IMG/VR virus record: IMGVR_UViG_3300005077_000936
Location: 28,727 to 92,726 of that record
Strand: one strand, 5' to 3'
Length of the DNA: 64,000 nt
DNA from: a virus
In this document: positions 1 to 64,000 of the stretch, one piece after another
Layout of the letters: every line of letters starts with the position of its first letter
Position numbering within the stretch: the first letter of the stretch is position 1
Position numbers and translations under genes: made by a program
The notes under the pieces: generated by a model
Databases searched by the model: none
What the model saw: the letters and a program-made list of their open reading frames with translations, nothing else
What the model was told of the DNA's origin: nothing

Positions 1-7551: not shown

Positions 7552-7553
7552 CA

Positions 7554-7661
7554 ATGAAGCCGAAAAACAAAAGACTTAGGCTTGAAGCCAGACAAAAGAA
7601 TTGGGATCAGAAGCACAGAGATGATCCTGCATTTAAGAGACCCGGAAGCTTTAAAAAGTAA
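7554..7661 (+). CDS. 35-aa basic protein missed by the ORF track (MKPKNKRLRLEARQKNWDQKHRDDPAFKRPGSFKK)
   Basis: Exactly fills the gap between neighbouring genes (2-nt spacers on both sides). Confidence 0.7.
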   Translation: MKPKNKRLRLEARQKNWDQKHRDDPAFKRPGSFKK

Positions 7662-7663
7662 CT

Positions 7664-7852
7664 ATGGCAAAAGCAATAATTACCAAATTGTTCTGTCCTC
7701 ATAAATGGCATAGCCACGCAAAGACTACCAAGATGAATCCCATGTACTACATGAACACAGAGGAAAAGCTTGAAGTGGTTCAGTCATCAGGAAAGACAAC
7801 AGAAGTATTAATTTGTGATAGTTGTGGAAAAGTTAAGGTGATTAGGTATTAA
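7664..7852 (+). CDS. small Cys/His protein (DUF1660-like pattern)
   Basis: KLFCPHKW...CDSCGK. Confidence 0.6.
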   Translation: MAKAIITKLFCPHKWHSHAKTTKMNPMYYMNTEEKLEVVQSSGKTTEVLICDSCGKVKVIRY

Positions 7853-7857
7853 ATTTG
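7850..7857 (+). promoter_or_regulatory. Bacteroidota-type -7 promoter element (TAnnTTTG)
   Basis: TAAATTTG. The identical 10-mer TAAATTTGTA also occurs at 7279 and 25764, each directly upstream of a gene. Confidence 0.5.
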
Positions 7858-7883
7858 TAATTCACTTTTAACCCTCTACAGCT

Positions 7884-7922
7884 ATGGCAAGGAAGAAGAA
7901 AGGGAAGGGAAAGGGCTGCTAA
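7884..7922 (+). CDS. 12-aa micropeptide MARKKKGKGKGC
   Basis: ATG...TAA after an AT-rich leader; purine-rich Lys/Gly codons; bracketed by a promoter-like motif and a terminator. Confidence 0.55.
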   Translation: MARKKKGKGKGC

Positions 7923-7941
7923 CCTTAGTACCACCACAATC

Positions 7942-7974
7942 AAGGGTGTGAGCACAAAGCTCATGCCCTTTTTC
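7942..7974 (+). terminator. intrinsic terminator
   Basis: AAGGGTGTGAGC-ACAAA-GCTCATGCCCTT followed by TTT. Confidence 0.8.
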
Positions 7975-7991
7975 TATTTAATCCACAGCTT

Positions 7992-9929
7992 ATGAAGAGA
8001 AGAGTCATTTATGATACTGAAATATACAGAAACCTTCTGCTCTATGTATTCTATGACATGGACACAGATGAAGTTTTTACTTTTCAGATCAGTCCTTATC
8101 TTGACCAGAGAAGGGAGCTAATGGAATTTTTAAGGGAAGTCAATCTTATGATTGGATTTAACAATCTTGAATTTGACTATCCTATTCTGCATCATCTACT
8201 TTACCTGCTCAGGCTTGATTTCAATATGCGTGGAAGCATTATACTTGAGAGGGTGTATAAACTTACACAATCTCTTTTAAATGCAGTACAGGGCTTTAAA
8301 AACATCATAAGAAACCCTGTAATAAAACAGCTTGACCTTAGGAAGATACATCACTTTGATAACAAAGCAAAGATGACAAGCCTGAAGGTTCTTGAATTTA
8401 ACCTGAAGATGGACAATATTGAAGAGTTGCCTTTTCCTCCTGATACTTTATTAACAGAGCAACAAGTGGAAAAAGTAGCCAAGTACTGTCAACATGATGT
8501 CAAGGCAACATTTTATACTCACAAAGTCACTATTGACCATATTCTTCTGAGAGAGAAGTTCTCTTCCATGTACTCCATAGATATGAGCAACTATAATAAT
8601 GCAAAGCTTGGAGAGCAGATTCTTGTTCAAATTTATAAAAGAAGGACAGGAGTTGAGAATATAGGAAAGACAATCAGGGAGTATATTGACTTAGGAGAAG
8701 TTATCTTTGATTATGTAAAGTTCTATTCACCTGAGTTTAATGCCATTAAACAATGGTTTTCAACAAAGGTAATTACTGAGACCAAGAATGTTTTTTCAAG
8801 GATCAGTCTTGATGAGCTTGGGCCCATAGCACCATATGCCAATGTTTCAAAGCCAATGCTTGTAAAAGGAAAGCTTAAGAATCTTAATGTAGTGAGAGAA
8901 GGCTTTCAGTATGACTTTGGAACAGGTGGAATACATGGGTCTATAGAGCCCGGTGTTTATGAAAGTGATGAATTTTATAGGATCATTGACATTGATGTAA
9001 AGAGCTACTATCCCAATTTGGGAATCCAGAACAGATTATATCCTGCTCACATGGGAGAAGTATTCTGTGACATTTACGAAGAGATTTACAATCAGAGACA
9101 GCAGTATCCAAAGGGGAGCATAGAGAATAAAGGGTTAAAGGAAGCACTTAATGCCAGTTATGGTAAAAGTAATTCTGAATATTCACCTTTATTTGACCCC
9201 AAATATACTATGTCCATTACTATTAATGGACAGCTTTTGATCTGCATGCTTGCAGAAAAATTCATTGATGAAGTGCAGAATTGCACCATACTTCAGACAA
9301 ATACTGATGGGATCACTGTAAAAGTGCCAAGGTCTGAAGAACATAAAATCATGGATATTTGCAGCAGATGGGAAAAGCTTACCAAGCTTGAGCTTGAATA
9401 TGCCCATTACCGCAAGATGGTTATCAGGGATGTCAACAATTATATTGCTGTCAAAGAAGATGGCAGCATCAAAAGAAAGGGTGCATTTGAATACAAGAGA
9501 GAGCTTCACCAGAATCATTCAATGCTGGTAGTGCCAAAAGCAATTGAAGCTTACTATGTCAATAATATACCCGTAGAGACATTCATAAGAAATCACAATG
9601 ATGTATATGATTTCTTTAAAAGGACAAAACTGAATAAACTATCATACCTGTTAGGAGTAGGAGCAGAAACAGTCCACCTTAACAGGGTAACAAGATATTA
9701 CATTTCCAAGGAAGGATATGAACTCATAAAAGTAATGCCTCCCTTAAAAGACAAGACAGTAAACCGTGAACATCATGTGGAAGCAGGGTATCTTTGTATG
9801 CCAATAAATATCATGATTCCTCCTGAACAAATATGGAATAACATTAACTATGATTACTACATTGCTGAAGCTAATAAAATCATAACAGCAGTTTCACTGC
9901 ATCAAAACGTGGAAGAAGAAGATGAATAA
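7992..9929 (+). CDS. polB: family B DNA polymerase
   Basis: Exo I YDTE, Exo II GFNNLEFD, Exo III YCQHDV; pol motifs DVKSYYP, KEALNASYGK, NTDG. Confidence 0.93.
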   Translation: MKRRVIYDTEIYRNLLLYVFYDMDTDEVFTFQISPYLDQRRELMEFLREVNLMIGFNNLEFDYPILHHLLYLLRLDFNMRGSIILERVYKLTQSLLNAVQGFKNIIRNPVIKQLDLRKIHHFDNKAKMTSLKVLEFNLKMDNIEELPFPPDTLLTEQQVEKVAKYCQHDVKATFYTHKVTIDHILLREKFSSMYSIDMSNYNNAKLGEQILVQIYKRRTGVENIGKTIREYIDLGEVIFDYVKFYSPEFNAIKQWFSTKVITETKNVFSRISLDELGPIAPYANVSKPMLVKGKLKNLNVVREGFQYDFGTGGIHGSIEPGVYESDEFYRIIDIDVKSYYPNLGIQNRLYPAHMGEVFCDIYEEIYNQRQQYPKGSIENKGLKEALNASYGKSNSEYSPLFDPKYTMSITINGQLLICMLAEKFIDEVQNCTILQTNTDGITVKVPRSEEHKIMDICSRWEKLTKLELEYAHYRKMVIRDVNNYIAVKEDGSIKRKGAFEYKRELHQNHSMLVVPKAIEAYYVNNIPVETFIRNHNDVYDFFKRTKLNKLSYLLGVGAETVHLNRVTRYYISKEGYELIKVMPPLKDKTVNREHHVEAGYLCMPINIMIPPEQIWNNINYDYYIAEANKIITAVSLHQNVEEEDE

Positions 9930-10152
9930 CTGGTTTGGAAAAATGATATTCATTGCCAATGAAGAGTCTATTCCTGATGCTGTAAAAGTACTTGCATCAG
10001 AAGGATGCTTTGTACTTTCAATTTCTAATGAAGTGCCATTCTATATTGTTGAACAAATACCACAAGAGATAGTTGAGAGAATGAGCTTTCTTCCTTCAGA
10101 AATTACACATGTAGTTTATTCTTACTGTTTTAATGAACCTTTTAAAGCTTAA
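9922..10152 (+). CDS. hypothetical protein
   Basis: 76-aa ORF overlapping the end of polB. Confidence 0.6.
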   Translation: MNNWFGKMIFIANEESIPDAVKVLASEGCFVLSISNEVPFYIVEQIPQEIVERMSFLPSEITHVVYSYCFNEPFKA

Positions 10153-10165
10153 AAAAACAGACACC

Positions 10166-11305
10166 ATGAAAAAAACTAAAGACCAAGTACAGGTTGAAGC
10201 TGTAGAAGCTATCAAAAGAAACAATGGAAGAGGAATAATAGCAATGGCAACAGGTACAGGAAAGAGTAAAGTTGCAATAGATTATACTGCTGAAAAGCAG
10301 AAAGACAACTTTGACTTGAGAGTACTGATAGTTGTTCCAACAGAAAAACTGAGAGACATTAACTGGAAAGAAGAATTCCATAAGTGGGGACAAGATTTTC
10401 TCTGGAACAACAATGTTGAAAGAAGCTGTTATGCTTCCATTTCAAAACTCGAAGGTGAGTATTATGATATTGTTTTTCTTGATGAAGGACATAACATCAC
10501 TGAACTTAACAGTACTTTCTTTGAACAGAATACTGTTGGTGATCTTATAATGCTTACTGCCACACCACCACGCAAACAAGAGAAAGTTGACATTATAGAT
10601 AATCTCAAATTGGAGATAATTTATGAGGTCACTCTTGATGAAGCAGTGGAATGGGGACTTGTTTCCCCTTACAAAATCACAGTAGTTTATACCACACTTG
10701 ACATATCTCGTAAATATGTCAAAGCAGGTAATAAGGACAAGGTATTCTACCAGACAGAATTTAGTTCTTATGCCTATCTTACCAGTGCAATAAACATTAC
10801 TCCTACCCGCACATCAAAACATAAAGCACTTGTAATGAAGAGAATGAGGCTCATTTACAATGCTCTCTCTAAAACTGATGTTGCTAAATTTTTGATTGAA
10901 AAGGTAATTCCAAGGGAACAGAGGACATTGATATTTGCAGGGACTATAGAACAGGCAGAAATACTCTGTCAGGATAGTGTTCACTCCAAGACAAATGACA
11001 GCAGATATCATGCTTTTCGTAATGAAGAGATAAATCTTCTTTCATCTGTCAGGGTTTTGAACCAAGGTGAGAATATTCCAAATCTTGATAATGCAGTAAT
11101 AGTTCAGCTTAACAGCAATGAACTTGACATGGTGCAGAGAATAGGAAGGACAGTGAGGTATAGGGATGGACACCTTGCCAATATCTACATCATCATTTTA
11201 AAGGATACCGTTGACCTCAATTGGCTAATGTCAGCCATATCTGAATTTGACAGAAACAATATCGAGTATGTTGATTTCGGTGAAATAAAAATGAGGTATA
11301 CATGA
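10166..11305 (+). CDS. superfamily 2 helicase
   Basis: ATGTGKS (motif I), DEGH (II), TAT (III), QRIGRTVR (VI); start refined to ATG 10166. Confidence 0.9.
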   Translation: MKKTKDQVQVEAVEAIKRNNGRGIIAMATGTGKSKVAIDYTAEKQKDNFDLRVLIVVPTEKLRDINWKEEFHKWGQDFLWNNNVERSCYASISKLEGEYYDIVFLDEGHNITELNSTFFEQNTVGDLIMLTATPPRKQEKVDIIDNLKLEIIYEVTLDEAVEWGLVSPYKITVVYTTLDISRKYVKAGNKDKVFYQTEFSSYAYLTSAINITPTRTSKHKALVMKRMRLIYNALSKTDVAKFLIEKVIPREQRTLIFAGTIEQAEILCQDSVHSKTNDSRYHAFRNEEINLLSSVRVLNQGENIPNLDNAVIVQLNSNELDMVQRIGRTVRYRDGHLANIYIIILKDTVDLNWLMSAISEFDRNNIEYVDFGEIKMRYT

Positions 11306-11847
11306 CAATCAATCCATTAATTTTTAGTACCTTTAAGGAGTACAATATCCCATCTGGTGATGGGATATTGTTTCTTCTTGCAATCCATTATGATCTTTCC
11401 TTATCAGAAGAGGTAGAGAAAGTCCTTGACCCAGTAGCTAAGCAAATTAATGTAAGCCACATAGTAGAAAGGGACTATCCAAACAAAGATGTAAAATGGA
11501 ATATTCCTCTGTTTCAAGGTGTTGAAACTCAATGGGACTGGGTTAACACAGAATACAGAAGTTTGTTCCTGCAAGTAAGGAAAGACAGAGGAGGTAGTCC
11601 TACTTCATGCCTGAAGAGAATGAAGGATTTCTTCAGCCATCATCCAGAAGTAAGGAAAGAAGATGTTATTAGAGCTGCTGTTGCTTATATAGCTTCAGTT
11701 GATGACCCTCAGTACCTTCAGGGTGCTGACTACTTTATCCAAAAGGATAAGGGAACTGCCACAACTTCAAGACTTGAACAGTACTTGGAGATAATCAAAG
11801 TAAGAGAGAAAGCTGATCAAACAAGATTAAAAAGAATGGGTGAATGA
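11302..11847 (+). CDS. hypothetical replication-module protein
   Basis: Coupled to the helicase upstream and DnaB downstream by ATGA overlaps. Confidence 0.75.
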   Translation: MTINPLIFSTFKEYNIPSGDGILFLLAIHYDLSLSEEVEKVLDPVAKQINVSHIVERDYPNKDVKWNIPLFQGVETQWDWVNTEYRSLFLQVRKDRGGSPTSCLKRMKDFFSHHPEVRKEDVIRAAVAYIASVDDPQYLQGADYFIQKDKGTATTSRLEQYLEIIKVREKADQTRLKRMGE

Positions 11848-12980
11848 ATTTCATAGAAGAGTATAAGAAAGGTCAACAGGGTAAGAACATTGGTCTTCCT
11901 ACAGGCATTAAATCTCTTGATCTTGCCATAGATGGAATACAGCGTAAAGCCATTTATGGCATTGCTGCTGCACCAAAAGTAGGAAAGACAACCTTTGTAG
12001 ATCAATGCTTTGTTATTGAACCCTTTCTTTTCTATCTTGAATTCAGGGAGAAATATCCTGACCATCCATTAAGGATAAACTGGATATATTATTCTTTTGA
12101 GATAGATAGGATAAAGAAAGAGTTTAAGTATGCTGCCCATTTCATGTACAGGGATCATGGTATCTTTTCATTTACAAGAAATGGGAGAACATATCAAATG
12201 TCACCAAGATATTTACTTGGAAGACTTGTAGACAAGGACACCAATCAGCTTATTCCTGTATCAGAAGAACATGAATTGCTTCTCAAACAGGTTTATCGTG
12301 ATAGGATTGTTCCTTTATTTGGTGAATGGAGTCCCGAAGGGTTATTGATAAAGCCGGGAGTCATAAAATTCATTGAATCAAGAAATAACCCAACAGGATT
12401 AAGAAATGAGCTTTTGCACTATGCAAAGGAAAATGGTGAATTCCTTGGTGAGACTTACAAGACAAAGGAAACTCTTCCTACAGGACAGGAAAGAACAGTG
12501 GAAAAACAAAGGGTGACAGGTTACAGACCAAGGAATCCAGAGCTTTATACCATTGTTATTACTGACCACATGAGAAGGCTAAACTTCGAAAGAGGTTTTA
12601 AGATGAAGGAGAATATTGACAAGTGGGTAGAGTACCAATGTGAACTAAGGAATTGGTGTGGTTTCACTTTTGTGGATATCATTCACCTTAACAGGGCAAT
12701 AGGAAGTGTGGAGAGGATTAAGTTCTTTAAAGAGCATCTTTATCCTACAGGTGATGATGTAAAGGATACAGGAAACCTTTCTGAAGACTCTGACTATCTT
12801 ATTACTCTTTTTGATCCTCAGGATGAGAAGTACAATATTGAGAAGCACTTTGGTTACATTCTTGAGAATTACCCCAATTACCGCAGTATCCATCTTGTTG
12901 AAAGCAGGGATACTGAATGTCCACAACATCTTGGAACACAGATGTATGGAAATGTAAACGTCTTTAAAGAAATAGAATAG
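11844..12980 (+). CDS. dnaB: DnaB-like replicative helicase
   Basis: LPTGIKSLD, AAPKVGKTTF (Walker A), ITDH (Walker B), IIHLNR, DTGNL. Confidence 0.88.
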   Translation: MNFIEEYKKGQQGKNIGLPTGIKSLDLAIDGIQRKAIYGIAAAPKVGKTTFVDQCFVIEPFLFYLEFREKYPDHPLRINWIYYSFEIDRIKKEFKYAAHFMYRDHGIFSFTRNGRTYQMSPRYLLGRLVDKDTNQLIPVSEEHELLLKQVYRDRIVPLFGEWSPEGLLIKPGVIKFIESRNNPTGLRNELLHYAKENGEFLGETYKTKETLPTGQERTVEKQRVTGYRPRNPELYTIVITDHMRRLNFERGFKMKENIDKWVEYQCELRNWCGFTFVDIIHLNRAIGSVERIKFFKEHLYPTGDDVKDTGNLSEDSDYLITLFDPQDEKYNIEKHFGYILENYPNYRSIHLVESRDTECPQHLGTQMYGNVNVFKEIE

Positions 12981-13748
12981 ATGTCAAAAATTTTAATTTT
13001 AGCAGAGAGTGGATTTGGAAAGACCACATCAATTGGTCCAGTAGCAAAGCTGGGAATTAAAGGATTAAACCCCAAGGAGACTTTTCTTATGACAGTCAAT
13101 ACTAAGGGGCTTCCAATACCGGGGTGGATGAATCTCTATCCTGAATCACGGGAACAGGCAACAAAGGGTAATCTTGCCCTTGGAGTTGATGCATCAAGCA
13201 TTGGCAACATAATAAGAGCAGCAGGCAACAGGGAAGATATTATGAACCTTATTCTTGATGATAGCAACTACATCATGCAAGACTATTATATGAGCAAGGC
13301 TCTTACTTCAGGATATGATGTATTCAAGAAGATTGGAGCAATGATGTCAGCAGTGTTTCTTGCAATGGATTCAATTCCCAAGCAGAAACATTTCATCATG
13401 ATGGCTCACTTTGAGGAATACAGAAATTCCAACATGGATACCCTGTCCTTCAGATACAAGACTGTTGGTAAGATGGTGCAGGACTATATCACACCTGAAG
13501 GAAAGTTTGAAATTGTACTCTATGGAAGACAAGCTATTGTTACAGGGGAGAATAACAAAAAATCCCTTGTGAAGCAGTTTGTTACCAACTATGATGGACA
13601 ATACCCTGCCAAATCACCTTTTGGAATGTTTGAAGAACTCTACATTCCTAATGATCTTGGTTATGTTGTTGCTGCAATAAATGCTTACAACCATGGAGAA
13701 CTACTGACACAAGAACAATTTTATGGAGAAAAAATCGCAGGTGAGTAA
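12981..13748 (+). CDS. AAA ATPase (Sak4/AAA_24-like)
   Basis: ILAESGFGKT Walker A, LILDD Walker B, C-terminal YPAKSPFGMF. Confidence 0.8.
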   Translation: MSKILILAESGFGKTTSIGPVAKLGIKGLNPKETFLMTVNTKGLPIPGWMNLYPESREQATKGNLALGVDASSIGNIIRAAGNREDIMNLILDDSNYIMQDYYMSKALTSGYDVFKKIGAMMSAVFLAMDSIPKQKHFIMMAHFEEYRNSNMDTLSFRYKTVGKMVQDYITPEGKFEIVLYGRQAIVTGENNKKSLVKQFVTNYDGQYPAKSPFGMFEELYIPNDLGYVVAAINAYNHGELLTQEQFYGEKIAGE

Positions 13749-14277
13749 AATACAAGAAGGTGATTTTCTTTCTGAGACTCAATACTATCAGGTAGTTAAG
13801 GTAGCTCCTACAAGTATTGAAGTAAAGAATGAAAGAAATTTTACCTTTCATGTTGGCAACGCCATAGTTGAAGAAGGAATGTACTCTGCATCACAATTTA
13901 ATGAGGTGCAGGAAATTACAAGAACTGAATTGATTGAGATTTTCAGGCTTGTTGGAGATACTGTTTTTACAGTAAGCTTCAATAAACTTCCTGAAATCAA
14001 GGATATCAATGACGCAATTGAAGGCTTAAATGATGGCAGGATTCTTCCTGTAAAAGAGATGAAAGCAAGAGTTAAGGAAGCCTTCAAAGGAAAAGAGAGA
14101 ATACTTACAGGCTATCTTGTCAAAACAGAAACAGGCTTTGGAAGAAGCGTTGTCATTGACTTGGAGATTGATAAAGGCTCTAATCCTGAATATGACAATA
14201 GATTGAGACAGGTAGACCACAGAACTCTTAACTGGCTCATCTACAAAAATGTAAAATATCAAGTAAAATCAAAATAA
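13723..14277 (+). CDS. hypothetical protein
   Basis: 184-aa ORF inside the replication module. Confidence 0.8.
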   Translation: MEKKSQVSKIQEGDFLSETQYYQVVKVAPTSIEVKNERNFTFHVGNAIVEEGMYSASQFNEVQEITRTELIEIFRLVGDTVFTVSFNKLPEIKDINDAIEGLNDGRILPVKEMKARVKEAFKGKERILTGYLVKTETGFGRSVVIDLEIDKGSNPEYDNRLRQVDHRTLNWLIYKNVKYQVKSK

Positions 14278-14279
14278 AC

Positions 14280-14654
14280 ATGGACACAACTGAAAACAAC
14301 ATTGCTCCTGTAGCAGAAGCACCAGCACCTAAAGTGCAGCTGACAATTTCAATGATCCTTCAGCATCTGAAAGATGGCATGACAAGGGATGACATTGGCA
14401 CAAAGTATGGACTCAACAAGGCACAGGTAAAAATCCTGTTCCGCCACCCAAAGCTGAAATTCAAGAAGACTATCCTGCCAAAGGATCTTCCTTTTGAACT
14501 TACTGATGACACAGAAGAAGAAAAAGTCGAAGCTAAGGAAGTCCCTGTTGTTGACCTGAAAGAACTTGCCAAAGAAGATGCCCATTCCCAAAGAGGAGTA
14601 GACATTGTTGATGATACCAAGGGCTCTGAGAAAACATCAAAGACAGTCTGGTAA
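14280..14654 (+). CDS. HTH-like hypothetical protein
   Basis: LKDGMTRDDIGTKYGLNKAQVKILF helix-turn-helix pattern. Confidence 0.6.
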   Translation: MDTTENNIAPVAEAPAPKVQLTISMILQHLKDGMTRDDIGTKYGLNKAQVKILFRHPKLKFKKTILPKDLPFELTDDTEEEKVEAKEVPVVDLKELAKEDAHSQRGVDIVDDTKGSEKTSKTVW

Positions 14655-14693
14655 GCCAATTTTTTTCATTAATCTTTTATAACTCTTAAAAAC

Positions 14694-15491
14694 ATGACAG
14701 AAGAAGTAAACAATGTAGGCTATGGATATGCTGATGATACTCCACAGCAATCTGCATTTAAGTTTGGGTTGAATCCTGCTATAGGAAGACTTATCAAATT
14801 TGAATGGATCAACAATGCAGGAAAAGATGGTGCTGAAGGTGAAGCACTTGATATTCAGTTCAGTGTTGAAGGCTCAGAAAGACCTGCAAATATCAGGATG
14901 TTTCCTGTAACCAAAGCTTTTGCCAAGGATGGTTCAGAAGTTGTTGACATGAAAGCTCCTGAATTCCAGAAAGCAGTAAGAGAATTCAATGGTAATGTTT
15001 CTCACATACTTCACTGCTTCAATGATGCAGAAGCTATCAAGCTTGCCTTTAATGGCCCAGAGGTAAATATTGCAAATTTCAAAGACTTTTGCAGGATTGC
15101 AATGTCTCTCATTCCCAAGAATGCCAATACTATTCCACTTGACCTTTTCTTTCAGTGGGAGTGGCAGATCAAGGGTGAAGCAAAGCAGACCTATTTAAGG
15201 TTGCCAAACAAGATTACCTTTGGAAAGTGGGTATGTCCTGCTGTTGAACCAAAGGCAGGAGAAAATGGAGAGCCTGCTGCATGGAAAGAATGGAAACATC
15301 CTTCCCCTGACTCTTCAACACCAATTGCACTCAAATATTCTGATGGTGCAGGCAATATCCATCCTTTCACAAGAAATGGATGGTTCATGCTTTCAGCATA
15401 TGCCACACAGCAGAAAGAAGATGGTGGAATTCCTCAGGACAATATTGTTCCTGAAGCTCCAGCAGGAGACCCAAAAGCAAGTACATGGTAA
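14694..15491 (+). CDS. putative single-stranded DNA-binding protein
   Basis: Position before primase; beta-rich N-terminus; flexible acidic tail ending in Trp. Confidence 0.5.
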   Translation: MTEEVNNVGYGYADDTPQQSAFKFGLNPAIGRLIKFEWINNAGKDGAEGEALDIQFSVEGSERPANIRMFPVTKAFAKDGSEVVDMKAPEFQKAVREFNGNVSHILHCFNDAEAIKLAFNGPEVNIANFKDFCRIAMSLIPKNANTIPLDLFFQWEWQIKGEAKQTYLRLPNKITFGKWVCPAVEPKAGENGEPAAWKEWKHPSPDSSTPIALKYSDGAGNIHPFTRNGWFMLSAYATQQKEDGGIPQDNIVPEAPAGDPKASTW

Positions 15492-15500
15492 TTCATTCCA

Positions 15501-16514
15501 TTGTCTTATTTTTGTCCCATGTATGGATACCATAATCCTCAAGCATATACACAGTCAAGTATAATAGGAAGATACAGACAGGAAGATATATTTGCACTTG
15601 GAATGAATGGAGAGCTTCCCGAACTTGGAAAATATTATCTTTCACCTTTCAGAAAAGATGATACAAGTCCGGGATGCTTCTTTGAATGGTATAAAGACAA
15701 ACTTGTGTTTGTTGACTTTGCTGATCCTGTAATCAACAGGGACTGTTTCTACTTCATAAAGGATATATTCAACCTTCAGGATATACCTTCCACTCTTGAT
15801 TTGATAATGGAATGCTTTCTGCAAAACAAGACACCTGAAATGACTAACCCTGTTCTAAGGGAGTATCAGGAGAAAAAAAGAAGCCAAATATTTTTCAGAA
15901 CAAGACAATTTGAGGAAAGAGACAGACTTTTCTGGTCACCCTATGAAATAACATTCAGTCAGTTAAGATCAGATAATGTGTTTGCAGCATCAATGATAAA
16001 GATGTACCTTCCAAAGAAAGATAAATGGAGTATTTACAGACCTTCCCATATCTCTTATATAATAGGAGGATTTGGGGAAAGATGTAAAGTATACAATCCT
16101 ACAAGAAAGAAAGACAAATGGTTTACCAACTGTACCAAGGATGATGTAGGAGGCTTGAAGTCTGTTAATTACAAAAGTAATCATCTTATCATTACAAAGA
16201 GCTATAAGGATTGGAGGGTAGTTGTCAATCAAGGATATAACTCGGTTTGGTTTCAGAATGAAGGAATGTTTCCATCATCTGAGATACTGAATAATCTATT
16301 AACAATCCCAAAGGTCATTATATTCTTCGACAATGATGAGACAGGCTTCAAGGCTTCTAACTCCTTGAAGGAGCTTTTACTATCGTTTAATACCAATTCA
16401 CTCATTACTCAACTTTTCTCTCCTTTCTTTTATCTGAAGGATGCTTCGGATATCTTATCTGTTAAAGGAAGAGGAGAACTACAACAACTTTTATGGAAAG
16501 AATGCCATCTGTAA
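15501..16514 (+). CDS. DNA primase (TOPRIM)
   Basis: SPFRKDDTSPGC, ITKSYKD, FFDNDETG. The start may be 15519. Confidence 0.85.
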   Translation: MSYFCPMYGYHNPQAYTQSSIIGRYRQEDIFALGMNGELPELGKYYLSPFRKDDTSPGCFFEWYKDKLVFVDFADPVINRDCFYFIKDIFNLQDIPSTLDLIMECFLQNKTPEMTNPVLREYQEKKRSQIFFRTRQFEERDRLFWSPYEITFSQLRSDNVFAASMIKMYLPKKDKWSIYRPSHISYIIGGFGERCKVYNPTRKKDKWFTNCTKDDVGGLKSVNYKSNHLIITKSYKDWRVVVNQGYNSVWFQNEGMFPSSEILNNLLTIPKVIIFFDNDETGFKASNSLKELLLSFNTNSLITQLFSPFFYLKDASDILSVKGRGELQQLLWKECHL

Positions 16515-17146
16515 TTCATGATAGCTGGCATCCATATCTGATTGACGTTTTCCAAGATAATGACATGAAGTATCTGAATCATTTTGTACTTCCTAATTGT
16601 CAATTTGCTCCTGAGCCACAGAATATTTTCAGAGTTTTTTCCATGCCGTTGACGGATATTAAAGTTGTTATTATTGGACAAGACCCTTATTCTAAGGTAG
16701 GACAAGCAATAGGATATGCATTTGCTGTTCCTGATAATGTGCCAAAACCCTTCTCTTTCAGAATGATAGAGAAAGAAGTAGGTCATGAACTTGAGAACTC
16801 TCTTGCCTCTTGGATATCACAAGGAGTATTTCTTTTTAATACATCACTGACAGTGGAAGTTGGAAAGCCTAATAGTCATAAGGCTTACTGGCGTAGCTTT
16901 TCAATGGATGTAATAAGAATACTATCCTCTAAAGTCAATCCTGTATGGATGTTATGGGGATTGGATGCAATCTCACTTGAGAGGAACATTAAAGTGTTCC
17001 AGCTTGGAAACAAGTACATTCTCAAATCCCCCCATCCTGCTGCTGAAAGTTATGCTAACTATAAAGCAGGATTTCTTGGAAACAAACACTTTATCTTGGC
17101 TAACGAATTGTTAAAATCACAGAATAAACCCCTAATAAACTGGTAA
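16493..17146 (+). CDS. ung: uracil-DNA glycosylase, family 1
   Basis: VKVVIIGQDPY-like motif, GV.L.NT.LTV, HPAAES. Confidence 0.93.
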   Translation: MERMPSVIHDSWHPYLIDVFQDNDMKYLNHFVLPNCQFAPEPQNIFRVFSMPLTDIKVVIIGQDPYSKVGQAIGYAFAVPDNVPKPFSFRMIEKEVGHELENSLASWISQGVFLFNTSLTVEVGKPNSHKAYWRSFSMDVIRILSSKVNPVWMLWGLDAISLERNIKVFQLGNKYILKSPHPAAESYANYKAGFLGNKHFILANELLKSQNKPLINW

Positions 17147-17148
17147 TA

Positions 17149-17958
17149 ATGGATTCTAAAACACAATTCCCCACAAAGCATGTACTTGTCTATTCAACAG
17201 TAGGCAAGGGTGTGGTAGAGTTTGACACACAAGCTGCCACATGGTTAGACCTGAAGAAAAATCTCAGAGAGATGCAGGTCAAATTTGATGGCATGAAAGC
17301 TGTCATCGGAGAAAACAGACATACTCTTGAATCAGATCAGGCTACTCTTCCTGATGGTGATTTCAGCCTGTTCCTGATGCCTATTAAGGTTAAATCAGGA
17401 GCTTATACAAGAGCAGAACTTTTTGAAAGGATAAAAGCACTTGTTGCCAGCAATCCTGACATGAAACAAAAGTTCATCGTTGATGGAAAGAACATGACCC
17501 AACTCAGCACTGATAAGCTGAATGAACTTTGGGCAAAGCATGGTGAGAAAGGTGGAGTTATCTCTGCTCCTGCACCTACTGCCAAAGATACCGTAAAAGA
17601 GCAGAAACAGGCTGTCAGCAGTGTTGTGGAATCAATCAAGGGTAAGACCAGCATTGATCTTGTTACAGCACTAAACAAGCTTCATAAAGACCTTAATGAG
17701 ATAATCACTGATTATCCTGTAAAAGTCCCTACCTCTGAACTTGTTGAGTGGAACAAACACCTTGAAGCTGTTCTGAAAAACGCTGAAACTAAACCAAAGC
17801 AAAAATCTGAGCCTCCTGTTCCCATGGTTGACCCCGAAGAGGAAAGAAGAAAGGAAGAAAAGAGACTTGCAGAGGAAGCTGAAAAGAAAAGAAAGGATGA
17901 ACTTGACAAGAAAGCAAGGGATATGGCAAGGGAGTTTAAGGACATCGGAAGTTTCTAA
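17149..17958 (+). CDS. ubiquitin-like (beta-grasp) protein precursor with C-terminal extension
   Basis: Residues 1-84 have a beta-beta-alpha-beta pattern ending ...LFLMPIKVKSG, followed by a helical and low-complexity tail; located directly upstream of the E2/JAB/E1 genes. Confidence 0.65.
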   Translation: MDSKTQFPTKHVLVYSTVGKGVVEFDTQAATWLDLKKNLREMQVKFDGMKAVIGENRHTLESDQATLPDGDFSLFLMPIKVKSGAYTRAELFERIKALVASNPDMKQKFIVDGKNMTQLSTDKLNELWAKHGEKGGVISAPAPTAKDTVKEQKQAVSSVVESIKGKTSIDLVTALNKLHKDLNEIITDYPVKVPTSELVEWNKHLEAVLKNAETKPKQKSEPPVPMVDPEEERRKEEKRLAEEAEKKRKDELDKKARDMAREFKDIGSF

Positions 17959-17965
17959 TCTACTG

Positions 17966-18008
17966 AAAGTGAACTGAGTTGTATTTCTATAATTCAGTTC
18001 ACTTTTTT
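17966..18008 (+). terminator. strong intrinsic terminator
   Basis: 18-bp stem AAAGTGAACTGAGTTGTA/TATAATTCAGTTCACTTT, loop TTTC, followed by a T-run. Confidence 0.85.
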
Positions 18009-18033
18009 TATTTAATTACTAAACTTTACAACA

Positions 18034-18174
18034 ATGAAAGTCATAAATTGGATACTTGGACTCTTTGGTTACAAAATAATCAATGTTGCCAAAACAAAAG
18101 AACAAGAATTAAAGGAAAAGGCTGAAGATATACGCAGGTCATTTCCTGATGACATTTCCCAACCTCTTAGATGA
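18034..18174 (+). CDS. 46-aa protein missed by the ORF track (MKVINWILGLFGYKII...)
   Basis: AT-rich leader; its TGA overlaps the E2 ATG (ATGA); amphipathic N-terminus. Confidence 0.65.
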   Translation: MKVINWILGLFGYKIINVAKTKEQELKEKAEDIRRSFPDDISQPLR

Positions 18175-19370
18175 TGAGATCAGAAATAGACCAAAGAATA
18201 GTAGAAAAAAGCAATATGCTTCGTAATTGGTGGGAAGACAGAGATATTACTAATACTCTTATAAAGATGAAAAGAGTTTCAAGAAGAGCAGTAAAATTCA
18301 TAAAAGACATAATTCCCATACTTGAAAATGTATATCCCAGTTTATGGGATATACAGTTCTTTCCTTACTCTGGAAATTATCAGGGAATATCTTTCAGAGA
18401 AACAGAGAAGAGATACTCTTTTTCTACATCAGATGTAAGATTTGTCACCTATCTTCCCAATATCGTAATACATTTTCCTTATTCAAAGATGACTAACATG
18501 AATAATCAAACCCATGAAATATATGATATTTATGTAAGGATTCCCATTGAATCATCTGGAAGAAGTATAATGATTACCAGAATACTTGGATTAAGACAAA
18601 GTTACTCTTACGCAGAAGCTATAAGTAACTATCGTTTTAGTCATCTTACATCAAGATCAGTGTCAGAACCTCCTGTATATGATTCTTTCTGTCTTGGATC
18701 AGGAGAGATAAACCAATGTATGGCAATGTTTAACAGTACTCAGAACCTTGCTACATTTAAACATTTCCTTTTCTACATAGAAAGTTATCTTGCTTATGAA
18801 AGCATAGAGGGAGTACCCTATGAAAAATTTGAGAAGATAAGTTCTTTTAGAGGAGCAAGATTTACTGATATTCCCAATTATGATCTCATAACAGTTTACA
18901 AAACTATTACTCAAAACATACCATTATATAAACAAGAGTATCCATTTGATTTAAGATTAACATCATCAAATGGAAAAATTAAAATTGGAGATATGGTTCA
19001 CTTTGAGAAAATAGTTAACAGGATCATTAATATGGCAATAAGAAATGGAGGGGTTCCAAGACATTTTCCTTCTGAACAATTGATATTTATGTTCAAATTA
19101 CCTGATGGAAGCAGAACAGATGCATCAACAGATGTTACTCCTTCAGGAGACATTATCTTTAATGATGAGCATTTCTATTTCAGAGGAGAAAAAAGAATAA
19201 TGAAAATAGTTGGACATGCTGTTGATTACAGTAGAATAAGAATATATGAACAAAGAGTTGTCAAACCTAAAGTACTTAACTATGTCAAAGAAAGAATTGA
19301 ACACAAACTCAACTACACCTTCACTGCCCGTAATATCACTGAAAGAATTAATCAAAGTAGTAGTTCCTGA
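18171..19370 (+). CDS. prokaryotic E2-like (ubiquitin-conjugating fold) protein
   Basis: YRFSHL followed by DSFCLGSG (His...Cys spacing of the E2 active site), in context with Ubl, JAB and ThiF genes. Confidence 0.6.
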   Translation: MMRSEIDQRIVEKSNMLRNWWEDRDITNTLIKMKRVSRRAVKFIKDIIPILENVYPSLWDIQFFPYSGNYQGISFRETEKRYSFSTSDVRFVTYLPNIVIHFPYSKMTNMNNQTHEIYDIYVRIPIESSGRSIMITRILGLRQSYSYAEAISNYRFSHLTSRSVSEPPVYDSFCLGSGEINQCMAMFNSTQNLATFKHFLFYIESYLAYESIEGVPYEKFEKISSFRGARFTDIPNYDLITVYKTITQNIPLYKQEYPFDLRLTSSNGKIKIGDMVHFEKIVNRIINMAIRNGGVPRHFPSEQLIFMFKLPDGSRTDASTDVTPSGDIIFNDEHFYFRGEKRIMKIVGHAVDYSRIRIYEQRVVKPKVLNYVKERIEHKLNYTFTARNITERINQSSSS

Positions 19371-20493
19371 GCATGTGAAGGACCAGATAAAGTATCTCTG
19401 TGCAAAGATACCAAACAATGAATGGTCAGGGGCATTATTTTATGATGTCAAAGGGTCTATTAAAGATCCTGAAAACTTTTCCATTGAACTAAAGGAAATT
19501 TTTCCTATGGATATTGGAAGTGGTGCACATACAGAATATTCACCTGATGAGGAACTTGCTACATTTATGATGGACAATCCTGAGTTTCTGCCAAAGCCTG
19601 ATGGAACAGGAATGAAAATGGGACATATCCACAGTCATAATACAATGGGTGTATTCTTCTCAGCAGAAGATGACTCAGAGTTGAATGATAATTCATCAAA
19701 CCATAACTATTATCTTTCAGTTGTCACCAATAACAAGCTTGAATTTGCTATCAAAATTGCTTTCCGTGGCAAGGTATCAGTTTCAGGTAGTGATGAAAAT
19801 GGTGAACCTTATATTATGCAGAGCAATGACGAAGTCATGTTTGTATATAAAGGAGTTGCTTATAATACTCTTCCTGTAGTTAACAGTACTTTCAGGAGCA
19901 GGATAGCATTTCTGACTGAAGAAGCAAAAAGGAAAGAAGAGAAAAGGAGAATAGAAATGGATAGCAGGTTCAAAGCAAGGGATTATTCTGCTGATAATAA
20001 GAAATATCAGGGAAAGCATTTCCAGCCTGAGCTTCCACTGGACAGTAAGACTCCTTATCATCATCCTTTAAGGATACATGAGATTCCCATTGATCAGCAA
20101 CTTGTTGATGATGTTCCTGAAAGCACTGCACTTGTTGATGAACAGTTTGTAATCAGACTTCTCTGCCTTAATAAAGGATATGAAAGGTATGCTACAATTG
20201 GTGAAGTACTTCAGGAAATAGAGAAAACTTATGAGATATATGACTATATCATGAAATACAGTACAGAGATAGTTGATATCTATTTTTCTCTTTATAGGGA
20301 AATATACGGAGAGGCAATGACCATTGAACAGATGATAGAAGATATGGATGAAACTATGATGCTTCTTGAAGACTACATAGAATCTTTTCAATGGGTTGAT
20401 TTCATTACTGATAGCCTGCAACAGCTTGCTTACAGATTTGAAGATTCTCTTATGTCAAATAATATTAACGAGGAAGAACATGGGAAGAGATGA
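19282..20493 (+). CDS. JAB/MPN+ metalloprotease with acidic C-terminal extension
   Basis: NEWSG (catalytic Glu) and GHIHSHNTMGVFFSAEDD (HxH..S..D JAMM motif); start refined to ATG 19282. Confidence 0.88.
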   Translation: MSKKELNTNSTTPSLPVISLKELIKVVVPEHVKDQIKYLCAKIPNNEWSGALFYDVKGSIKDPENFSIELKEIFPMDIGSGAHTEYSPDEELATFMMDNPEFLPKPDGTGMKMGHIHSHNTMGVFFSAEDDSELNDNSSNHNYYLSVVTNNKLEFAIKIAFRGKVSVSGSDENGEPYIMQSNDEVMFVYKGVAYNTLPVVNSTFRSRIAFLTEEAKRKEEKRRIEMDSRFKARDYSADNKKYQGKHFQPELPLDSKTPYHHPLRIHEIPIDQQLVDDVPESTALVDEQFVIRLLCLNKGYERYATIGEVLQEIEKTYEIYDYIMKYSTEIVDIYFSLYREIYGEAMTIEQMIEDMDETMMLLEDYIESFQWVDFITDSLQQLAYRFEDSLMSNNINEEEHGKR

Positions 20494-21172
20494 CAGATTT
20501 AAGGACATAGAATGGTATGTACCAAGTGGAATAGCATGCCTTGTAGGTGGAGCAGGTGGAATTTCATCATGGCTCATTTTTCTTCTTTCAAGAGCAGGCT
20601 TTACATGTACTGTTTTTGATGATGACATAATTGAAGAACATAATCTTGGAGGACAGTTATATGCAAATGACCATGTAGGAAGGCTTAAAGTTGAATCCCT
20701 TTCTGATACTGTCTCCAGATATACAGGTCAATGGCTTGATACAGTAGATACTCGTTATGATTCTTATTCAATTAATCATGAACTTATGTTTTGTGGGTTT
20801 GATAACATGCAAGCAAGAAAAGACTTTTATTTAAGGTGGAAAGAAAAGGTAAATGAAGAAGATACTGATAAAGGTCTTTGTCTCTTTATTGATGGAAGGC
20901 TTCTTGCAGAGCAATATCAAATCATTGCAATCAGGGGAACTGATGAAGACAGGATGCAACAGTATGAAGAAAAGTATCTTTTTACCGATGATGAAGTAGA
21001 TGATGCTGTATGTACCATAAGACAAACATCTCACATTGCTGCAATGATGGCAGGAAATATGGTAAGTATTATTACTAATCATATTGCCAATCATAAGACA
21101 AGACATAATGTGAGGTATATTCCCTTCTTTACTTCCTATCTTGGGCCATTAACTTTAACAGAAACAATATGA
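20480..21172 (+). CDS. ThiF/E1-like activating enzyme
   Basis: VGGAGGISS nucleotide loop, DDDIIEEHNLGGQ, CGFDNMQAR, IDGR, candidate catalytic Cys in AVCT; start refined to ATG 20480. Confidence 0.9.
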   Translation: MGRDDRFKDIEWYVPSGIACLVGGAGGISSWLIFLLSRAGFTCTVFDDDIIEEHNLGGQLYANDHVGRLKVESLSDTVSRYTGQWLDTVDTRYDSYSINHELMFCGFDNMQARKDFYLRWKEKVNEEDTDKGLCLFIDGRLLAEQYQIIAIRGTDEDRMQQYEEKYLFTDDEVDDAVCTIRQTSHIAAMMAGNMVSIITNHIANHKTRHNVRYIPFFTSYLGPLTLTETI

Positions 21173-21840
21173 GACGGATAGTTAATATATCTTTAGATAA
21201 AGAAAGGCTTTTCTCAAGTCTTATTGGATATGTAAATCCAAGAGGAGAGGATTTTCAATCAGAGTATTGTCTATCCATTATGGGAACAAGTATGGACAAT
21301 GATTTTATTCCTGTATTTGCAGGAGGAATATCTCAAGTAATTACAGTAGGAAATCGAAGGGCACTCTTGTATTCCTTATACTCAATGAATTCTGTGTCTG
21401 CATTTACAGTAGGAAGGTCAAGAAGATTTAGAACCAGTCATGGAGAGGCAATACATAACTATGACGCAGGAGCACTTGTAATCCAGAGAGAAAGATATTC
21501 TTTCATGAAAGATTGTCTTTATAAGGAGTCAGGTGAAGGAGCAACATTACTTCTTACTCTTGCTGTAAGAAGGGATAAATTCTGGACATTCAGGAGCAAC
21601 TTCTCTTATGGTTACATGGCTCTCTTTATTTCTGATGCATTCATGGAAAACTCAGAATTTAAGCCAGCAAGAAGTAAATTTGCATCTTATATCAGGACTG
21701 TAAAAGAACTCGGAATAGATGTAGTAACTACTTCATCAATTGAGAAATGGTGCTTTAATACAAGCATTGCACTACCTACATTTAATAGTCTTCAAGAAAG
21801 AAGAGAATTCTTTGGAGGTCTTACAAATCTAATAACATGA
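21169..21840 (+). CDS. hypothetical protein coupled to the E1 gene
   Basis: ATGA overlaps at both ends. Confidence 0.75.
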   Translation: MRRIVNISLDKERLFSSLIGYVNPRGEDFQSEYCLSIMGTSMDNDFIPVFAGGISQVITVGNRRALLYSLYSMNSVSAFTVGRSRRFRTSHGEAIHNYDAGALVIQRERYSFMKDCLYKESGEGATLLLTLAVRRDKFWTFRSNFSYGYMALFISDAFMENSEFKPARSKFASYIRTVKELGIDVVTTSSIEKWCFNTSIALPTFNSLQERREFFGGLTNLIT

Positions 21841-22274
21841 ACAATGCTGAGAAGCCTAATTATGGGCGTAGAAACAAAAACAAAGGTAATAGTGCTGAAA
21901 GACTTTATGCTAAACTATTCAGGGAAGCAGGATTTGATAAATGCAGAACATCAAGAGAAGGTTCAAGACTTCATGATGACTGTGCCATTGATCTTATCTT
22001 TATTCCCTGTTCCGTTCAGATAAAAGCAGGAAAGCAGAGGGGAATGAATGTATCAAAAGTTCTTTCTGAAATGGATGAAAGAATCAAGATTGCTTTTCCT
22101 GAAGGTTATCCTGAGCACACTTTACCAAGAGTTGTCATACATCATAAGGACAGGGAACAAGGAAAAAGAGAAAGAAATGAATATGACAGTATTGTTTCCA
22201 TGACATTTGATACATTTTTAAAACTACTAAAATCATACACAAATGATAATAAGAACACCAAAGGAATTACTTGA
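21837..22274 (+). CDS. PD-(D/E)XK nuclease, Holliday junction resolvase-like
   Basis: KGNSAER, IDLI, VQIK. Confidence 0.75.
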   Translation: MNNAEKPNYGRRNKNKGNSAERLYAKLFREAGFDKCRTSREGSRLHDDCAIDLIFIPCSVQIKAGKQRGMNVSKVLSEMDERIKIAFPEGYPEHTLPRVVIHHKDREQGKRERNEYDSIVSMTFDTFLKLLKSYTNDNKNTKGIT

Positions 22275-23505
22275 AGAATATGAATCCCACACAGGAGTAA
22301 GTCAAAGTGAACTTAAATCAACTCTTGGTGGGATTCATGGCTACAAAAGATTTCTTGAGAATAAGAAAAACATAAGTGATAAGTATTATGATGAGCCTGC
22401 TGAGCACTTTATTATAGGCACAGGGGTAGATCATCTTATTACTTATGGTGCAGAAAGCTTTAATAACACTTACTATATAAGTGATATTGAGGAAAAACCT
22501 TCTGATGCCATTATGTCCATTGTAAAGGCTGTATTTGATACAGCAGTAGTGGAGATGCAAGAATCACAAATGGAACAACTTCTCACCCTTGATATGTATA
22601 GGGATATGATAATTCTATCTGCAAATACTCATCAATGGAACAAGTCATGGGGAGACGATGCCAAGTACAATAACATTGTGAAGGCAGGTAGTAACTATTT
22701 CAATGATCTGGTTAAAGGAAAAGGAAGGAAAATTCTTTCTCTTGACCAGTACAACTCTATCATTTCAGTAAGTAATTCTTTTGTAAATGGTGCAACTAAA
22801 GAATATCTTACTGACGATGATGAATATGCCAAAATATATCTTTTCTTTCAGGTTCCTGTTTATTTCAGCTACAGTGGACTTCCTGCAAAAGGTCTTGTTG
22901 ATTTAATAAGAGTTGAAGTAACGGATAGGGAAGCTTCTGTAAGAGGCTTTGACCTAAAGACAATGTCAGGAATGACATCTGATTTTCTTTCTTCTTATCG
23001 AAGAAGAAGATATGATGTTCAGGCTTCTTGGTATAGGAAAGGAATACTGAATGAGTGGCAGGCTTTTTTGTTAAGATTGCTTGGGCTTAATGCTATTGAG
23101 AAATCTGATTATGATCTTATTACCAAGAAAAGAATAAAGTTTGAAGACGATTTCTTTTTCTTGGTAGAAAGCACAAACAATACAGGAGTTCCCATGGTAT
23201 ACAGAATGGGAACGAATGAATTGGTAAAGGCAGAAAGAGGAAGAAAGAAACTGATGTATGATGCTCTTGATGAACAGTTAAGGGAAATTCATGTAATGTA
23301 TATTCCTGAAGTCAAAGGTTATTCAGACATGCATAAAATGGTCTCATTTTACAGAAAGCAGGGTGACAACATTACTATTCCTTACGTTGAATCAACATTC
23401 TTTAACATTACATGGGAGAATACAGATATTTTCCTTCCTGAAAATTCTGGCACAAGACTCATGAGCAATGTAACAGTTGACATTGAAGATTCTGATCCAT
23501 TCTAA
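22243..23505 (+). CDS. PD-(D/E)XK exonuclease (RecE/DUF3799-like)
   Basis: SQSELK, GTGVDHL, KGLVDL, DLKT, YDVQASWY. Confidence 0.8.
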   Translation: MIIRTPKELLEEYESHTGVSQSELKSTLGGIHGYKRFLENKKNISDKYYDEPAEHFIIGTGVDHLITYGAESFNNTYYISDIEEKPSDAIMSIVKAVFDTAVVEMQESQMEQLLTLDMYRDMIILSANTHQWNKSWGDDAKYNNIVKAGSNYFNDLVKGKGRKILSLDQYNSIISVSNSFVNGATKEYLTDDDEYAKIYLFFQVPVYFSYSGLPAKGLVDLIRVEVTDREASVRGFDLKTMSGMTSDFLSSYRRRRYDVQASWYRKGILNEWQAFLLRLLGLNAIEKSDYDLITKKRIKFEDDFFFLVESTNNTGVPMVYRMGTNELVKAERGRKKLMYDALDEQLREIHVMYIPEVKGYSDMHKMVSFYRKQGDNITIPYVESTFFNITWENTDIFLPENSGTRLMSNVTVDIEDSDPF

Positions 23506-23516
23506 AACACTAAGCT

Positions 23517-24152
23517 ATGTATGGAGAACCAATGAAGATACAGCTTGGAAGGATACTTATGAACAGGACAAGAAAGTACCTGTTCCCAATCATCAAATTC
23601 TATGGTGATGATTTTACATCTGTGATTAATTCCTTCTTCAAAGTAGGAATAGGGATAGGAGATATAGTAGTAAACAAATGTGGAATCCATCATGAAAAGC
23701 ATCTTTTTATTCTTGTTGATACCAGCGTATCTCATTCTCTTTTTGTTACAGGTATGAATTGGATCAAAGAGCATCCTGCATATGAAGATGACTATGCCTT
23801 TGATAATGTTAAGACAGGAAGGCTTCACATGATAGTAATAAAAGTTCCTGATACATACATTGAATCTCTTAACAACTTCAAGAAAAGTAAATTCTCTAAG
23901 ATGTACTCAAGGGATGATATTATGAAGTTCTTCAGTTACAAAGGAGGGGATAAAGCACAAATGAAAATTTATCAGGACATACAAAAGGTACTGATTCATG
24001 ATCATAACTACAGGATAGAGTTTGCAAAATGCATTGAGAAGGAATTTGACATTCCAAAATTTTCACCTTCCGAGATTGAACAAGATTGGGAATATGACCT
24101 TCCCATTATCTTTGGAGAAGAATTGTTTAACGCAGAGTCAGAAGGGGAGTAA
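23517..24152 (+). CDS. hypothetical protein
   Basis: 211-aa ORF. Confidence 0.8.
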   Translation: MYGEPMKIQLGRILMNRTRKYLFPIIKFYGDDFTSVINSFFKVGIGIGDIVVNKCGIHHEKHLFILVDTSVSHSLFVTGMNWIKEHPAYEDDYAFDNVKTGRLHMIVIKVPDTYIESLNNFKKSKFSKMYSRDDIMKFFSYKGGDKAQMKIYQDIQKVLIHDHNYRIEFAKCIEKEFDIPKFSPSEIEQDWEYDLPIIFGEELFNAESEGE

Positions 24153-24169
24153 TCCCCTTCTTATTCTTT
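24141..24169 (+). terminator. probable intrinsic terminator
   Basis: GAAGGGGA-GTAA-TCCCCTTC (GNRA loop) followed by TTATTCTTT. Confidence 0.65.
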
Positions 24170-24181
24170 AATCCTTTCAAC

Positions 24182-24541
24182 ATGAGTAAATTTAAACTAA
24201 ATCAAGTAGTTGTATGGCTTGATCCTGAAAAAATTACATCAGCCATTTACAAAGTGAATGATGTAGTAAAAGGCATATACTTTCTGAAGAATGAACACTC
24301 TGAAACCTTTGCTAATGAATGTGAGCTTGTAGAACCTAAAAGCATTCTTGTTTGTAAAGAATGTGGATGTTTTCATGTTCAGATTCAATCATGGGTTGAC
24401 ATTAACACTGATGATATAATGGGAGATATTGCAGATCCACATAGATGGTGTGAAAACTGTAAAGGAGATGTAGATGTTATCAGTGCTACTGATTACTATC
24501 AACTTGAAATAGAACTCTTAAAAACAAAAACATGGAAATAG
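24182..24541 (+). CDS. hypothetical protein with two CxxC pairs
   Basis: CKECG...WCENC. Confidence 0.75.
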   Translation: MSKFKLNQVVVWLDPEKITSAIYKVNDVVKGIYFLKNEHSETFANECELVEPKSILVCKECGCFHVQIQSWVDINTDDIMGDIADPHRWCENCKGDVDVISATDYYQLEIELLKTKTWK

Positions 24542-24759
24542 AAAAATTAGATTCATATCAGGTAGCCAGCCTGTTAAAAGGAAAAATTGATGACCTTAAT
24601 GAACTACTGTTGGAAATGTTCAAGAATAACTATGGGATTGAGTTATGGTTTGATGGTGATATGATTATTCCTAATCATCGTGGAACCAATAAATTCAAAC
24701 ATCTTTTTGTCATAGGGTCATTAGTTAAAGAAATACCTCTGCCATCAGATGAACCCTAA
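24532..24759 (+). CDS. hypothetical protein
   Basis: 75-aa ORF in a tightly packed series. Confidence 0.65.
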   Translation: MEIEKLDSYQVASLLKGKIDDLNELLLEMFKNNYGIELWFDGDMIIPNHRGTNKFKHLFVIGSLVKEIPLPSDEP

Positions 24760-24771
24760 AAGCTACTTCTC

Positions 24772-25107
24772 ATGATAAATGTTACACAAGTAATGTCCAG
24801 ACATGGCCCTATAGGTGTAGTCAGGATAAAGTATGCAACTAATCCTCCTCTTGATCAATCTAAGTGTAATGATATTGCTATGCAAGTGATGGATTACTTA
24901 AGAAGTGCTTACATGTCAACAGGAATAACAAATAACCCTATCGTTGTCATTGTAGAACCTAATTTTCCTTTACCTATCTATAATGAAGGTATTGACCCAA
25001 CACCAGATTATGCTAAAGCTACTCAGGAAAAGATGCTTCAAGAAGAAATGAAAAAACAAGATTACTTTGCTAAACCTAAAGAAAAACCTAAAACCCTATT
25101 ACTATGA
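24772..25107 (+). CDS. hypothetical protein
   Basis: 111-aa ORF. Confidence 0.7.
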   Translation: MINVTQVMSRHGPIGVVRIKYATNPPLDQSKCNDIAMQVMDYLRSAYMSTGITNNPIVVIVEPNFPLPIYNEGIDPTPDYAKATQEKMLQEEMKKQDYFAKPKEKPKTLLL

Positions 25108-25385
25108 ACCTTTACCATTCATTACTCAAGCAAGGGAAAGCTGCTGTTGAAGCAATTCAGATTCCCTTTAAAGTCAAAGAAGAACAGAAGAAACTTGAAC
25201 TCAAGATTCTGACTATTGAACAACAAATTGCTTCAAGTACTCTTAAAGTTGAAGAGTGCAAATCTGCCTACCCTGTACAATGGGACAAGCTTCTTGATGC
25301 CATTGATGATATGGAGTTGCTTAAAAGAAAGCTCAAGCTTCTTCAAGAGCTTCAGTTTGAAATGTTTAAAGAAGACAAACAGTGA
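25104..25385 (+). CDS. coiled-coil hypothetical protein
   Basis: 93-aa ORF with heptad pattern, ATGA overlap. Confidence 0.75.
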   Translation: MNLYHSLLKQGKAAVEAIQIPFKVKEEQKKLELKILTIEQQIASSTLKVEECKSAYPVQWDKLLDAIDDMELLKRKLKLLQELQFEMFKEDKQ

Positions 25386-25756
25386 TAGAAAATTTTGAAG
25401 AGTTTACTTTTGATCTTACAAGACAGGAATTAGAAAATGTTCTTGTAATGGAAAGAATGCTTGTTAAATTTCTTCCTTATGGAGGTAGACATCCTGTTAA
25501 ACAGGATGTATTATGTTCTCTCATTAATTTGCAGCTGAAAAAAGAAGGAATTGACTTTAGCATTATACCAACCAGACTTAGAAAATATTTCAATTACTTT
25601 AGATGCAAAGGGAAAATACCTATTATAGCAACTGGAAGAGGGTGCTATTATGGCAATTCAGCAGAAGTAATTAGAAGTGAAATCAGAAGTCTTGAACAAA
25701 GAGCATCTCAAATTTTAAGAGCTGCTGATGGACTTAGAAGTTTAATTCCTGATTAA
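25382..25756 (+). CDS. hypothetical protein (winged-helix-like)
   Basis: GTG start overlapping the previous stop; IRKYFN.FR..G.IPIIA..RGCYY-type pattern. Confidence 0.7.
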   Translation: MIENFEEFTFDLTRQELENVLVMERMLVKFLPYGGRHPVKQDVLCSLINLQLKKEGIDFSIIPTRLRKYFNYFRCKGKIPIIATGRGCYYGNSAEVIRSEIRSLEQRASQILRAADGLRSLIPD

Positions 25757-25763
25757 AAAGACT

Positions 25764-25771
25764 TAAATTTG
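25764..25771 (+). promoter_or_regulatory. TAnnTTTG promoter element for the tRNA locus
   Basis: TAAATTTG ends 9 nt before the tRNA 5' fragment. Confidence 0.5.
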
Positions 25772-25780
25772 TAAGTTCTT

Positions 25781-25805
25781 GCCCTCTTAGCTCAACTGAA
25801 TAGAG
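25781..25805 (+). pseudogene. 5' half of a disrupted tRNA-Arg
   Basis: GCCCTCT-TA-GCTC-AACTGAATA-GAG (acceptor strand plus D-arm); its acceptor strand pairs with AGGGGGT at 26291-26297. Confidence 0.75.
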
Positions 25806-26156
25806 TTAGATAGTAGTATGTTCTATTCTATGACAATTGGCACATAATAAAACACACTTATCTAACTCTATTCTTATTTTCTCCCATGATTGAAGTCTTA
25901 ATTTATCCCATTGAAAATCTTTCTCATTGAAGTTAGTATGATGAAAGTCAAAAACAGAATAAGGAGTATTAGGGTAAGAGATTCCACAATTAATACATTT
26001 ACTACCTTTGTATTGGATTGCTTGTATTTTTCTCTTAATCCATCTTTCTGTACAATATTTGTTAAAGCATACCTTACAATAAGTTGCTTTTCTAATACTA
26101 CTTTGAAAGAACTCTGATTCCTCTTTTTCTTGTTTGCATTTAGAACAAATTCTCAT
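25806..26156 (-). CDS. HNH homing endonuclease with N-terminal zinc finger
   Basis: CSKCK...CKVC, CINCG, FDFHH, CVLLCANCHRIEH. The only - strand gene inside the + block; start refined to 26156. Confidence 0.9.
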   Translation of the reverse strand: MRICSKCKQEKEESEFFQSSIRKATYCKVCFNKYCTERWIKRKIQAIQYKGSKCINCGISYPNTPYSVFDFHHTNFNEKDFQWDKLRLQSWEKIRIELDKCVLLCANCHRIEHTTI

Positions 26157-26228
26157 GGTCTTATAGTTCAATGGATAGAACAAAGGTCTTCTAAACCTTA
26201 AATATGAGTTCGATTCTCATTAAGACTA
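26157..26228 (+). tRNA. trnR: tRNA-Arg(TCT), intact
   Basis: GGTCTTA/TAAGACT, GTTC/GAAC with A20, AAGGT-CTTCTAA-ACCTT, ATGAG-TTCGATT-CTCAT, discriminator A. Confidence 0.92.
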
Positions 26229-26238
26229 CAAAGATAAT

Positions 26239-26298
26239 AAATGAATAGATTAAATCCTTCTAAGGCAGGGGTTATTGGTTTGAATCCAATAGGGGGTA
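26239..26298 (+). pseudogene. 3' part of the disrupted tRNA-Arg(TCT)
   Basis: CTTCTAA loop (26257-63) with a decayed stem, ATTGG-TTTGAAT-CCAAT T-arm, AGGGGGT-A. Confidence 0.75.
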
Positions 26299-26299
26299 C

Positions 26300-27178
26300 A
26301 TGAAAAGAGTGACTAAATATCAAAGAAGGGAGAATGCAAAAGCATTTCTAAGAGGTATTTATTCACGATTTACAACTGAGTGGATTTCATATAAAGATAT
26401 AAAAGTCAGATACTTTGCTAAGAAAAATCATATTGAAGGAAGATTACAGAGAGTATTGATGGCAAATGAGTTTATTATTCAAAAACGCAAGTATAAAATT
26501 AAGCATCCTGATTTTCCAACTGATGAAGTTATAGATAGTTATCTTGAAATTGCAGCAAAGCAAAGATTGGAAGAAGCAAGGATATTATTCAATAAACTTA
26601 CACCTGAGCAGAAGAGTGAGAATTACAAAAGAAGATATGCCAGAGTTCAGGCTTTTAGAAAGAAGAAACAAGACTTTTATTCTCTCTTTGATCAGAAGGC
26701 TCTGGAAGAGATAGATAATAATTGCAGAGCATTGCTTCATAAATATTCTTGTAGCTATGACAAAGATGATCTTATACAAGACAGTTTATTATTAGCTTTG
26801 CAAAAAAAGGAAATGTTCTCTCCTACCTCTGCAAAATTTTCTACATGGGTAACTAAAATTGCACAGAATCTTGTTATGCAGAAAATACAAAAAGATAAAA
26901 GGATTGTTCCTGTTTTACCTCCTCCTGAAGAAGAAAGAGAACATGAGTTGACAGATAAGGAGAAATTAGCCCTAAGATACTATTCAGTACTTACCCCCTC
27001 TCAGAAACGCTTATTTGAGCTTGTAGGAGATGGTATGAGATATGCTGATATAGCAAAGAAACTTAATTACTCTTCAGCAGGGTATGTAAAATTTCTTGTA
27101 GGTAAACTTCGTAAAAGAATAAAAACCAAAATCAATGAAAGGATTAATATGGGTGGCACTATTGTTTTTAACAATTAA
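26300..27178 (+). CDS. sigma70/ECF-like factor with ~135-aa N-terminal extension
   Basis: Region 2 DDLIQDSLL...AKFSTWVTKIAQN; region 4 LTPSQKRLFELVGDGMRYADIAKKL. Confidence 0.75.
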   Translation: MKRVTKYQRRENAKAFLRGIYSRFTTEWISYKDIKVRYFAKKNHIEGRLQRVLMANEFIIQKRKYKIKHPDFPTDEVIDSYLEIAAKQRLEEARILFNKLTPEQKSENYKRRYARVQAFRKKKQDFYSLFDQKALEEIDNNCRALLHKYSCSYDKDDLIQDSLLLALQKKEMFSPTSAKFSTWVTKIAQNLVMQKIQKDKRIVPVLPPPEEEREHELTDKEKLALRYYSVLTPSQKRLFELVGDGMRYADIAKKLNYSSAGYVKFLVGKLRKRIKTKINERINMGGTIVFNN

Positions 27179-27524
27179 TGCCTTTTCACAAGAGTATCTC
27201 AGAGATACAAGATATGTAGGCATGATCAGGGTAACAGACCCTGATAATGTTAACCGCAAACCAGAGAAATATCAAAGGTTTATATTTGCTATTGTAGAAG
27301 GAAATGAGAAGGGTTTCTTTGTCCTTGACAGCATTACAGGAGAGTTAAGGGTCTTTAAGAAAATTGATGAATATGTAAGAGACCAGAAAACTTTCAAAAT
27401 CACTGTTCTTGTAACAGATAATGGCAATCCACCACTGGCTACCAAATCTGACTTCTATATAGACGTCAGAAAATACCTGCGTTTTGAAATTACAACAAAA
27501 GAGAAAACATTTATAATTAACTAA
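27135..27524 (+). CDS. secreted single cadherin-like domain protein
   Basis: Signal peptide MKGLIWVALLFLTINAFS; VG.IRVTDPD, FAIVEGNEKGFFVLDSITGELRV, ITVLVTDNGNPPL. Confidence 0.8.
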   Translation: MKGLIWVALLFLTINAFSQEYLRDTRYVGMIRVTDPDNVNRKPEKYQRFIFAIVEGNEKGFFVLDSITGELRVFKKIDEYVRDQKTFKITVLVTDNGNPPLATKSDFYIDVRKYLRFEITTKEKTFIIN

Positions 27525-27525
27525 C

Positions 27526-28212
27526 ATGATAGTAGATATCTTTTACAAGTCATATAAAGCTGACTATAAATGGCTCTATGCTTCACTGGAATCTGTAAAG
27601 AAATATCTCACAGGATACAATCATATACATGTTGTTATTCCAAAACATGAAAGAAGGTATATTAAGATTCCAGAAGGTATTCAAAACCTTACTATTTATG
27701 ATGTAAGTGAGTATGGCAATACTTATCTTTATCAGCAGGTAGTGAAGATGCAAGCATCACTTTATACTGGTGCTGATTATATTCTATACATGGACTCTGA
27801 TTGCATTGCAGAATTACCTACTGATATAAATGATTATATTATAGATGGTAAGCCTGTTATATACTATACTCCTTATGATAAAGTTGGAGATGCTATATGC
27901 TGGAAAGAACCTACTGAAAGATTTATAGGACATCCTGTAGAATATGAGTTCATGAGAAGATTGCCTCTAATCTATCATAGAAGTACCATAGAAGCTGTAA
28001 GGAAACTAAAACCTGATCTTGAATACTATATCATGAGCCAACAAAGCTTTTCAGAGTTTAATGCTATAGGAGCTTGGGCTTTTGAAAATCACAGAAGCTT
28101 ATATAGGTTCTTAAATACTGATGAATCAGAACTTGAAAGACCTATAGCAAAACAATGGCATTCATACACTCAATGGGAACAGTTTAAACAACAACAAAAT
28201 GAAAATAACTAA
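27526..28212 (+). CDS. GT-A fold glycosyltransferase-like protein (DUF6492-like)
   Basis: YLYQQVVKM, YILYMDSD (DxD), FSEFNAIG. Confidence 0.65.
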   Translation: MIVDIFYKSYKADYKWLYASLESVKKYLTGYNHIHVVIPKHERRYIKIPEGIQNLTIYDVSEYGNTYLYQQVVKMQASLYTGADYILYMDSDCIAELPTDINDYIIDGKPVIYYTPYDKVGDAICWKEPTERFIGHPVEYEFMRRLPLIYHRSTIEAVRKLKPDLEYYIMSQQSFSEFNAIGAWAFENHRSLYRFLNTDESELERPIAKQWHSYTQWEQFKQQQNENN

Positions 28213-28864
28213 AGAAGGATTTGCTATTGTAGAAAGAGATACTCATATAGGAAAATGGGTTGAACAATATGGAAGACTTGATTTTGATCAGAATGCTCTT
28301 CCAAGATATCTTCCTTTTTTCAAACAAGGAGATGTACTTCTTAATATAGGTGCTAATATAGGAGCTTATGCTTATGCATTCAAAGATAAGGCTTCTGAAA
28401 TACATTGTTTTGAACCTAATCAGGAAGCCTTTGATTGTCTTGTTCACAATCTCGGAAAGATAAATAATACTTTCCTGTTTAACTATGCTGTTGGAGAAGA
28501 AGGAATTCCTTATGTTCTTAATACAGAGGATGATAATATAGGAGCTGCTTTTATTAAAGAGTCTCCTGAATCTTCTCTGAGAACTATAAGTATTGATTCC
28601 ATGTACTGGATAAAGGTTGACTTTATTCTTATGGATTGTGAAGGATCAGAACTTGCTGTACTTAAAGGTGCTGAAAAAACAATCAATAATTTCCATCCTA
28701 TTATGGTAATTGAAATCAATGATGGAGCACTACAAAGAAATAATGTAACAAGACAAGATGTCTTTAAATGGCTTGAAGATCATGATTACACATTCAGAAA
28801 CATTTATGAGACTGAAGGCTTTGAATACATACAAATGGATATAATCTGTTTCCCTAAATCTTAA
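28199..28864 (+). CDS. FkbM-family SAM-dependent methyltransferase
   Basis: NIGANIG, FEPN, DFILMDCEGSELAVLKGA. Confidence 0.9.
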   Translation: MKITKEGFAIVERDTHIGKWVEQYGRLDFDQNALPRYLPFFKQGDVLLNIGANIGAYAYAFKDKASEIHCFEPNQEAFDCLVHNLGKINNTFLFNYAVGEEGIPYVLNTEDDNIGAAFIKESPESSLRTISIDSMYWIKVDFILMDCEGSELAVLKGAEKTINNFHPIMVIEINDGALQRNNVTRQDVFKWLEDHDYTFRNIYETEGFEYIQMDIICFPKS

Positions 28865-28869
28865 TTGCT

Positions 28870-29685
28870 ATGAAACTTGATCTTACATCACTTCCCGTAT
28901 TTATTTCTTCCTGTGACAGTCCAAAATTTCAGGAAAGGCGTGATAAGCTTCTTCCTGTACTTGACAAACTTGGATTTAACATAAAAGAAATAGTAAAAGG
29001 AGTGCCAATGCCTAATCATATGTATGGTGCATTCCTTAACATGAATAAGATCATTAAGAGAAACAGGTCACCTTTCATTGTGCTTGAAGATGACTGTTGC
29101 CTTAATGAAGAAAACTACCAGCCTGTTATCGAAATTCCTGATAACACTGATATCCTCTATCTTGGAGGATCTGCACATGCATCATTACAATATGTTCCTG
29201 AGAAAGGAGTATTATTGAATAATGCCTATGGATTCAATAACTCAAGAGTTGCTTATATGCCTATAAATAAGGATTATGTAAGACTCTTTAGTATGTATTC
29301 TGGTCATGCTATTCTCTATGTTACAGAGAAAGGAAGAAATGCCTTCCTGTATCATATGAATATATACACCAAGATTGCATTTGATATGGCATTTTCTCTT
29401 GCTATGCCAAAGATAAATGTGATGATGCCAAGAAAGACTTTTTTCTTTCAGGATGATGGATACAATGATGCTTTTACAAAGCAGATTATTTATGATCATG
29501 AAGGAGAAATTGTTAACCTTAATGATCTGAAAGCATTCTCACCTTACACCTATCCCATAAGAAAAAGAGGAATGTTTGGTACAATAGGTGAACCAGAAAA
29601 AAAGGTAACTAAGAGAGTAAAGAAAGAAGTAAATCCAACTGAAGAAAAGCCAAAGAAAACTACCAGAAAAAAAACTAAAGAGTAA
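28870..29685 (+). CDS. GT25-like glycosyltransferase with Lys-rich tail
   Basis: FIVLEDD, ILYLG, HAILY, DMAFS. Confidence 0.7.
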   Translation: MKLDLTSLPVFISSCDSPKFQERRDKLLPVLDKLGFNIKEIVKGVPMPNHMYGAFLNMNKIIKRNRSPFIVLEDDCCLNEENYQPVIEIPDNTDILYLGGSAHASLQYVPEKGVLLNNAYGFNNSRVAYMPINKDYVRLFSMYSGHAILYVTEKGRNAFLYHMNIYTKIAFDMAFSLAMPKINVMMPRKTFFFQDDGYNDAFTKQIIYDHEGEIVNLNDLKAFSPYTYPIRKRGMFGTIGEPEKKVTKRVKKEVNPTEEKPKKTTRKKTKE

Positions 29686-29702
29686 ACAGTAAGCAGTTAA
29701 TT

Positions 29703-29734
29703 AAGGAAGGTATATTGTCTATGCCTTCCTTTTT
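29703..29734 (+). terminator. intrinsic terminator
   Basis: AAGGAAGGTATA/TATGCCTTCCTT followed by TTT. Confidence 0.75.
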
Positions 29735-29759
29735 GTGTCTAACAACTAAACCAAAATCA

Positions 29760-32366
29760 ATGGATAAACTACTTAAATATTTTCATGGTGATAATCTTGC
29801 AGCAAAAGTATGGAGGGACAAGTATCAGCTGAAGGATGATATGGAGAGACCTCTTGAAGAGACACCTGATGACATGCACAAAAGAATGGCAAAGGCAATC
29901 TTTGAGTCTGATACAAAGTATCTTACTATTGAAAAGTCTTCTCTTTACAGACATTATGATCAACTTTCCCATTATGGAAAAATAAGAGAAAGGCTTTCAG
30001 AAGAAAGTATATTTGATCTTCTCAAGGATTTCAAATATATTATTCCCGGTGGAAGTACCATGACCATGCTTGGCAATCATTATCAGATAGGAAGCCTGTC
30101 AAACTGTTTTGTAATAGGACAGCCTGATGATAGCTATGCAGGAATAATGAAGCTCAGAGAAGAGCAGGTTCAGCTCATGAAAAGAAGAGGCGGGGTAGGC
30201 AAGGATTTATCAAGTCTCAGACCAAGAGGAGCAAGGGTAAAGAATGCAGCCAAGAACTCTACAGGAGCATCCTCATTTATGAATGTGGACAGTGAGCTTA
30301 CAAGAGAGGTGGCACAGGATGGAAGAAGAGGTGCTTTAATGCTGACCATGGACATAAGGCATCCTGATGTGCTTGAATTTATTACTGCTAAGCAAGACAA
30401 GACCAAAGTAACAGGAGCAAACATCTCTGTGATGTTAAGGGATGACTTTATGGATGCAGTTATCAACGATAAGGATTACTATTTGAGATGGCCTGTTAAT
30501 TATGATGTAGTAAGTGGTACTGGTAATGTGACACCATATAATGAATTGGTTACATTTCATCAAACAAATGAAGGAAAAGGATTAAGTTTATATAATGGCA
30601 ATCCTATAGTATTTGTTAAGAGGATAAAAGCCAAAGAGTACTGGGATACAATCATTTCATGTGCACATGATTCTGCTGAACCCGGAATCATGTTCATTGA
30701 TAATCATTGGAATAATTCACCTGATGGAGTATATCCCAATTTCAGAGGGGTCACCACCAATCCATGTGGGGAAATATTTATGGGCCCATATGATGCATGC
30801 AGGCTTATAGCTGTTAATCTCTTCTCATTTGTAGATGATCCTTTTACTGAAAATGCAAAGTTTGATAGGGAAAAATTCTATCAGGTATGCTATGAACAGC
30901 TAAGGATTGCTGATGATATTATTGATCTTGAGGTTGAAGCAATCAATAACATTCTTGAGCATATTGGTGACAGATTCAGTACTGAATACAGGATGTGGGA
31001 GAAGATAAAAGAGACTACCTACAATGGCAGAAGAACAGGATGTGGAATAACAGGTCTTGGAGATATGCTTGCTGCACTTAATATTCTTTATGGAAGTCCT
31101 CTAAGTATGGAAATGATTGAAAAAGTCATGACTCTGAAAATGTCAGCAGAACTTGATGCTGGTATTGATCTTGCTATTCTTAGAGGAGCATTTCCTGAGT
31201 GGAATAAAAATCTTGAATTCATTGATGAAAGAGAGGAATGTGATATTGAGTTGTTACCAATGTATCTTCAGGGAGCAAACACATTCTACGTCAACTTAAA
31301 CCATAATTTTTCCGAAGATACTTTAAGAATGCATAGGTATGGCAGGAGAAATATATCATGGTCTACTGTTGCTCCTACAGGAACAATAAGCATGATGACT
31401 CAGACTACATCAGGAATTGAACCTTTATTCAATCAGTACTACATAAGAAGGGTAAAGATGATGAATAAGGAAGGAACTCCTGACCACATTGACCCCAATG
31501 ATGGTGAATGGTATAGGGAACATCTTGCTATTCATCCTAAGATATATCAGTGGTATAAGGAGCTTGGGTATGAAATTCCATTTGATGAGCATCCTATTGG
31601 TAAACAAAAGGAAATTATGGAAGCATCACCTTGGGCAAATTCTACATCAGATAAAATAGATCCTGAAACAAGGGTATTGATCCAGTCAATTATACAGCGT
31701 TATACTACCCATAGTATTTCTTCTACTGTTAATCTGCCTGAACATGCAAGTATCCATAACATTTCAAATATCTATAAGCAGGCTTGGGCAAATTCACTGA
31801 AAGGTATCACGGTATACAGAGATAAAAGCAGGGCAGGTGTAATAGTAAACAAGGATGAATTTACAACCCATAATGCCCCTAAAAGAGGGAAGGAGCTTGA
31901 GTCAAATTTTCATCAACTCAGAGTAAAAGGAGAGAAATTTGGAGTTGTTGTAGGTCTTAAGGATGGAAAGCCATTTGAAGTTTTTGCTTTTAGGGATGAG
32001 GATAAGAGGACTAAATTTATGAAAGGTATCACTACAAAGCAGAAAAAAGGAAGTTATATCTTTACTTCCTCTGATGGAAAATATCTTTATGATTGCCTGC
32101 AATGCCTTGATAATGTAGAGGAAAAAGCTGCTACTCTTTATGGTTCAATGCTGTTAAGACATGGTGCTCCAATTCCCTATATCATTAAGACAATGAAAAA
32201 GGTAAATGAAAACATAGTCTCATTCAGTGCTGCCATTACAAGGGTTCTTGCCAAGTATGTACCTGATGGTGTCAAGTCTGCTGAAAGCTGTCCAAGATGT
32301 GGTTCAAAGCTCACATTTGAGAATGGATGTGCAGTTTGCAAAGAGTGTGGTTATGATGCATGTTAA
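29760..32366 (+). CDS. nrdJ: class II (adenosylcobalamin-dependent) ribonucleotide reductase with C-terminal TSCPD/Zn-ribbon region
   Basis: LSNCFV, RRGGVG, RRGALM, TNPCGEI, TVAPTGTIS, SGIEP, terminal CPRC/CKECG; start refined to 29760. Confidence 0.93.
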   Translation: MDKLLKYFHGDNLAAKVWRDKYQLKDDMERPLEETPDDMHKRMAKAIFESDTKYLTIEKSSLYRHYDQLSHYGKIRERLSEESIFDLLKDFKYIIPGGSTMTMLGNHYQIGSLSNCFVIGQPDDSYAGIMKLREEQVQLMKRRGGVGKDLSSLRPRGARVKNAAKNSTGASSFMNVDSELTREVAQDGRRGALMLTMDIRHPDVLEFITAKQDKTKVTGANISVMLRDDFMDAVINDKDYYLRWPVNYDVVSGTGNVTPYNELVTFHQTNEGKGLSLYNGNPIVFVKRIKAKEYWDTIISCAHDSAEPGIMFIDNHWNNSPDGVYPNFRGVTTNPCGEIFMGPYDACRLIAVNLFSFVDDPFTENAKFDREKFYQVCYEQLRIADDIIDLEVEAINNILEHIGDRFSTEYRMWEKIKETTYNGRRTGCGITGLGDMLAALNILYGSPLSMEMIEKVMTLKMSAELDAGIDLAILRGAFPEWNKNLEFIDEREECDIELLPMYLQGANTFYVNLNHNFSEDTLRMHRYGRRNISWSTVAPTGTISMMTQTTSGIEPLFNQYYIRRVKMMNKEGTPDHIDPNDGEWYREHLAIHPKIYQWYKELGYEIPFDEHPIGKQKEIMEASPWANSTSDKIDPETRVLIQSIIQRYTTHSISSTVNLPEHASIHNISNIYKQAWANSLKGITVYRDKSRAGVIVNKDEFTTHNAPKRGKELESNFHQLRVKGEKFGVVVGLKDGKPFEVFAFRDEDKRTKFMKGITTKQKKGSYIFTSSDGKYLYDCLQCLDNVEEKAATLYGSMLLRHGAPIPYIIKTMKKVNENIVSFSAAITRVLAKYVPDGVKSAESCPRCGSKLTFENGCAVCKECGYDAC

Positions 32367-32386
32367 ACCAATAAATAGAAAAGAAT

Positions 32387-32890
32387 ATGGAAGTAACAGT
32401 AAAAATCAAGAAAGATAAAGACATTCTTTATTTGCCTGAATATGCAACAGAATTCAGTGCAGGAATTGATCTGAGAGCAAGCAGGCTTGATAAGGTTTAC
32501 AGTGGACAAAAAGAAGTTCCACTTGAGAAGCTAAAGTATAGCCTTGAAAAAGGATATTTTTCACTGAGAGGATTTGAAAGGGCAGTAGTAGGAACAGGAT
32601 TCTATCTTGAAATTCCTGAAGGCTATGTACTTGATATCAGGTCAAGAAGTGGAAATGCAGCAAAGAAGGGATTAATAGTTGCAAATTCACCGGGAACTAT
32701 TGATCCTGACTACAGAGGAGAAGTCATGGTCATACTATTCAATGCCACTAAATACTTATGCAGGATAACTCTTGGTGATGCCATTGCTCAGGCAGTACTG
32801 ATTCCTTTCTCAAGGATAATGTGGAATCATGTGGATGAGCTATCTGAAACAGCAAGGGGAACAGGTGGATTAGGGAGCACTGGAGTATGA
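32387..32890 (+). CDS. dut: dUTPase (trimeric)
   Basis: SAGIDL, RSG, GTIDPDYRGE, IAQ, RGTGGLGSTG. Confidence 0.95.
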   Translation: MEVTVKIKKDKDILYLPEYATEFSAGIDLRASRLDKVYSGQKEVPLEKLKYSLEKGYFSLRGFERAVVGTGFYLEIPEGYVLDIRSRSGNAAKKGLIVANSPGTIDPDYRGEVMVILFNATKYLCRITLGDAIAQAVLIPFSRIMWNHVDELSETARGTGGLGSTGV

Positions 32891-33654
32891 AAACAATTGT
32901 CCTTCAAACATTTAAGACAGAAAATATTCCTGAGTGGATAGAGTACTGTATGGCATCAGTAAAGAGCTGGGCACTAAGTAATGAGTACTCCTATAAAAGA
33001 CTTGGTGATGAGTTCTTTGACTATGTTCCAGAATGGGTGAATCAAGTTCATGGAAGAAAGTTCTATCCAAGAACTGATATTGCAAGACTATTGATGATCA
33101 AAGAGTATCTTATTGCTTATGAAAGAGTAATATGGGTTGATGCTGATGAATTTATCTTTAAACCTGAGGCAATCATTCTTCCTGAAAAATATGATTATCT
33201 CTTTTCTCTTGAATTCTATAAGGGAATGGCAAGCATTAATAACTCATTTCTCATGTTTACAAGAAAAGCAGAGAATACACTTGATCATTATATCAGAGTA
33301 GCACTTGCAAAATTCAGGACTCTTGGAATAATAACAAGAAGTGGAATAGGAGGAGATATGATAAAGAGTCTTGAAATACCAAAGTACTGTATCACATTTA
33401 ATGGGTTGATGAATAAAGATACTATACTTGCCCTTCAGCAGAATAATGTTCAGATACTGACTGATTATTCCAATACTTCAATGTTTGAACAATTCATGTT
33501 TAATGTGTCACTTTCACTTAACCATGATCCTATTGTAGTACTTTCAGCACTGAATAACATCTACAGAACAGGAGGAAGAATGTTTCACCCAAAGATATTC
33601 GGAGTTCCTGTAATCACTTATGATTCCACTTTTTTGCATTTTGGGCAAAGATAG
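32887..33654 (+). CDS. GT-A glycosyltransferase-like protein
   Basis: SVKSWALSNEYSY, RTDIAR, IWVDAD (DxD), INNS. Confidence 0.7.
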   Translation: MKTIVLQTFKTENIPEWIEYCMASVKSWALSNEYSYKRLGDEFFDYVPEWVNQVHGRKFYPRTDIARLLMIKEYLIAYERVIWVDADEFIFKPEAIILPEKYDYLFSLEFYKGMASINNSFLMFTRKAENTLDHYIRVALAKFRTLGIITRSGIGGDMIKSLEIPKYCITFNGLMNKDTILALQQNNVQILTDYSNTSMFEQFMFNVSLSLNHDPIVVLSALNNIYRTGGRMFHPKIFGVPVITYDSTFLHFGQR

Positions 33655-33781
33655 CCCTTTTGCGTGTAACTGGATTCTTGGAATGGGTAAGTTCTTCAGT
33701 GGACTTACCCGTTCTTTTCTTTGTAGCAGTAAACTTCCCTTTGTTCTCAGGTTTAATGTGAATTGAGGATTTCTTTGACAT
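33614..33781 (-). CDS. 55-aa basic protein missed by the ORF track (MSKKSSIHIKPENKGKFTATKKRTGKSTEELTHSKNPVTRKRAIFAQNAKKWNHK)
   Basis: Hand translation; IHIKPENKGKFT...KRA.FA.NA.KW.H is a pattern I recognise from crAss-like virion gene blocks; last gene of the - block. Confidence 0.75.
   Translation of the reverse strand: MSKKSSIHIKPENKGKFTATKKRTGKSTEELTHSKNPVTRKRAIFAQNAKKWNHK
33681..33720 (+). terminator. terminator of the + block, embedded in the antisense 55-aa ORF
   Basis: 14-bp stem GAATGGGTAAGTTC/GGACTTACCCGTTC followed by TTTTCT. Confidence 0.6.
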
Positions 33782-33805
33782 GGCTTACTAAAAAATTTAT
33801 GTTAC

Positions 33806-36800
33806 CTATTTAAGTTCGGGTATTACCTCTACATTCTTCAGATTCATAAGTTTTTCATCCAGCTTTTTATTCTCCTCTTCGTAGAAATCCATTATTTCAT
33901 CAGCAGAAGGAGGAGCAAGACCCATTTCTTCATATGCTTTCTTCAGTGCATTGTAGGTAGGAATAACATCATCTACTTCTGAATCAGCCATACTTTTTAT
34001 TTCATCAATAATTAATCTCTTTGTTCTTCTTTCAAGCTTTCCTTCACTTAGTTCTTCACCCCTTGCTTCAGCATCTTCTTTCACTGCTTGCTTCATGCTT
34101 TCATACATCTCAGGAGTGATTTCACTAAGCATTTCTGTTAGTCTCATTCCTCTGTATTCTGTTCTCATAGGAGTAACAAATTGTTCTATCTCTTTATCTG
34201 TCCCATAAAGAAATATCTTATCAAAGTCATTTGGAAAATTTACTTTTTCCATTAAGCCTTCAAATCCATAAACTGGTCTGATAGCAGAAGGAAGAAGCTT
34301 ATGCATCTTATTTTTGAATCTTGACTCTCCTGCTTTTGGTCCTGTTGTAATTATATCTTCAGGAGTTCCTTTTTTACCCCATGCTTTAACAAGTTCAAGT
34401 CCATTTGAAAATGTTCTTTCTACAGTAGGTTCACCTAAATTTCTATCCCACAATGCTTTTGGATTCATTAGCATAGTAACATCATCAATAGATCTTTTGA
34501 GAAGATTTATTATAAGATTGAGCCATTTTTTTTCATCATCGTCATCTTTTCCACTCAATATTGCCATTGCTATAGCCTTAGCAACAAGAAGGTTAAGTAT
34601 TACTGCCATCTCTGCGTTATTGGCTTTCATTCCCTGAATATCAATCTTTCTTACTCTATGAGTATTATCAAGATATTTTTGTATCCAACCAAGCTTTGCA
34701 TCCTTTACTAATGATCTTCCTGAGAACATTGCATACATTGCTTTAGGCATAAGAAGACCTGATGTAATGGCAATATGGGACATATTAATAAGTATCTCTT
34801 TCAACATGTTAATTTCATGCTGATCAGATACCTGCATGAGTTCTTGTGCTGTATCAGAAAGAGCCTGATCTACTTCTTCTCTTATTCTTGCATCATATTC
34901 TTCTGCTATTGTATTATTTCTACTTGACTTCATTCCCATTATTCTCCCAAAAGCAACACCTATTGCCAGACCAAAGGGAATAATCATGGGAATCATTATT
35001 CCTGCCACAGGAACCATTAAGGGCCCCATTACAGCACCCCCTACAATAGTAGCAGCAACAGTTGCAGTAGCCTTATTATGACTTCTTTTTATTCCCTTGG
35101 TTCTTATTCCCTGCTCTGCATCACTTTGTTCAACACCATAGTTGTAGGATACATATCTTGGAAGCCATCTCTTAAACATCATCATTGCTTTATACCATAT
35201 TTTATGGCTATGCACTGATGAACCAAACTCGGTATAATCTCCAGCTGTATCCTTAATATTATTATCAACAATGGTCTTAAAGGTTGCAAACTCCTTGCTT
35301 GATGTTTCAACCCATGTTTTTCTGTTCTGTTCCGTGTTAAATGCAGGAAGAAGATTGCCATTCTCATCCATTGCATCAAATACATTGGATGTTACTTTAT
35401 TTCCTGATTCATCAATCCCTTCAATCTGGTACTCCATTAGCATACAACCAAGAATAGGAGCTTGATTCAGATATTCTGTTCTCTGCATTATCCAGTACTC
35501 TGAAACACTTGTAGCAAGCTTAATGGCACTGTTCTGACTTGCCTTGTAGATTTCATTGGATGAATCCTGAAATACTTTATATCTTCTCATTAGAATGGCA
35601 AGCTTCTTTGCATTCTTTGTTACTCTTGTAGGAATCCTTGATGCAAGTCCACCACTCCATAATTTAAGAGTTGAACCTTTCATCACTACTGATTCTGCTC
35701 TCCAATAACTGTCTTCAGTAATATACTTAAGCCTTCCTGAAGCAGCTTTAGTATAGTTACTCATTCTTCCCTGAATAATATTTCCTATCCCTGCTACAAC
35801 ATTTATGGCAAGCCCAATTAATCTTGTAGTGTCAAGAATTCTTTCTGCAAGTGCACTTGCTGCAAAGTTTTCTCCTATATGATTCTGAATGGCTATAAGT
35901 TCATTGATATTATCTTCATTAGGATTTTCCTGATTTCTCTCTTCTTCAATAAGTTTCTGAATCTCATTATGAAGAAGTTTTTCATCATGGGTAAGTGAAG
36001 ATAGGGTAATGTCTTTTTTCAGAAGTCTTGATCTTCTTAACCAGTCAGCTTTCCAAACAGTGAGTATTTTTTCCTTCTTTACTCCAAATGTATCATTGGG
36101 AAGGTCATTGATAAAAGCTTTATTGTAGAGCTTTTCAACATGCATTGCAGCAAGGTGTCTTTCTCCTGCATTGATTTTTTTTCTGAATTTCTGTTCTATT
36201 TGCTTTTCTTCTTCTTTTGTGAGTTTTCTCTGAAGTTTTATTTCTTCCCATTCCTTTGCTTCCTTTATATCCTTATTATGTCTTCCTCCTACAATACCTC
36301 TGTATATGAACTCTCCCATTGAATTCTTTTTAGCTCTCTGTACCTTCTTATATTCATCCTTCATAGTGTCTATATAAGGCTGAATAGCAATTCTTGCTGC
36401 ATACTCCATAGAATGTGCAGAATAAAGCCTGAGCAGTTTAATGAGATTAAAAGACTGATCATGGACAACATGAGAAGTACAATATCTTTGCAATATTCTC
36501 CCTATAGGAACTTGATTGGCATATGAACCAAGTACTTTCTTTATTTCTGTGTCTGATGGTTCACATTCAAGCCACTTAGCAAGAAGTATCTTTGAATCAT
36601 GAGTAAGAAGGTCATAAGAAATAACTGCCTTTCTTGTTAATCTCTTTGCACCTGTTCTTTGTGAAGGATTTTCTTTATCCTTCTGTCTGAATTTTTCTCT
36701 TACCCTATCAGGAAGGGTATTAAGGAATTTCTGTGATTCTACAACAAATAATGTTTTGATATCATTTGATACAGTAGATGTATTGCTTACCACTTCCTGT

Positions 36801-39109
36801 TCCCCCTCTCCTGTAACAGGATCAATTATTCCACGCAATGTTTCACCGGGAAGTTTTTGAGTAACCAGATGCTTTATTTTACCAACCATATATCTATAAG
36901 CAGGGGATATTCTTTTTAATCCTTCTACTTTAGGGTCAAGAAGTAACTCAAGAAGAACTTTCTGTTGCTGTGGAAGTGTTCTCCCCCAAAGTTCCTTTTG
37001 AACAGAAGGAGGATATACATTTTTACATGTATCAAGAATCTCTGTCATAAGATTATAGAACTCCTTTAGTATGGGATTTTTTTCTATAAGCTCATAAGTC
37101 TTGTCATAATATCCTGTCTCTTCCTGAGTTTCCTTATATAATACTTCTCCAAAAGCATTCTTTCCTACTGTTATACCTTCTGTTGTATCAATTTTAAATC
37201 TTCTTGCCACAAAAAGATTATAATGAGTAAGATTAGGAAATATAGCTGATTCACCTTCATGAAGTTTATAGGTGATATCTTTTACAAATGCAGCAGCACC
37301 AAGAAAAGGATTATTTCTGGCAGTAAATACTTTTATTTCTCTTATTGCTTTAGGGCTTAGATCTTTAATATCAGTAACTCCTGCTTTACGAAGATGAAAG
37401 TCTACAAGTCTTCTATAGTCGGCAGCATAGTTCTTTATCATTATCCTCTGTGATTCGATAAATTCTTCTACTGCTTCTCTTGAACCAAGATGCTTTTCAA
37501 GCTCCTTCTCATGCTCACCCCCATCATCAATAAAGTATTCCTTATATTCAGCAAAATCAGGATCAGACATTATAGAAACTATCTTCCTTGGGTCAACAAT
37601 TACCTGATTTTTTCTTTTCCATATATTTCTGGTTATGAATGCATCCCTATAAAGCTTATTGGGTGTCTGACTATCCTTTGCTTTTTCTATATCAGCAAGA
37701 AACTTGTCATTGGTTCTACGAAGCTCATCTTCATATTCTGCTGATTCTCTGGTAACAATTCTTTCTGTAGATTTTCCATTACTCCACTTCTGCCTGAACA
37801 TATCATAGGATGCACCAAGTCTTATTATACCAAAGATATTAAGTCCATATCCCATCTTCCTTAATTCCTTCTCCAGCTTTGGCTGAATACCAAGAAGTTT
37901 CTCTTCCCATTGAATTGCTTTTGATTTATATTCATCAATAGTTTGTTCAAGAAGCATCTTCATTACCTGAAGTATAGGATGTGCTTCTGTGAATGCAAAA
38001 TGAACACCATCAGAGGTAAAGTAATCCCAAAAACTTAAGTCGTCAATATGCTCCTTGAACATTGCTTCATAGTTAAGCTTTGATCCAAAGAGCTTCTTTA
38101 CCTCTTCATTTTTGTTTAATATTTCTAACAGCTTGGTATGTTTTTTATCAGTAAGTTCTGTTCTCCATTGCTTTATCTCATTATGAATAGAGTCAATATA
38201 TTTTATTATTTCTGGATTCTGAAGCTCTGCTCTACTAAGAATAATATGTTCTTCATGCTCAGGGATAAATCTATTAATAAAAGCAGTAAAGAAATTGAGA
38301 ATTTTCTCTGCCTCAGCAATGCTGTCCATATCATCCCTTTTCATGATATCTTCAAGCCTCCTCTTATCAGAGGCAATGAACCTTGCTATCTCAACAGCAC
38401 TATTAGCTTTTTCAATGAATTTTATTTCACCCCTGAGTCCAACATTATAGTTTTTGTTTCTTTCATTAAGATCCTGTGAACCATTAAGTCTCAGTTCTAT
38501 TTCTTTCTTCAAAGCAAGCTGTTTATCATACTTTGGATCATAGGAAGGAGTATTAGCCAGCTCAGTATCAATAATGGCAAGCTGTTTCTCAAGTCTTCTG
38601 ATAAGAGACTTCTTATACTCTATATAATCATTGTAGTTTGTTTTTTCCAATGGATCAAGGGATTCCATTGCCTGATCAGCTTCTATAAGAATACTTGCAT
38701 GTTCATATATCTGCTCTTCTGTTATCTCACCTGACTTAGCTGCAACCCTTTCTATATCCCTGAGTACCATGCCATCTATTGTAGCATTGTTGCCTGATAT
38801 CCTAATAAGGTTTTCTTCAATCCCATACCTGTTCTTTAGCATACGATTATACTCCATTATACCCTGAATGGCATAAGGAGTATTATTAATCCCCCATTTT
38901 CTATGGCCCATTGGCACTCTTAACCCATACTTATTTCTCTTATTCAGCAATCCTTTTTCTCTCAAATCTGCTATTACCTGTTCCCTTGTAACAGGTTGAA
39001 GAGAAAATCTCTGACTATAAGATGTCAGTTCTCTCTCTGCTTTTTCCAAATAGTCAAGAAGCTGATCTTCAGTAAGATTATATCCATTGATATTGTACTT
39101 GCATCTCAT
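33806..39109 (-). CDS. large virion cargo/ejection protein with C-terminal hydrophobic segments
   Basis: 1,767 aa, helical; MMFKRWLP motif and a TM-like stretch TVAATIVGGAVMGPLMVPVAGIMIPMIIPFGLAIGVAF; adjacent to the vRNAP. Confidence 0.7.
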   Translation of the reverse strand: MRCKYNINGYNLTEDQLLDYLEKAERELTSYSQRFSLQPVTREQVIADLREKGLLNKRNKYGLRVPMGHRKWGINNTPYAIQGIMEYNRMLKNRYGIEENLIRISGNNATIDGMVLRDIERVAAKSGEITEEQIYEHASILIEADQAMESLDPLEKTNYNDYIEYKKSLIRRLEKQLAIIDTELANTPSYDPKYDKQLALKKEIELRLNGSQDLNERNKNYNVGLRGEIKFIEKANSAVEIARFIASDKRRLEDIMKRDDMDSIAEAEKILNFFTAFINRFIPEHEEHIILSRAELQNPEIIKYIDSIHNEIKQWRTELTDKKHTKLLEILNKNEEVKKLFGSKLNYEAMFKEHIDDLSFWDYFTSDGVHFAFTEAHPILQVMKMLLEQTIDEYKSKAIQWEEKLLGIQPKLEKELRKMGYGLNIFGIIRLGASYDMFRQKWSNGKSTERIVTRESAEYEDELRRTNDKFLADIEKAKDSQTPNKLYRDAFITRNIWKRKNQVIVDPRKIVSIMSDPDFAEYKEYFIDDGGEHEKELEKHLGSREAVEEFIESQRIMIKNYAADYRRLVDFHLRKAGVTDIKDLSPKAIREIKVFTARNNPFLGAAAFVKDITYKLHEGESAIFPNLTHYNLFVARRFKIDTTEGITVGKNAFGEVLYKETQEETGYYDKTYELIEKNPILKEFYNLMTEILDTCKNVYPPSVQKELWGRTLPQQQKVLLELLLDPKVEGLKRISPAYRYMVGKIKHLVTQKLPGETLRGIIDPVTGEGEQEVVSNTSTVSNDIKTLFVVESQKFLNTLPDRVREKFRQKDKENPSQRTGAKRLTRKAVISYDLLTHDSKILLAKWLECEPSDTEIKKVLGSYANQVPIGRILQRYCTSHVVHDQSFNLIKLLRLYSAHSMEYAARIAIQPYIDTMKDEYKKVQRAKKNSMGEFIYRGIVGGRHNKDIKEAKEWEEIKLQRKLTKEEEKQIEQKFRKKINAGERHLAAMHVEKLYNKAFINDLPNDTFGVKKEKILTVWKADWLRRSRLLKKDITLSSLTHDEKLLHNEIQKLIEEERNQENPNEDNINELIAIQNHIGENFAASALAERILDTTRLIGLAINVVAGIGNIIQGRMSNYTKAASGRLKYITEDSYWRAESVVMKGSTLKLWSGGLASRIPTRVTKNAKKLAILMRRYKVFQDSSNEIYKASQNSAIKLATSVSEYWIMQRTEYLNQAPILGCMLMEYQIEGIDESGNKVTSNVFDAMDENGNLLPAFNTEQNRKTWVETSSKEFATFKTIVDNNIKDTAGDYTEFGSSVHSHKIWYKAMMMFKRWLPRYVSYNYGVEQSDAEQGIRTKGIKRSHNKATATVAATIVGGAVMGPLMVPVAGIMIPMIIPFGLAIGVAFGRIMGMKSSRNNTIAEEYDARIREEVDQALSDTAQELMQVSDQHEINMLKEILINMSHIAITSGLLMPKAMYAMFSGRSLVKDAKLGWIQKYLDNTHRVRKIDIQGMKANNAEMAVILNLLVAKAIAMAILSGKDDDDEKKWLNLIINLLKRSIDDVTMLMNPKALWDRNLGEPTVERTFSNGLELVKAWGKKGTPEDIITTGPKAGESRFKNKMHKLLPSAIRPVYGFEGLMEKVNFPNDFDKIFLYGTDKEIEQFVTPMRTEYRGMRLTEMLSEITPEMYESMKQAVKEDAEARGEELSEGKLERRTKRLIIDEIKSMADSEVDDVIPTYNALKKAYEEMGLAPPSADEIMDFYEEENKKLDEKLMNLKNVEVIPELK

Positions 39110-39112
39110 GGG

Positions 39113-42100
39113 TTAGCACTTAATGGTTATTATTCCCTTTTCTACAAGTGAAGAAACTACACTTGATAGTTTTTCAAAGTTACGAACTTTTTCTAATGGA
39201 TCCTGAGATGGTGGTGGAAGAGGATTGTTAAAGAATTCTTCCCCAAGAGTTTCACTGTCTATATCTATATCAGGATGTGCTGTTTCTTCTTCTCCTGTTA
39301 TTCCAATACCAAGGTCATCAATAAGTGCATTTGCTTTATTAATTGTCTGCTGATTAAGTTCTTCATTGGATGTATATTCAACATCCCCCACGTTTTCTAT
39401 GAGCTCAAATATATTTGCTATGGTATTGACTGTAATGGAGTCTTTTGAGTAGTCAAGTCCTGTGAGATCCATTATTTCATGAAGCATATCCTTTATTACT
39501 CCCCAAAATCTTTCAAGTAATGTGGTATCACTTGACTTATAGGTATGCTGAGCCATTTCCTTTTGGAAAGAAGGAGATGTCATCATCCTCTCAACAAATT
39601 CACGGATATTGTATCCTCCATAAATAATTTCTATTTCTCTTCCTGACTCCAGTGCAACATGGGGGTCTCTTTGTTTTTTCCTTATTAACTGGCTAAGCTC
39701 TCCATTAACATCAAGCTTTTCTCTTGCTTGAAGGAACAGGTCAACAATATTCCTTATATACTGTGGTGCTTCAGGTTTGAGAACAAGCTTTCTTTCTCCT
39801 GTAGGAAGAACATTCTCTGATGTATATTTTATTAAAACATCATCAGCAATGGAATGTATAACTTCCCTCATTATGACAGTAGCAATTTCCTCAGGATTCT
39901 TACTATTTAATACCACAGATGGATTGATAGTTATACCATCACCTTTTACATATCTTCCTTTGGAAGGAATTGCTTTAATACTGAACTTTACCTTTGGAGT
40001 GATAAGAAATAGCTTCTTGGCAAGTCTCCCCATTGGAGAATCCATTTTTGCTATATTGTCAACAATCTTTGTTATATCTCCTGAGAGAAGATCAAACTTA
40101 TCATCAGGAATAGACAATTCCCTTTTTTCCACAGGGGCAGTATAATCTTCATTGGTAACAGAAGAAAAGGATGGGTACACTATTTTAGTCTGATTTACAA
40201 GGCTTGTCATACGAGAACCTGTTGAATATTCTGACATTCCAAATGTTCCAAGTACAGGGATTCTTACATAGCACTCTTCTTTGGCATCATATATATAAAG
40301 CTGGAACTTATTCTGTCCTTTTGGAAGCTTATCATTATAAATAGAGAGAAACATTTCATCACTATCATACTGAAACTTCATCAATGAATTGAGATTATTT
40401 ACCACTATCTGATTATCATTGATAGCAGGACTCACTGACTTAAATGTGAAGTTTTCAGGATTGGAAGCAAGTATATCTTCTACAGTAAGTCTCTTTACCT
40501 GAGAAGGATGATGCTGTACAAACTGCATCCCAAAAGTACTTACTTCATTGTCCCTTACACCAAGAACATCCCTTTCTACAAATGATCTTCCATTTTCTCC
40601 TGTTATATTATTAATTCCCAATATTTTGAGATAAGCAACAGGAATATATTTAATGAATTCTATTGCTTCCTGTACAGCACTTCCCATATATTCATAGAGT
40701 ACAAGATCCTGTGCAAGTTGAAGGGTGGAGTATGGCTTCTTATTAAAGTTGGGCAATGGAATATTAGCTTCTATCATTTCTATGATAGAGTTATACAGAT
40801 ACTCTTCGTCAAAATTCTCAGCAGAAGAGTTATCAAACTGTATCAGAGATGCTTCTCCATTAGTGTTTACAACAAATTTAAGCCTTTGAAGAAGCCTGTT
40901 CTGTTTTATAAAATCATCAAGCTCAGGAGTCCTGTTTTTAGGGTTCATCAATACATCTCTCATATAAGATGCAAGAGACCTTTTGGTTATATTTGTTGTC
41001 TTTACTATCTTTCCATCTACTTCTGACCTTATACTTTCTGTTTCATCAATATATAACCTGTATCTTTCCTGTCTTGGAGTGAGAGTAGCCATACCTATAT
41101 AGTTATCAGTATACAGGTACTTCTTCATTTCATTTATTATCTCCTGCTTTATCTCAACTTTCTTTGTTTCACTTATATCACCAGATGATGTGTACTGTTT
41201 TATCTCTTCCATAACTGCTCTTACATCACCAAATGTGTAAGGAAAGTATGGGCCCCATATTCCTTTTGCAGAAGAGAGTCCTTGTATGGTAAAATTACCT
41301 GCTATAGTAGTAGGCTTTATAAGAAGCTTCTCTGGTACTCCTCTCCCTTGAGGATCAGGATAGCTGTCAATTACTATAAATCCTTCCCTCATTTTAGCAA
41401 GTACTTCATTACTATTGAGCTTTGCAGTGGTTCTGTAATATTCACCTATAAGCTTATCAGCATTTCTTACCAATGCATTTTCAGGAAGATTTTTTACAGT
41501 CTCAATCTTTTCAAGTACTTCAAGAAGATTCTTTCCTATACCTTTACTGTCAACATTAAGGGTTGTCTGAACATTGGTTATTTGCTTTGCATAATCAGCA
41601 AGCTTATCAAATTTGAGAAGAACAGCAGACTGAAATGCCATATCAAGTTCATCTTCTTTTGCCCTTATTTGCTCTACCATATAATTTACAGTCATTTTAC
41701 TGTCATAGTCAGTAGCAGGATCAGGAGTTCCATATTTCTTGATCAGTTCTTCAATAACTTTTTTCCTCTTATTAGGGTCATATTCTGCAACATTAGAACT
41801 TTTCTCTTCCATCATCTTTACAAATTCCTTGATAATTGGCTGAGAAATAAACATGAAGGAGATACTTCTTTTTTCTCCTGAATCATTTTTACCTTCATAA
41901 TCCTGATCAAAGCCCAAGAAGTTAAGAACTTTATCAACAGGCATGGTATAGTTATTCAAATGTATCCTGATGGCAATCTGCTCAGATTCATTATCTACCA
42001 TAAGATTCTGTCTCTCAGAATGTAGTTCTGCAATATCTCTTTCTCCATCCTTTCCATTCTTTCCAAGAGTCTTTATTCTTCCAAGCTCTCCTGTAGATTC

Positions 42101-45100
42101 AAAACTTCCAAATTTTACAGTAAAAGGTATCTCTTCCCCCTCAGGAGTCTTATCTCTCAATGATATGACATTGCCAAGATTAGCAGATTGCTCAAACAAA
42201 GAGTGGCTTACAACATCAAGAGAATAAGCAGCAGTTCCATTCTTTCCTATTGCTCCTGCTATTACCTTTCCTCTTTGATACATATCAGAAACAGGAGTAA
42301 AATACATATCTTCATTCTTCTCTTTCTCTATCTCCTCAAGAAATTCAGCATCTTTTCTTGCTTCTTCAACAGTTACCTTCTGAAGCATCTTCTTCTGAAC
42401 TTCAGGATGTGAGAATACAGAAAGATGAATAGATATAATATCATTCTGTATGAGCTTTATTTTTACCTTTTTAAGCTCATTGATTTCTTTGGTTATTCTT
42501 CCAAGCCTTTCACCTATTTCTTCTACATTAAGCCTGTCAAGTTCCTTATTGATTTCCTGTATCCTAACATCATCATCAGTGATTGTTGTAATTGCTTCAT
42601 CAGACAAATCCATTTCATCAAGCAAACTATTCAGCTCTCTTGTAAGCTTTGAGTGTTTCTTGAGTGCTCTGCGAAGATACTGGCTATCCTTTCTCTTCTC
42701 AGCAATCATCTGATCTATTTTCTTTTCCCTGAGCTCAATATTCTCTGTGGTAAGACTTTCAATGGCAAAATCCTTTGACTTATTGAGAGGAATAATCTTT
42801 CCATTCTCTACTGTTGTCCAGTAATGATAAGTATATCTCTTATCAATATCATAGTCCTCACCTATGATTACTGTTCCATCCATAGATACTATCATAAGGT
42901 CAGCAGAGCCAACAGGAAGAAATCCTGCTATCTCTATCTTTTCCATAGATCCATGTTTTGATGTAGGAATTCTGAAAGAAGGAATACTGAGAAGATTAGT
43001 GCTTATCTTATCTTCACGAAGAGTAAGTCTTCCAGTGGAAGGATCCCTGTAACTATATTCATCACTTGTGATATCAATTAACTTTCCATCTACCCTTATT
43101 TTACAAGGAATAAATACCTGATTTCCTTTTAGTTCCCCAACAGAATGATCAAAGTTGCTTGTATAGACAACCTGATCCATTGACACTTCTGCATCACTAA
43201 TATCATAACTAAGCTTAAACCCATTCTCTGAACCTATTACATAGGAATAACCGGGATATTTTATCTTAACTATCCTATGGGATATAATAGAGTTAAGCAG
43301 TGCTTCATACCTGTTTGAGTTGGGAGATAACCAAAGAGGAAGGTTAAAGTTTCCTGTCTCAGGATCTATTCCAAGTGCATCAATATCTTGCTTTGGGTAT
43401 CCCCTTTCCAAAGCTTCTTCCTTGAGAATATTAGAGAGTCTCTGCATTACTGCTTTCTTTCCTCCCCTTTCAGCTATAGGATCACCTGTTTTTGGATCAA
43501 TTCCTATCTCATTATAGAGCTGGAGACGAAGAGAGGTAATCATAGAAGAATGAAGATGGGTAAACATCTGCTGAAGTCCTCTTCCATTAAAAGAAGTTCC
43601 ATCAACATCAAATCCATCAAGATTCATAACACCATTACCAAAAGCAAGCTTGGTAGTTTGTGTACCCATTGATGATGTATCTTCATTCTTATACGCTGAC
43701 TTATAGGGAATATTCTGCTGAATTCTGAAGTCAGACCTGTTAAGAACAAGAGAGTTTGACCTCATTGTATCAGCATCAAATTCTATAAAATTTCCCCTGC
43801 TGTCAGATATGGAGAGAGGATTTTCCAATCCACCTACTTTATTGCCACTCTGATAAGATGCTCTTACTGTCATTCCCCTTCCATCATTCTCAAGAGCTTC
43901 CATTGACTTGCGAAGCTTATCAATTTCTTTTCCTGCTGTTAACTGTGGGATCAGAGGAAATGAGGATGTTTTGATATATACACTTCTCATGCAGTCATTT
44001 TCCTGATCTTCTATCTGTCCTGTATATACAGGCTTCATTGGCTGCATTACTTTCTGTACAAGAACTTTCTGCTTATCAGTAAGATCTTCCCAAGCAACTT
44101 CACTTGAAAATATCATAGCTGCCTGCTTTATATCATCTGCTGTAACATTATTAACAGCTTCAGGCATTTTCCCCATTTTCTCAAGAATATAGAGATGCTC
44201 TCTCCATGTTGTATATTCCTGAGCATTAGTAGCTTCAATACTGAAGAATTCTTTTGACTTGGGATATTTTGAAAGTATCTCTTCTACTGTTCCATTGTCT
44301 TCTATTGCAACAGCATTATGGTATCTCTCAATTTCTTCATCAGTAACTTCCTTTCCATCAAGAGCATATGTAATATATTTTATCCTATGAGATACTCTCT
44401 CTGTATCTGCCAAGAATACCTGATAGTATACAGATGAAGGAAGATCAGAATCAGCAATTTTATTTCCGGGTGCAATTTGGTTTGCAAGCCTTTTACCCAT
44501 ATAGGTAAAAGTATCCCTTACAGTTCCCACAAAGTCAGAAGGGTCTGTATTACGATTTCTTTTGTAATATAAAGCAGGGTCTCCTGTAAAGGTCATATAT
44601 GAATTATTATTGGAGACCATTGAATTTATTACATAGTCCAATGCTGCTATGTTCACAGCAGTATTTGTATTGGTTGACTTCTCTCTTAAGTATCTGTGGT
44701 CAATGAATTTTGTAGTAGTATACTTACGATTATCCATTCTGTTCTGGAATGATTCATCACTTTCCCCCTCTTCCCTCTTTATTTTTTCCTTAATGATGAA
44801 GCCCATCTTCTCCCATTCAACAAGCTTCTTCTGCTGTTCAGATACAAAGTACTTGTTTACTTCTTCCTTTATTAATTGCTTAACTGTCTTACCATTATCT
44901 GTTTTGAGATTTTCTATATCTCCAACATTATACTTTTCCATCATCTTGGAAAGTGATACCTTCCCCCCTTCAATATCAAAGGTCATTGAGTTAAGTGAAG
45001 GAATTGTATAGAATAACTTTGCTCCTACATCATATTTTCCTCCCTTATCATTCATTATACGAGAGGATTTATTTCTTTGATTGAAGCTTACTATTCTTTG

Positions 45101-48100
45101 CAGATCAGGAAGAACAAGCTGATCATAACCATACTCCAGTACAGCATCAAAATTGAGCATGTTCTTTTCCCTCAGATTAAGTACAAGTGTTTTGATTACT
45201 GTCATTGTACTTTTATCTGACATAGTAGGAGAGAACATTTTTGCAATCCTGAAGTCAAGCCCACCTTCATAGAAATTACAATCTACTGTTCCTTGTCCTG
45301 TAGGCATAAAGAAGCCAAGCTTCACAAGCTCATGATCAGGGTCAGCTAACTGCTGAAGACTATTATCCCTGTATAATTGCTTTCCAAGCTCTTTTATGGT
45401 AGTAATACCAAGATGGATTACTTCAAACTGATCTCTGAATTTGGCTTCCTGCTTCAACATTCTTAACCATAGTGACCTGTTGTTGTAACTTTTTGTCAAA
45501 AGCTGGTCAAGTACACGGCTTGTTGACTTTCCATCCCTTTGTTTTTTTAATGCATTCTCCCTGTCTGTTATATATTTTGTTGCAGTATAACCATAGAGAG
45601 TTTTCTTATTATCCCTGAATGAAGCAATGGTACTATGTGAAGTCCTCTTTGATTCCATTGAAGCAAGAGACTTGATTATAGTTTGACCAAGAACACCAGT
45701 TCCTTCTATTTCTTCATCATATCTTACTTTTCCATCTTTTGATGACTTAATTTGCTGATGAATATTGGCAACAGTCTTATACAGAGTACCAAGCAGTCCC
45801 GGTGTTCCTTCTCCCTTTCCCCTTTCTTCACCCTGAAACAGATTCTTTTGTCTTGGGCTACTGCTATCATACTTAAATCCTCTCTCAAGGATTTCTCCTA
45901 TAGTATCAAGAGAAACTGTGATTCCAAAGTTTTCAAGCCATGATTGTATAGCCTGTGCTTTTGGCATTGGCTCTCTGTACAGTTTTCCCTGTACTTGACC
46001 ATTTACTACAGAAAACTGATATATTTTTCCATTCCTTTTGGTTATAGCAACAGATGATTTTGAATCTGGAGAAGTGGTCAGCTCTTTTAATGCTCTTAAT
46101 CCAGCAGGTGTCATATTAAAGATAAGAGTATTGCTCTCCATATCTTTAAGTATTTCCTCTTCAGTAATAGGATCTTCCTTACTGCTATTCCTTTTCATAT
46201 AGTCAACAAACATATATGCAACCTCATCTCTGAGACCCACAGGAATACTTACAGGTATAGCTTTACTTTTAAGGTCATGATATTCTTGCATGATCCTTTC
46301 AAGTGATTCAATACTAAAGTAATATTCACCATCAACAGGATCAACTGTCATCATTCCTGATGACTTTATATTATTTCTCCACTGAGTAGTTATTGACTGA
46401 ACTACAGCAGAAGAGTTAGTACTATAGATATTAAGTACATATCTTCCTGACTTTGTCTTGGAATACATTACAAACTCCATACCCAGTGCATGTTTACACA
46501 TTGCACTCACAAATTCATTTTTCAGTGATTCTGATGAATCTTCAAGCTTTTCAAGAAGTCCTTTTATCCAAGGATACGCATGCTTAAAAAGCTCAAGGGT
46601 CTTTACCATTTCAGAGTAGCTTGCCCCTGTATCAGCAAGAATAGATAGTGTTGTATTTGAAACAACATCATATCCTACATATATGGGAAGATTAAAGATT
46701 CCCCTTCTGACTGCTCCATTAGTATTTACTTCTTCTATCCCCTGACAGAACCTTTTAATATCACTTGATACAGTGTCCTTTGCATTTATTTCTTCAGCAG
46801 TAAGAGTAAATCCTTTCTCTGTTTCAGTATTCTCCTCAATATATCTTTCTTCTCCTTCTGATTCATTATCAGCATCTTCATTATTTGCATAGTCCTGCTT
46901 TTTAAGATTCATGAATTTTTTCATCATCTTAAGTGCCTTCTCTTCAAAGTAGCTCCAGTTGTCATCAACAATCTGCAACTTTTCCTGCTGAATTTCCAAT
47001 CCTTCTATAACTTCCTGATCAACAAGGGAAGGATCAACTTGACGAAGTTCTTCATAACTTGCAAGAGTAGCACGGGTATTCTCTTTCATTGAGTTTACCA
47101 CAAGCTCATATTGTGCCCTGATTGCAGCAAGAAGCTCTTTTTCTGATATGGTAATATTCTTGGTACTACCTATGATTTTTGAAGCCTGATTGAATATGTA
47201 GTTTATTATCTGGTACTGATGATGAATAGGAAGCCCCTGTATACCATCAATACTAAGGATAAGTGTATTTATTTGTCCTTCAGTAAGTTCAAGAGGATCC
47301 TGTGATTCATTGGAATCTTCCTTCTTTTTAAATATCTTGGTGTACTTCAGAGCTTCCTTATCCTTTTCAATTTCTTCAATGATTTGCTGCTTTGTAAGCA
47401 TTCTTCCTTTGAAAGGGAATAGTTGCTCACCTTCTTTGGGTTGAGTGTCTCTTATCTCATTATTTACAGCTTCAGGAGCAAGATTCTGTATTGCTTCATC
47501 ATTGGTTGTTAATGGAGTCTGATCAGATATTTTATCAGCAACTTTTTTTGCTGTTGAAGGACTGACTTCTTTCTCAGATGTAGCTTTTGCTACTTCACTA
47601 TCAGTTACGCTGGGATTGTTAACAGGCTGAACTTCTATACGATACTGATAGTTTGTGGCATGGATTACTTTCTGAGTACCATTATCATTGATTGGTATCT
47701 CTATAGTCTTTAAGTTTGTTCTTCCATTATCACGAACATAATCATCATAGGATGAATAACTATTCTTTACTGCTCCATCTGCATCAAAAACAGGAACAGG
47801 AGAATTAGTAAGCATTGCACTAATGGATACATTGTTTATGTAGGTTGGAAGAATTGACCTGAAAAAGGATGCAAAATCTGCCTTAACATCTGCATTATCA
47901 GAGGGATGAATATACTTAAATGATTGTAGTGTTTTAGCTACTGCTTCCTCTACTGCTGGTCCATAAGATGACTTATCATTGGAATTTACAACAGGAGCAT
48001 AGATAGTTCCTGCTACAACATATCCATCCTGAACAAAGAGAACAGCCCTGCTTCCTGAATTTACTGTCATTGATCTTGCCATCATTGAGAGCATAGACTC

Positions 48101-51100
48101 TATTTTCTTTTCTGTAGTATCTCCCTTGACATCCACATTGGGAGTATATACTATCATATCAATGAACTTCTTGAAATCAGCAACATTTGTCTCAGTATCG
48201 AGTGCAATATTATTCTTTGTGATTTCCCTGATGTTCTTTGCTACCTCAGCAAGTGTTTCTCTTGGTATATTATCTCCCCTGAGCAGATCAACATATGTCA
48301 TTACTGCCCAATAAAGAGTGTTCTGCATATCTTCACTGATAGTATGAGAGTTGGCAAATGGATATGCTTTGTACAAAGGCTGGATACCCCTGCTTACCAT
48401 TTTTCCATCTACCTCTTCAAATATCTCTCTTGCCCCTACTTGTCTCAGTTCATAGGGTAAGCCATTAAACAGTGGCTTGGAGTTTACTATCTGTGATTCT
48501 CTTACAGGAGTCTGACCTTTTATATAATAAGTCTTTCCTGATTTCTTTACTATGATTATACTATTAGGATCACCTTCAGAAATTTTTATGCTTCCCATAT
48601 TGGGAATTTGATTTAAGTCAGTATGCCCTTCTGATTTTGCAGTAATCTTAACAGTAAGAATTCTGTCCTTACTGTTAAATACACTGTTACGAAGATTTCT
48701 ATGACTTGCAGCACTTCTCTCAACATAAGCAGGTGCAACATAATTTGGATTTATCCTGTCAAGGTCATAGATGATAGCAAGTTTATTTCCTTCCTTGTCA
48801 ATTACCATCATTGGGACTTTATCCCTGTATTCTCTTGAATTTTCATCAAGAGGGGGAAGACCTTTAGATTCTCTGTCCTTATTAGTTGTCTCAAGCCATT
48901 CCCTAAATGTAGTGGCTTTTCCTTTTACTCCTGTCTTAGAGTAGAAGTTCACAGGCATATCCATGAACTCTTCAGGAATAATGACATTAAGTTCTGATCC
49001 TACATAATATCTTGAAGGATCATTAAGCATTTGTTGATCAGGAACAAATTGACTTTCAGTAAGTTTATCATCAAGTACAACAAATTTTACTCTTCCATTT
49101 TCATCTGTTTCCTGAACTACCTGAAATGTCTGATATCCAAGTACTACACCCCCAACAGCAAGTTTATCCTCTGTTGAGCCTGTAAGAGGAACATCAGGAT
49201 TTTCAGTTATCTTTAAATCCTCAGGAGTAATTTCATCATCATACTCTGTAGCAAGATCATCTTTAAGTTCCTGTGCTGCTTTCTTACTTAGTTCATCCTG
49301 CTCTGCAATATTAAGAGTAGAGAGAGAATTTGCAACTTCCTTTATGGAAGCAATAGGACTGCTCTTGAAGATATTATTGAATACCTTATCTGAATTAAGC
49401 TGGAGCTCTTTCCATCCTTCAAGCTGTGCATATATCCATCCCTTCTTGAGAAGTTCAAAATGGTTCTCTGCTTCACTCATACTTGTCTCTACTGCATATG
49501 CCCTTACAAGGTCATCAAAGGTTGGGTTCTTTTTCTTTTCCTTAAGATCAGCATAGAGTGTTGATACAGCATTACTTAACTTCTCCTTCATTTCATCAGG
49601 AAGGTCAGCAGGTACTTCCATTGGATCTTCAGACATATTATCCCATGTATCCAATCCTTCTTCAATTGTTCTCTGTATTGCTTCCTGTATGTCATTAACA
49701 GCTTCTTTTACATCAGGACTTTCCTGAGTAAAGGTATTCTCAACAGCAATAGACTTGCTTTCCGGTTCAGCAGGAATATTTGCTTTTTTTAATAAGTTCT
49801 CTACTGCCTCTACAAACTCAGGATTTGTTCCTTCCTTTTTTGCAGCATTATATTCCACTGCAAGATCAGTAAAAGATGTACTGCCTTTTTGTTTATATTC
49901 AGGCATATCCTTTATATAATCAAAAAGTTGAAATAATTCTCCAATAATGGGGGACTGGGAAGAACTATCTTTCTTCCAGTTATTATTGCGTATATTTATT
50001 AATGCAGCAGCAACAGGATCCATCTGTGTTTTCTCAGCTGGAACTTCAGGTTCAATAAAGTCTCTCTCTGCTTTCTGCTTTTTTATTGCTTCATCAAGTC
50101 TTTCATCCTCTTCTATTTCAGCAATTTCTTTTGCTATCTCTTTCTCTTTCTGAATATTTTCCTTAATGGTCTTCTTATCCTTCTCATTAATAAACTTGCC
50201 TATTATTCCATCATTAAGAGTTTCATCAAACTTTTCAAGATAGAATTCATCAGCAGCTCTCATGTAATCATCAGCAGATTCATTTGTCTCCTTCATTCTT
50301 CTTTTTTCATACTTAGCCATCTTAGAATAGAATGTCTTGACAGCCCTTGTACTCATCTGCTGCTTTAAGGATGTCATTTCTGAGTAATCCCTCTTAAGGT
50401 CAGCAAGCTGTTTGGAAGCAACCTTGATAGCATTTTTCTTTGCACGATACCTTTTTACAGTTTCAATTGCAGTAATTTGTGCTATGGCATTGTCATATGC
50501 AGAAGCAAGTTTCCCATCACTTCCTTCATATGGATTCTTAAGGTTATCAATATCCAATTCAGGAAGGTCAGAGATATCCTTGAATGAACCAAGTGTGTTA
50601 TTTATTATCTCAGAGTTGGCAATCTCTTTAAGAGCCTCATCCTTTGCTATATCAATGCCTGTCTCAAGAACACCAATATATTCTCCAAGATAGTGTTGAT
50701 TAACAAGATTGTGATAGGTATCCTGCTGATTTGAATGATTGAGTGTTTTATTGTAAATTTTCTCAAGTGCATTTATTTCTTGTATTGCCTGTCTTGCTGC
50801 ACCCCTTGCTTCATCAGTGAATTTTTCACTGTCAGCAATCTTCTTATAGTTGTTGATTAAATTTTCAGTTGTACCAGAAGCAAAAGCATTATATGCCTGA
50901 TTACTTATGATTTTCTTTGCTTCCTGCTCTGACATATCAGCATATCTCTGATCTCCTGTTGCCTGATAAAGAGCTTTAAGAATTTTTATTTTCTTAGAAG
51001 ATTCTATAATTCCCTTTACGCTATTATCCATGGACATAATCTTCTCAACATTCTCAGCAGCAGCATTTCCAATTTCATTCTGAATTTCAATAACTTTCTG

Positions 51101-52819
51101 CTGTTCTTCATATTGAGTAAGCCTTCTGTTATAGGTAGTCCTTGATGTTACTGTTGCCTGACTATGCCCACCAACAAATCCCCATGCTCCATCTTCAAAT
51201 CCATTCTTTGAAGCAATATATCCCAGTGCATCATTTATGCTATAGCCTTCTCCCTTTGCTTCTGCAATACCAGCATTAGTAGCAATGCTATTTATATTCT
51301 CTTCAAAGTATTCTGAAATACCTGCTTTTACAGATTGCTTTGCTTGCCATTTAGTAGGTTTGGTAAGAAGGTTTCTTGCAGGAAGCATTCCTTCAGTGAA
51401 GAACTTTGACTGGTAAGTTTCAAGAAGAATATTGACACCATTAACATTAAGGGCAGTTGAATATGCTGAGAGAGCAGATTTCTTTATCTGCTCTTCAAGT
51501 AAAGGATTTCCATTATTCTTAAGCCAATTTTTACGGTACTCTTTCTTTGCCCTCTCTACTATGTAGTCAAGAGTAGTGGTATTAATCCTGAACTCATTTG
51601 ATATGGATACATCATTTGCCACACCATTAGCATAAGCTTCCATTTCAACTTTATCTTCTTGGCTCATGGCTTTATCCACTAACTGATTAAATGACTCATC
51701 ATAAGCCATTCTTGCCTGCATTTCTGATTCACCATTAGTAAGGGCAACATTCATTGATGCCCTTGAAATAATAGTGGCAGGCTTTGAACCAGCAATTCCG
51801 GGAGCAAGTTTGGAAAACATACTGAAAGGAGAAGCTACTGCTTTTCCTGTTATAATTGAAGCAGCAATACTTGATCCCAATTCAACACTACCATTGAGGA
51901 GATAATCAGCAGTTTCAGATCCTGTTTGCACAGGTGGGACATATTCTTTTGCCATATCAATTCTGTCAGCAAGCCAAGTAAGTCCTTCAGAAAGATATGT
52001 ATCATCTGTCATATCCTGATTTCTGTCAAACCATTCCTTTACAGGGGTAAGTCCCGGAATTGTTGTCTTATTGGGATTCTGCTGTGATACCCGATTAAAT
52101 TCTCTTGTATAGTCAATATACTCCTGCTCAATTCTTTCTCTTTCTTTTGGATCACCTGCTGCAAGAACTTTCCTCATTGTAGTGCTGACAATATCATTGT
52201 CAGATGGAAGACCCATACTCTGCCTTACAGAATGCTCTGTAGGATTAAGCACATCAAGAACTGCTGCTATATTATGCCAGTCAATCTTATCACCAATATA
52301 CATACTATCTTCAAGTTCAGAAAGAGCATGAAGATTATGTACAAGAAAGCTTGTAGTACCAAGAAGAAACCTTCCCCTCATCCTGTCATAATTGTCTGAC
52401 ATTTTTGTGGGCTTATAGGAATATCCCTCTGCTGCCTTTTCCTTTTCTCCTGTTGGATCAATAATTCCTTCAATGGGAGTTTCAATTATCTTTGGAAGAT
52501 TGAGGGTAATCAAACCAAGAGCAATATCTTCAACTCTTCTGAGAATAATATCCCACTGCATACTTCTTTCTGATGCATCCTTAACAGCAGAGATTTGCTT
52601 GATCTGTTTCTTTACTTGCTCTACCTGAGCCTCTTCCTGCTTTGATTCCTTCTCTTTTATTTTCTCTACAATAGGCTTCTTTACAGGAGTGGCAACAATC
52701 TCTTGGTATTCATTCTCAGGAAGATTGGTATAAAATGGATTACCTTCCTGTGATTTACCAGTACTTGTTATCTCTCTTGAGGGAACTGAAACATTAGGAT
52801 CAAAGACTTGCTTTCCCAT
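39113..52819 (-). CDS. virion-packaged RNA polymerase (crAss type, double-psi beta-barrel), 4,568 aa, with C-terminal zincin-like domain
   Basis: Catalytic DYDIDK at 42839-42856, preceded by FRIPT; GTQTTKL and KYPGYSYV motifs; REVIH...EFVE near the C-terminus. Confidence 0.88.
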   Translation of the reverse strand: MGKQVFDPNVSVPSREITSTGKSQEGNPFYTNLPENEYQEIVATPVKKPIVEKIKEKESKQEEAQVEQVKKQIKQISAVKDASERSMQWDIILRRVEDIALGLITLNLPKIIETPIEGIIDPTGEKEKAAEGYSYKPTKMSDNYDRMRGRFLLGTTSFLVHNLHALSELEDSMYIGDKIDWHNIAAVLDVLNPTEHSVRQSMGLPSDNDIVSTTMRKVLAAGDPKERERIEQEYIDYTREFNRVSQQNPNKTTIPGLTPVKEWFDRNQDMTDDTYLSEGLTWLADRIDMAKEYVPPVQTGSETADYLLNGSVELGSSIAASIITGKAVASPFSMFSKLAPGIAGSKPATIISRASMNVALTNGESEMQARMAYDESFNQLVDKAMSQEDKVEMEAYANGVANDVSISNEFRINTTTLDYIVERAKKEYRKNWLKNNGNPLLEEQIKKSALSAYSTALNVNGVNILLETYQSKFFTEGMLPARNLLTKPTKWQAKQSVKAGISEYFEENINSIATNAGIAEAKGEGYSINDALGYIASKNGFEDGAWGFVGGHSQATVTSRTTYNRRLTQYEEQQKVIEIQNEIGNAAAENVEKIMSMDNSVKGIIESSKKIKILKALYQATGDQRYADMSEQEAKKIISNQAYNAFASGTTENLINNYKKIADSEKFTDEARGAARQAIQEINALEKIYNKTLNHSNQQDTYHNLVNQHYLGEYIGVLETGIDIAKDEALKEIANSEIINNTLGSFKDISDLPELDIDNLKNPYEGSDGKLASAYDNAIAQITAIETVKRYRAKKNAIKVASKQLADLKRDYSEMTSLKQQMSTRAVKTFYSKMAKYEKRRMKETNESADDYMRAADEFYLEKFDETLNDGIIGKFINEKDKKTIKENIQKEKEIAKEIAEIEEDERLDEAIKKQKAERDFIEPEVPAEKTQMDPVAAALINIRNNNWKKDSSSQSPIIGELFQLFDYIKDMPEYKQKGSTSFTDLAVEYNAAKKEGTNPEFVEAVENLLKKANIPAEPESKSIAVENTFTQESPDVKEAVNDIQEAIQRTIEEGLDTWDNMSEDPMEVPADLPDEMKEKLSNAVSTLYADLKEKKKNPTFDDLVRAYAVETSMSEAENHFELLKKGWIYAQLEGWKELQLNSDKVFNNIFKSSPIASIKEVANSLSTLNIAEQDELSKKAAQELKDDLATEYDDEITPEDLKITENPDVPLTGSTEDKLAVGGVVLGYQTFQVVQETDENGRVKFVVLDDKLTESQFVPDQQMLNDPSRYYVGSELNVIIPEEFMDMPVNFYSKTGVKGKATTFREWLETTNKDRESKGLPPLDENSREYRDKVPMMVIDKEGNKLAIIYDLDRINPNYVAPAYVERSAASHRNLRNSVFNSKDRILTVKITAKSEGHTDLNQIPNMGSIKISEGDPNSIIIVKKSGKTYYIKGQTPVRESQIVNSKPLFNGLPYELRQVGAREIFEEVDGKMVSRGIQPLYKAYPFANSHTISEDMQNTLYWAVMTYVDLLRGDNIPRETLAEVAKNIREITKNNIALDTETNVADFKKFIDMIVYTPNVDVKGDTTEKKIESMLSMMARSMTVNSGSRAVLFVQDGYVVAGTIYAPVVNSNDKSSYGPAVEEAVAKTLQSFKYIHPSDNADVKADFASFFRSILPTYINNVSISAMLTNSPVPVFDADGAVKNSYSSYDDYVRDNGRTNLKTIEIPINDNGTQKVIHATNYQYRIEVQPVNNPSVTDSEVAKATSEKEVSPSTAKKVADKISDQTPLTTNDEAIQNLAPEAVNNEIRDTQPKEGEQLFPFKGRMLTKQQIIEEIEKDKEALKYTKIFKKKEDSNESQDPLELTEGQINTLILSIDGIQGLPIHHQYQIINYIFNQASKIIGSTKNITISEKELLAAIRAQYELVVNSMKENTRATLASYEELRQVDPSLVDQEVIEGLEIQQEKLQIVDDNWSYFEEKALKMMKKFMNLKKQDYANNEDADNESEGEERYIEENTETEKGFTLTAEEINAKDTVSSDIKRFCQGIEEVNTNGAVRRGIFNLPIYVGYDVVSNTTLSILADTGASYSEMVKTLELFKHAYPWIKGLLEKLEDSSESLKNEFVSAMCKHALGMEFVMYSKTKSGRYVLNIYSTNSSAVVQSITTQWRNNIKSSGMMTVDPVDGEYYFSIESLERIMQEYHDLKSKAIPVSIPVGLRDEVAYMFVDYMKRNSSKEDPITEEEILKDMESNTLIFNMTPAGLRALKELTTSPDSKSSVAITKRNGKIYQFSVVNGQVQGKLYREPMPKAQAIQSWLENFGITVSLDTIGEILERGFKYDSSSPRQKNLFQGEERGKGEGTPGLLGTLYKTVANIHQQIKSSKDGKVRYDEEIEGTGVLGQTIIKSLASMESKRTSHSTIASFRDNKKTLYGYTATKYITDRENALKKQRDGKSTSRVLDQLLTKSYNNRSLWLRMLKQEAKFRDQFEVIHLGITTIKELGKQLYRDNSLQQLADPDHELVKLGFFMPTGQGTVDCNFYEGGLDFRIAKMFSPTMSDKSTMTVIKTLVLNLREKNMLNFDAVLEYGYDQLVLPDLQRIVSFNQRNKSSRIMNDKGGKYDVGAKLFYTIPSLNSMTFDIEGGKVSLSKMMEKYNVGDIENLKTDNGKTVKQLIKEEVNKYFVSEQQKKLVEWEKMGFIIKEKIKREEGESDESFQNRMDNRKYTTTKFIDHRYLREKSTNTNTAVNIAALDYVINSMVSNNNSYMTFTGDPALYYKRNRNTDPSDFVGTVRDTFTYMGKRLANQIAPGNKIADSDLPSSVYYQVFLADTERVSHRIKYITYALDGKEVTDEEIERYHNAVAIEDNGTVEEILSKYPKSKEFFSIEATNAQEYTTWREHLYILEKMGKMPEAVNNVTADDIKQAAMIFSSEVAWEDLTDKQKVLVQKVMQPMKPVYTGQIEDQENDCMRSVYIKTSSFPLIPQLTAGKEIDKLRKSMEALENDGRGMTVRASYQSGNKVGGLENPLSISDSRGNFIEFDADTMRSNSLVLNRSDFRIQQNIPYKSAYKNEDTSSMGTQTTKLAFGNGVMNLDGFDVDGTSFNGRGLQQMFTHLHSSMITSLRLQLYNEIGIDPKTGDPIAERGGKKAVMQRLSNILKEEALERGYPKQDIDALGIDPETGNFNLPLWLSPNSNRYEALLNSIISHRIVKIKYPGYSYVIGSENGFKLSYDISDAEVSMDQVVYTSNFDHSVGELKGNQVFIPCKIRVDGKLIDITSDEYSYRDPSTGRLTLREDKISTNLLSIPSFRIPTSKHGSMEKIEIAGFLPVGSADLMIVSMDGTVIIGEDYDIDKRYTYHYWTTVENGKIIPLNKSKDFAIESLTTENIELREKKIDQMIAEKRKDSQYLRRALKKHSKLTRELNSLLDEMDLSDEAITTITDDDVRIQEINKELDRLNVEEIGERLGRITKEINELKKVKIKLIQNDIISIHLSVFSHPEVQKKMLQKVTVEEARKDAEFLEEIEKEKNEDMYFTPVSDMYQRGKVIAGAIGKNGTAAYSLDVVSHSLFEQSANLGNVISLRDKTPEGEEIPFTVKFGSFESTGELGRIKTLGKNGKDGERDIAELHSERQNLMVDNESEQIAIRIHLNNYTMPVDKVLNFLGFDQDYEGKNDSGEKRSISFMFISQPIIKEFVKMMEEKSSNVAEYDPNKRKKVIEELIKKYGTPDPATDYDSKMTVNYMVEQIRAKEDELDMAFQSAVLLKFDKLADYAKQITNVQTTLNVDSKGIGKNLLEVLEKIETVKNLPENALVRNADKLIGEYYRTTAKLNSNEVLAKMREGFIVIDSYPDPQGRGVPEKLLIKPTTIAGNFTIQGLSSAKGIWGPYFPYTFGDVRAVMEEIKQYTSSGDISETKKVEIKQEIINEMKKYLYTDNYIGMATLTPRQERYRLYIDETESIRSEVDGKIVKTTNITKRSLASYMRDVLMNPKNRTPELDDFIKQNRLLQRLKFVVNTNGEASLIQFDNSSAENFDEEYLYNSIIEMIEANIPLPNFNKKPYSTLQLAQDLVLYEYMGSAVQEAIEFIKYIPVAYLKILGINNITGENGRSFVERDVLGVRDNEVSTFGMQFVQHHPSQVKRLTVEDILASNPENFTFKSVSPAINDNQIVVNNLNSLMKFQYDSDEMFLSIYNDKLPKGQNKFQLYIYDAKEECYVRIPVLGTFGMSEYSTGSRMTSLVNQTKIVYPSFSSVTNEDYTAPVEKRELSIPDDKFDLLSGDITKIVDNIAKMDSPMGRLAKKLFLITPKVKFSIKAIPSKGRYVKGDGITINPSVVLNSKNPEEIATVIMREVIHSIADDVLIKYTSENVLPTGERKLVLKPEAPQYIRNIVDLFLQAREKLDVNGELSQLIRKKQRDPHVALESGREIEIIYGGYNIREFVERMMTSPSFQKEMAQHTYKSSDTTLLERFWGVIKDMLHEIMDLTGLDYSKDSITVNTIANIFELIENVGDVEYTSNEELNQQTINKANALIDDLGIGITGEEETAHPDIDIDSETLGEEFFNNPLPPPSQDPLEKVRNFEKLSSVVSSLVEKGIITIKC

Positions 52820-52821
52820 TA

Positions 52822-55224
52822 CTATTTAATATTATCAGCGTTAATATCTTTCTTTATAGCTTCATATGTCAGATCTCTTACCTGTTGATCTGTTAATTCT
52901 CCAACCCATTTACCATAAATATTTACAGCTTTGGTTGCAGGATCATATATAACACTTGGTGAAACTGTATAGAACATCTGAGGACTATCAACTTTCCTAT
53001 CTTTTGCTGCCCTTGTTACACCAGTATATTCAGCATCAGCCTGTATTACTTCATTTTCAAGTATTGCTTTTGGTGATGTGTTAGCTATAAAGTTATTAAG
53101 TTCCTTTGATTGTGCCATACCAGCAGGAAGAAAAACAGTAATGGATGAGTTAGCAGGATACGTTATGACTTTATTTTCCATTTTTCCTGTCTTCGGATTC
53201 TTTACTGCCTTCTTTACAGTAACTTCCTTTGTACTTGGTATTCTTAGAGCAAAGTTATTATTTATTTCATATCTCTTTCCATCACTTCCCTGTACTGAAT
53301 ACTTATTTCTCACAAGTGATACTTGACTTACATCTGATACAGGTTTATTTGACCATGATGCATCCTTTGCTGCCTTTCCACCTTTAAATGTTTCCCTTAT
53401 TGTATTCTGTGCTCCACCAGTGGTTATAGTAACATCAAGCTTTAAGTTATCAGCATTGTCCTGCCATGTTTCAAGAAAGTTTCTTGGATCTGCTCTCAGT
53501 TCCTGCATTGTCATCATTCTATATTCAATCTTTCCTCTTCCATCAGATATCTGTACAAGAAACTGATCACCCCAGTTTGCTGGATTTGCAAACCATTTCT
53601 CAGCACCTTTAACTGCTTTATATCCTTCTCTTTGTTCCTGAGGAGTAAGTGCATATCCTCCTGTTGTTGATGCAACATTCACAGGAGTAACTGCATATCC
53701 CTTATTAAGAAGTATGGCATTTATTTCTGCTTTTACCTGATCAGGGGTTGCATTCAAACCAAGTTTATTTCTTGCTATTGTTTTAAGTGCATCATACTGA
53801 TTTTGAAGATTACTTGCCTTCCTTAATGCTTCCTGATTTGCAAATACTACTTTGTCAAGAGCATCTGACTTTATTCCATTATTATTCAGATAATCATGAA
53901 GAGGTTTCATATCTCCTTCTTCTGCTTTCTGGTAAAGAGTAAGAACATCATCCTGCATTTTGTTAAAGTCTCTTCTTCTATTTTTATTGACTGGACTAAG
54001 TGCCATCATTTCAATTGCATTCTTTGCATATTGAAGAACAGTAGGAAGAGTAGTTTTTACAGAACTCTTTAACTGGTTTATTTCACCTATATATCTTGCA
54101 GCAGGAGTTACTGTTGTTCCTGTAGATGGAACATATGCATAATTGGTAAAAGCAAAGTTGGATACATTTGCAGTTCCAAGAACAGGATCAATGATTACTC
54201 CATCATTAGTGGTTTTATCATGATAGGTATAAGGATTCTCCTTTACTCTCTTATAACTTTCAAGCTGATTATCTCTGACAAAAGCACCTGCTATACTTTC
54301 CATTGCTTGTCCTATCTTACTTGCAGGATTCCAACCCGTGTAGTATTGCTCAGTTATATTTCCATCAGCATCCTTTACTGATACTGTTAAGTCATGTTTC
54401 TTTGCCAGCTCTTCATCAATCCAGTAAGGAATAAGTTCATTACTTCCTTTTGTAAAAGTATATCCTGACTGTGCACCTATCATTCCCCTTTGTTTTGCAT
54501 AACCAAGATAAGCATCATCAGCATTAAGCATTCCAAGAAGTTTTTCATTAATCTCCCTAATTGTGAGTTTTTCAGTTTTTCCACCATGTTCAATAATATA
54601 CATTGCATCCTGTCCTGTTCCACCAACATATGATTCAGCATTTATCTGAGGTTTAATCTTATCTGCAAATTCAATGTAAGGTTTAAGAAAATCCTTATAA
54701 GGAACAAGGTATTCATCTTTCCATTGATTATAGTCTTGTGTGGCAGGATCCCATCCAATTTCACCAAGATCTCCTAACAGTTGTTTTCTCAAGAAGGGAA
54801 TACTTTCAGGATCATCTATCTTTCCACTTTTTACAAGTTCCTTCTGAGTCTTATCCCATTCTGCCAAACCAGTATTTCTTGCAAGAATTGCTGCTGCTTC
54901 CCCTGTAGTCCATTCCTTTTGTACTCTTCTTGAAAGTCCAAGTATATCACCACTCTTTCTTCTAAATGCCAAAGGGTCTTTTTGAAGTTCTCCAGCAAGT
55001 TCATTAATCCTTGCTTCATATTCAGCAAGTATTTCCTTTGCCCTTTTTCTATCCTGTGGAACATTTGTAGAAAGAGAAAGCTTACCTGCAAGTTCCATTA
55101 AAGCAGCCTGATTCTGACTAATATCTTCAGATGCCTGTTGAGTAGCTTTATACATAAGCTCTTGGGGCATCTTATAGGTATAGTCAATGTCCTTTATCGT
55201 AGATGTTTTAAAGTATCTTCCCAT
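52822..55224 (-). CDS. virion cargo/structural protein
   Basis: 800 aa, between the vRNAP and the 498-aa cargo gene. Confidence 0.6.
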   Translation of the reverse strand: MGRYFKTSTIKDIDYTYKMPQELMYKATQQASEDISQNQAALMELAGKLSLSTNVPQDRKRAKEILAEYEARINELAGELQKDPLAFRRKSGDILGLSRRVQKEWTTGEAAAILARNTGLAEWDKTQKELVKSGKIDDPESIPFLRKQLLGDLGEIGWDPATQDYNQWKDEYLVPYKDFLKPYIEFADKIKPQINAESYVGGTGQDAMYIIEHGGKTEKLTIREINEKLLGMLNADDAYLGYAKQRGMIGAQSGYTFTKGSNELIPYWIDEELAKKHDLTVSVKDADGNITEQYYTGWNPASKIGQAMESIAGAFVRDNQLESYKRVKENPYTYHDKTTNDGVIIDPVLGTANVSNFAFTNYAYVPSTGTTVTPAARYIGEINQLKSSVKTTLPTVLQYAKNAIEMMALSPVNKNRRRDFNKMQDDVLTLYQKAEEGDMKPLHDYLNNNGIKSDALDKVVFANQEALRKASNLQNQYDALKTIARNKLGLNATPDQVKAEINAILLNKGYAVTPVNVASTTGGYALTPQEQREGYKAVKGAEKWFANPANWGDQFLVQISDGRGKIEYRMMTMQELRADPRNFLETWQDNADNLKLDVTITTGGAQNTIRETFKGGKAAKDASWSNKPVSDVSQVSLVRNKYSVQGSDGKRYEINNNFALRIPSTKEVTVKKAVKNPKTGKMENKVITYPANSSITVFLPAGMAQSKELNNFIANTSPKAILENEVIQADAEYTGVTRAAKDRKVDSPQMFYTVSPSVIYDPATKAVNIYGKWVGELTDQQVRDLTYEAIKKDINADNIK

Positions 55225-55227
55225 AGC

Positions 55228-56724
55228 TTATTTTTTTACAGGTCTGTTAAATGCATCATACTCCCAACCTTCTGGTAAGTCAGGAAGTTCAGAAGAAGAA
55301 AACATATCAAATCCTTCAGATGACTTAGGAGCATAAAGCTCATATCCATTAGAAGTTTTCCTGTATCCTACTCCCCACTTGTTAGTGTCTTTAAGAGTAT
55401 TAAGAAAGTCATTGTTCTGTTTGGATTCATTCATCATCTTGGCAACATTCATAAATCCTTCAGTCATAGTGGCAAGATTCTGACCCCTATTGGTATAGAA
55501 GTTATCACTTCTTGCTTCAATGATTTCATCATTCTTCTCTGCTCCTGCCCTTTCAAGCTTATCTTGTTCAGAAAGAAGTCCCATTCTCTGACCTATAAGG
55601 TTAAGTCTTTGACTGCCAAATGTTGACTCAAGCTGATTGTTGCTTGATATTTTTGCTTCATTGGTAACTATATCAGTACCAAGGTCAAGAGCTCTTAAAG
55701 AGTTAATGGATGATGCACTTTTTCTTGCTCTTTCTCTTGCTGTATTAGCAGAGATATTAAGCTTCCTTTCCATTTCTCTTTGAGAAACATTCTTTAAATA
55801 TGCAGTTTCATCAATGGCTTTTGAATTCTCTTCAAGTGCTCTTCTGTTAACTCCCATCCAGTAATTTACTACTGGTCTGTTTGCCTTTGCTGCCTGATAA
55901 GTATTTATTAACTGTTCAACTCCACCTATTGCCTGAGCAGCAAGCCCTACATAGTTTCCCCAAGGAACCTGACTGCCACCTCCACTGCCACCTCCACTTT
56001 CTGGTAAGGAAGAGTCACCTGCTACTGCATTATCAAGATCTGTTTCTGTCCATGTAGAAGTAGGAAGATTATCCATTGGATCTGTCAGTGCTCCTTCAAG
56101 TTGAAGTCCTTTAAGTGCATGCGTTGGCTGAGTTACTGTTTCAGGATTAGGAAGTTCTCCAATATCAGTACCAGTCTGATATTTAGGAAGATATTTTTGT
56201 GCAAATGATCTTAATCCTTGATTGTAATAATTACTAACTAATGCTCCTTCTGCAATAGGATAAGTATCAAATGGAATATCATCTACATAAGGTTCATCTT
56301 TTAAGAGTCCATCTCCTCCTGTTCCATACTGAGCATATTGTCTTTCAGTTTGAGCATACTTCTGCATTCCCTTTATCATTTCCTGAACTTTCAGGTCATG
56401 CTCTTCAAGAGCTTTAAGGAAAGCAATAGTTCTCATTGCAGTATTCTTTGAGAAGGTATTAGGATTTTTCTTAAAGTTATCCACAACTTCTTCATATCTC
56501 TCTCCTCTGCTGTTCATCCTTTCTGCAATGGTATAACCTTTTATCGTGATATCCTTGCTCCCAATGATTGTTCCCTCAGGTAAAGTTGTATCAATACCTC
56601 CCTGCTCATGAGAAGGCCCCTGAACCATCTGTGCAGTACCATTAGGAAATTGAAGATATTCACCACCTTCAATTTCAACAGGAACACCTTCTGAACCTGT
56701 TCCAAGTGTATATTTTTTTCTCAT
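55228..56724 (-). CDS. virion cargo protein
   Basis: EIEGGE...GPSHEQGG motif, Gly/Ser linker, hydrophobic helix, coiled coil. Confidence 0.6.
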   Translation of the reverse strand: MRKKYTLGTGSEGVPVEIEGGEYLQFPNGTAQMVQGPSHEQGGIDTTLPEGTIIGSKDITIKGYTIAERMNSRGERYEEVVDNFKKNPNTFSKNTAMRTIAFLKALEEHDLKVQEMIKGMQKYAQTERQYAQYGTGGDGLLKDEPYVDDIPFDTYPIAEGALVSNYYNQGLRSFAQKYLPKYQTGTDIGELPNPETVTQPTHALKGLQLEGALTDPMDNLPTSTWTETDLDNAVAGDSSLPESGGGSGGGSQVPWGNYVGLAAQAIGGVEQLINTYQAAKANRPVVNYWMGVNRRALEENSKAIDETAYLKNVSQREMERKLNISANTARERARKSASSINSLRALDLGTDIVTNEAKISSNNQLESTFGSQRLNLIGQRMGLLSEQDKLERAGAEKNDEIIEARSDNFYTNRGQNLATMTEGFMNVAKMMNESKQNNDFLNTLKDTNKWGVGYRKTSNGYELYAPKSSEGFDMFSSSELPDLPEGWEYDAFNRPVKK

Positions 56725-56727
56725 GAC

Positions 56728-59700
56728 TTATCTTAATGAGGGTTGTTCATTTTCAAATGTATAGTTCACAATGAGCTTCACTGATTGGTCATCTCCTTCC
56801 TCTACAAAGTTAGTATAAATTAACCTGATCTGTAGATACTTTCCTCTTAAACTTTCAAGTTCAGTCCAATCTTTGGCTATATTGATTGCAGCACTATTCA
56901 CAAGCTTATCAATAAAGTAGTCATCTTTAATAGCAGCCCAATCTGTTGTGAACAGTGGTACAGTATAGTCATCCACAAAATCTCTCAGGTCACTGATACT
57001 CCATGTACCTTCAGTATTTTTTGCTGTTACACGTTCATTATCATCCTGAATAGTGGCTATCATTAACTGTTCAGCATCATACATATCAGTTGTTATTATC
57101 TCCTGAAGTCCAGTAGATTGCCTATTATTATAGGCAATAAGCCACTTAAAGAATAATGTATTGTTATGAATGAATGAGTCAGTACTGTCATCATATTTCT
57201 CTGCACTTACATGAAGGGAAATATTGTTCCATATTCTTTCCATCAAAGGATTAGAAAGTGAAACATAGTCAATGATGAATGGATATGTATCTGTATAGAA
57301 CTGAAGATAATTTCCCTTTATGTTATGTATATAAATGCTGTTAATATCCCTTGGAACAGAATAGAAATAATTATCAGCATTGATATAATAGCTTGGGAGA
57401 TAAGAGTGAAATGATACCCAACTATTAGTCTCCATTGAATAACTTATAGTCCAAGATAGATTCCTAAAATATTCAGGATCACCAAGATCTTTCTCATACG
57501 GATATATCACAAGTTCTCCTTCATCCTCTATTACTTCCACCCAGTAGAATTTATTCTCATTAATGCTATAAGCAAAGAATTCAACAGGGCCTTGAGCACC
57601 TTGTTCTATGAAAGCATCATAATCAGCAGGAGTTTCAAGAGGAAGAAAATCTATCTTGGTCACAAGAAGCCTCTTGAACCTACTGTCATATCCTGAATGA
57701 ATACCTACTCCCTGAATAAAAGAAGTATTTGCACTCATAGGATAATCTATTCCAAAGGTATATTTCATATACTTTGGAAACTGTAGCTCAAGATTATTCT
57801 GGAACCATTTAGACATTCCAGCATTGGAAATAACAGTAGCCTGATTATCATAAAGTACTACTTTCCTGTCATGTTCACTTACATATGCTATTCCAAAAGG
57901 TGTATTTATAGTGGCATCTTTATGTCTGCTACCCGGAAAGAAAGTCTTTCTTGGTGGTATAGCAAAGAACTCACCAGTACCTATAAAGCTTACAAGTTCC
58001 TGATTTACTCTTTCCTGTAAGTTTTGAGGAAGCATAAACAATCCTTCTTCAGTATGAATAAAGAGGTTCTCCTGTACCCTGAACATATTGGTAATGATAC
58101 CATGCTCCCCTTCAATATCCCTATAGTTATTGGGAAGGAATTTACGGAAATTATCAATCTTCTCTTCCTGATAGGATTGTTCAGAATACATTACCCTGTT
58201 TGGAAATGACTCAATAATGTCAGAACAGCATTCATACTCAATGGGAAGATAGTAGTGTAGCTTTTCATTATTAAGTCTTAGATAGTCTTTATTGATACTG
58301 TATATCTCAGCAAATGGATATCCTGCATAAAGCCTCCCACTGTTATTGTCCCTATCAATAATGGTAAACTTATCAGTAAGATATGATTCCATCTGTTCAG
58401 TTGTAAGGGTAGCTGTTGAACATGCATCTGTTGGAAGCTCAAGTTTCACACTTGGAGAATTGATAAAATCACTGCATGGTATAGTAGTTCCATTACGAAG
58501 CCCCATATTTACAGAAGACTGTATCCATATATTATCAATTCTATCAGTAAACCATTGAATAGCATCATCATCTTCTACACAACAAGTACCCCTCATATCA
58601 TTATAATAGTAGTCCTGATTATCATCATCAGTAAGAGTATTCTTAAGGCCAGCTTCATAATGAAGGTCAAACATATCCTTCATGGTCTCAAACTCAATAC
58701 CTGATATAGCCATAGAAATACCATATGCTGCAATAGCAATACCAAGAGGCGTAGCACCACCAAAAGAAGCAAATGATACAATTACACCTGCTACAACAAG
58801 CAATGCACCAACTACTATCTTCCATACTCTCTTCTTTTTGTTTCTATCAGCAAAATGAGTGTCCCAGTAAGTTGATGAACAGATAGTAGCAGGAGTAGTA
58901 TAAACATCACCAGCATAAATATCAGTACTTACATTTACATCACTATCCATGTAAATAGGATTTTCATGCTGCTTGATATATGGCCTGTTAATAAAGTTAG
59001 AATAAGCCTCTTCATTATTTTTTACAAGTGAAGCATAGAGCAACCTCTTACCATCTTCTATGTTAAGTTCTTCATCAAATATAGCAGAAGGATCAAGAAC
59101 AGGACTACCTTCCACATCATCATATTCAAGAATCATAATCTTATTATCTCCAGATGCATTATAGAGATATTGATTATTAGTTGCCCTCTTTGAACCTGCT
59201 GCACTTATATAATGTATATGATCAGGATCAGGAAGCTCAACTCCTTCAGGAATAACATTTGAATAATCAAAGTTTGTTGACCTGAATTGAACCTGAAGAG
59301 AGAACCCATCAGGATCCTCACCTTTTTCATAAGCAGAATTAAATGTGGTTCCGGGTCTTACATCATCAATATAAAGACCATAAAGACAGTGTTTCTTATT
59401 CTGAAGAGGAACACCATCACAATCATCACAAGGATTGGAAAGATCACTATATGCATGAAGATACCTATCATTTGGAATGTAACATCCCCTTATATAAATA
59501 CTGTCAAATGTTACTCTCTTATTCAAAAACTGATGTTCAGGAGAAAATACCCATACTGCTCTCTGTGATAGATTATACTTTTCTTCATCAACATCATTTA
59601 TTGTGGATACATTGGGAGACAATAATCCAAAAGAATGATATTCATTATCAATCACATCTTCACCATCAGGAATAGGAGTATTCAGCATGGGTCCAATAAT

Positions 59701-61677
59701 GACATTATCAGCTATAAGCTTATCATCATCAGTTCTCTCATTTCTTACTATCTTGTAAGCAACTACATCGGGATGAGGTTTTACAATTTCTCCAAACCTA
59801 ATTCCATAAGTATTAACAGTATATGTTGTCTTGGTGGTATAAACAGGAACAAAGTAATCAGTACTGTCAACTACTGTTATTGTGGTATAGTCTACTGGTC
59901 TTATATAAGACCCACCTTCAATCCATTCAAGCCAGAGGTCACTAACCATAGTTCCCTCAGGAAAAGTACCAAGTCCTATTTCAAGTACAGGGGCATTGCC
60001 TATCCAATATGCTCCTGTTAGTTTAATGGCATAAATACGGCTAACACCATTTATCTTATACCGAATATTACACCAATATTGCTCACCACTAACAAACTGA
60101 CTGGCACTGTAAGTTATCTTACACTTTGCTTCAACTTCCACTCCTGTTTGTATAGGAGTAGAAGTTTCACTGATAAGCTCTACAGTCTGGGGGAATTTAT
60201 GATGCCTTATAGGAGTATCAACAAGGTCATCATCCCAGTGATCTTCTCCCCAATATTCATTCTGCATACAGGTATGAACAGGAAGATACTTTGATTCAGT
60301 ACATCCATAATATTCCATTCCTGTAGAAGCAAGCAATGCTGCTTCATCAAGAGCTATTTCCTCAGGAGTATCTCCTCTTGCTGCTCTTCTTCCCGGAATA
60401 TGAAATACTGGAGATTCAGTACCATCATTGAAGATATAAACTATTCCAAAAGAGTATACTTCTCCCGGCATGTATCCTGTGACTGATCTTATAGGATTTT
60501 TAGGATTCCCTATTGCTTCAGCATTTTCAGCTTCTACTGAGAATACTCTTATCTGAGAAGTAATCCTTGATGCATAAGCCTGAAATCCACAGAAATCAAT
60601 CTGAGTCCCTTTTATTCCACCAAGAATAAGTCTATTCTCAAGTTGTACAATATGAGATGCAGTTTCAATATCAATCCTTCCAGCCTGTATATCACTGATG
60701 GGAGTTTCTGTATAGTCAGAATCATTGCCTGAATAGGAAAAAGTATTATTTCCTGCCTGTATCAAAGGAGATACAATTGCTTTATTTATATTTCCATCCC
60801 CTTTATTTGCTTGAAGAATAGCTATTCTATAGTATGTAAAAGAAGGATCAATATTGGCAATAGTCCACTTAATGCTTTTACTGGCATTGTTAAATGCAAA
60901 TACACCTTCAGTATTATTCATGCTTCCCCTTATCTTAGGAAACTCATTGCCAGAAGAGTCTTCATAGATATTTACAGGATTGGAGACAGTGATCCATTCT
61001 GTAGGATTAAGATTGTCATCAACAAGTTGTATAGCAGCAGAGTAACTTCCTGATGGAATGTTGCCACCTTCTACTACTTCACAGCTTATGAATTCAGGAA
61101 TTATATTATATTGTCTGATAAGATTAAACTTATCCGGATCCCAAAATTCACCTTCATATGTAGTTCCATCATCAATTGATTGTTGATATGCAGAGCTATA
61201 GAAATCATAAGGTCTTTCAAAGTTATAATACCTTGGTTTATTAAGTCCATCAACAAAGTAGATAACTCTTTCATTATTTCTTCTAAGCCTAAACTCACCA
61301 TATATCCTCTTCTCTTTTGAGAAGGAAAGAACATTGGTGTAGGAAGTAACATGATGAACAAGATATCCTGCTTTATCAAGAATTGCTATTGAACATACAT
61401 CTTCTTCAGTACCAAGAAGAAAGAGGACAATGTTATCATCCTGTAATTTGATAGATCCTATAACTCTACATTCATAAGTAGCATTCTGAAAATCAGTAAC
61501 TGTTAACTGTTCTATTACATCTGTTGAGTTTTCAGTAGAGAGAAAGCGACTATCACCCTCAAAGGTTTCAACAAGTCCATTAAGTGCAAACCTATAAGTA
61601 TCTTTAGGTTGGTCAACAGGAGATGTATCCTGAACCATTCCTTTGTAAATCCTTTGAGAATTATCTTGGCTTTCCAT
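56728..61677 (-). CDS. tail muzzle/stabilisation protein (P22 gp10 / T7 gp12-like position)
   Basis: KGMVQDTSPVDQPKDTYRFALN N-terminus; beta-rich; SWTISYS...WVSFHSY C-terminus. Confidence 0.75.
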   Translation of the reverse strand: MESQDNSQRIYKGMVQDTSPVDQPKDTYRFALNGLVETFEGDSRFLSTENSTDVIEQLTVTDFQNATYECRVIGSIKLQDDNIVLFLLGTEEDVCSIAILDKAGYLVHHVTSYTNVLSFSKEKRIYGEFRLRRNNERVIYFVDGLNKPRYYNFERPYDFYSSAYQQSIDDGTTYEGEFWDPDKFNLIRQYNIIPEFISCEVVEGGNIPSGSYSAAIQLVDDNLNPTEWITVSNPVNIYEDSSGNEFPKIRGSMNNTEGVFAFNNASKSIKWTIANIDPSFTYYRIAILQANKGDGNINKAIVSPLIQAGNNTFSYSGNDSDYTETPISDIQAGRIDIETASHIVQLENRLILGGIKGTQIDFCGFQAYASRITSQIRVFSVEAENAEAIGNPKNPIRSVTGYMPGEVYSFGIVYIFNDGTESPVFHIPGRRAARGDTPEEIALDEAALLASTGMEYYGCTESKYLPVHTCMQNEYWGEDHWDDDLVDTPIRHHKFPQTVELISETSTPIQTGVEVEAKCKITYSASQFVSGEQYWCNIRYKINGVSRIYAIKLTGAYWIGNAPVLEIGLGTFPEGTMVSDLWLEWIEGGSYIRPVDYTTITVVDSTDYFVPVYTTKTTYTVNTYGIRFGEIVKPHPDVVAYKIVRNERTDDDKLIADNVIIGPMLNTPIPDGEDVIDNEYHSFGLLSPNVSTINDVDEEKYNLSQRAVWVFSPEHQFLNKRVTFDSIYIRGCYIPNDRYLHAYSDLSNPCDDCDGVPLQNKKHCLYGLYIDDVRPGTTFNSAYEKGEDPDGFSLQVQFRSTNFDYSNVIPEGVELPDPDHIHYISAAGSKRATNNQYLYNASGDNKIMILEYDDVEGSPVLDPSAIFDEELNIEDGKRLLYASLVKNNEEAYSNFINRPYIKQHENPIYMDSDVNVSTDIYAGDVYTTPATICSSTYWDTHFADRNKKKRVWKIVVGALLVVAGVIVSFASFGGATPLGIAIAAYGISMAISGIEFETMKDMFDLHYEAGLKNTLTDDDNQDYYYNDMRGTCCVEDDDAIQWFTDRIDNIWIQSSVNMGLRNGTTIPCSDFINSPSVKLELPTDACSTATLTTEQMESYLTDKFTIIDRDNNSGRLYAGYPFAEIYSINKDYLRLNNEKLHYYLPIEYECCSDIIESFPNRVMYSEQSYQEEKIDNFRKFLPNNYRDIEGEHGIITNMFRVQENLFIHTEEGLFMLPQNLQERVNQELVSFIGTGEFFAIPPRKTFFPGSRHKDATINTPFGIAYVSEHDRKVVLYDNQATVISNAGMSKWFQNNLELQFPKYMKYTFGIDYPMSANTSFIQGVGIHSGYDSRFKRLLVTKIDFLPLETPADYDAFIEQGAQGPVEFFAYSINENKFYWVEVIEDEGELVIYPYEKDLGDPEYFRNLSWTISYSMETNSWVSFHSYLPSYYINADNYFYSVPRDINSIYIHNIKGNYLQFYTDTYPFIIDYVSLSNPLMERIWNNISLHVSAEKYDDSTDSFIHNNTLFFKWLIAYNNRQSTGLQEIITTDMYDAEQLMIATIQDDNERVTAKNTEGTWSISDLRDFVDDYTVPLFTTDWAAIKDDYFIDKLVNSAAINIAKDWTELESLRGKYLQIRLIYTNFVEEGDDQSVKLIVNYTFENEQPSLR

Positions 61678-62576
61678 TATATAAGCATATTACGGGGTTC
61701 AACATGAGCAAGGGTTCCGAAAAAGCCTTTATACTTGTTTCTTGGAAGAAGATAATTGCGTTGGTTGAGTAAGTTTTCCCACTCATCAATTGTCTGTGGC
61801 ATCTTCCCAAAGTTCTTTGCCTGCCTGCAATACCAATGCCAGTCAGCTTCTGCCTTCTGTAATTTTGCTTGGGCCCCTTCCCTACCTGCATAGAAATCCC
61901 TTTCATAGATCTTCATTGTTATGAATTTCACTATTGCAGTGATGTAAGAAATATTATCAGGAATCATAGGATATCCTGTATTGCAGTCAAACCTGTACTT
62001 GAGATAGCTTATGGCAACCTGACCTGTTTCAAAACTAAACCTCATAATGCTATCATCAATGATTCTGTATTCATCAGTACAGGTTGTATAGAGATCTTCA
62101 AAATCAGTCTGTTTACATACTATACTGTCAAAGAAACTATGAGTAGCAAGCCTTACAGGTGTAAATTTAAGGTTATACCTTTCACAAAGACCACCTATAT
62201 AATATTCACCAATAAGGTCAAAATAAGGTCTGTAGTAAGCAACATCATAAGCATTTACAGGCATACCAAGCTCATCTATTGCTACAGGAATATCACCATC
62301 TTCTTCTGTTGATTCAGAACTTGATGTAACATCAGATGTAGTAACAGAATATTCATTATTTCTTGCTACCTGTATAATGGTATGAAAATGCTTTGGAAGA
62401 GTGCACTGATGATTAGCTACTTCAATGAATGCAATAGCAGGCTGCAAAAAAGCAGATGCTCCCATAAACTCAAGAGCCTGTCCTGTCCATTCAATGATGT
62501 CCATCTCAGAGAGTCCTTCTCTGAGCAAGTCCCTGTTAATTTGGGAGAATATCCTGTCTATTGATACAAATTTCAT
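61677..62576 (-). CDS. tail ring (tubular) protein
   Basis: MKFVSIDRIF...DIIEWTGQAL...GYPMIPDN...WYCRQA; position upstream of the muzzle gene. Confidence 0.65.
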   Translation of the reverse strand: MKFVSIDRIFSQINRDLLREGLSEMDIIEWTGQALEFMGASAFLQPAIAFIEVANHQCTLPKHFHTIIQVARNNEYSVTTSDVTSSSESTEEDGDIPVAIDELGMPVNAYDVAYYRPYFDLIGEYYIGGLCERYNLKFTPVRLATHSFFDSIVCKQTDFEDLYTTCTDEYRIIDDSIMRFSFETGQVAISYLKYRFDCNTGYPMIPDNISYITAIVKFITMKIYERDFYAGREGAQAKLQKAEADWHWYCRQAKNFGKMPQTIDEWENLLNQRNYLLPRNKYKGFFGTLAHVEPRNMLI

Positions 62577-62833
62577 TTCTTTGAAGAATTAAATGAGTCA
62601 GCAAGTGATTTTTCAGGATCAAAGTCAAGTGGATTCTCACTGGAAAAGAACTTTTCTGTTTTCCATTGATACCCATTCTTTTTATCATGCCATTCAGTGT
62701 TCTTTGTGATAAGGAAACCATTCTCTATCTCTTCTACAGAAATTCTGATCTCTTTATCATCCTTTGTCCTCTTGGTAACTGATGTTACACGGGACTCACT
62801 TTTTGTTGCTTTTGCAGCCTTAAGATTTGACAT
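62573..62833 (-). CDS. hypothetical protein
   Basis: 86-aa ORF coupled to the ring gene. Confidence 0.7.
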   Translation of the reverse strand: MSNLKAAKATKSESRVTSVTKRTKDDKEIRISVEEIENGFLITKNTEWHDKKNGYQWKTEKFFSSENPLDFDPEKSLADSFNSSKK

Positions 62834-62843
62834 TGGTGTATGT

Positions 62844-63311
62844 TTAAAGAGTTATATATTCTCTTCCCTTATTAATAGCATTATGAACTTCCTGCTTGTT
62901 ATCTCTTGTGAGCCTGAACATATAAAAGTCTTTGTTTCTTATGTATACTTTCTGTTTTGTCCAGTGAAGCCTATATCTTACCCCATTGGTATGCTCATTA
63001 AAATAATAAACAAGTTCCTTCTGTTCTTTTGCTTTAGGATTGCTTTCCCATAGTTTTTTAGTTTCTTTCCAGTCAGGAGCAAGTCCTTTTACATATCCTG
63101 TATTGGGATCAATTCTTGGTTTTGTTTTTCTTCCTGCTATTACAAGCCTTCCCAATCTCTCAAAGAGAGAAACTTCTTCTCCTTCTATAAGCTTTCTAAA
63201 GAGGAATTTATTAAACTCTTCTGTAACAAGCTTGAAAATCCTTTCATTCTTTGGATTTTTTACCTCCCTGCGATACAGTTTATATGCATCTGTTATTCCA
63301 AGTGAACTCAT
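62844..63311 (-). CDS. IHF/HU-like protein of the crAss structural block
   Basis: FNKFL..KLIEGEEVSL.ERLGRLVIAGRK...N.HT.G..YR..W.K. Confidence 0.7.
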   Translation of the reverse strand: MSSLGITDAYKLYRREVKNPKNERIFKLVTEEFNKFLFRKLIEGEEVSLFERLGRLVIAGRKTKPRIDPNTGYVKGLAPDWKETKKLWESNPKAKEQKELVYYFNEHTNGVRYRLHWTKQKVYIRNKDFYMFRLTRDNKQEVHNAINKGREYITL

Positions 63312-64000
63312 CTTCTTTGCCTTTCTCTCATTCCTGAATTGTCAGTGGCATTATTTACAACATCCTCTACCATCTGTGCAAAAGCCATCACAAGTTCCTG
63401 ATGAGTAAGCTGTATCAATGTGTCAGCAAGTTCAGGGTCAACAGGAAATTCCTTATCAAGGGGGCTTATACAGTCTGTTACTGATTCACTATCACATACT
63501 GATGGAAAATCCATTGCTTCAGCAGGATCTCCAAATAATGCAGTAAGGGTGACTACTTCAAGAATTTTGTTGTATGTTATGTAAAGATGTTCATCCCTGA
63601 TGTAGAATACAGAAAGATTTGAAGTAAACTTATTTCCTTTCTGATTCTTAATTGCTTCCCATGATGATTCAGGAAAAATATAGCTTCCATCAAGGGTAGT
63701 AACAGACTGAATGAGATGTCTGTTAAGATCAGTAAGTACTCTTGGTATAGGATATACACTTTTAAGTACTTTACAGTTATCTGTTACAAGACATGGACAC
63801 TCATGAACAGGGGCAAGTTCAAGTTCAATACAAGGAAGTATCTGATAATTCCACTGATTGATTTTGACTTTTTCCTTTGCCTTCTGTGAGAGAAGCTTAC
63901 TTCTGACAGTAATCAGCTTGTTATAGATATGTCTTGAAGAAAGCCTTGTATCATCAGAGGCTGATCCTCTTGAATACAAGTTCTGTACCCGTTGAATTAT
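63308..64000 (-). CDS. tail ring/structural protein, 5' end outside the window
   Basis: The frame stays open to base 64000 (IIQRVQNLYSRG...), so 63979 is not the true start. Confidence 0.7.
   Translation of the reverse strand: MIQRVQNLYSRGSASDDTRLSSRHIYNKLITVRSKLLSQKAKEKVKINQWNYQILPCIELELAPVHECPCLVTDNCKVLKSVYPIPRVLTDLNRHLIQSVTTLDGSYIFPESSWEAIKNQKGNKFTSNLSVFYIRDEHLYITYNKILEVVTLTALFGDPAEAMDFPSVCDSESVTDCISPLDKEFPVDPELADTLIQLTHQELVMAFAQMVEDVVNNATDNSGMRERQRR

Follow-up and report, generated by a model that had tools for sequence, protein, structure and literature searches.

A ubiquitin-like protein, an E1, a JAMM peptidase and a probable E2-like protein encoded among the replication genes of a crAss-like phage

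Gene sets for a ubiquitin-like protein (Ubl), its activating and transfer enzymes, and a peptidase have so far been studied only as bacterial anti-phage defence. The window analyzed here, a stretch of 64,000 nucleotides from the IMG/VR virus record IMGVR_UViG_3300005077_000936, contains at 17149-21172 four genes, g1 to g4, that an earlier note made from the sequence alone had read as a complete Ubl, E2, JAB, and E1 pathway of a crAss-like phage. After checking the codons, we found the four co-oriented plus-strand ORFs at these coordinates, with all the motifs quoted in that note, and the motif residues proved to be invariant columns of the family alignments. The flanks are also as described, with a uracil-DNA glycosylase (UDG) gene (Pfam, 9e-10) on one side and a RusA-like resolvase gene and an exonuclease VIII-like gene on the other (Table 1). 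This crAss-like gut phage carries its own Ubl, E1, protease, and probable transfer enzyme among its replication genes, and a literature search found no published description of the cassette. The proposed parts list holds for the Ubl, the E1, and the JAMM protease, and more weakly for the E2, which is recognized from fold, invariant His and Cys residues, and gene context but has no sequence link. We consider it likely that the block encodes a phage-run, thioester-type Ubl conjugation cascade.

Table 1. The cassette and neighboring features, in window coordinates
Feature	Position	Strand	Basis
UDG, upstream neighbor, ends 2 nt before g1	16493-17146	+	Pfam UDG, E 9.3e-10; neighbor likewise in L006-L010
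g1 (Ubl), whole ORF	17149-17958	+	
g1 ubiquitin-like beta-grasp domain, residues 1-84, terminus IKVKSG	17149-17400	+	AF2, Foldseek, conservation
g1 variable C-terminal extension, residues 85-269	17401-17958	+	AF2 secondary structure, tail lengths in relatives
Intrinsic-terminator-like hairpin, 19-bp stem and T-run, directly 3' of g1 stop	17965-18013	+	Sequence scan
46-aa ORF, overlaps g2 start (ATGA); possible small gene	18034-18174	+	ORF; similarly placed ORFs in relatives
g2, 399 aa, probable E2-like transfer enzyme	18171-19370	+	Predicted fold, invariant His158/Cys174
g3, 403 aa, JAB/JAMM (MPN+) metallopeptidase domain and C-terminal helical region	19282-20493	+	Motif, Pfam
g4, 230 aa, minimal single-domain E1 (ThiF/MoeB/UBA5-type), crossover-loop Cys178	20480-21172	+	Pfam ThiF, PDB profile, hhalign
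g5, 223 aa, translationally coupled to E1 gene; possible accessory or target-related component	21169-21840	+	4-nt overlap
RusA-like resolvase	21837-22274	+	PHROG 244, 9.5e-13
Exonuclease VIII-like gene	22243-23505	+	PHROG 412, 3.2e-19

We compared related loci from 5 metagenome sequences, 36 IMG/VR records, and 3 GenBank phages. All of the related phage loci that we examined, about 45 with crAss001 and Flavobacterium phage FpV4 among them, keep the order g1-g2-g3-g4, a co-occurrence far beyond chance. The position of the cassette was equally fixed, with primase/UDG on one side and resolvase/exonuclease on the other within the core replication block. In crAss001, this block is the middle-expressed module. 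The g2 family comprises 3,348 clusters at 50% identity. The earlier note referred simply to crAss-like phages; more exactly, the cassette is constant in one large branch, which comprises the crAss001/DAC15-like phages, those like FpV4, and numerous environmental relatives. Our searches did not detect it in the prototype crAssphage. In some relatives, homing-endonuclease inserts lie exactly within the DNA coding for the JAB and E1 active sites; since such inserts typically sit in highly constrained sequence, these sites appear to be under strong constraint.

The g3 ORF is open from 19246, and GAGGAAGAAC lies just before the likely start of g4; the true starts of both genes are probably later than those of the longest ORFs. 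Between g1 and g2, the segment 17965-18006 folds into a hairpin of -23.4 kcal/mol (z -4.9), and an equivalent hairpin with a U-run, unrelated in sequence, occupies the same site in L006, L007, L008, L010 (loci of relatives), crAss001, and FpV4. Because this terminator-like hairpin and the 46-aa ORF separate g1 from g2, the four genes may not form one simple transcription unit, and given the terminator, the Ubl may be regulated differently from the enzymes. Relatives have ORFs of 61 to 78 aa at the position of the 46-aa ORF, with a weak C-terminal motif in common with it. Homologs of g5 are confined to closer relatives, and the coupled gene in this slot belongs to another family in other phages; family and fold searches with g5 gave no match.

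The AF2 model of g1 has a pLDDT of about 95 over residues 1-80, with the element order beta-beta-alpha-beta-beta. In a Foldseek search of the domain against the PDB, the best 50 matches were almost all ubiquitin, UBX, NEDD8, ISG15, or SUMO (probability 1.00; TM by target, 0.55 to 0.70). The two methods agree with the earlier beta-grasp assignment of residues 1-84 and support a predicted ubiquitin fold. Gly84 (codon 17398-17400), at which the domain ends, is the sole invariant column in an alignment of 49 sequences, in which conservation reaches 90% or more at K80, K82, and P68, and the K-x-K-S-G tail is basic and ubiquitin-like. We presume that Gly84 is the C terminus of the mature Ubl. The tail beyond the invariant Gly ranges from 1 aa (L019, L034, and L026) and 2 to 6 aa (L040, L015, and L038) up to about 185 aa, a variation that makes g1 precursor-like, with the tail presumably released by cleavage after Gly84. 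In the AF2 model, a disordered linker joins a small helical domain (88-135) of the g1 extension to a charged helix; family and fold searches with the extension gave no match.

One might suppose that the beta-grasp domain is only a cis-acting folding or targeting tag, cut off the tail domain of g1 by the JAB peptidase as proposed for lambda TAPI/TAPK, and that E1 and g2 act elsewhere with no Ubl conjugation. Phages offer a precedent in a Ubl domain with a conserved Gly and a JAB peptidase without E1/E2 (Iyer et al. 2006, PMC1779556), and the terminator does separate g1 from the enzymes. However, where the tail is just 1 to 6 residues there is no cargo to free, the beta-grasp domain and terminal Gly are conserved while the tail is not, and E1 and g2 were present at the locus in all relatives examined and never missing. 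We regard this explanation as very improbable.

For g3, the JAMM protease call stands on a complete motif, E59...H129-x-H131-x7-S139-x2-D142 (numbered from 19246), which is invariant or at least 90% conserved in the family and on which CSN5 aligns with g3. The Pfam Prok-JAB match of g3 itself has an E value of 0.013, and 23 of 32 relatives match this family (best, 4.4e-6). The crAss001 protein Gp77 is annotated as a metalloprotease.

The ThiF/E1 assignment of g4, including its candidate Cys, was borne out by family, catalytic residues, and alignment. The protein has G24-A-G-G27, D49, D108, and C178 in AVCT (codon 21011-21013) and matches Pfam ThiF above the cutoff (6.3e-10). Searched against the PDB, the family profile matched UBA5 (1e-14) and also MccB, ThiF, NEDD8 E1, Uba1, and Cap2 (Cap2 chains, 3.5e-8). 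In the hhalign comparison with Escherichia coli ThiF (97.8% probability), the invariant Cys178 aligns with ThiF Cys184, and G24xG26G27, D49, N55, Q59, K70, D108-N109, and R113 align with ThiF catalytic residues; the ATP/Mg residues are intact.

The E2-like assignment of g2 rests on structure. The AF2 model (pLDDT, 80.8; pTM, 0.70) gives the N-terminal ~200 residues a UBC/UEV-like fold, in line with the earlier proposal for 18171-19370; the fold of the C-terminal ~170 residues was not recognized. In an exhaustive VIA-align search of 48,161 PDB chains, most of the best 50 matches were UEV, E2, or RWD folds, with Z scores of 5 to 7.2, which is the "middling" range of the tool. The Tsg101 UEV domain scored 7.1 to 7.2 (131/139 residues, 3.5 Å), UbcH10 6.1, BubB 6.0, and the Cap2 E2 domain 5.0 to 5.1. 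Pfam and PDB profile searches and an hhalign comparison with five Cap2 E2 domains were all negative for a sequence-level E2 link, and no sequence similarity to any named family was found. The motifs of g2 are S157-H158-L and F-C174-L-G176 (Cys codon 18690-18692), and H158, C174, G176, E210, S211, and G214 are 100% conserved in 150 diverse representatives. Going by the order of secondary-structure elements, Cys174 would lie at the E2 active-site position. The middling structural similarity, the invariant His and Cys, and the gene context make g2 a probable E2-like transfer enzyme.

The same proteins could instead make up a sulfur-carrier or activation-only pathway, in which the Ubl is a ThiS/MoaD/QbsE-like carrier. 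JAB would trim its precursor, as in QbsCDE or CysO/Mec, and the E1 would adenylate its Gly and convert it to a thiocarboxylate. The pathway would feed thio-modification of nucleotides, tRNA, or DNA, with g2 an unrelated Cys/His enzyme using the activated carrier. The E1 is nearest to ThiF/MoeB in size, single-domain architecture, adenylation residues, and Cys position and is named "thiamine biosynthesis protein" in GenBank phage records; UDG adjoins the cassette, and dUTPase and ribonucleotide reductase genes are nearby in relatives, a setting of nucleotide metabolism. There is also precedent for sulfur transfer by triads of JAB, E1, and Ubl that lack an E2 (Iyer et al. 2006, PMC1779556). However, g4 scores far below all NCBIfam ThiF/MoeB equivalog cutoffs (36.9 versus 159 bits), its alignment with ThiF shows no Zn-binding CxxC, and g1 has no sequence relation to ThiS and ends in Ser/Ala-Gly rather than Gly-Gly, with ubiquitin-type modifiers as its best structural matches. 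Rhodanese, cysteine desulfurase, PP-loop ATPase, and MoaE are all absent from the complete 98.7-kb phage genome, as are thiamine and molybdopterin genes, whereas a UBC/UEV-like-fold protein with an invariant Cys is always present. A sulfur pathway is improbable on this evidence, and the "thiamine biosynthesis" label in public phage records is a mislabel.

Conjugation machinery could also serve conflict rather than phage replication itself, by tagging and disabling a host defence protein or, as Bil does, virion proteins (here of competing phages), or through JAB stripping host Bil/CBASS-type conjugates. The characterized prokaryotic E1-E2-JAB systems all act in phage-host conflict (Bil and CBASS type II; Bub by context; PMC11601596). 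With PADLOC, g4 weakly matched Cap2-type E1-E2 models (5e-6) and BilD (2e-3, part of the Rossmann fold). The family of the gene after E1 differs between phages, as that of an arms-race component would; this lack of conservation counts against the cascade reading. Nevertheless, the PADLOC models for BilA, BilB, BilC, and Cap3 did not match g1-g3, conservation is very deep, and all relatives examined carry the cassette at a fixed site within the core replication block rather than in a variable accessory island. We judge a conflict role somewhat unlikely.

Under the preferred reading, a conjugation cascade run by the phage, g1 would be synthesized as a pro-Ubl and would probably outnumber the enzymes, since the terminator-like hairpin follows its stop codon. 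By analogy with BubCD, which cuts BubAB after a conserved Gly, g3 would cut g1 after Gly84 (KVKSG|A), freeing an 84-residue ubiquitin-fold protein. The E1, presumably a homodimer like ThiF, UBA5, or BubD, would adenylate Gly84, accept the Ubl on Cys178 in its crossover loop, and hand it to Cys174 of g2, the divergent UBC/UEV-fold protein. Because no E3 is present, the extra C-terminal domain of g2 (~170 residues) probably selects the target; the predicted acceptors of the Ubl are lysines on one or more proteins of the phage or the host, from which g3 may also remove it. No target candidate emerged from this analysis, and Bacteroidota are not known to have machinery that would read such a tag or degrade proteins carrying it; both points count against the cascade. 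The locked position between primase/UDG and resolvase/exonuclease in all relatives favors a replication-linked role, and we tentatively suggest modification of a phage replication or recombination protein or of an interfering host factor.

The cassette falls outside Bil, Bub, CBASS type II, and PRTRC and represents a distinct phage-side system of their kind. Type I Bub operons (formerly 6E.1; BubAB, BubCD, and BubE) also make the Ubl with a C-terminal extension, which the JAB peptidase of the operon cuts right after a conserved Gly (Ye et al. 2024, PMC11601596). They share with the phage a minimal E1, a ThiF/UBA5-like adenylation domain that lacks separate IAD and CYS domains, and an E2 of divergent UBC fold, BubB (9eav_D) being among the best matches of g2 (117/128 residues, 3.5 Å). 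However, Ubl and E2 are fused in Bub, as are JAB and E1, whereas the phage has four separate genes and a Ubl tail that is not an E2. The Bub E1/E2 lack a catalytic Cys and form Tyr/Ser oxyesters, in contrast to the invariant Cys178 and Cys174 of the phage proteins. In addition, BubB is only a third as large as g2, family searches found no DUF6527/BubE match in the phage, and the cassette is phage-borne, whereas Bub operons lie on bacterial chromosomes together with CapW or CapH/CapP regulators.

Bil (BilABCD, bacterial ISG15-like) has, like the cassette, four separate genes for Ubl, E2, JAB peptidase, and E1, no E3, and thioester-type chemistry with a catalytic Cys (predicted for the phage), and its target is thought to be chosen by the E2 (PMC11601596). 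It differs in its E1, the phage enzyme being a single domain with just the partial BilD match, and in serving the host as a defence, by tagging tail proteins of phages. CBASS type II Cap2/Cap3 resembles the cassette in the superfamily of its E1 adenylation domain, in a noncanonical E2 fold, and in having a JAB antagonist. In Cap2, however, E2 and E1 are fused, and the protein conjugates the C terminus of the CD-NTase with no separate Ubl, whereas the phage has a dedicated beta-grasp Ubl and neither CD-NTase nor effector. Among phages, TAPI (Ubl) and TAPK (JAB plus NlpC/P60) of lambda/T1 (Iyer et al. 2006, PMC1779556) are the only earlier-described pairing of a JAB peptidase with a C-terminally extended Ubl whose terminal Gly is conserved; they are unrelated in sequence to the cassette, lack E1 and an E2-like protein, and belong to a tail-assembly rather than a replication module.

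The window was taken from a virus record of 98.7 kb whose completeness is rated at 100%. The gene arrangement in the window is that of a crAss-like phage: a plus-strand replication block comes first, and giant minus-strand open reading frames (ORFs), the longest with 4,568 aa, follow. The plus-strand genes at 15501-23505 are arranged head to tail. Among them lie four genes (g1 to g4, here called the cassette) which an earlier note, made from the sequence alone, had read as a complete phage pathway of ubiquitin-like modifier (Ubl), E2, JAB protease, and E1. Every motif quoted for the four genes was found in the window sequence where the note had placed it. The positions of the genes and of related features in other phages are listed in the table.

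Genes and other features of the cassette region in the window, with related features at the loci of other phages and contigs
Feature	Position	Strand	Remark
Primase	15501-16514	+	
UDG	16493-17146	+	
g1 (Ubl gene)	17149-17958	+	
Hairpin, 19 bp, then T-run	17965-18013		begins 7 nt past the g1 stop
46-aa ORF	18034-18174	+	overlaps the g2 start codon (ATGA)
g2 (E2-like gene)	18171-19370	+	
g3 (JAB/JAMM gene)	19282-20493	+	likely start 19282; ORF open from 19246
g4 (E1 gene)	20480-21172	+	likely start 20480, behind GAGGAAGAAC
g5 (gene directly after g4)	21169-21840	+	
RusA-like resolvase	21837-22274	+	
Exonuclease VIII-like gene	22243-23505	+	
Hairpin and U-run, L006	6776-6822		approximate
Hairpin and U-run, L007	6809-6842		approximate
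Hairpin and U-run, L008	6808-6845		approximate
Hairpin and U-run, L010	6746-6775		approximate
Hairpin and U-run, L003 (crAss001)	2970-3013		approximate
Hairpin and U-run, L004	3546-3580		approximate
Small ORF, L009	6701-6937		in the slot of the 46-aa ORF
E1 gene (Gp76), L003 (crAss001)	5542-6693		annotated as 383 aa
Interrupted JAB and E1 genes, L032	5330-8935		region with both inserts
LAGLIDADG ORF in JAB insert, L032	5885-6745	-	
Second LAGLIDADG ORF, in E1 insert, L032	7868-8935		
E1 gene of Xanthomonas phage PhiXhv-15, L047	4932-5615		

The Pfam ThiF model matched g4 at 39 bits (cut-off of 28.1; E value of 6.3e-10), and the g4 family profile, searched against the PDB, retrieved UBA5 (1e-14), MccB, ThiF, the E1s of NEDD8, SUMO, and ubiquitin, and Cap2. 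In the hhalign comparison with Escherichia coli ThiF (97.8% probability), the GxGG motif, D49, N55, Q59, K70, D108-N109, and R113 of g4, all invariant, are aligned with the nucleotide and Mg residues of ThiF. Cys178, invariant in all 31 sequences, aligns with ThiF Cys184, which is the crossover-loop cysteine position of E1 enzymes. With the Pfam match above its cut-off, the adenylation residues intact, and Cys178 on ThiF Cys184, the ThiF/E1 identity claimed for g4 was borne out. Judged from its sequence, g4 is a minimal E1 consisting of a single domain of 230 aa, with Cys178 as the predicted catalytic residue. The zinc-binding CxxC of ThiF is missing from it. We also considered g4 as a ThiF/MoeB orthologue; the best NCBIfam equivalog scored 36.9 bits where 159 are required, and with scores this far under the cut-offs the assignment was rejected. 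Genes for rhodanese, PP-loop ATPase, MoaE, and cysteine desulfurase were sought in the phage genome, and none was found. The crAss001 E1, Gp76, is annotated with 383 aa, while all other family members have 226 to 250 aa; its approximately 150 extra N-terminal residues are either an added domain or the result of an over-extended start call.

The N-terminal domain of g1 comprises about 80 residues and, without exception in the family, terminates in K-x-K-[S/A]-G. Gly84 is the sole invariant column in the alignment of 49 sequences, with Pro68, Lys80, and Lys82 conserved in at least 90%. The tail in the window, I-K-V-K-S-G, has alternating basic residues, which we take to be reminiscent of the L-R-L-R-G-G of ubiquitin. 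The number of residues past Gly84 varies widely among the phages: one in L019, L034, and L026, two to six in L040, L015, and L038, and about 185 in the window. AlphaFold2 modeled residues 1 to 80 with a pLDDT of about 95 and with elements in the order beta-beta-alpha-beta-beta, as in a beta-grasp; confidence drops at about 81 to 90, and a small helical domain (88 to 135) and a long charged helix follow. Nearly all of the best 50 Foldseek matches in the PDB were ubiquitin, UBX, NEDD8, ISG15, SUMO, and archaeal ubiquitin, with a probability of 1.00, TM scores by target of 0.55 to 0.70, and 75 to 88 residues aligned. Model and structure search together thus support the beta-grasp domain that had been proposed for g1. 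A Pfam search with all 49 Ubl relatives gave only noise, and a relationship to ThiS was rejected because the ThiS profile gave no match; as neither detects g1, it represents a new sequence family of the ubiquitin fold. ESM Atlas searches with the g1 tail and with g5 returned no informative match. We take g1 to be the precursor of a ubiquitin-like protein, with cleavage predicted.

The JAMM motif of g3 (E59, H129-x-H131, S139, and D142, numbered from 19246) is complete and invariant or nearly so in the family, and the alignment of CSN5 to g3 falls on this motif. The g3 of the window itself is sub-threshold for Pfam Prok-JAB (15.8 bits against a cut-off of 25; E value of 0.013), and 23 of its 32 relatives match the model, the best with 4.4e-6. 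The complete conserved motif and the matches of the relatives uphold the JAMM protease claim: g3 is a JAB/JAMM peptidase with predicted activity. Its C-terminal half is helical and matches nothing known.

The assignment of g2 is less direct. No match was found in Pfam, PADLOC, or NCBIfam, and PHROG gave only unnamed families. None of the 35 relatives of g2, searched individually, matched an E2 model of Pfam, the g2 family profile had no link to an E2 among PDB sequences, and hhalign of the family was negative for all five Bacteroidota Cap2 E2 domains compared. The AlphaFold2 model of g2 has a pLDDT of 80.8 and a pTM of 0.70. Foldseek against the PDB gave E values above 0.3 and none below 0.05, with the Tsg101 UEV domain and a CBASS E2 among the weak rows, and nothing usable was obtained from the AFDB clusters or the ESM Atlas. 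In an exhaustive VIA-align search against 48,161 PDB chains, the best 50 were mostly folds of the UBC superfamily, including the Tsg101 UEV (Z of 7.1), UbcH10 (6.1), UBE2E1 (6.1), UbcH5b (6.0), Citrobacter BubB (6.0), and Cap2 (5.0), as well as RWD domains; a second look gave a Z of 7.2 with 131 of 139 UEV residues aligned at 3.5 Å. The UBC/UEV trend is visible solely in the exhaustive VIA-align searches and not in Foldseek. As VIA-align rates Z values below 8 as middling, the UBC reading draws less on the score than on how uniform the list is and on how nearly the whole UEV/UBC domain is covered.

The g2 model has Cys174 after the final strand of the sheet and before the following helix, with His158 in the preceding loop. 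Going by the order of elements alone, the two would occupy the topological place of the HPN...Cys site of E2 enzymes. All of the 150 representatives compared, which share at most 50% identity with one another, have His158, Cys174, Gly176, Glu210, Ser211, and Gly214. The part of g2 from about residue 230 to 399 is a further domain without a fold assignment. For the E2 claim of the earlier note, there is similarity at the level of the fold (UEV/UBC/RWD, Z of 5 to 7.2) and an invariant Cys174, and a sequence or profile link to E2 families was not obtained; from the model, g2 is probably an E2.

A tblastn search of GenBank phages with g4 and g2 revealed the same gene neighborhood in several groups: crAss001 (Gp79, Gp78, Gp77 "metalloprotease," and Gp76 "thiamine biosynthesis protein ThiF"), DAC15, DAC17, the PhiCrAssBcn series, several uncultured "cr" phages, Dulem virus 41, and the Flavobacterium psychrophilum phages FpV4 and Fpv1-21. 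DNA nearly identical to the window was not found among GenBank phages. The order g1-g2-g3-g4 was identical in 5/5 metagenome contigs found via g1 homologues and in 36/36 IMG/VR loci found via the g2 pattern. As a word-based search for g2 homologues returned only the query itself, g2 relatives were gathered through gene neighborhoods and a degenerate-pattern scan. A profile search with g2 gave 3,348 clusters at 50% identity among 1.84 billion representatives, 3,174 of them at an E value of 1e-10 or below, and the ESM Atlas clusters closest to g3 were all viral. A single scan of 185,579 species genomes with the g2 pattern gave one match, at about 282 to 293 kb of a 373-kb contig (DASYBV010000020.1) of a Puia sp. 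MAG, where the E1 of the cassette adjoins (E value of 4e-83); possible explanations are a crAss-like phage that is integrated or persists, and a chimera from binning or assembly.

Homing elements typically occupy the most constrained DNA. At three loci (L032, L033, and L015), the JAB gene is interrupted within the segment coding for HxH...S and the E1 gene after ...EVNLA, and each insert encodes a LAGLIDADG protein; the inserts are probably homing introns or inteins. E1s of the same subfamily also occur in jumbo phages and in IMG/VR contigs of 150 to 190 kb (L047, L001, and L002), with 27 to 28% identity and a profile E value of about 1e-32. In Xanthomonas phage PhiXhv-15, the E1 gene follows that of an 892-aa protein without known function, near topoisomerase genes. 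No Ubl, E2-like, or JAB partners were detectable in the Xanthomonas jumbo phages or in the E1-bearing 150- to 190-kb contigs, and these distant E1s were excluded from the cassette family for lack of g1 to g3 partners.

A strong hairpin with a U-run follows the stop of the Ubl gene in all seven phages tested (the window and six others, including crAss001 and FpV4). The hairpin sequences are unrelated among the phages, and it is the position that is conserved. The hairpin is likely a terminator or attenuator between the Ubl gene and the enzyme genes, and from its kept position the Ubl gene probably ends a transcript or precedes an attenuator, which would yield the modifier in excess over the enzymes. 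The genes from g2 to g5 overlap one another, suggesting translational coupling. The 46-aa ORF ahead of g2 may be a real small gene; relatives have ORFs of 61 to 78 aa in the same slot, and the one in L009 shares the C-terminal motif A..IR.sFP..IS.PL with it. The gene after the E1 gene is always coupled to the E1 stop, and its family differs between phages. At about 40 loci (the window and L011 to L046), genes from at least 17 unrelated sequence clusters fill this slot; the four-gene core is constant and the fifth position behind it variable.

Building on the observed folds, motifs, invariant residues, ThiF alignment, and gene linkage of the cassette, we infer a Ubl cascade of the thioester type, with all of its chemical steps and the existence of targets. 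The JAB protease would cut the precursor after Gly84; the E1 would adenylate Gly84 and carry the Ubl on Cys178; g2 would accept it on Cys174 and hand it to lysines of targets selected by its extra domain; and the JAB protease could remove the mark as well. The middle transcriptional module of crAss001 includes its replication genes (PMC8375218). The fixed place of the cassette between primase/UDG and resolvase/exonuclease favors, weakly, a target linked to replication or recombination. Prokaryotic E1-E2-Ubl-JAB systems, a very active topic, have up to now been interpreted as defenses of the host against phages (Bil, CBASS type II, and Bub). A role of the cassette in conflict is a serious alternative to the replication-linked one. 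We lean on balance towards the view that a major crAss-like lineage, with members cultured on Bacteroides and Flavobacterium, runs its own Ubl conjugation as a core replication-linked function. The modifier would belong to a Ubl family not recognized before, the E1 would be minimal and Cys dependent, and the E2 would represent a new family in which a substrate-binding domain is built in. If so, viruses and not just hosts would use Ubl conjugation in the bacterial world, and its targets, be they host proteins or proteins of the replisome or of recombination, would mark a new level at which the phage controls the cell it infects.

In full-text searches on crAss-like phages and phage-encoded ubiquitin systems, which covered papers available without subscription, no description of the cassette was found. 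Public records list the E1 as "thiamine biosynthesis protein" and the other genes as "hypothetical." Our analysis corrects this widespread mis-annotation. It also introduces the Ubl and the E2-like protein as two new sequence families, both missed by all Pfam models. The full kit, its E2 being probable, is here on the virus side, at a constant position within the replication module and in more than 3,000 phage sequence clusters. The very small E1, predicted to be Cys dependent, offers a model for minimal Ubl activation. Culturable carriers exist, namely, crAss001 (B. intestinalis), DAC15 and DAC17 (B. thetaiotaomicron), and FpV4 (F. psychrophilum), so that the purpose of a viral private ubiquitin-like system in a bacterium is directly testable, and the cassette merits experimental follow-up in these cultured relatives.

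Bacterial E1/E2/JAB/Ubl gene sets were predicted in 2006 (PMC1779556), and Bil, CBASS type II, and Bub are later characterized examples (PMC11601596). Of the generic features of a Ubl cascade (Iyer, Burroughs and Aravind 2006), the cassette has the modifier, the E1 domain, the E1 Cys, and the JAB motif. It could not be assigned to any of the individual systems compared. The Bil E1 has an IAD-AAD-CYS architecture, unlike the single domain of g4, and PADLOC gave BilD on g4 only with an E value of 2e-3 over residues 59 to 143 and nothing for g1 to g3. Bub is characterized by Ubl-E2 and JAB-E1 fusions, Ser or Tyr replacing the catalytic Cys, and a DUF6527 protease (PMC11601596); membership in type I Bub (6E.1) was rejected since the cassette genes are separate and Cys174 and Cys178 invariant, and Pfam found DUF6527 in none of the 10 proteins scanned. 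Cap2 of CBASS type II combines E2 and E1 in one protein, which acts on a CD-NTase. The E2-like protein and E1 of the phage are separate, and no CD-NTase or effector family was found among the cassette neighbors. For PRTRC, PRTRC_ThiF reached 33.5 bits against a cut-off of 144.75 and PRTRC_A 12.4 against 101.8, and the remaining NCBIfam models, to PRTRC_E, gave no match. A ThiF/MoeB sulfur-carrier system was likewise rejected, with scores under the equivalog cut-off and no thiamine, Moco, or sulfur-relay partner genes found in the phage. The TAPI-TAPK pair of lambda and T1, without E1 or E2, is the sole phage precedent in the literature consulted (PMC1779556). The cassette is real, conserved, and uncharacterized, and represents a known kind of system in a variant carried by phages. 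With Bub it has in common the minimal E1 and a pro-Ubl cut after Gly, the cleavage being predicted for the phage. In its working it is most similar to Bil, with four separate proteins and, as predicted for the phage, Cys chemistry.

Follow-up and report, generated by a model that had tools for sequence, protein, structure and literature searches.

Does a virus encode a ubiquitin-like modifier as a precursor, its reactive glycine held inside a longer protein until a neighbouring peptidase exposes it? The question is raised by a 269-residue protein encoded on a 98.7-kb contig of a crAss-like phage, the source of the 64,000-nucleotide stretch of DNA analysed here (the window), in which a ubiquitin-like (Ubl) domain closes at Gly84 and 185 further residues (the tail) follow. 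To our knowledge, prokaryotic ubiquitin-like tagging has so far been investigated only in the setting of bacterial defence against phages (CBASS Cap2/Cap3, Bil and Bub); here its logic appears to be encoded by the virus, in a module that sits within the crAss-like replication block, with primase and uracil-DNA glycosylase (UDG) genes on one side and RusA and exonuclease genes on the other (Table 1). We read the protein as a pro-Ubl that would be cut by the JAB peptidase between Gly84 and Ala85, and put the probability of this reading at roughly 65%.

The pathway that we propose would run as follows. Residues 1-84 would constitute a beta-grasp modifier whose flexible K-V-K-S-G plays the part of the R-L-R-G-G of ubiquitin. 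The JAB/JAMM peptidase encoded two genes downstream would cut the Gly84-Ala85 bond and so expose the Gly84 carboxylate, which the small ThiF-type E1 would then adenylate, handing the Ubl on to targets from the phage or its host, probably by way of a conserved Cys in the 399-aa protein. The same cut would free the tail as a second polypeptide, comprising a helical domain of roughly 45 residues and a C-terminal amphipathic helix with its terminal motif.

Table 1. Coordinates of the Ubl-tail gene, its parts and its neighbours, counted from the first letter of the window; a slash marks the predicted cut
Feature	Position	Strand	Remarks
Primase gene	15501-16514	+	
UDG gene	16493-17146	+	
Ubl-tail ORF	17149-17958	+	269 aa; starts at the first start codon of the frame, two bases past the UDG stop
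Ubl beta-grasp domain, residues 1-84, ending in Gly84	17149-17400	+	AlphaFold2, Foldseek, VIA-align, phmmer
K-V-K-S-G, P5-P1 of the predicted cut and predicted end of the mature Ubl	17386-17400	+	
Gly84 codon, GGA	17398-17400	+	Context ..IKVKSG/AYTR
185-aa tail, predicted second cleavage product	17401-17955	+	
Small helical domain of the tail, residues 88-131	17410-17541	+	Motif ..DGKNMTQLST..L..L; pLDDT about 90
Pro/Ala/Lys-rich variable linker and helices, residues 132-228	17542-17832	+	21% identity; variable length
Charged C-terminal helix, residues 229-262, then terminal motif	17833-17955	+	pLDDT about 92
Terminal motif A-R-D-M-A-R-E-F-K-D-I-G-S-F, residues 256-269	17914-17955	+	49% identity
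Terminator-like hairpin, 19-bp stem and T-run	17965-18006	+	z -6.2; separates the Ubl gene from the enzyme genes
399-aa protein, candidate E2-like partner	18171-19370	+	Invariant Cys174
JAB/JAMM peptidase, 415 aa, predicted maturase	19246-20493	+	Glu59 at 19420-19422; H-S-H-x7-S-x2-D at 19630-19671
ThiF-type E1 adenylating enzyme	20396-21172	+	Pfam ThiF, 6.3e-10
223-aa ORF, followed by RusA-like resolvase and exonuclease genes, 3' of E1	21169-21840 (223-aa ORF)	+	

The architecture itself is firm. An internal Gly84 codon in the context KVKSG/AYTR with 185 residues behind it, as given by the initial annotation, is what the open reading frame and the codon read on the DNA, and the helical domain, Pro/Ala linker and charged coiled-coil tail that it had placed after the glycine correspond to a helical domain, a linker and a charged C-terminal helix in an AlphaFold2 model of the full 269-aa chain, built on a 22-sequence alignment (mean pLDDT 77, pTM 0.53). 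Residues 10-79 are modelled as strand-strand-helix-strand-strand at pLDDT 93-97, a confident ubiquitin-type beta-grasp. Confidence falls to 68 over residues 81-90, after which helices at 88-101, 103-109 and 121-131 make up a three-helix domain; a low-confidence stretch at 135-158 (pLDDT <50), containing SAPAPTAKD, is followed by further helices and by a long helix at 229-262 (pLDDT about 92). The tail modelled by itself has a mean pLDDT of 76.

Structural comparison places the N-terminal domain among the ubiquitins. The top Foldseek matches in the PDB are ubiquitin, NEDD8, UBX, SUMO and MoaD (probability 1.0, E about 1e-3), with archaeal ubiquitin also among the best. VIA-align lays model residues 6-84 onto ubiquitin -3 to 76 (4ii2_B, 7sol_B) and residues 10-83 onto ubiquitin 1 to 76 (2n2k); the alignments cover 68-79 residues at rmsd 1.9-3.5 with Z of 7.0-7.9, values that are middling in absolute terms, although 754 of 999 chains reach at least 5, and those listed are beta-grasp folds (ubiquitin-type, UBX, FERM-F1 and DIX). 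Because residues 83-84 are thereby placed on ubiquitin 76, Gly84 lies within one residue of ubiquitin's Gly76. Ubiquitin ends R-L-R-G-G, and K-V-K-S-G shares its pattern of basic, hydrophobic, basic, small residue and Gly. Judged by sequence, the Ubl belongs to a family that has no Pfam, NCBIfam or PADLOC model.

The residues around Gly84 behave very differently on its two sides. An exhaustive phmmer search with residues 1-84 recovered 658 representatives with E no higher than 1e-3, of which 118 reached <=1e-10; in the best 150 of these 658 relatives the Ubl domain is N-terminal without exception, and with one matched stretch per protein no tandem poly-Ubl form was seen among them. Site statistics, compiled over 160 representative sequences (the best 150 of the 658 relatives having been inspected), give Gly at P1 in all 160, Ser (150) or Ala (10) at P2, Lys at P3 in 150, Thr or Val at P4 in 151 and Lys at P5 in 147. 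At P1', by contrast, 18 different residues occur; Pro is missing at P1' and P2' and found at P3'. A protease site that is read from the Ubl side would be expected to look like this, with K-[TV]-K-[SA]-G constant and P1' diverse. The family appears to be confined to phages, as far as patterns can tell: two patterns of the family, run over the genomes of 185,579 prokaryotic species, returned no relative.

What stands behind the glycine ranges from a single residue to a whole protein. Among the 160 representatives the sequence after Gly is 1 to 280 residues long (median about 155), and it falls into unrelated classes: 1-6 residues; Asp/Glu-rich; Lys/Ala-rich; and the helical domain with coils, a class that makes up about half of the representatives and whose helical domain is found also in gp79 of Bacteroides phage crAss001. 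One-residue tails occur in protein records as ..KSGN, ..RSGN, ..KSGL, ..RSGE and ..KSGK (P0064, P0089, P0086, P0129 and P0160), three-residue tails are also present among such short-tail records, and on the DNA real TAA or TGA stops lie inside contigs for tails of 2, 2, 3, 3 and 6 residues (L027, L028, L029, L012/L020 and L030, respectively), the DNA check having covered the 2-6-residue forms and the one-residue forms being protein sequences. The L012 locus belongs to a 142-kb viral contig. A word-index search had returned no stand-alone close Ubls of 46-147 aa, a blank that reflects its low sensitivity, since the exhaustive phmmer search did find them. We also considered whether the tail of L012 might be a separate downstream ORF, the product of a split gene; the next ORF there has no similarity to the tail and is a second paralogue of the E2-like protein, carrying H-P-N..C-T-G-N-G.

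The enzymes, meanwhile, are constant. A motif scan found both JAB and E1 in each of the 12 distinct loci whose sequence extends some 3.5 kb or further downstream, including the short-tail loci L029 and L030 (by motif), Flavobacterium phage FpV4 and crAss001, and between L012 and the window the JAB proteins are 38% identical (E 4e-38) and the E1 proteins 39% (E 4e-57). Short-tail phages thus keep the enzymes while lacking the tail, which argues that processing as such does not depend on it. The conserved non-primed side of the site, its free primed side, tails of anything between a single residue and an entire protein, and the unchanging JAB and E1 together make the pro-Ubl reading the most economical. 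The initial annotation had proposed that conjugation would need a JAB cut after a single internal Gly, and every comparative test agrees with this; the cut itself is what we infer from them.

The tail is less free than that annotation had expected. Its prediction that homologues would retain KSG while the tail varied is borne out at the site, where Gly is universal and P2 is Ser or Ala, and only in part behind it, where the helical domain and the last 14 residues are conserved. Among the 22 closest relatives the Ubl and the helical domain have mean pairwise identities of 57% and 54%, whereas the linker with its coils has 21%, the C-terminal helix 25% and the final 14 residues 49%; endings akin to the terminal motif (..REFNIFD, ..RNLGIFE, ..DFSDVKR) close tails of different classes. 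Searches with the tail returned no usable match in NCBIfam, the ESM Atlas, a PDB sequence profile or Foldseek, just a sub-threshold DUF5344 in Pfam and, in a wide VIA-align search, generic long helices at Z <6, the matches listed in the tail fold searches scarcely covering the 45-residue helical domain; features of an E2 were looked for in the tail and none was found. Judging from its conservation, the tail is plausibly a functional cargo or docking module, as distinct from a disposable pro-peptide.

A more tentative thought, to which we give a fairly low probability, is that the tail is a true second product, made one-to-one with the tag and kept inactive or tethered until the separately transcribed JAB arrives, such that one cut would both start conjugation and free a cargo. 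The cargo would then be a protein of the replication module, built from a helical domain and a docking helix, or in other clades from an acidic or Lys/Ala-rich tail, and the arrangement would amount to a ubiquitin-fusion strategy like that of the eukaryotic ubiquitin-ribosomal protein genes.

A helical domain as conserved as the Ubl ahead of it would also fit a permanently fused two-domain protein. The precursor might then never be cut at all, an N-terminal UBL of the kind found in permanent UBL-domain proteins of the Rad23, UBX or parkin type docking a helical, coiled-coil protein onto E1, JAB or some other partner, with the glycine serving a structural role. No representative among the 160 ends at the conserved Gly, the helical domain begins within 3-8 residues of it in about half of the family, and the whole-chain pTM of 0.53 would suit such a protein. 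Against it stand the relatives with 1-6 residues after Gly, which are nearly free Ubls and yet lie beside the same JAB and E1; the invariance of the basic-x-basic-small-Gly sequence when everything behind it is replaceable; the dip in pLDDT at 81-90, as of a flexible linker; and the need of an E1 for a free C-terminal carboxylate, in a module that offers no other Ubl candidate. We consider a permanently uncut protein unlikely.

The pro-Ubl reading leans on what the neighbouring genes encode, and the JAB protein is a predicted peptidase, identified by its JAMM motif together with sub-threshold profile matches. Glu59, His129, His131, Ser139 and Asp142 (E..HxHx7SxxD) are invariant in seven divergent phages, gp77 of crAss001 included. 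The match to Pfam Prok-JAB has an E of 0.0058, below the family cut-off; the single sequence had no match in the PDB, and a profile of the seven sequences had CSN5 as its best PDB match, at E 0.0048. Judging by its homologues, the protein probably begins at Met13 (19282). Its gene shares 89-125 nt with the E2-like gene, read in another frame (19246-19370), and similar overlaps occur in FpV4 (125 nt), L007, L008, L012 and L013. Loss of the tail shows no clean link to loss of the C-terminal extension of the JAB protein, L009 combining a tail with a short JAB.

The E1 carries invariant GxGGI, D-x-D and DNM-x-AR motifs and an invariant Cys206 (C-T-x-K/R-Q-T-S-H). Its real start is probably Met29 (20480), the TTG start at 20396 being doubtful given that homologues begin near Met29. 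All six aligned phage E1s read N-[LMVT]-[GST]-G-Q where ThiF, MoeB and PaaA have N-L-x-R-Q, that is, Gly in place of Arg, and with this Arg lost the adenylation chemistry should not be taken for granted. Against PADLOC the E1 matches Cap2 E1-E2 (5e-6) and BilD (2e-3), and the same library (from 2023, which may lack Bub models) gave no match for the Ubl, E2-like or JAB proteins. Weak NCBIfam matches, of the E1 to PRTRC_ThiF (2.5e-8) and 6A-MBL cap2_3 (4.4e-7) and of the JAB to PRTRC_A (0.085), may point to a remote relationship with the ParB-related/ThiF-related cassettes that plasmids and ICEs carry.

The 399-aa protein encoded between the Ubl-tail gene and the JAB gene is a candidate E2-like partner. 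Its alignment, in which Cys174 is invariant within F-C-x-G-x-G and H-S-H-L lies upstream, is suggestive; the protein has no Pfam match, and its profile found none among PDB sequences. L012 carries two E2-like paralogues (L012:6304-7356 and L012:7280-8377), one with a canonical-looking H-P-N and C-T-G-N-G 12 residues on. Beyond the E1, the 223-aa ORF may be a fifth member of the module; it matches no family and has same-sized counterparts in FpV4, L007, L009 and crAss001 (gp75).

These proteins bear on a further possibility, that the cut at Gly84 does take place and the freed Ubl is a sulfur carrier like ThiS or MoaD, thiocarboxylated by the E1, with the JAB as maturase only; CysO/Mec+ and QbsE/QbsD are sulfur-carrier and JAB-type pairs for comparison. 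The E1 is indeed ThiF-sized and has no inserted catalytic Cys domain, its best NCBIfam matches are of ThiF/MoeB type, public records name it a 'thiamine biosynthesis protein', and MoaD is among the fold matches of the Ubl in Foldseek. The top fold matches, however, are ubiquitin, NEDD8 and UBX rather than ThiS, and the Ubl has no Pfam ThiS/MoaD match; no sulfurtransferase, rhodanese, ThiG/ThiH or MoaE is encoded among the flanking genes; and the conserved partner has an invariant Cys in an E2-like H-[PS]-[NHL]..C arrangement. A sulfur carrier seems to us improbable, more so than a protein that is never cut. Least credible by far is that the uncut protein is the substrate of the E1 and offers it its real C-terminus, the terminal motif being reactive and Gly84 irrelevant, as with Cap2 and cGAS in type II CBASS. 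The final 14 residues do show 49% identity and the best defence-system matches of the E1 are Cap2 E1-E2 models, but the terminal residue varies (F, K, R, Y, I, L, D, E, G, N and others) and short-tail relatives without the motif keep the E1.

A precursor cut after an internal glycine has parallels among known systems. The eukaryotic ubiquitin modifier is never encoded with a free Gly: its precursors are the UBA52/RPS27A and FAU fusions and polyubiquitin with one extra terminal residue, from which a deubiquitinase frees anything from one residue to a whole functional protein. Both extremes recur in the phage family, as one-residue tails (..KSGN) and as tails of 100-280 residues; eukaryotic precursors differ in ending Gly-Gly, in being cut mostly by Cys proteases and in their tandem poly-Ubl forms, of which we saw none here.

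Closer still is type I Bub, in which BubAB is made as a pre-protein that the JAB domain of BubCD cleaves directly behind Gly229, freeing a functional E2 (Ye et al. 2024, PMC11601596). In both, the Ubl stands at the N-terminus of a longer chain and closes with a single conserved Gly, and the E1 consists of a small adenylation domain of ThiF type; a JAB/JAMM peptidase encoded in the cluster cuts after that Gly in Bub and is predicted to do so here. The part released by BubCD, however, is an E2 (BubB, of UBC fold) and here a helical, coiled-coil tail; JAB and E1 are fused in Bub and separate genes here; and the Bub operons are bacterial and thought to serve defence or stress, whereas the present genes lie in the replication block of lytic crAss-like phages.

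In Bil, BilC cuts BilA at Gly97-Ala98, and also cuts a Ubl-GFP fusion (Chambers et al., PMC10557695), and among Bil homologues the overhang behind the Gly can reach 9 residues (PMC10557695; Hor et al., 10.1101/2023.09.04.556158). Like Bil, the phage module has separate genes for Ubl, E2, JAB and E1, its E2 being a candidate; the glycine at the cut follows a small residue, as in the Ala-Gly/Ala of Bil, and some relatives have short overhangs. Unlike Bil, a bacterial anti-phage defence whose natural overhangs stop at 9 residues, the phage proteins have tails of up to 280 residues with conserved domains, and BilD, which the window E1 matches weakly (E 2e-3), has a catalytic Cys domain.

A phage Ubl domain has also been described in TAPI (gpI) of lambda and T1, with a predicted cut by the neighbouring TAPK JAB (Iyer, Burroughs & Aravind 2006, PMC1779556). 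There too a linker and another small domain come after a Ubl with a conserved Gly, but TAPI belongs to a tail-assembly cluster that has no E1 and whose JAB is fused to NlpC/P60, and here the setting is a replication module with an E1. We rejected membership of the lambda-type TAPI group for the present gene, which is not in a tail-assembly cluster and whose JAB protein gave no match to an NlpC/P60 domain. Given BubAB/BubCD and BilA/BilC, the precursor layout is not a new principle; what is new is that it is encoded by a virus, that the Ubl belongs to a sequence family without a model in Pfam, NCBIfam or PADLOC, and that its natural tails greatly exceed those of Bil in length and variety.

A strong terminator-like hairpin follows the Ubl-tail gene directly in all 16 long-tail loci, FpV4 and crAss001 among them (the window; L001, L003, L005, L007-L011, L013, L017-L019, L021, L024 and L025), and is missing in all five loci with tails of 2-6 residues (L012 and L027-L030). 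Circumstantially, its placement would fit a precursor made in excess of the enzymes or earlier than them; the idea in the initial annotation that the JAB might double as a timing switch is speculation. The 213-nt gap behind the terminator is long in the window, where it is occupied by a 46-codon ORF (18034-18174, + strand; MKVINWILGLFGYKII..) with a hydrophobic N-terminus, whose stop runs into the ATG that starts the 399-aa gene (ATGA, 18171-18174); other loci have just 40-65 nt at this place and no such ORF.

The same module is present in a phage that is in culture. gp79 of crAss001 is a member of the family (hhalign probability 97.5%, E 5e-12) and reads ..KKIKSG/AMSR.. at the corresponding site; the genes run gp79, gp78, gp77, gp76, with gp77 the JAB and gp76 the E1. 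Public labels call gp79 'hypothetical', gp77 a 'metalloprotease' and gp76 'thiamine biosynthesis' or 'ThiF', and among searchable papers none joins crAss-like phages or crAss001 with ThiF, gp79 or a ubiquitin-like system. gp76 (L017, 5542-6693) is extended at its N-terminus by about 150 residues, which the window E1 and the other aligned phage E1s lack. With gp79 to gp76 forming the same module, the cut can be tested at the bench.

Among the crAss-like phages are the most abundant ones of the human gut, and a cultured model for their tagging pathway exists in crAss001, with gp79 as the Ubl-tail protein, gp77 as the JAB and gp76 as the E1. The precursor layout offers the most direct test of the pathway, as it predicts one cut site, and target lysines should bear a Ser-Gly remnant after trypsin. 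Natural tails of 1-280 residues behind one site would show which parts of a precursor a JAB tolerates. If the tail is a working protein, the family would provide a prokaryotic-virus parallel to the ubiquitin-fusion genes of eukaryotes.

Follow-up and report, generated by a model that had tools for sequence, protein, structure and literature searches.

An HNH endonuclease gene and a spare tRNA-Arg(UCU) appear to form a mobile cassette within a phage tRNA-Arg(UCU) gene

The phage DNA analysed here, a stretch of 64,000 nucleotides referred to below as the window, contains a former tRNA-Arg(UCU) gene that is now in two pieces, at 25781-25806 and approximately 26243-26298, with an HNH endonuclease gene and a complete second tRNA-Arg(UCU) between them. 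With a probability of roughly 0.7, as judged from comparisons of sequences, the insert is a mobile cassette—consisting of the HNH gene, its tRNA-Arg(UCU), and a tRNA-derived spacer—that has entered a tRNA-Arg(UCU) gene already present in the phage. On the best reading, the HNH protein would be a free-standing homing-type endonuclease whose gene, in company with a spare tRNA-Arg, moves into resident tRNA-Arg genes and interrupts them.

The elements at the locus follow each other in the order 5′ tRNA fragment, HNH open reading frame (ORF), intact tRNA-Arg(UCU), 28-nt spacer, and 3′ tRNA fragment (Table 1). The genes around the locus are all on the plus strand, and the HNH gene is antisense to every neighbour, its stop codon adjoining the 5′ fragment and its ATG adjoining the intact tRNA. 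The viral record that holds the window is 98.7 kb long, with a G+C content of 36%. Only one tRNA was called in the window by ARAGORN, as tRNA-Arg(tct), and three were called genome-wide, the cassette tRNA being the sole tRNA-Arg among them. Since AGA (58%) and AGG (32%) together make up 90% of the Arg codons of this genome and only three tRNAs are encoded, a dependence of the phage on AGA is plausible, and so is a cost of losing the tRNA-Arg.

Table 1. Coordinates of the features at the interrupted tRNA-Arg locus, in positions of the window.
Feature	Position	Strand	Basis or remark
124-aa ORF	25382-25756	+	Upstream neighbour
5′ fragment, tRNA positions 1-26	25781-25806	+	nhmmer, tRNA-Arg profile, E 0.009
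76-nt near-palindrome	25798-25873	.	Self-match, 82% identity, E 4e-15
Free-standing HNH endonuclease gene, 116 aa from ATG	25806-26156	-	ORF; PHROG 2255
Intact cassette tRNA-Arg(UCU)	26157-26228	+	ARAGORN, which places the end at 26229; Rfam RF00005, 72.5 bits (cut-off 29)
Cassette spacer	26229-26256	+	Aligns with the spacers of L097, L098, L100, L101, and L109
3′ fragment	26257-26298	+	Profile positions 18-75 match 26243-26299, nhmmer E 2.7e-6
Sigma-factor-like ORF	26300-27178	+	Downstream neighbour; ATG two bases past 26298

Searches with the flanking genes in IMG/VR, INPHARED, and a set of 5.8 billion proteins found no close relative of this phage, the last of these returning the query alone. 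The sigma-like and exonuclease genes, used as queries for related viral loci, gave no match, nor did the sigma-like gene in INPHARED by tblastn; two other neighbouring genes reached approximately 31% identity at best in INPHARED (tblastn), to Flavobacterium phages, which are the only, and distant, relatives of the window phage. Relatives carrying an uninterrupted copy of the gene, which the sequence-only reading of this locus had named as a check, were thus obtained in part: no close relative was found, and intact homologues of the target tRNA were found in other phages (L087-L096).

The HNH gene is an ORF of its own, contained in neither an intron nor an intein. Its product matches the PHROG 2255 family annotated as HNH endonuclease (E 4.5e-28) and PHROG 3106 (E 4.5e-17); the match to Pfam PF01844 scores 13.9 bits, under the cut-off of 21.4, and no GIY-YIG domain was matched in Pfam or PHROGs. 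Full-length homologues have 115-126 aa and 57-75% identity. Residues H72, H73, N107, H109, and H113 and the four cysteines C54, C57, C105, and C108 are invariant among 14 homologues, and the HNH motifs read FDFHH ... CANCHRIEH. The AF2 model has a pLDDT of 91.6, and its residues 39-116 align to the HNH folds of Cap5, the Gme HNH nickase, the Cas9 HNH domain, and T4 EndoVII, with modest Z scores of 3.6-5.8 and an rmsd of approximately 3 Å over 57-64 residues. A Foldseek search of the PDB with this model gave nothing at E <0.1, and a sequence search of the PDB gave only a weak match to McrA. A group I or other tRNA intron was rejected as the nature of the insert, because no Rfam intron family matches positions 25000-27000 at E values up to 10, the HNH gene is antisense, and the insert holds a whole tRNA. 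Likewise, a transposon or insertion sequence with target-site duplication was rejected, the HNH gene being the sole ORF and the second D-loop copy, described below, being borne by the cassette.

The pairing of this HNH gene with tRNA-Arg extends well beyond the window. The closest HNH relatives (43-75% identity) have a tRNA-Arg(UCU) as neighbour, in most cases encoded on the other strand. In all of the loci fetched for close homologues (L097-L109), a tRNA-Arg(TCT) on the opposite strand lies at most 57 nt from the HNH gene—at its start codon, 57 nt off, or at or overlapping its stop codon—and the HNH gene is antisense to all neighbours in every one. The closest homologues in a large protein set show 62-75% identity, and the HNH alignment, used to scan metagenomes, yielded 80 more loci; approximately 31 of the 46 closest metagenomic homologues have a tRNA-Arg (UCU, in a few cases CCT) within 70 nt, and distant homologues are located in other tRNA arrays or elsewhere. 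A search of other genomes for the same HNH-plus-tRNA unit had also been proposed from the sequence, and it returned 37 non-redundant loci, with the tRNA antisense at the HNH start in 16, antisense at the HNH stop in 15, and on the same strand in 6. The divergence of the HNH genes and that of the tRNAs were found to be correlated (Mantel r 0.25, matched by none of 2000 permutations). Furthermore, the flanking genes are unrelated among the window, L097, L100, L104, L106, L108, and L109, with L098 and L101 forming a related pair, and the cultured carriers infect Escherichia, Salmonella, Shigella, Vibrio, and Limnohabitans. The recurring pairing between unrelated flanks indicates that the HNH gene and the tRNA-Arg travel together and land among unrelated genes. 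Together with the recurrent split layout described below, the 37 pairs and their unrelated flanks support the earlier proposal of a mobile HNH-plus-tRNA unit interrupting a resident tRNA-Arg gene.

The cassette tRNA is unusual in its D stem (GTTC/GAAC), a G1-U72 pair, and A73, and is 77-82% identical to the tRNAs beside the closest HNH homologues. The adjoining spacer contains CAAAGATA (26229-26236), which on the opposite strand reads TATCTTTG, directed towards the HNH gene; the latter sequence fits TAnnTTTG, the consensus of the Bacteroidota -7 promoter box. The motif occurs within 130 nt of the HNH gene in 9 of the 37 loci, against a background of 7.7%. In eight loci of the HNH subclade of the window, it is located upstream of the HNH ATG at exactly 80 nt (the length of the tRNA plus 7) in five and at 12-13 nt in three. 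The spacing of 80 nt, across the tRNA, suggests that the tRNA has been placed between the HNH gene and the HNH promoter. A scan for sigma-70 promoters and terminators gave nothing meaningful.

The HNH gene and the tRNA are flanked by an 11-nt direct repeat, AACTGAATAGA (25794) and AAATGAATAGA (26239-26249), whose copies match at 10 of 11 positions. The near-duplication of this D-loop segment had been noticed from the sequence, and the repeat itself stands; its second copy, however, is not a fresh duplication of the target site, an origin that is ruled out by the presence of the same copy in cassettes without target fragments (L098, L101, L104, L106, and L109). Because it occurs there too, the copy was carried by the cassette and not duplicated on insertion in the window. 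Indeed, the right-hand D-loop copy, the spacer CAAAGATAA, and the remnant TTCTAA can be aligned in all cassettes of the window's subclade, and the comparison identifies this D-loop copy as an old tRNA remnant within the mobile unit.

A second kind of repeat is found at the left end. The near-palindrome has perfect arms of 15 bp (GAATAGAGTTAGATA and TATCTAACTCTATTC) and reaches from the end of the 5′ tRNA fragment through the HNH stop codon into the HNH gene, of which it takes in the final 22 codons. As RNA it folds at -24.5 kcal/mol (z -2.8), with a U-rich run following on the plus strand, and it may be a terminator or insulator hairpin; the corresponding arm sequences in L097 are not complementary. 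In the loci that have an intact tRNA, an HNH gene, and a remnant, without a 5′ fragment (Form 1; L104-L109 and L230-L240), a hairpin of the type GGATAGAA-loop-TTCTATCC is located upstream of the HNH gene. Both this hairpin and the near-palindrome are inverted copies of the D-arm motif, for which a terminator, an operator, and a repair scar are candidate roles.

These repeats bear on the best surviving alternative, namely that the HNH protein is a domesticated helper which, as SegB does in T6, breaks DNA so that the adjacent tRNA gene recombines or is amplified, for example against tRNA-cleaving host defences, and that the fragments are scars of this activity. Amplification of a tRNA-plus-segB unit by SegB relies on microhomology that the tRNA shares with the end of segB (PMC13096335), and both the 11-nt direct repeat around the HNH gene and tRNA and the recurrence of the D-arm motif as inverted repeats flanking the HNH gene would suit such a role. 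However, the genome has a single copy of the cassette, and the unrelated flanks and the very different hosts of the carrier phages require horizontal spread, making a purely domestic function unlikely. The helper and homing roles are not mutually exclusive.

That the insert interrupts a gene is evident from the two tRNA parts, which match complementary portions of an nhmmer profile built from 111 tRNA-Arg(TCT) genes. The 5′ fragment consists of the acceptor strand GCCCTCT (25781-25787), TA, the D-stem strand GCTC, the D loop AACTGAATA, and GAGT, and is identical at 22 of 26 positions to the intact family of L087. The 3′ fragment comprises the anticodon loop CTTCTAA (26257-26263), the 3′ strand of the anticodon stem (GGCAG), the variable GGGTT, an intact T arm (ATTGG/TTTGAAT/CCAAT; 26274-26290), the acceptor strand AGGGGGT (26291-26297), and A73 at 26298. 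It agrees with the L087 family at 33 of 41 positions, and its T arm and acceptor strand equal those of the tRNA-Arg(CCT) of L086 except for one T-loop base (TTT versus TTC). The two acceptor strands pair at all seven positions across 503 nt, with two G-U pairs. Joined, the fragments make up 73 nt with 57/72 positions (79%) identical to the intact viral tRNA-Arg(TCT) family L087-L096 and 45/70 identical to the cassette tRNA. This family was obtained from ten viral contigs by a pattern search for intact tRNA-Arg(TCT) genes with the same 5′ acceptor strand and T stem; the pattern was absent from the bacterial and archaeal reference genomes scanned, which argues for a phage tRNA lineage.

Two claims of the sequence-only reading are confirmed by these data: a tRNA-Arg(TCT) gene is present in two parts, as shown by the complementary profile matches, the acceptor pairing, and the similarity to the intact family, and between its halves there are an antisense HNH gene and an intact but divergent tRNA with the same anticodon, as established by the ORF, the ARAGORN and Rfam calls, and the identity of the two tRNAs. 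Other readings of the pieces were discarded. TCCTTCT as a second acceptor strand, suggested by a truncated-mode Rfam hit to the 3′ piece (12.8 bits, E 1.7, a mini-helix), gave way to the match to profile positions 18-75, and an attP-like tRNA fragment of a temperate phage was rejected because the 5′ part is there as well and the sequences are not similar enough. Running ARAGORN at a lowered threshold on 780 junction combinations of the halves gave many different tRNAs and was uninformative.

The split layout of the window was also found in at least seven other loci, namely L097, L100, L241, L245, L258, L264, and the cultured Escherichia coli phage Bas92, whose acceptor strands are GCGCTCT and AGGGCGC. 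Variants exist as well: a 5′ fragment, an intact tRNA, and an HNH gene are present in L249 and L233, followed in L249 by a 3′ fragment, and L261 has the HNH gene alone between the fragments. The acceptor strands pair at 7/7 positions in six of seven split loci, over 503-535 nt and with a different sequence in each, the exception being L100 with just 4/7. When strands are combined across loci, the mean falls to 4.8/7, and only 2 of 42 combinations reach 7/7. No other evidence speaks as strongly for a single interrupted gene at each locus as this covariation of the acceptor strands on the two sides of the insert. In addition, the fragments are mosaic: the D arm (TAGCTCAACTGAATAGAG) is the same in the window and L097, which differ at 5/7 acceptor positions, and L100 has the T arm of the window together with another acceptor stem. 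Conversion tracts around a homing site would be expected to leave mosaics of this kind.

The covariation weighs most heavily against the possibility that no gene was ever split, and that an HNH gene landed between two or three whole tandem tRNA-Arg genes, the redundant copies of which were later trimmed. Duplicated tRNAs are frequent in phage tRNA arrays, and the Form 1 loci, lacking a 5′ fragment, are what such trimming could produce. At the window, however, the fragments cover complementary parts of the tRNA (1-26 and 18-75) with fully paired acceptor strands, and neither a leftover 3′ part of a first copy nor a 5′ part of a second copy was seen; since complementary fragments with different acceptor sequences recur in six further loci, independent deletions would need to have removed matching parts each time. 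Decay of tandem genes at this locus is therefore improbable, somewhat more so than the helper role. It may nevertheless say something of the origin of the family: cassettes occur in both the tRNA-HNH and the HNH-tRNA order, and some (L098, L101, and L104-L109) have no target fragments, so the first cassette could have arisen from an HNH gene between tandem tRNA-Arg genes.

Continued use of the split tRNA, with its pieces assembling in trans or the insert being removed at the RNA level, would account for the intact T arm and for the 7/7 acceptor pairing in six loci. It is very improbable all the same, given the anticodon stem of the window gene, with 2/5 pairs and a base missing before its loop, the low acceptor pairing in L100, the remnant in L097, which has been broken again by an intact tRNA, and an insert with no intron family and an antisense HNH gene; recent insertions into different alleles explain the retained pairing more simply. 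A chance likeness of two intergenic stretches to tRNA parts, to which the weak profile match of the 5′ fragment by itself (E 0.009) and the absence of the fragments from the Rfam output of a 2-kb search might point, is barely credible in view of the E value of the 3′ fragment (2.7e-6), the complete pairing of G+C-rich acceptor strands in a genome of 36% G+C, the exact tRNA-like spacing of the joined 73 nt, and the layout in at least seven other loci.

As for decay of the interrupted gene, the earlier reading was right about the broken anticodon stem and wrong about two other marks, a change of GG to GA in the D loop and of TTC to TTT in the T loop. In tRNA, position 19 pairs with position 56 in the tertiary structure, and A19:U56 is a compensated form of G19:C56. 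Of 71 intact phage tRNA-Arg genes whose D loop is TGAATA, 70 carry TTT in the T loop. This co-occurrence in intact genes rules out decay as the reason for GA and TTT, and the comparison shows the two together to be a compensated, covarying natural variant. The actual decay of the interrupted gene is limited to its anticodon stem, which is broken, and to the loss of one base.

Under the preferred reading, that of a homing cassette, the HNH protein would cut or nick the canonical tRNA-Arg(UCU) DNA of HNH-less phages during co-infection, at a site between the D arm and the anticodon loop, and the break would be repaired from the cassette-bearing genome. The homology arms would be short and portable, namely the D arm on the left and the remnant extending from the D loop to the anticodon loop on the right. 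With repair through such tRNA-derived arms, the inner parts of the split gene would become cassette-type, and the recipient would retain its own acceptor stem and, at some loci, its own T arm. AGA and AGG decoding would be kept by the cassette tRNA, which probably escapes cutting because its D stem is unlike the canonical one. The HNH gene, antisense to the phage operon, would probably be transcribed from its own promoter in the spacer.

A canonical GCTC D stem is present in 5 of 36 cassette tRNAs, compared with 9 of the 10 5′ target fragments read, the tenth having GTTC. These counts fit, without proving it, an HNH protein that recognises the D arm and a cassette tRNA that escapes because its D stem has been recoded; the five cassette tRNAs that retain the canonical stem argue that D-stem immunity is not general. 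In its widest form, the proposal is that this HNH clade constitutes a portable overwriting element that recognises the D arm and anticodon loop DNA of tRNA-Arg(UCU), the best-conserved parts of these genes, brings its own copies of them as homology arms, homes into tRNA-Arg genes of phages with no other sequence in common, carries an immune tRNA with a recoded D stem, and drives the turnover of tRNA-Arg across phyla; this extension is tentative, and rather less likely true than not. The spare tRNA may also be an allele that escapes host defences directed at tRNAs.

If confirmed, this mode of insertion would explain the tRNA fragments that adjoin intact tRNA genes in phage genomes, the varied D stems of phage tRNA-Arg genes, and the transfer of tRNA genes between unrelated phages through tRNA-internal homology alone. 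It also corrects the annotation of such loci, which public records give only as an HNH endonuclease and a tRNA-Arg. A bench test is possible with Bas92, a cultured coliphage with the layout of the window, in which the HNH homologue is Bas92_0080 (PQ850610.1). A full-text search of the literature found no description of the split layout, which does not prove that none has been published.

Several known systems share features with this element. Endonuclease ORFs in another phage tRNA cluster, which encode HNH nicking enzymes, resemble it in location, with neither a fixed tRNA pairing nor a split target described. Endonuclease-encoding group I introns occur in the anticodon loops of bacterial tRNA genes, and are likewise mobile endonuclease elements aimed near the anticodon arm; unlike them, the cassette has no intron RNA, its endonuclease gene is antisense, and the gene is replaced rather than spliced.

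SegB of phage T4 recognises a motif in the tRNA T arm and homes within tRNA clusters (PMC2330249), and SegB of T6 can amplify tRNA genes (PMC13096335). As in the window, SegB is a free-standing endonuclease located among phage tRNA genes, is widely associated with tRNAs, and spreads with the neighbouring ones (PMC2330249; PMC13096335). However, SegB is a GIY-YIG enzyme, located between whole tRNA genes on the same strand and directed at the T arm of many isotypes, whereas the family described here is of the HNH type and is confined to one isotype, Arg (UCU, with few CCT), mostly in antisense orientation, with a split target and a spare tRNA of the same anticodon that are unreported for SegB. 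The element therefore resembles SegB in its working but lies outside the SegB family. With respect to the split target, the HNH gene mobE in nrdA of Aeromonas phage Aeh1 is a free-standing homing endonuclease gene that divides its target gene as here (PMC3045599), and in fractured genes the target has likewise been cut by endonuclease insertion into two separately placed pieces (PMC2677866). There the pieces retain their function, by assembly of the proteins or by split inteins (PMC3045599; PMC2677866), whereas in the window the pieces are dead and the insert supplies a complete gene. Destruction of the target together with provision of a complete substitute of the same anticodon would represent another route by which such an insertion is tolerated, distinct from splicing, inteins, and genes in pieces.

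The HNH open reading frame and tRNA-Arg sequence overlap at several loci carrying homologues of the HNH gene. At L245, L258, L261, L264, and L309 (coliphage Bas92), the TCA of the GCTCA in the D stem/loop of the target tRNA-Arg gene serves, on the opposite strand, as the HNH stop codon, and the final HNH codons are therefore antisense to the dead tRNA fragment. At the HNH loci L109 and L249, the HNH open reading frame enters the 3′ end of the intact tRNA by about 30 nt.

In the window, a near-palindrome spans the D-loop end of the 5′ tRNA fragment as well as the stop codon and C-terminal codons of the HNH gene, and a U-rich run follows it on the plus strand; by comparison, no complementarity was found between the corresponding arm sequences as read in L097, another HNH locus. 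A separate hairpin, with the form GGATAGAA-(A-rich loop)-TTCTATCC, is conserved at the HNH locus L106 and also at L236, L249, L258, and L245, positioned either 3′ of the cassette tRNA or immediately upstream of the HNH start. This hairpin apparently arose from D-loop and anticodon-loop sequence of a tRNA-Arg remnant, and could serve in regulation or as a binding site.

Features and their coordinates
Feature	Location	Details	Source
Near-palindrome	window 25798-25873	76 nt, 15-bp perfect arms	
Cassette tRNA-Arg	window 26157-26228	intact	
Split tRNA-Arg	window 25781-26298	cassette between its pieces	
Conserved hairpin	L106:2720-2763		
HNH-adjacent tRNA	L106:3123-3197	labeled Pyl(cta)	ARAGORN
tRNA, anticodon tca ("SeC")	G000:C1:25983-26059 (whole record)	upstream of window	ARAGORN
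tRNA-Glu(ttc)	G000:C1:27461-27533 (whole record)	upstream of window	ARAGORN
HNH homologue	L004, Prevotella phage Lak-A1, MK250015.1 493026-493676	216 aa (TAG=Q reading)	

G1-U72 stands atop the acceptor stem in both the cassette tRNA and the split tRNA of the window, and also in the intact tRNA-Arg family of viral contigs L087-L096. The automated label of the HNH-adjacent tRNA of L106 was set aside, with manual reading identifying a tRNA-Arg with the loop CTTCTAA; its D loop and T loop, likewise read by hand, are of the A19:U56 type.

Fragmented or interrupted tRNA-Arg genes were also observed at other loci. In the viral contigs L139 (370 kb) and L188 (494 kb), a tRNA-Arg 5′ half lies 13 nt ahead of an intact tRNA-Arg(TCT) and the gap holds no endonuclease gene, an arrangement that could be the scar left by a lost cassette. 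In L164, L176, L180, and L148, tRNA-Arg genes are normal as far as the anticodon stem/loop and are broken there by inserts; that of L148 is about 55 nt, and the long inserts of the other three could be group I-type introns.

Upstream of the window, the phage genome encodes two further tRNAs, one for glutamate and one with the anticodon tca, which could act as an opal suppressor. With respect to known phages, the HNH homologue of Lak-A1 lies within a tRNA array, with a tRNA-Asn on the same strand as its immediate neighbor.
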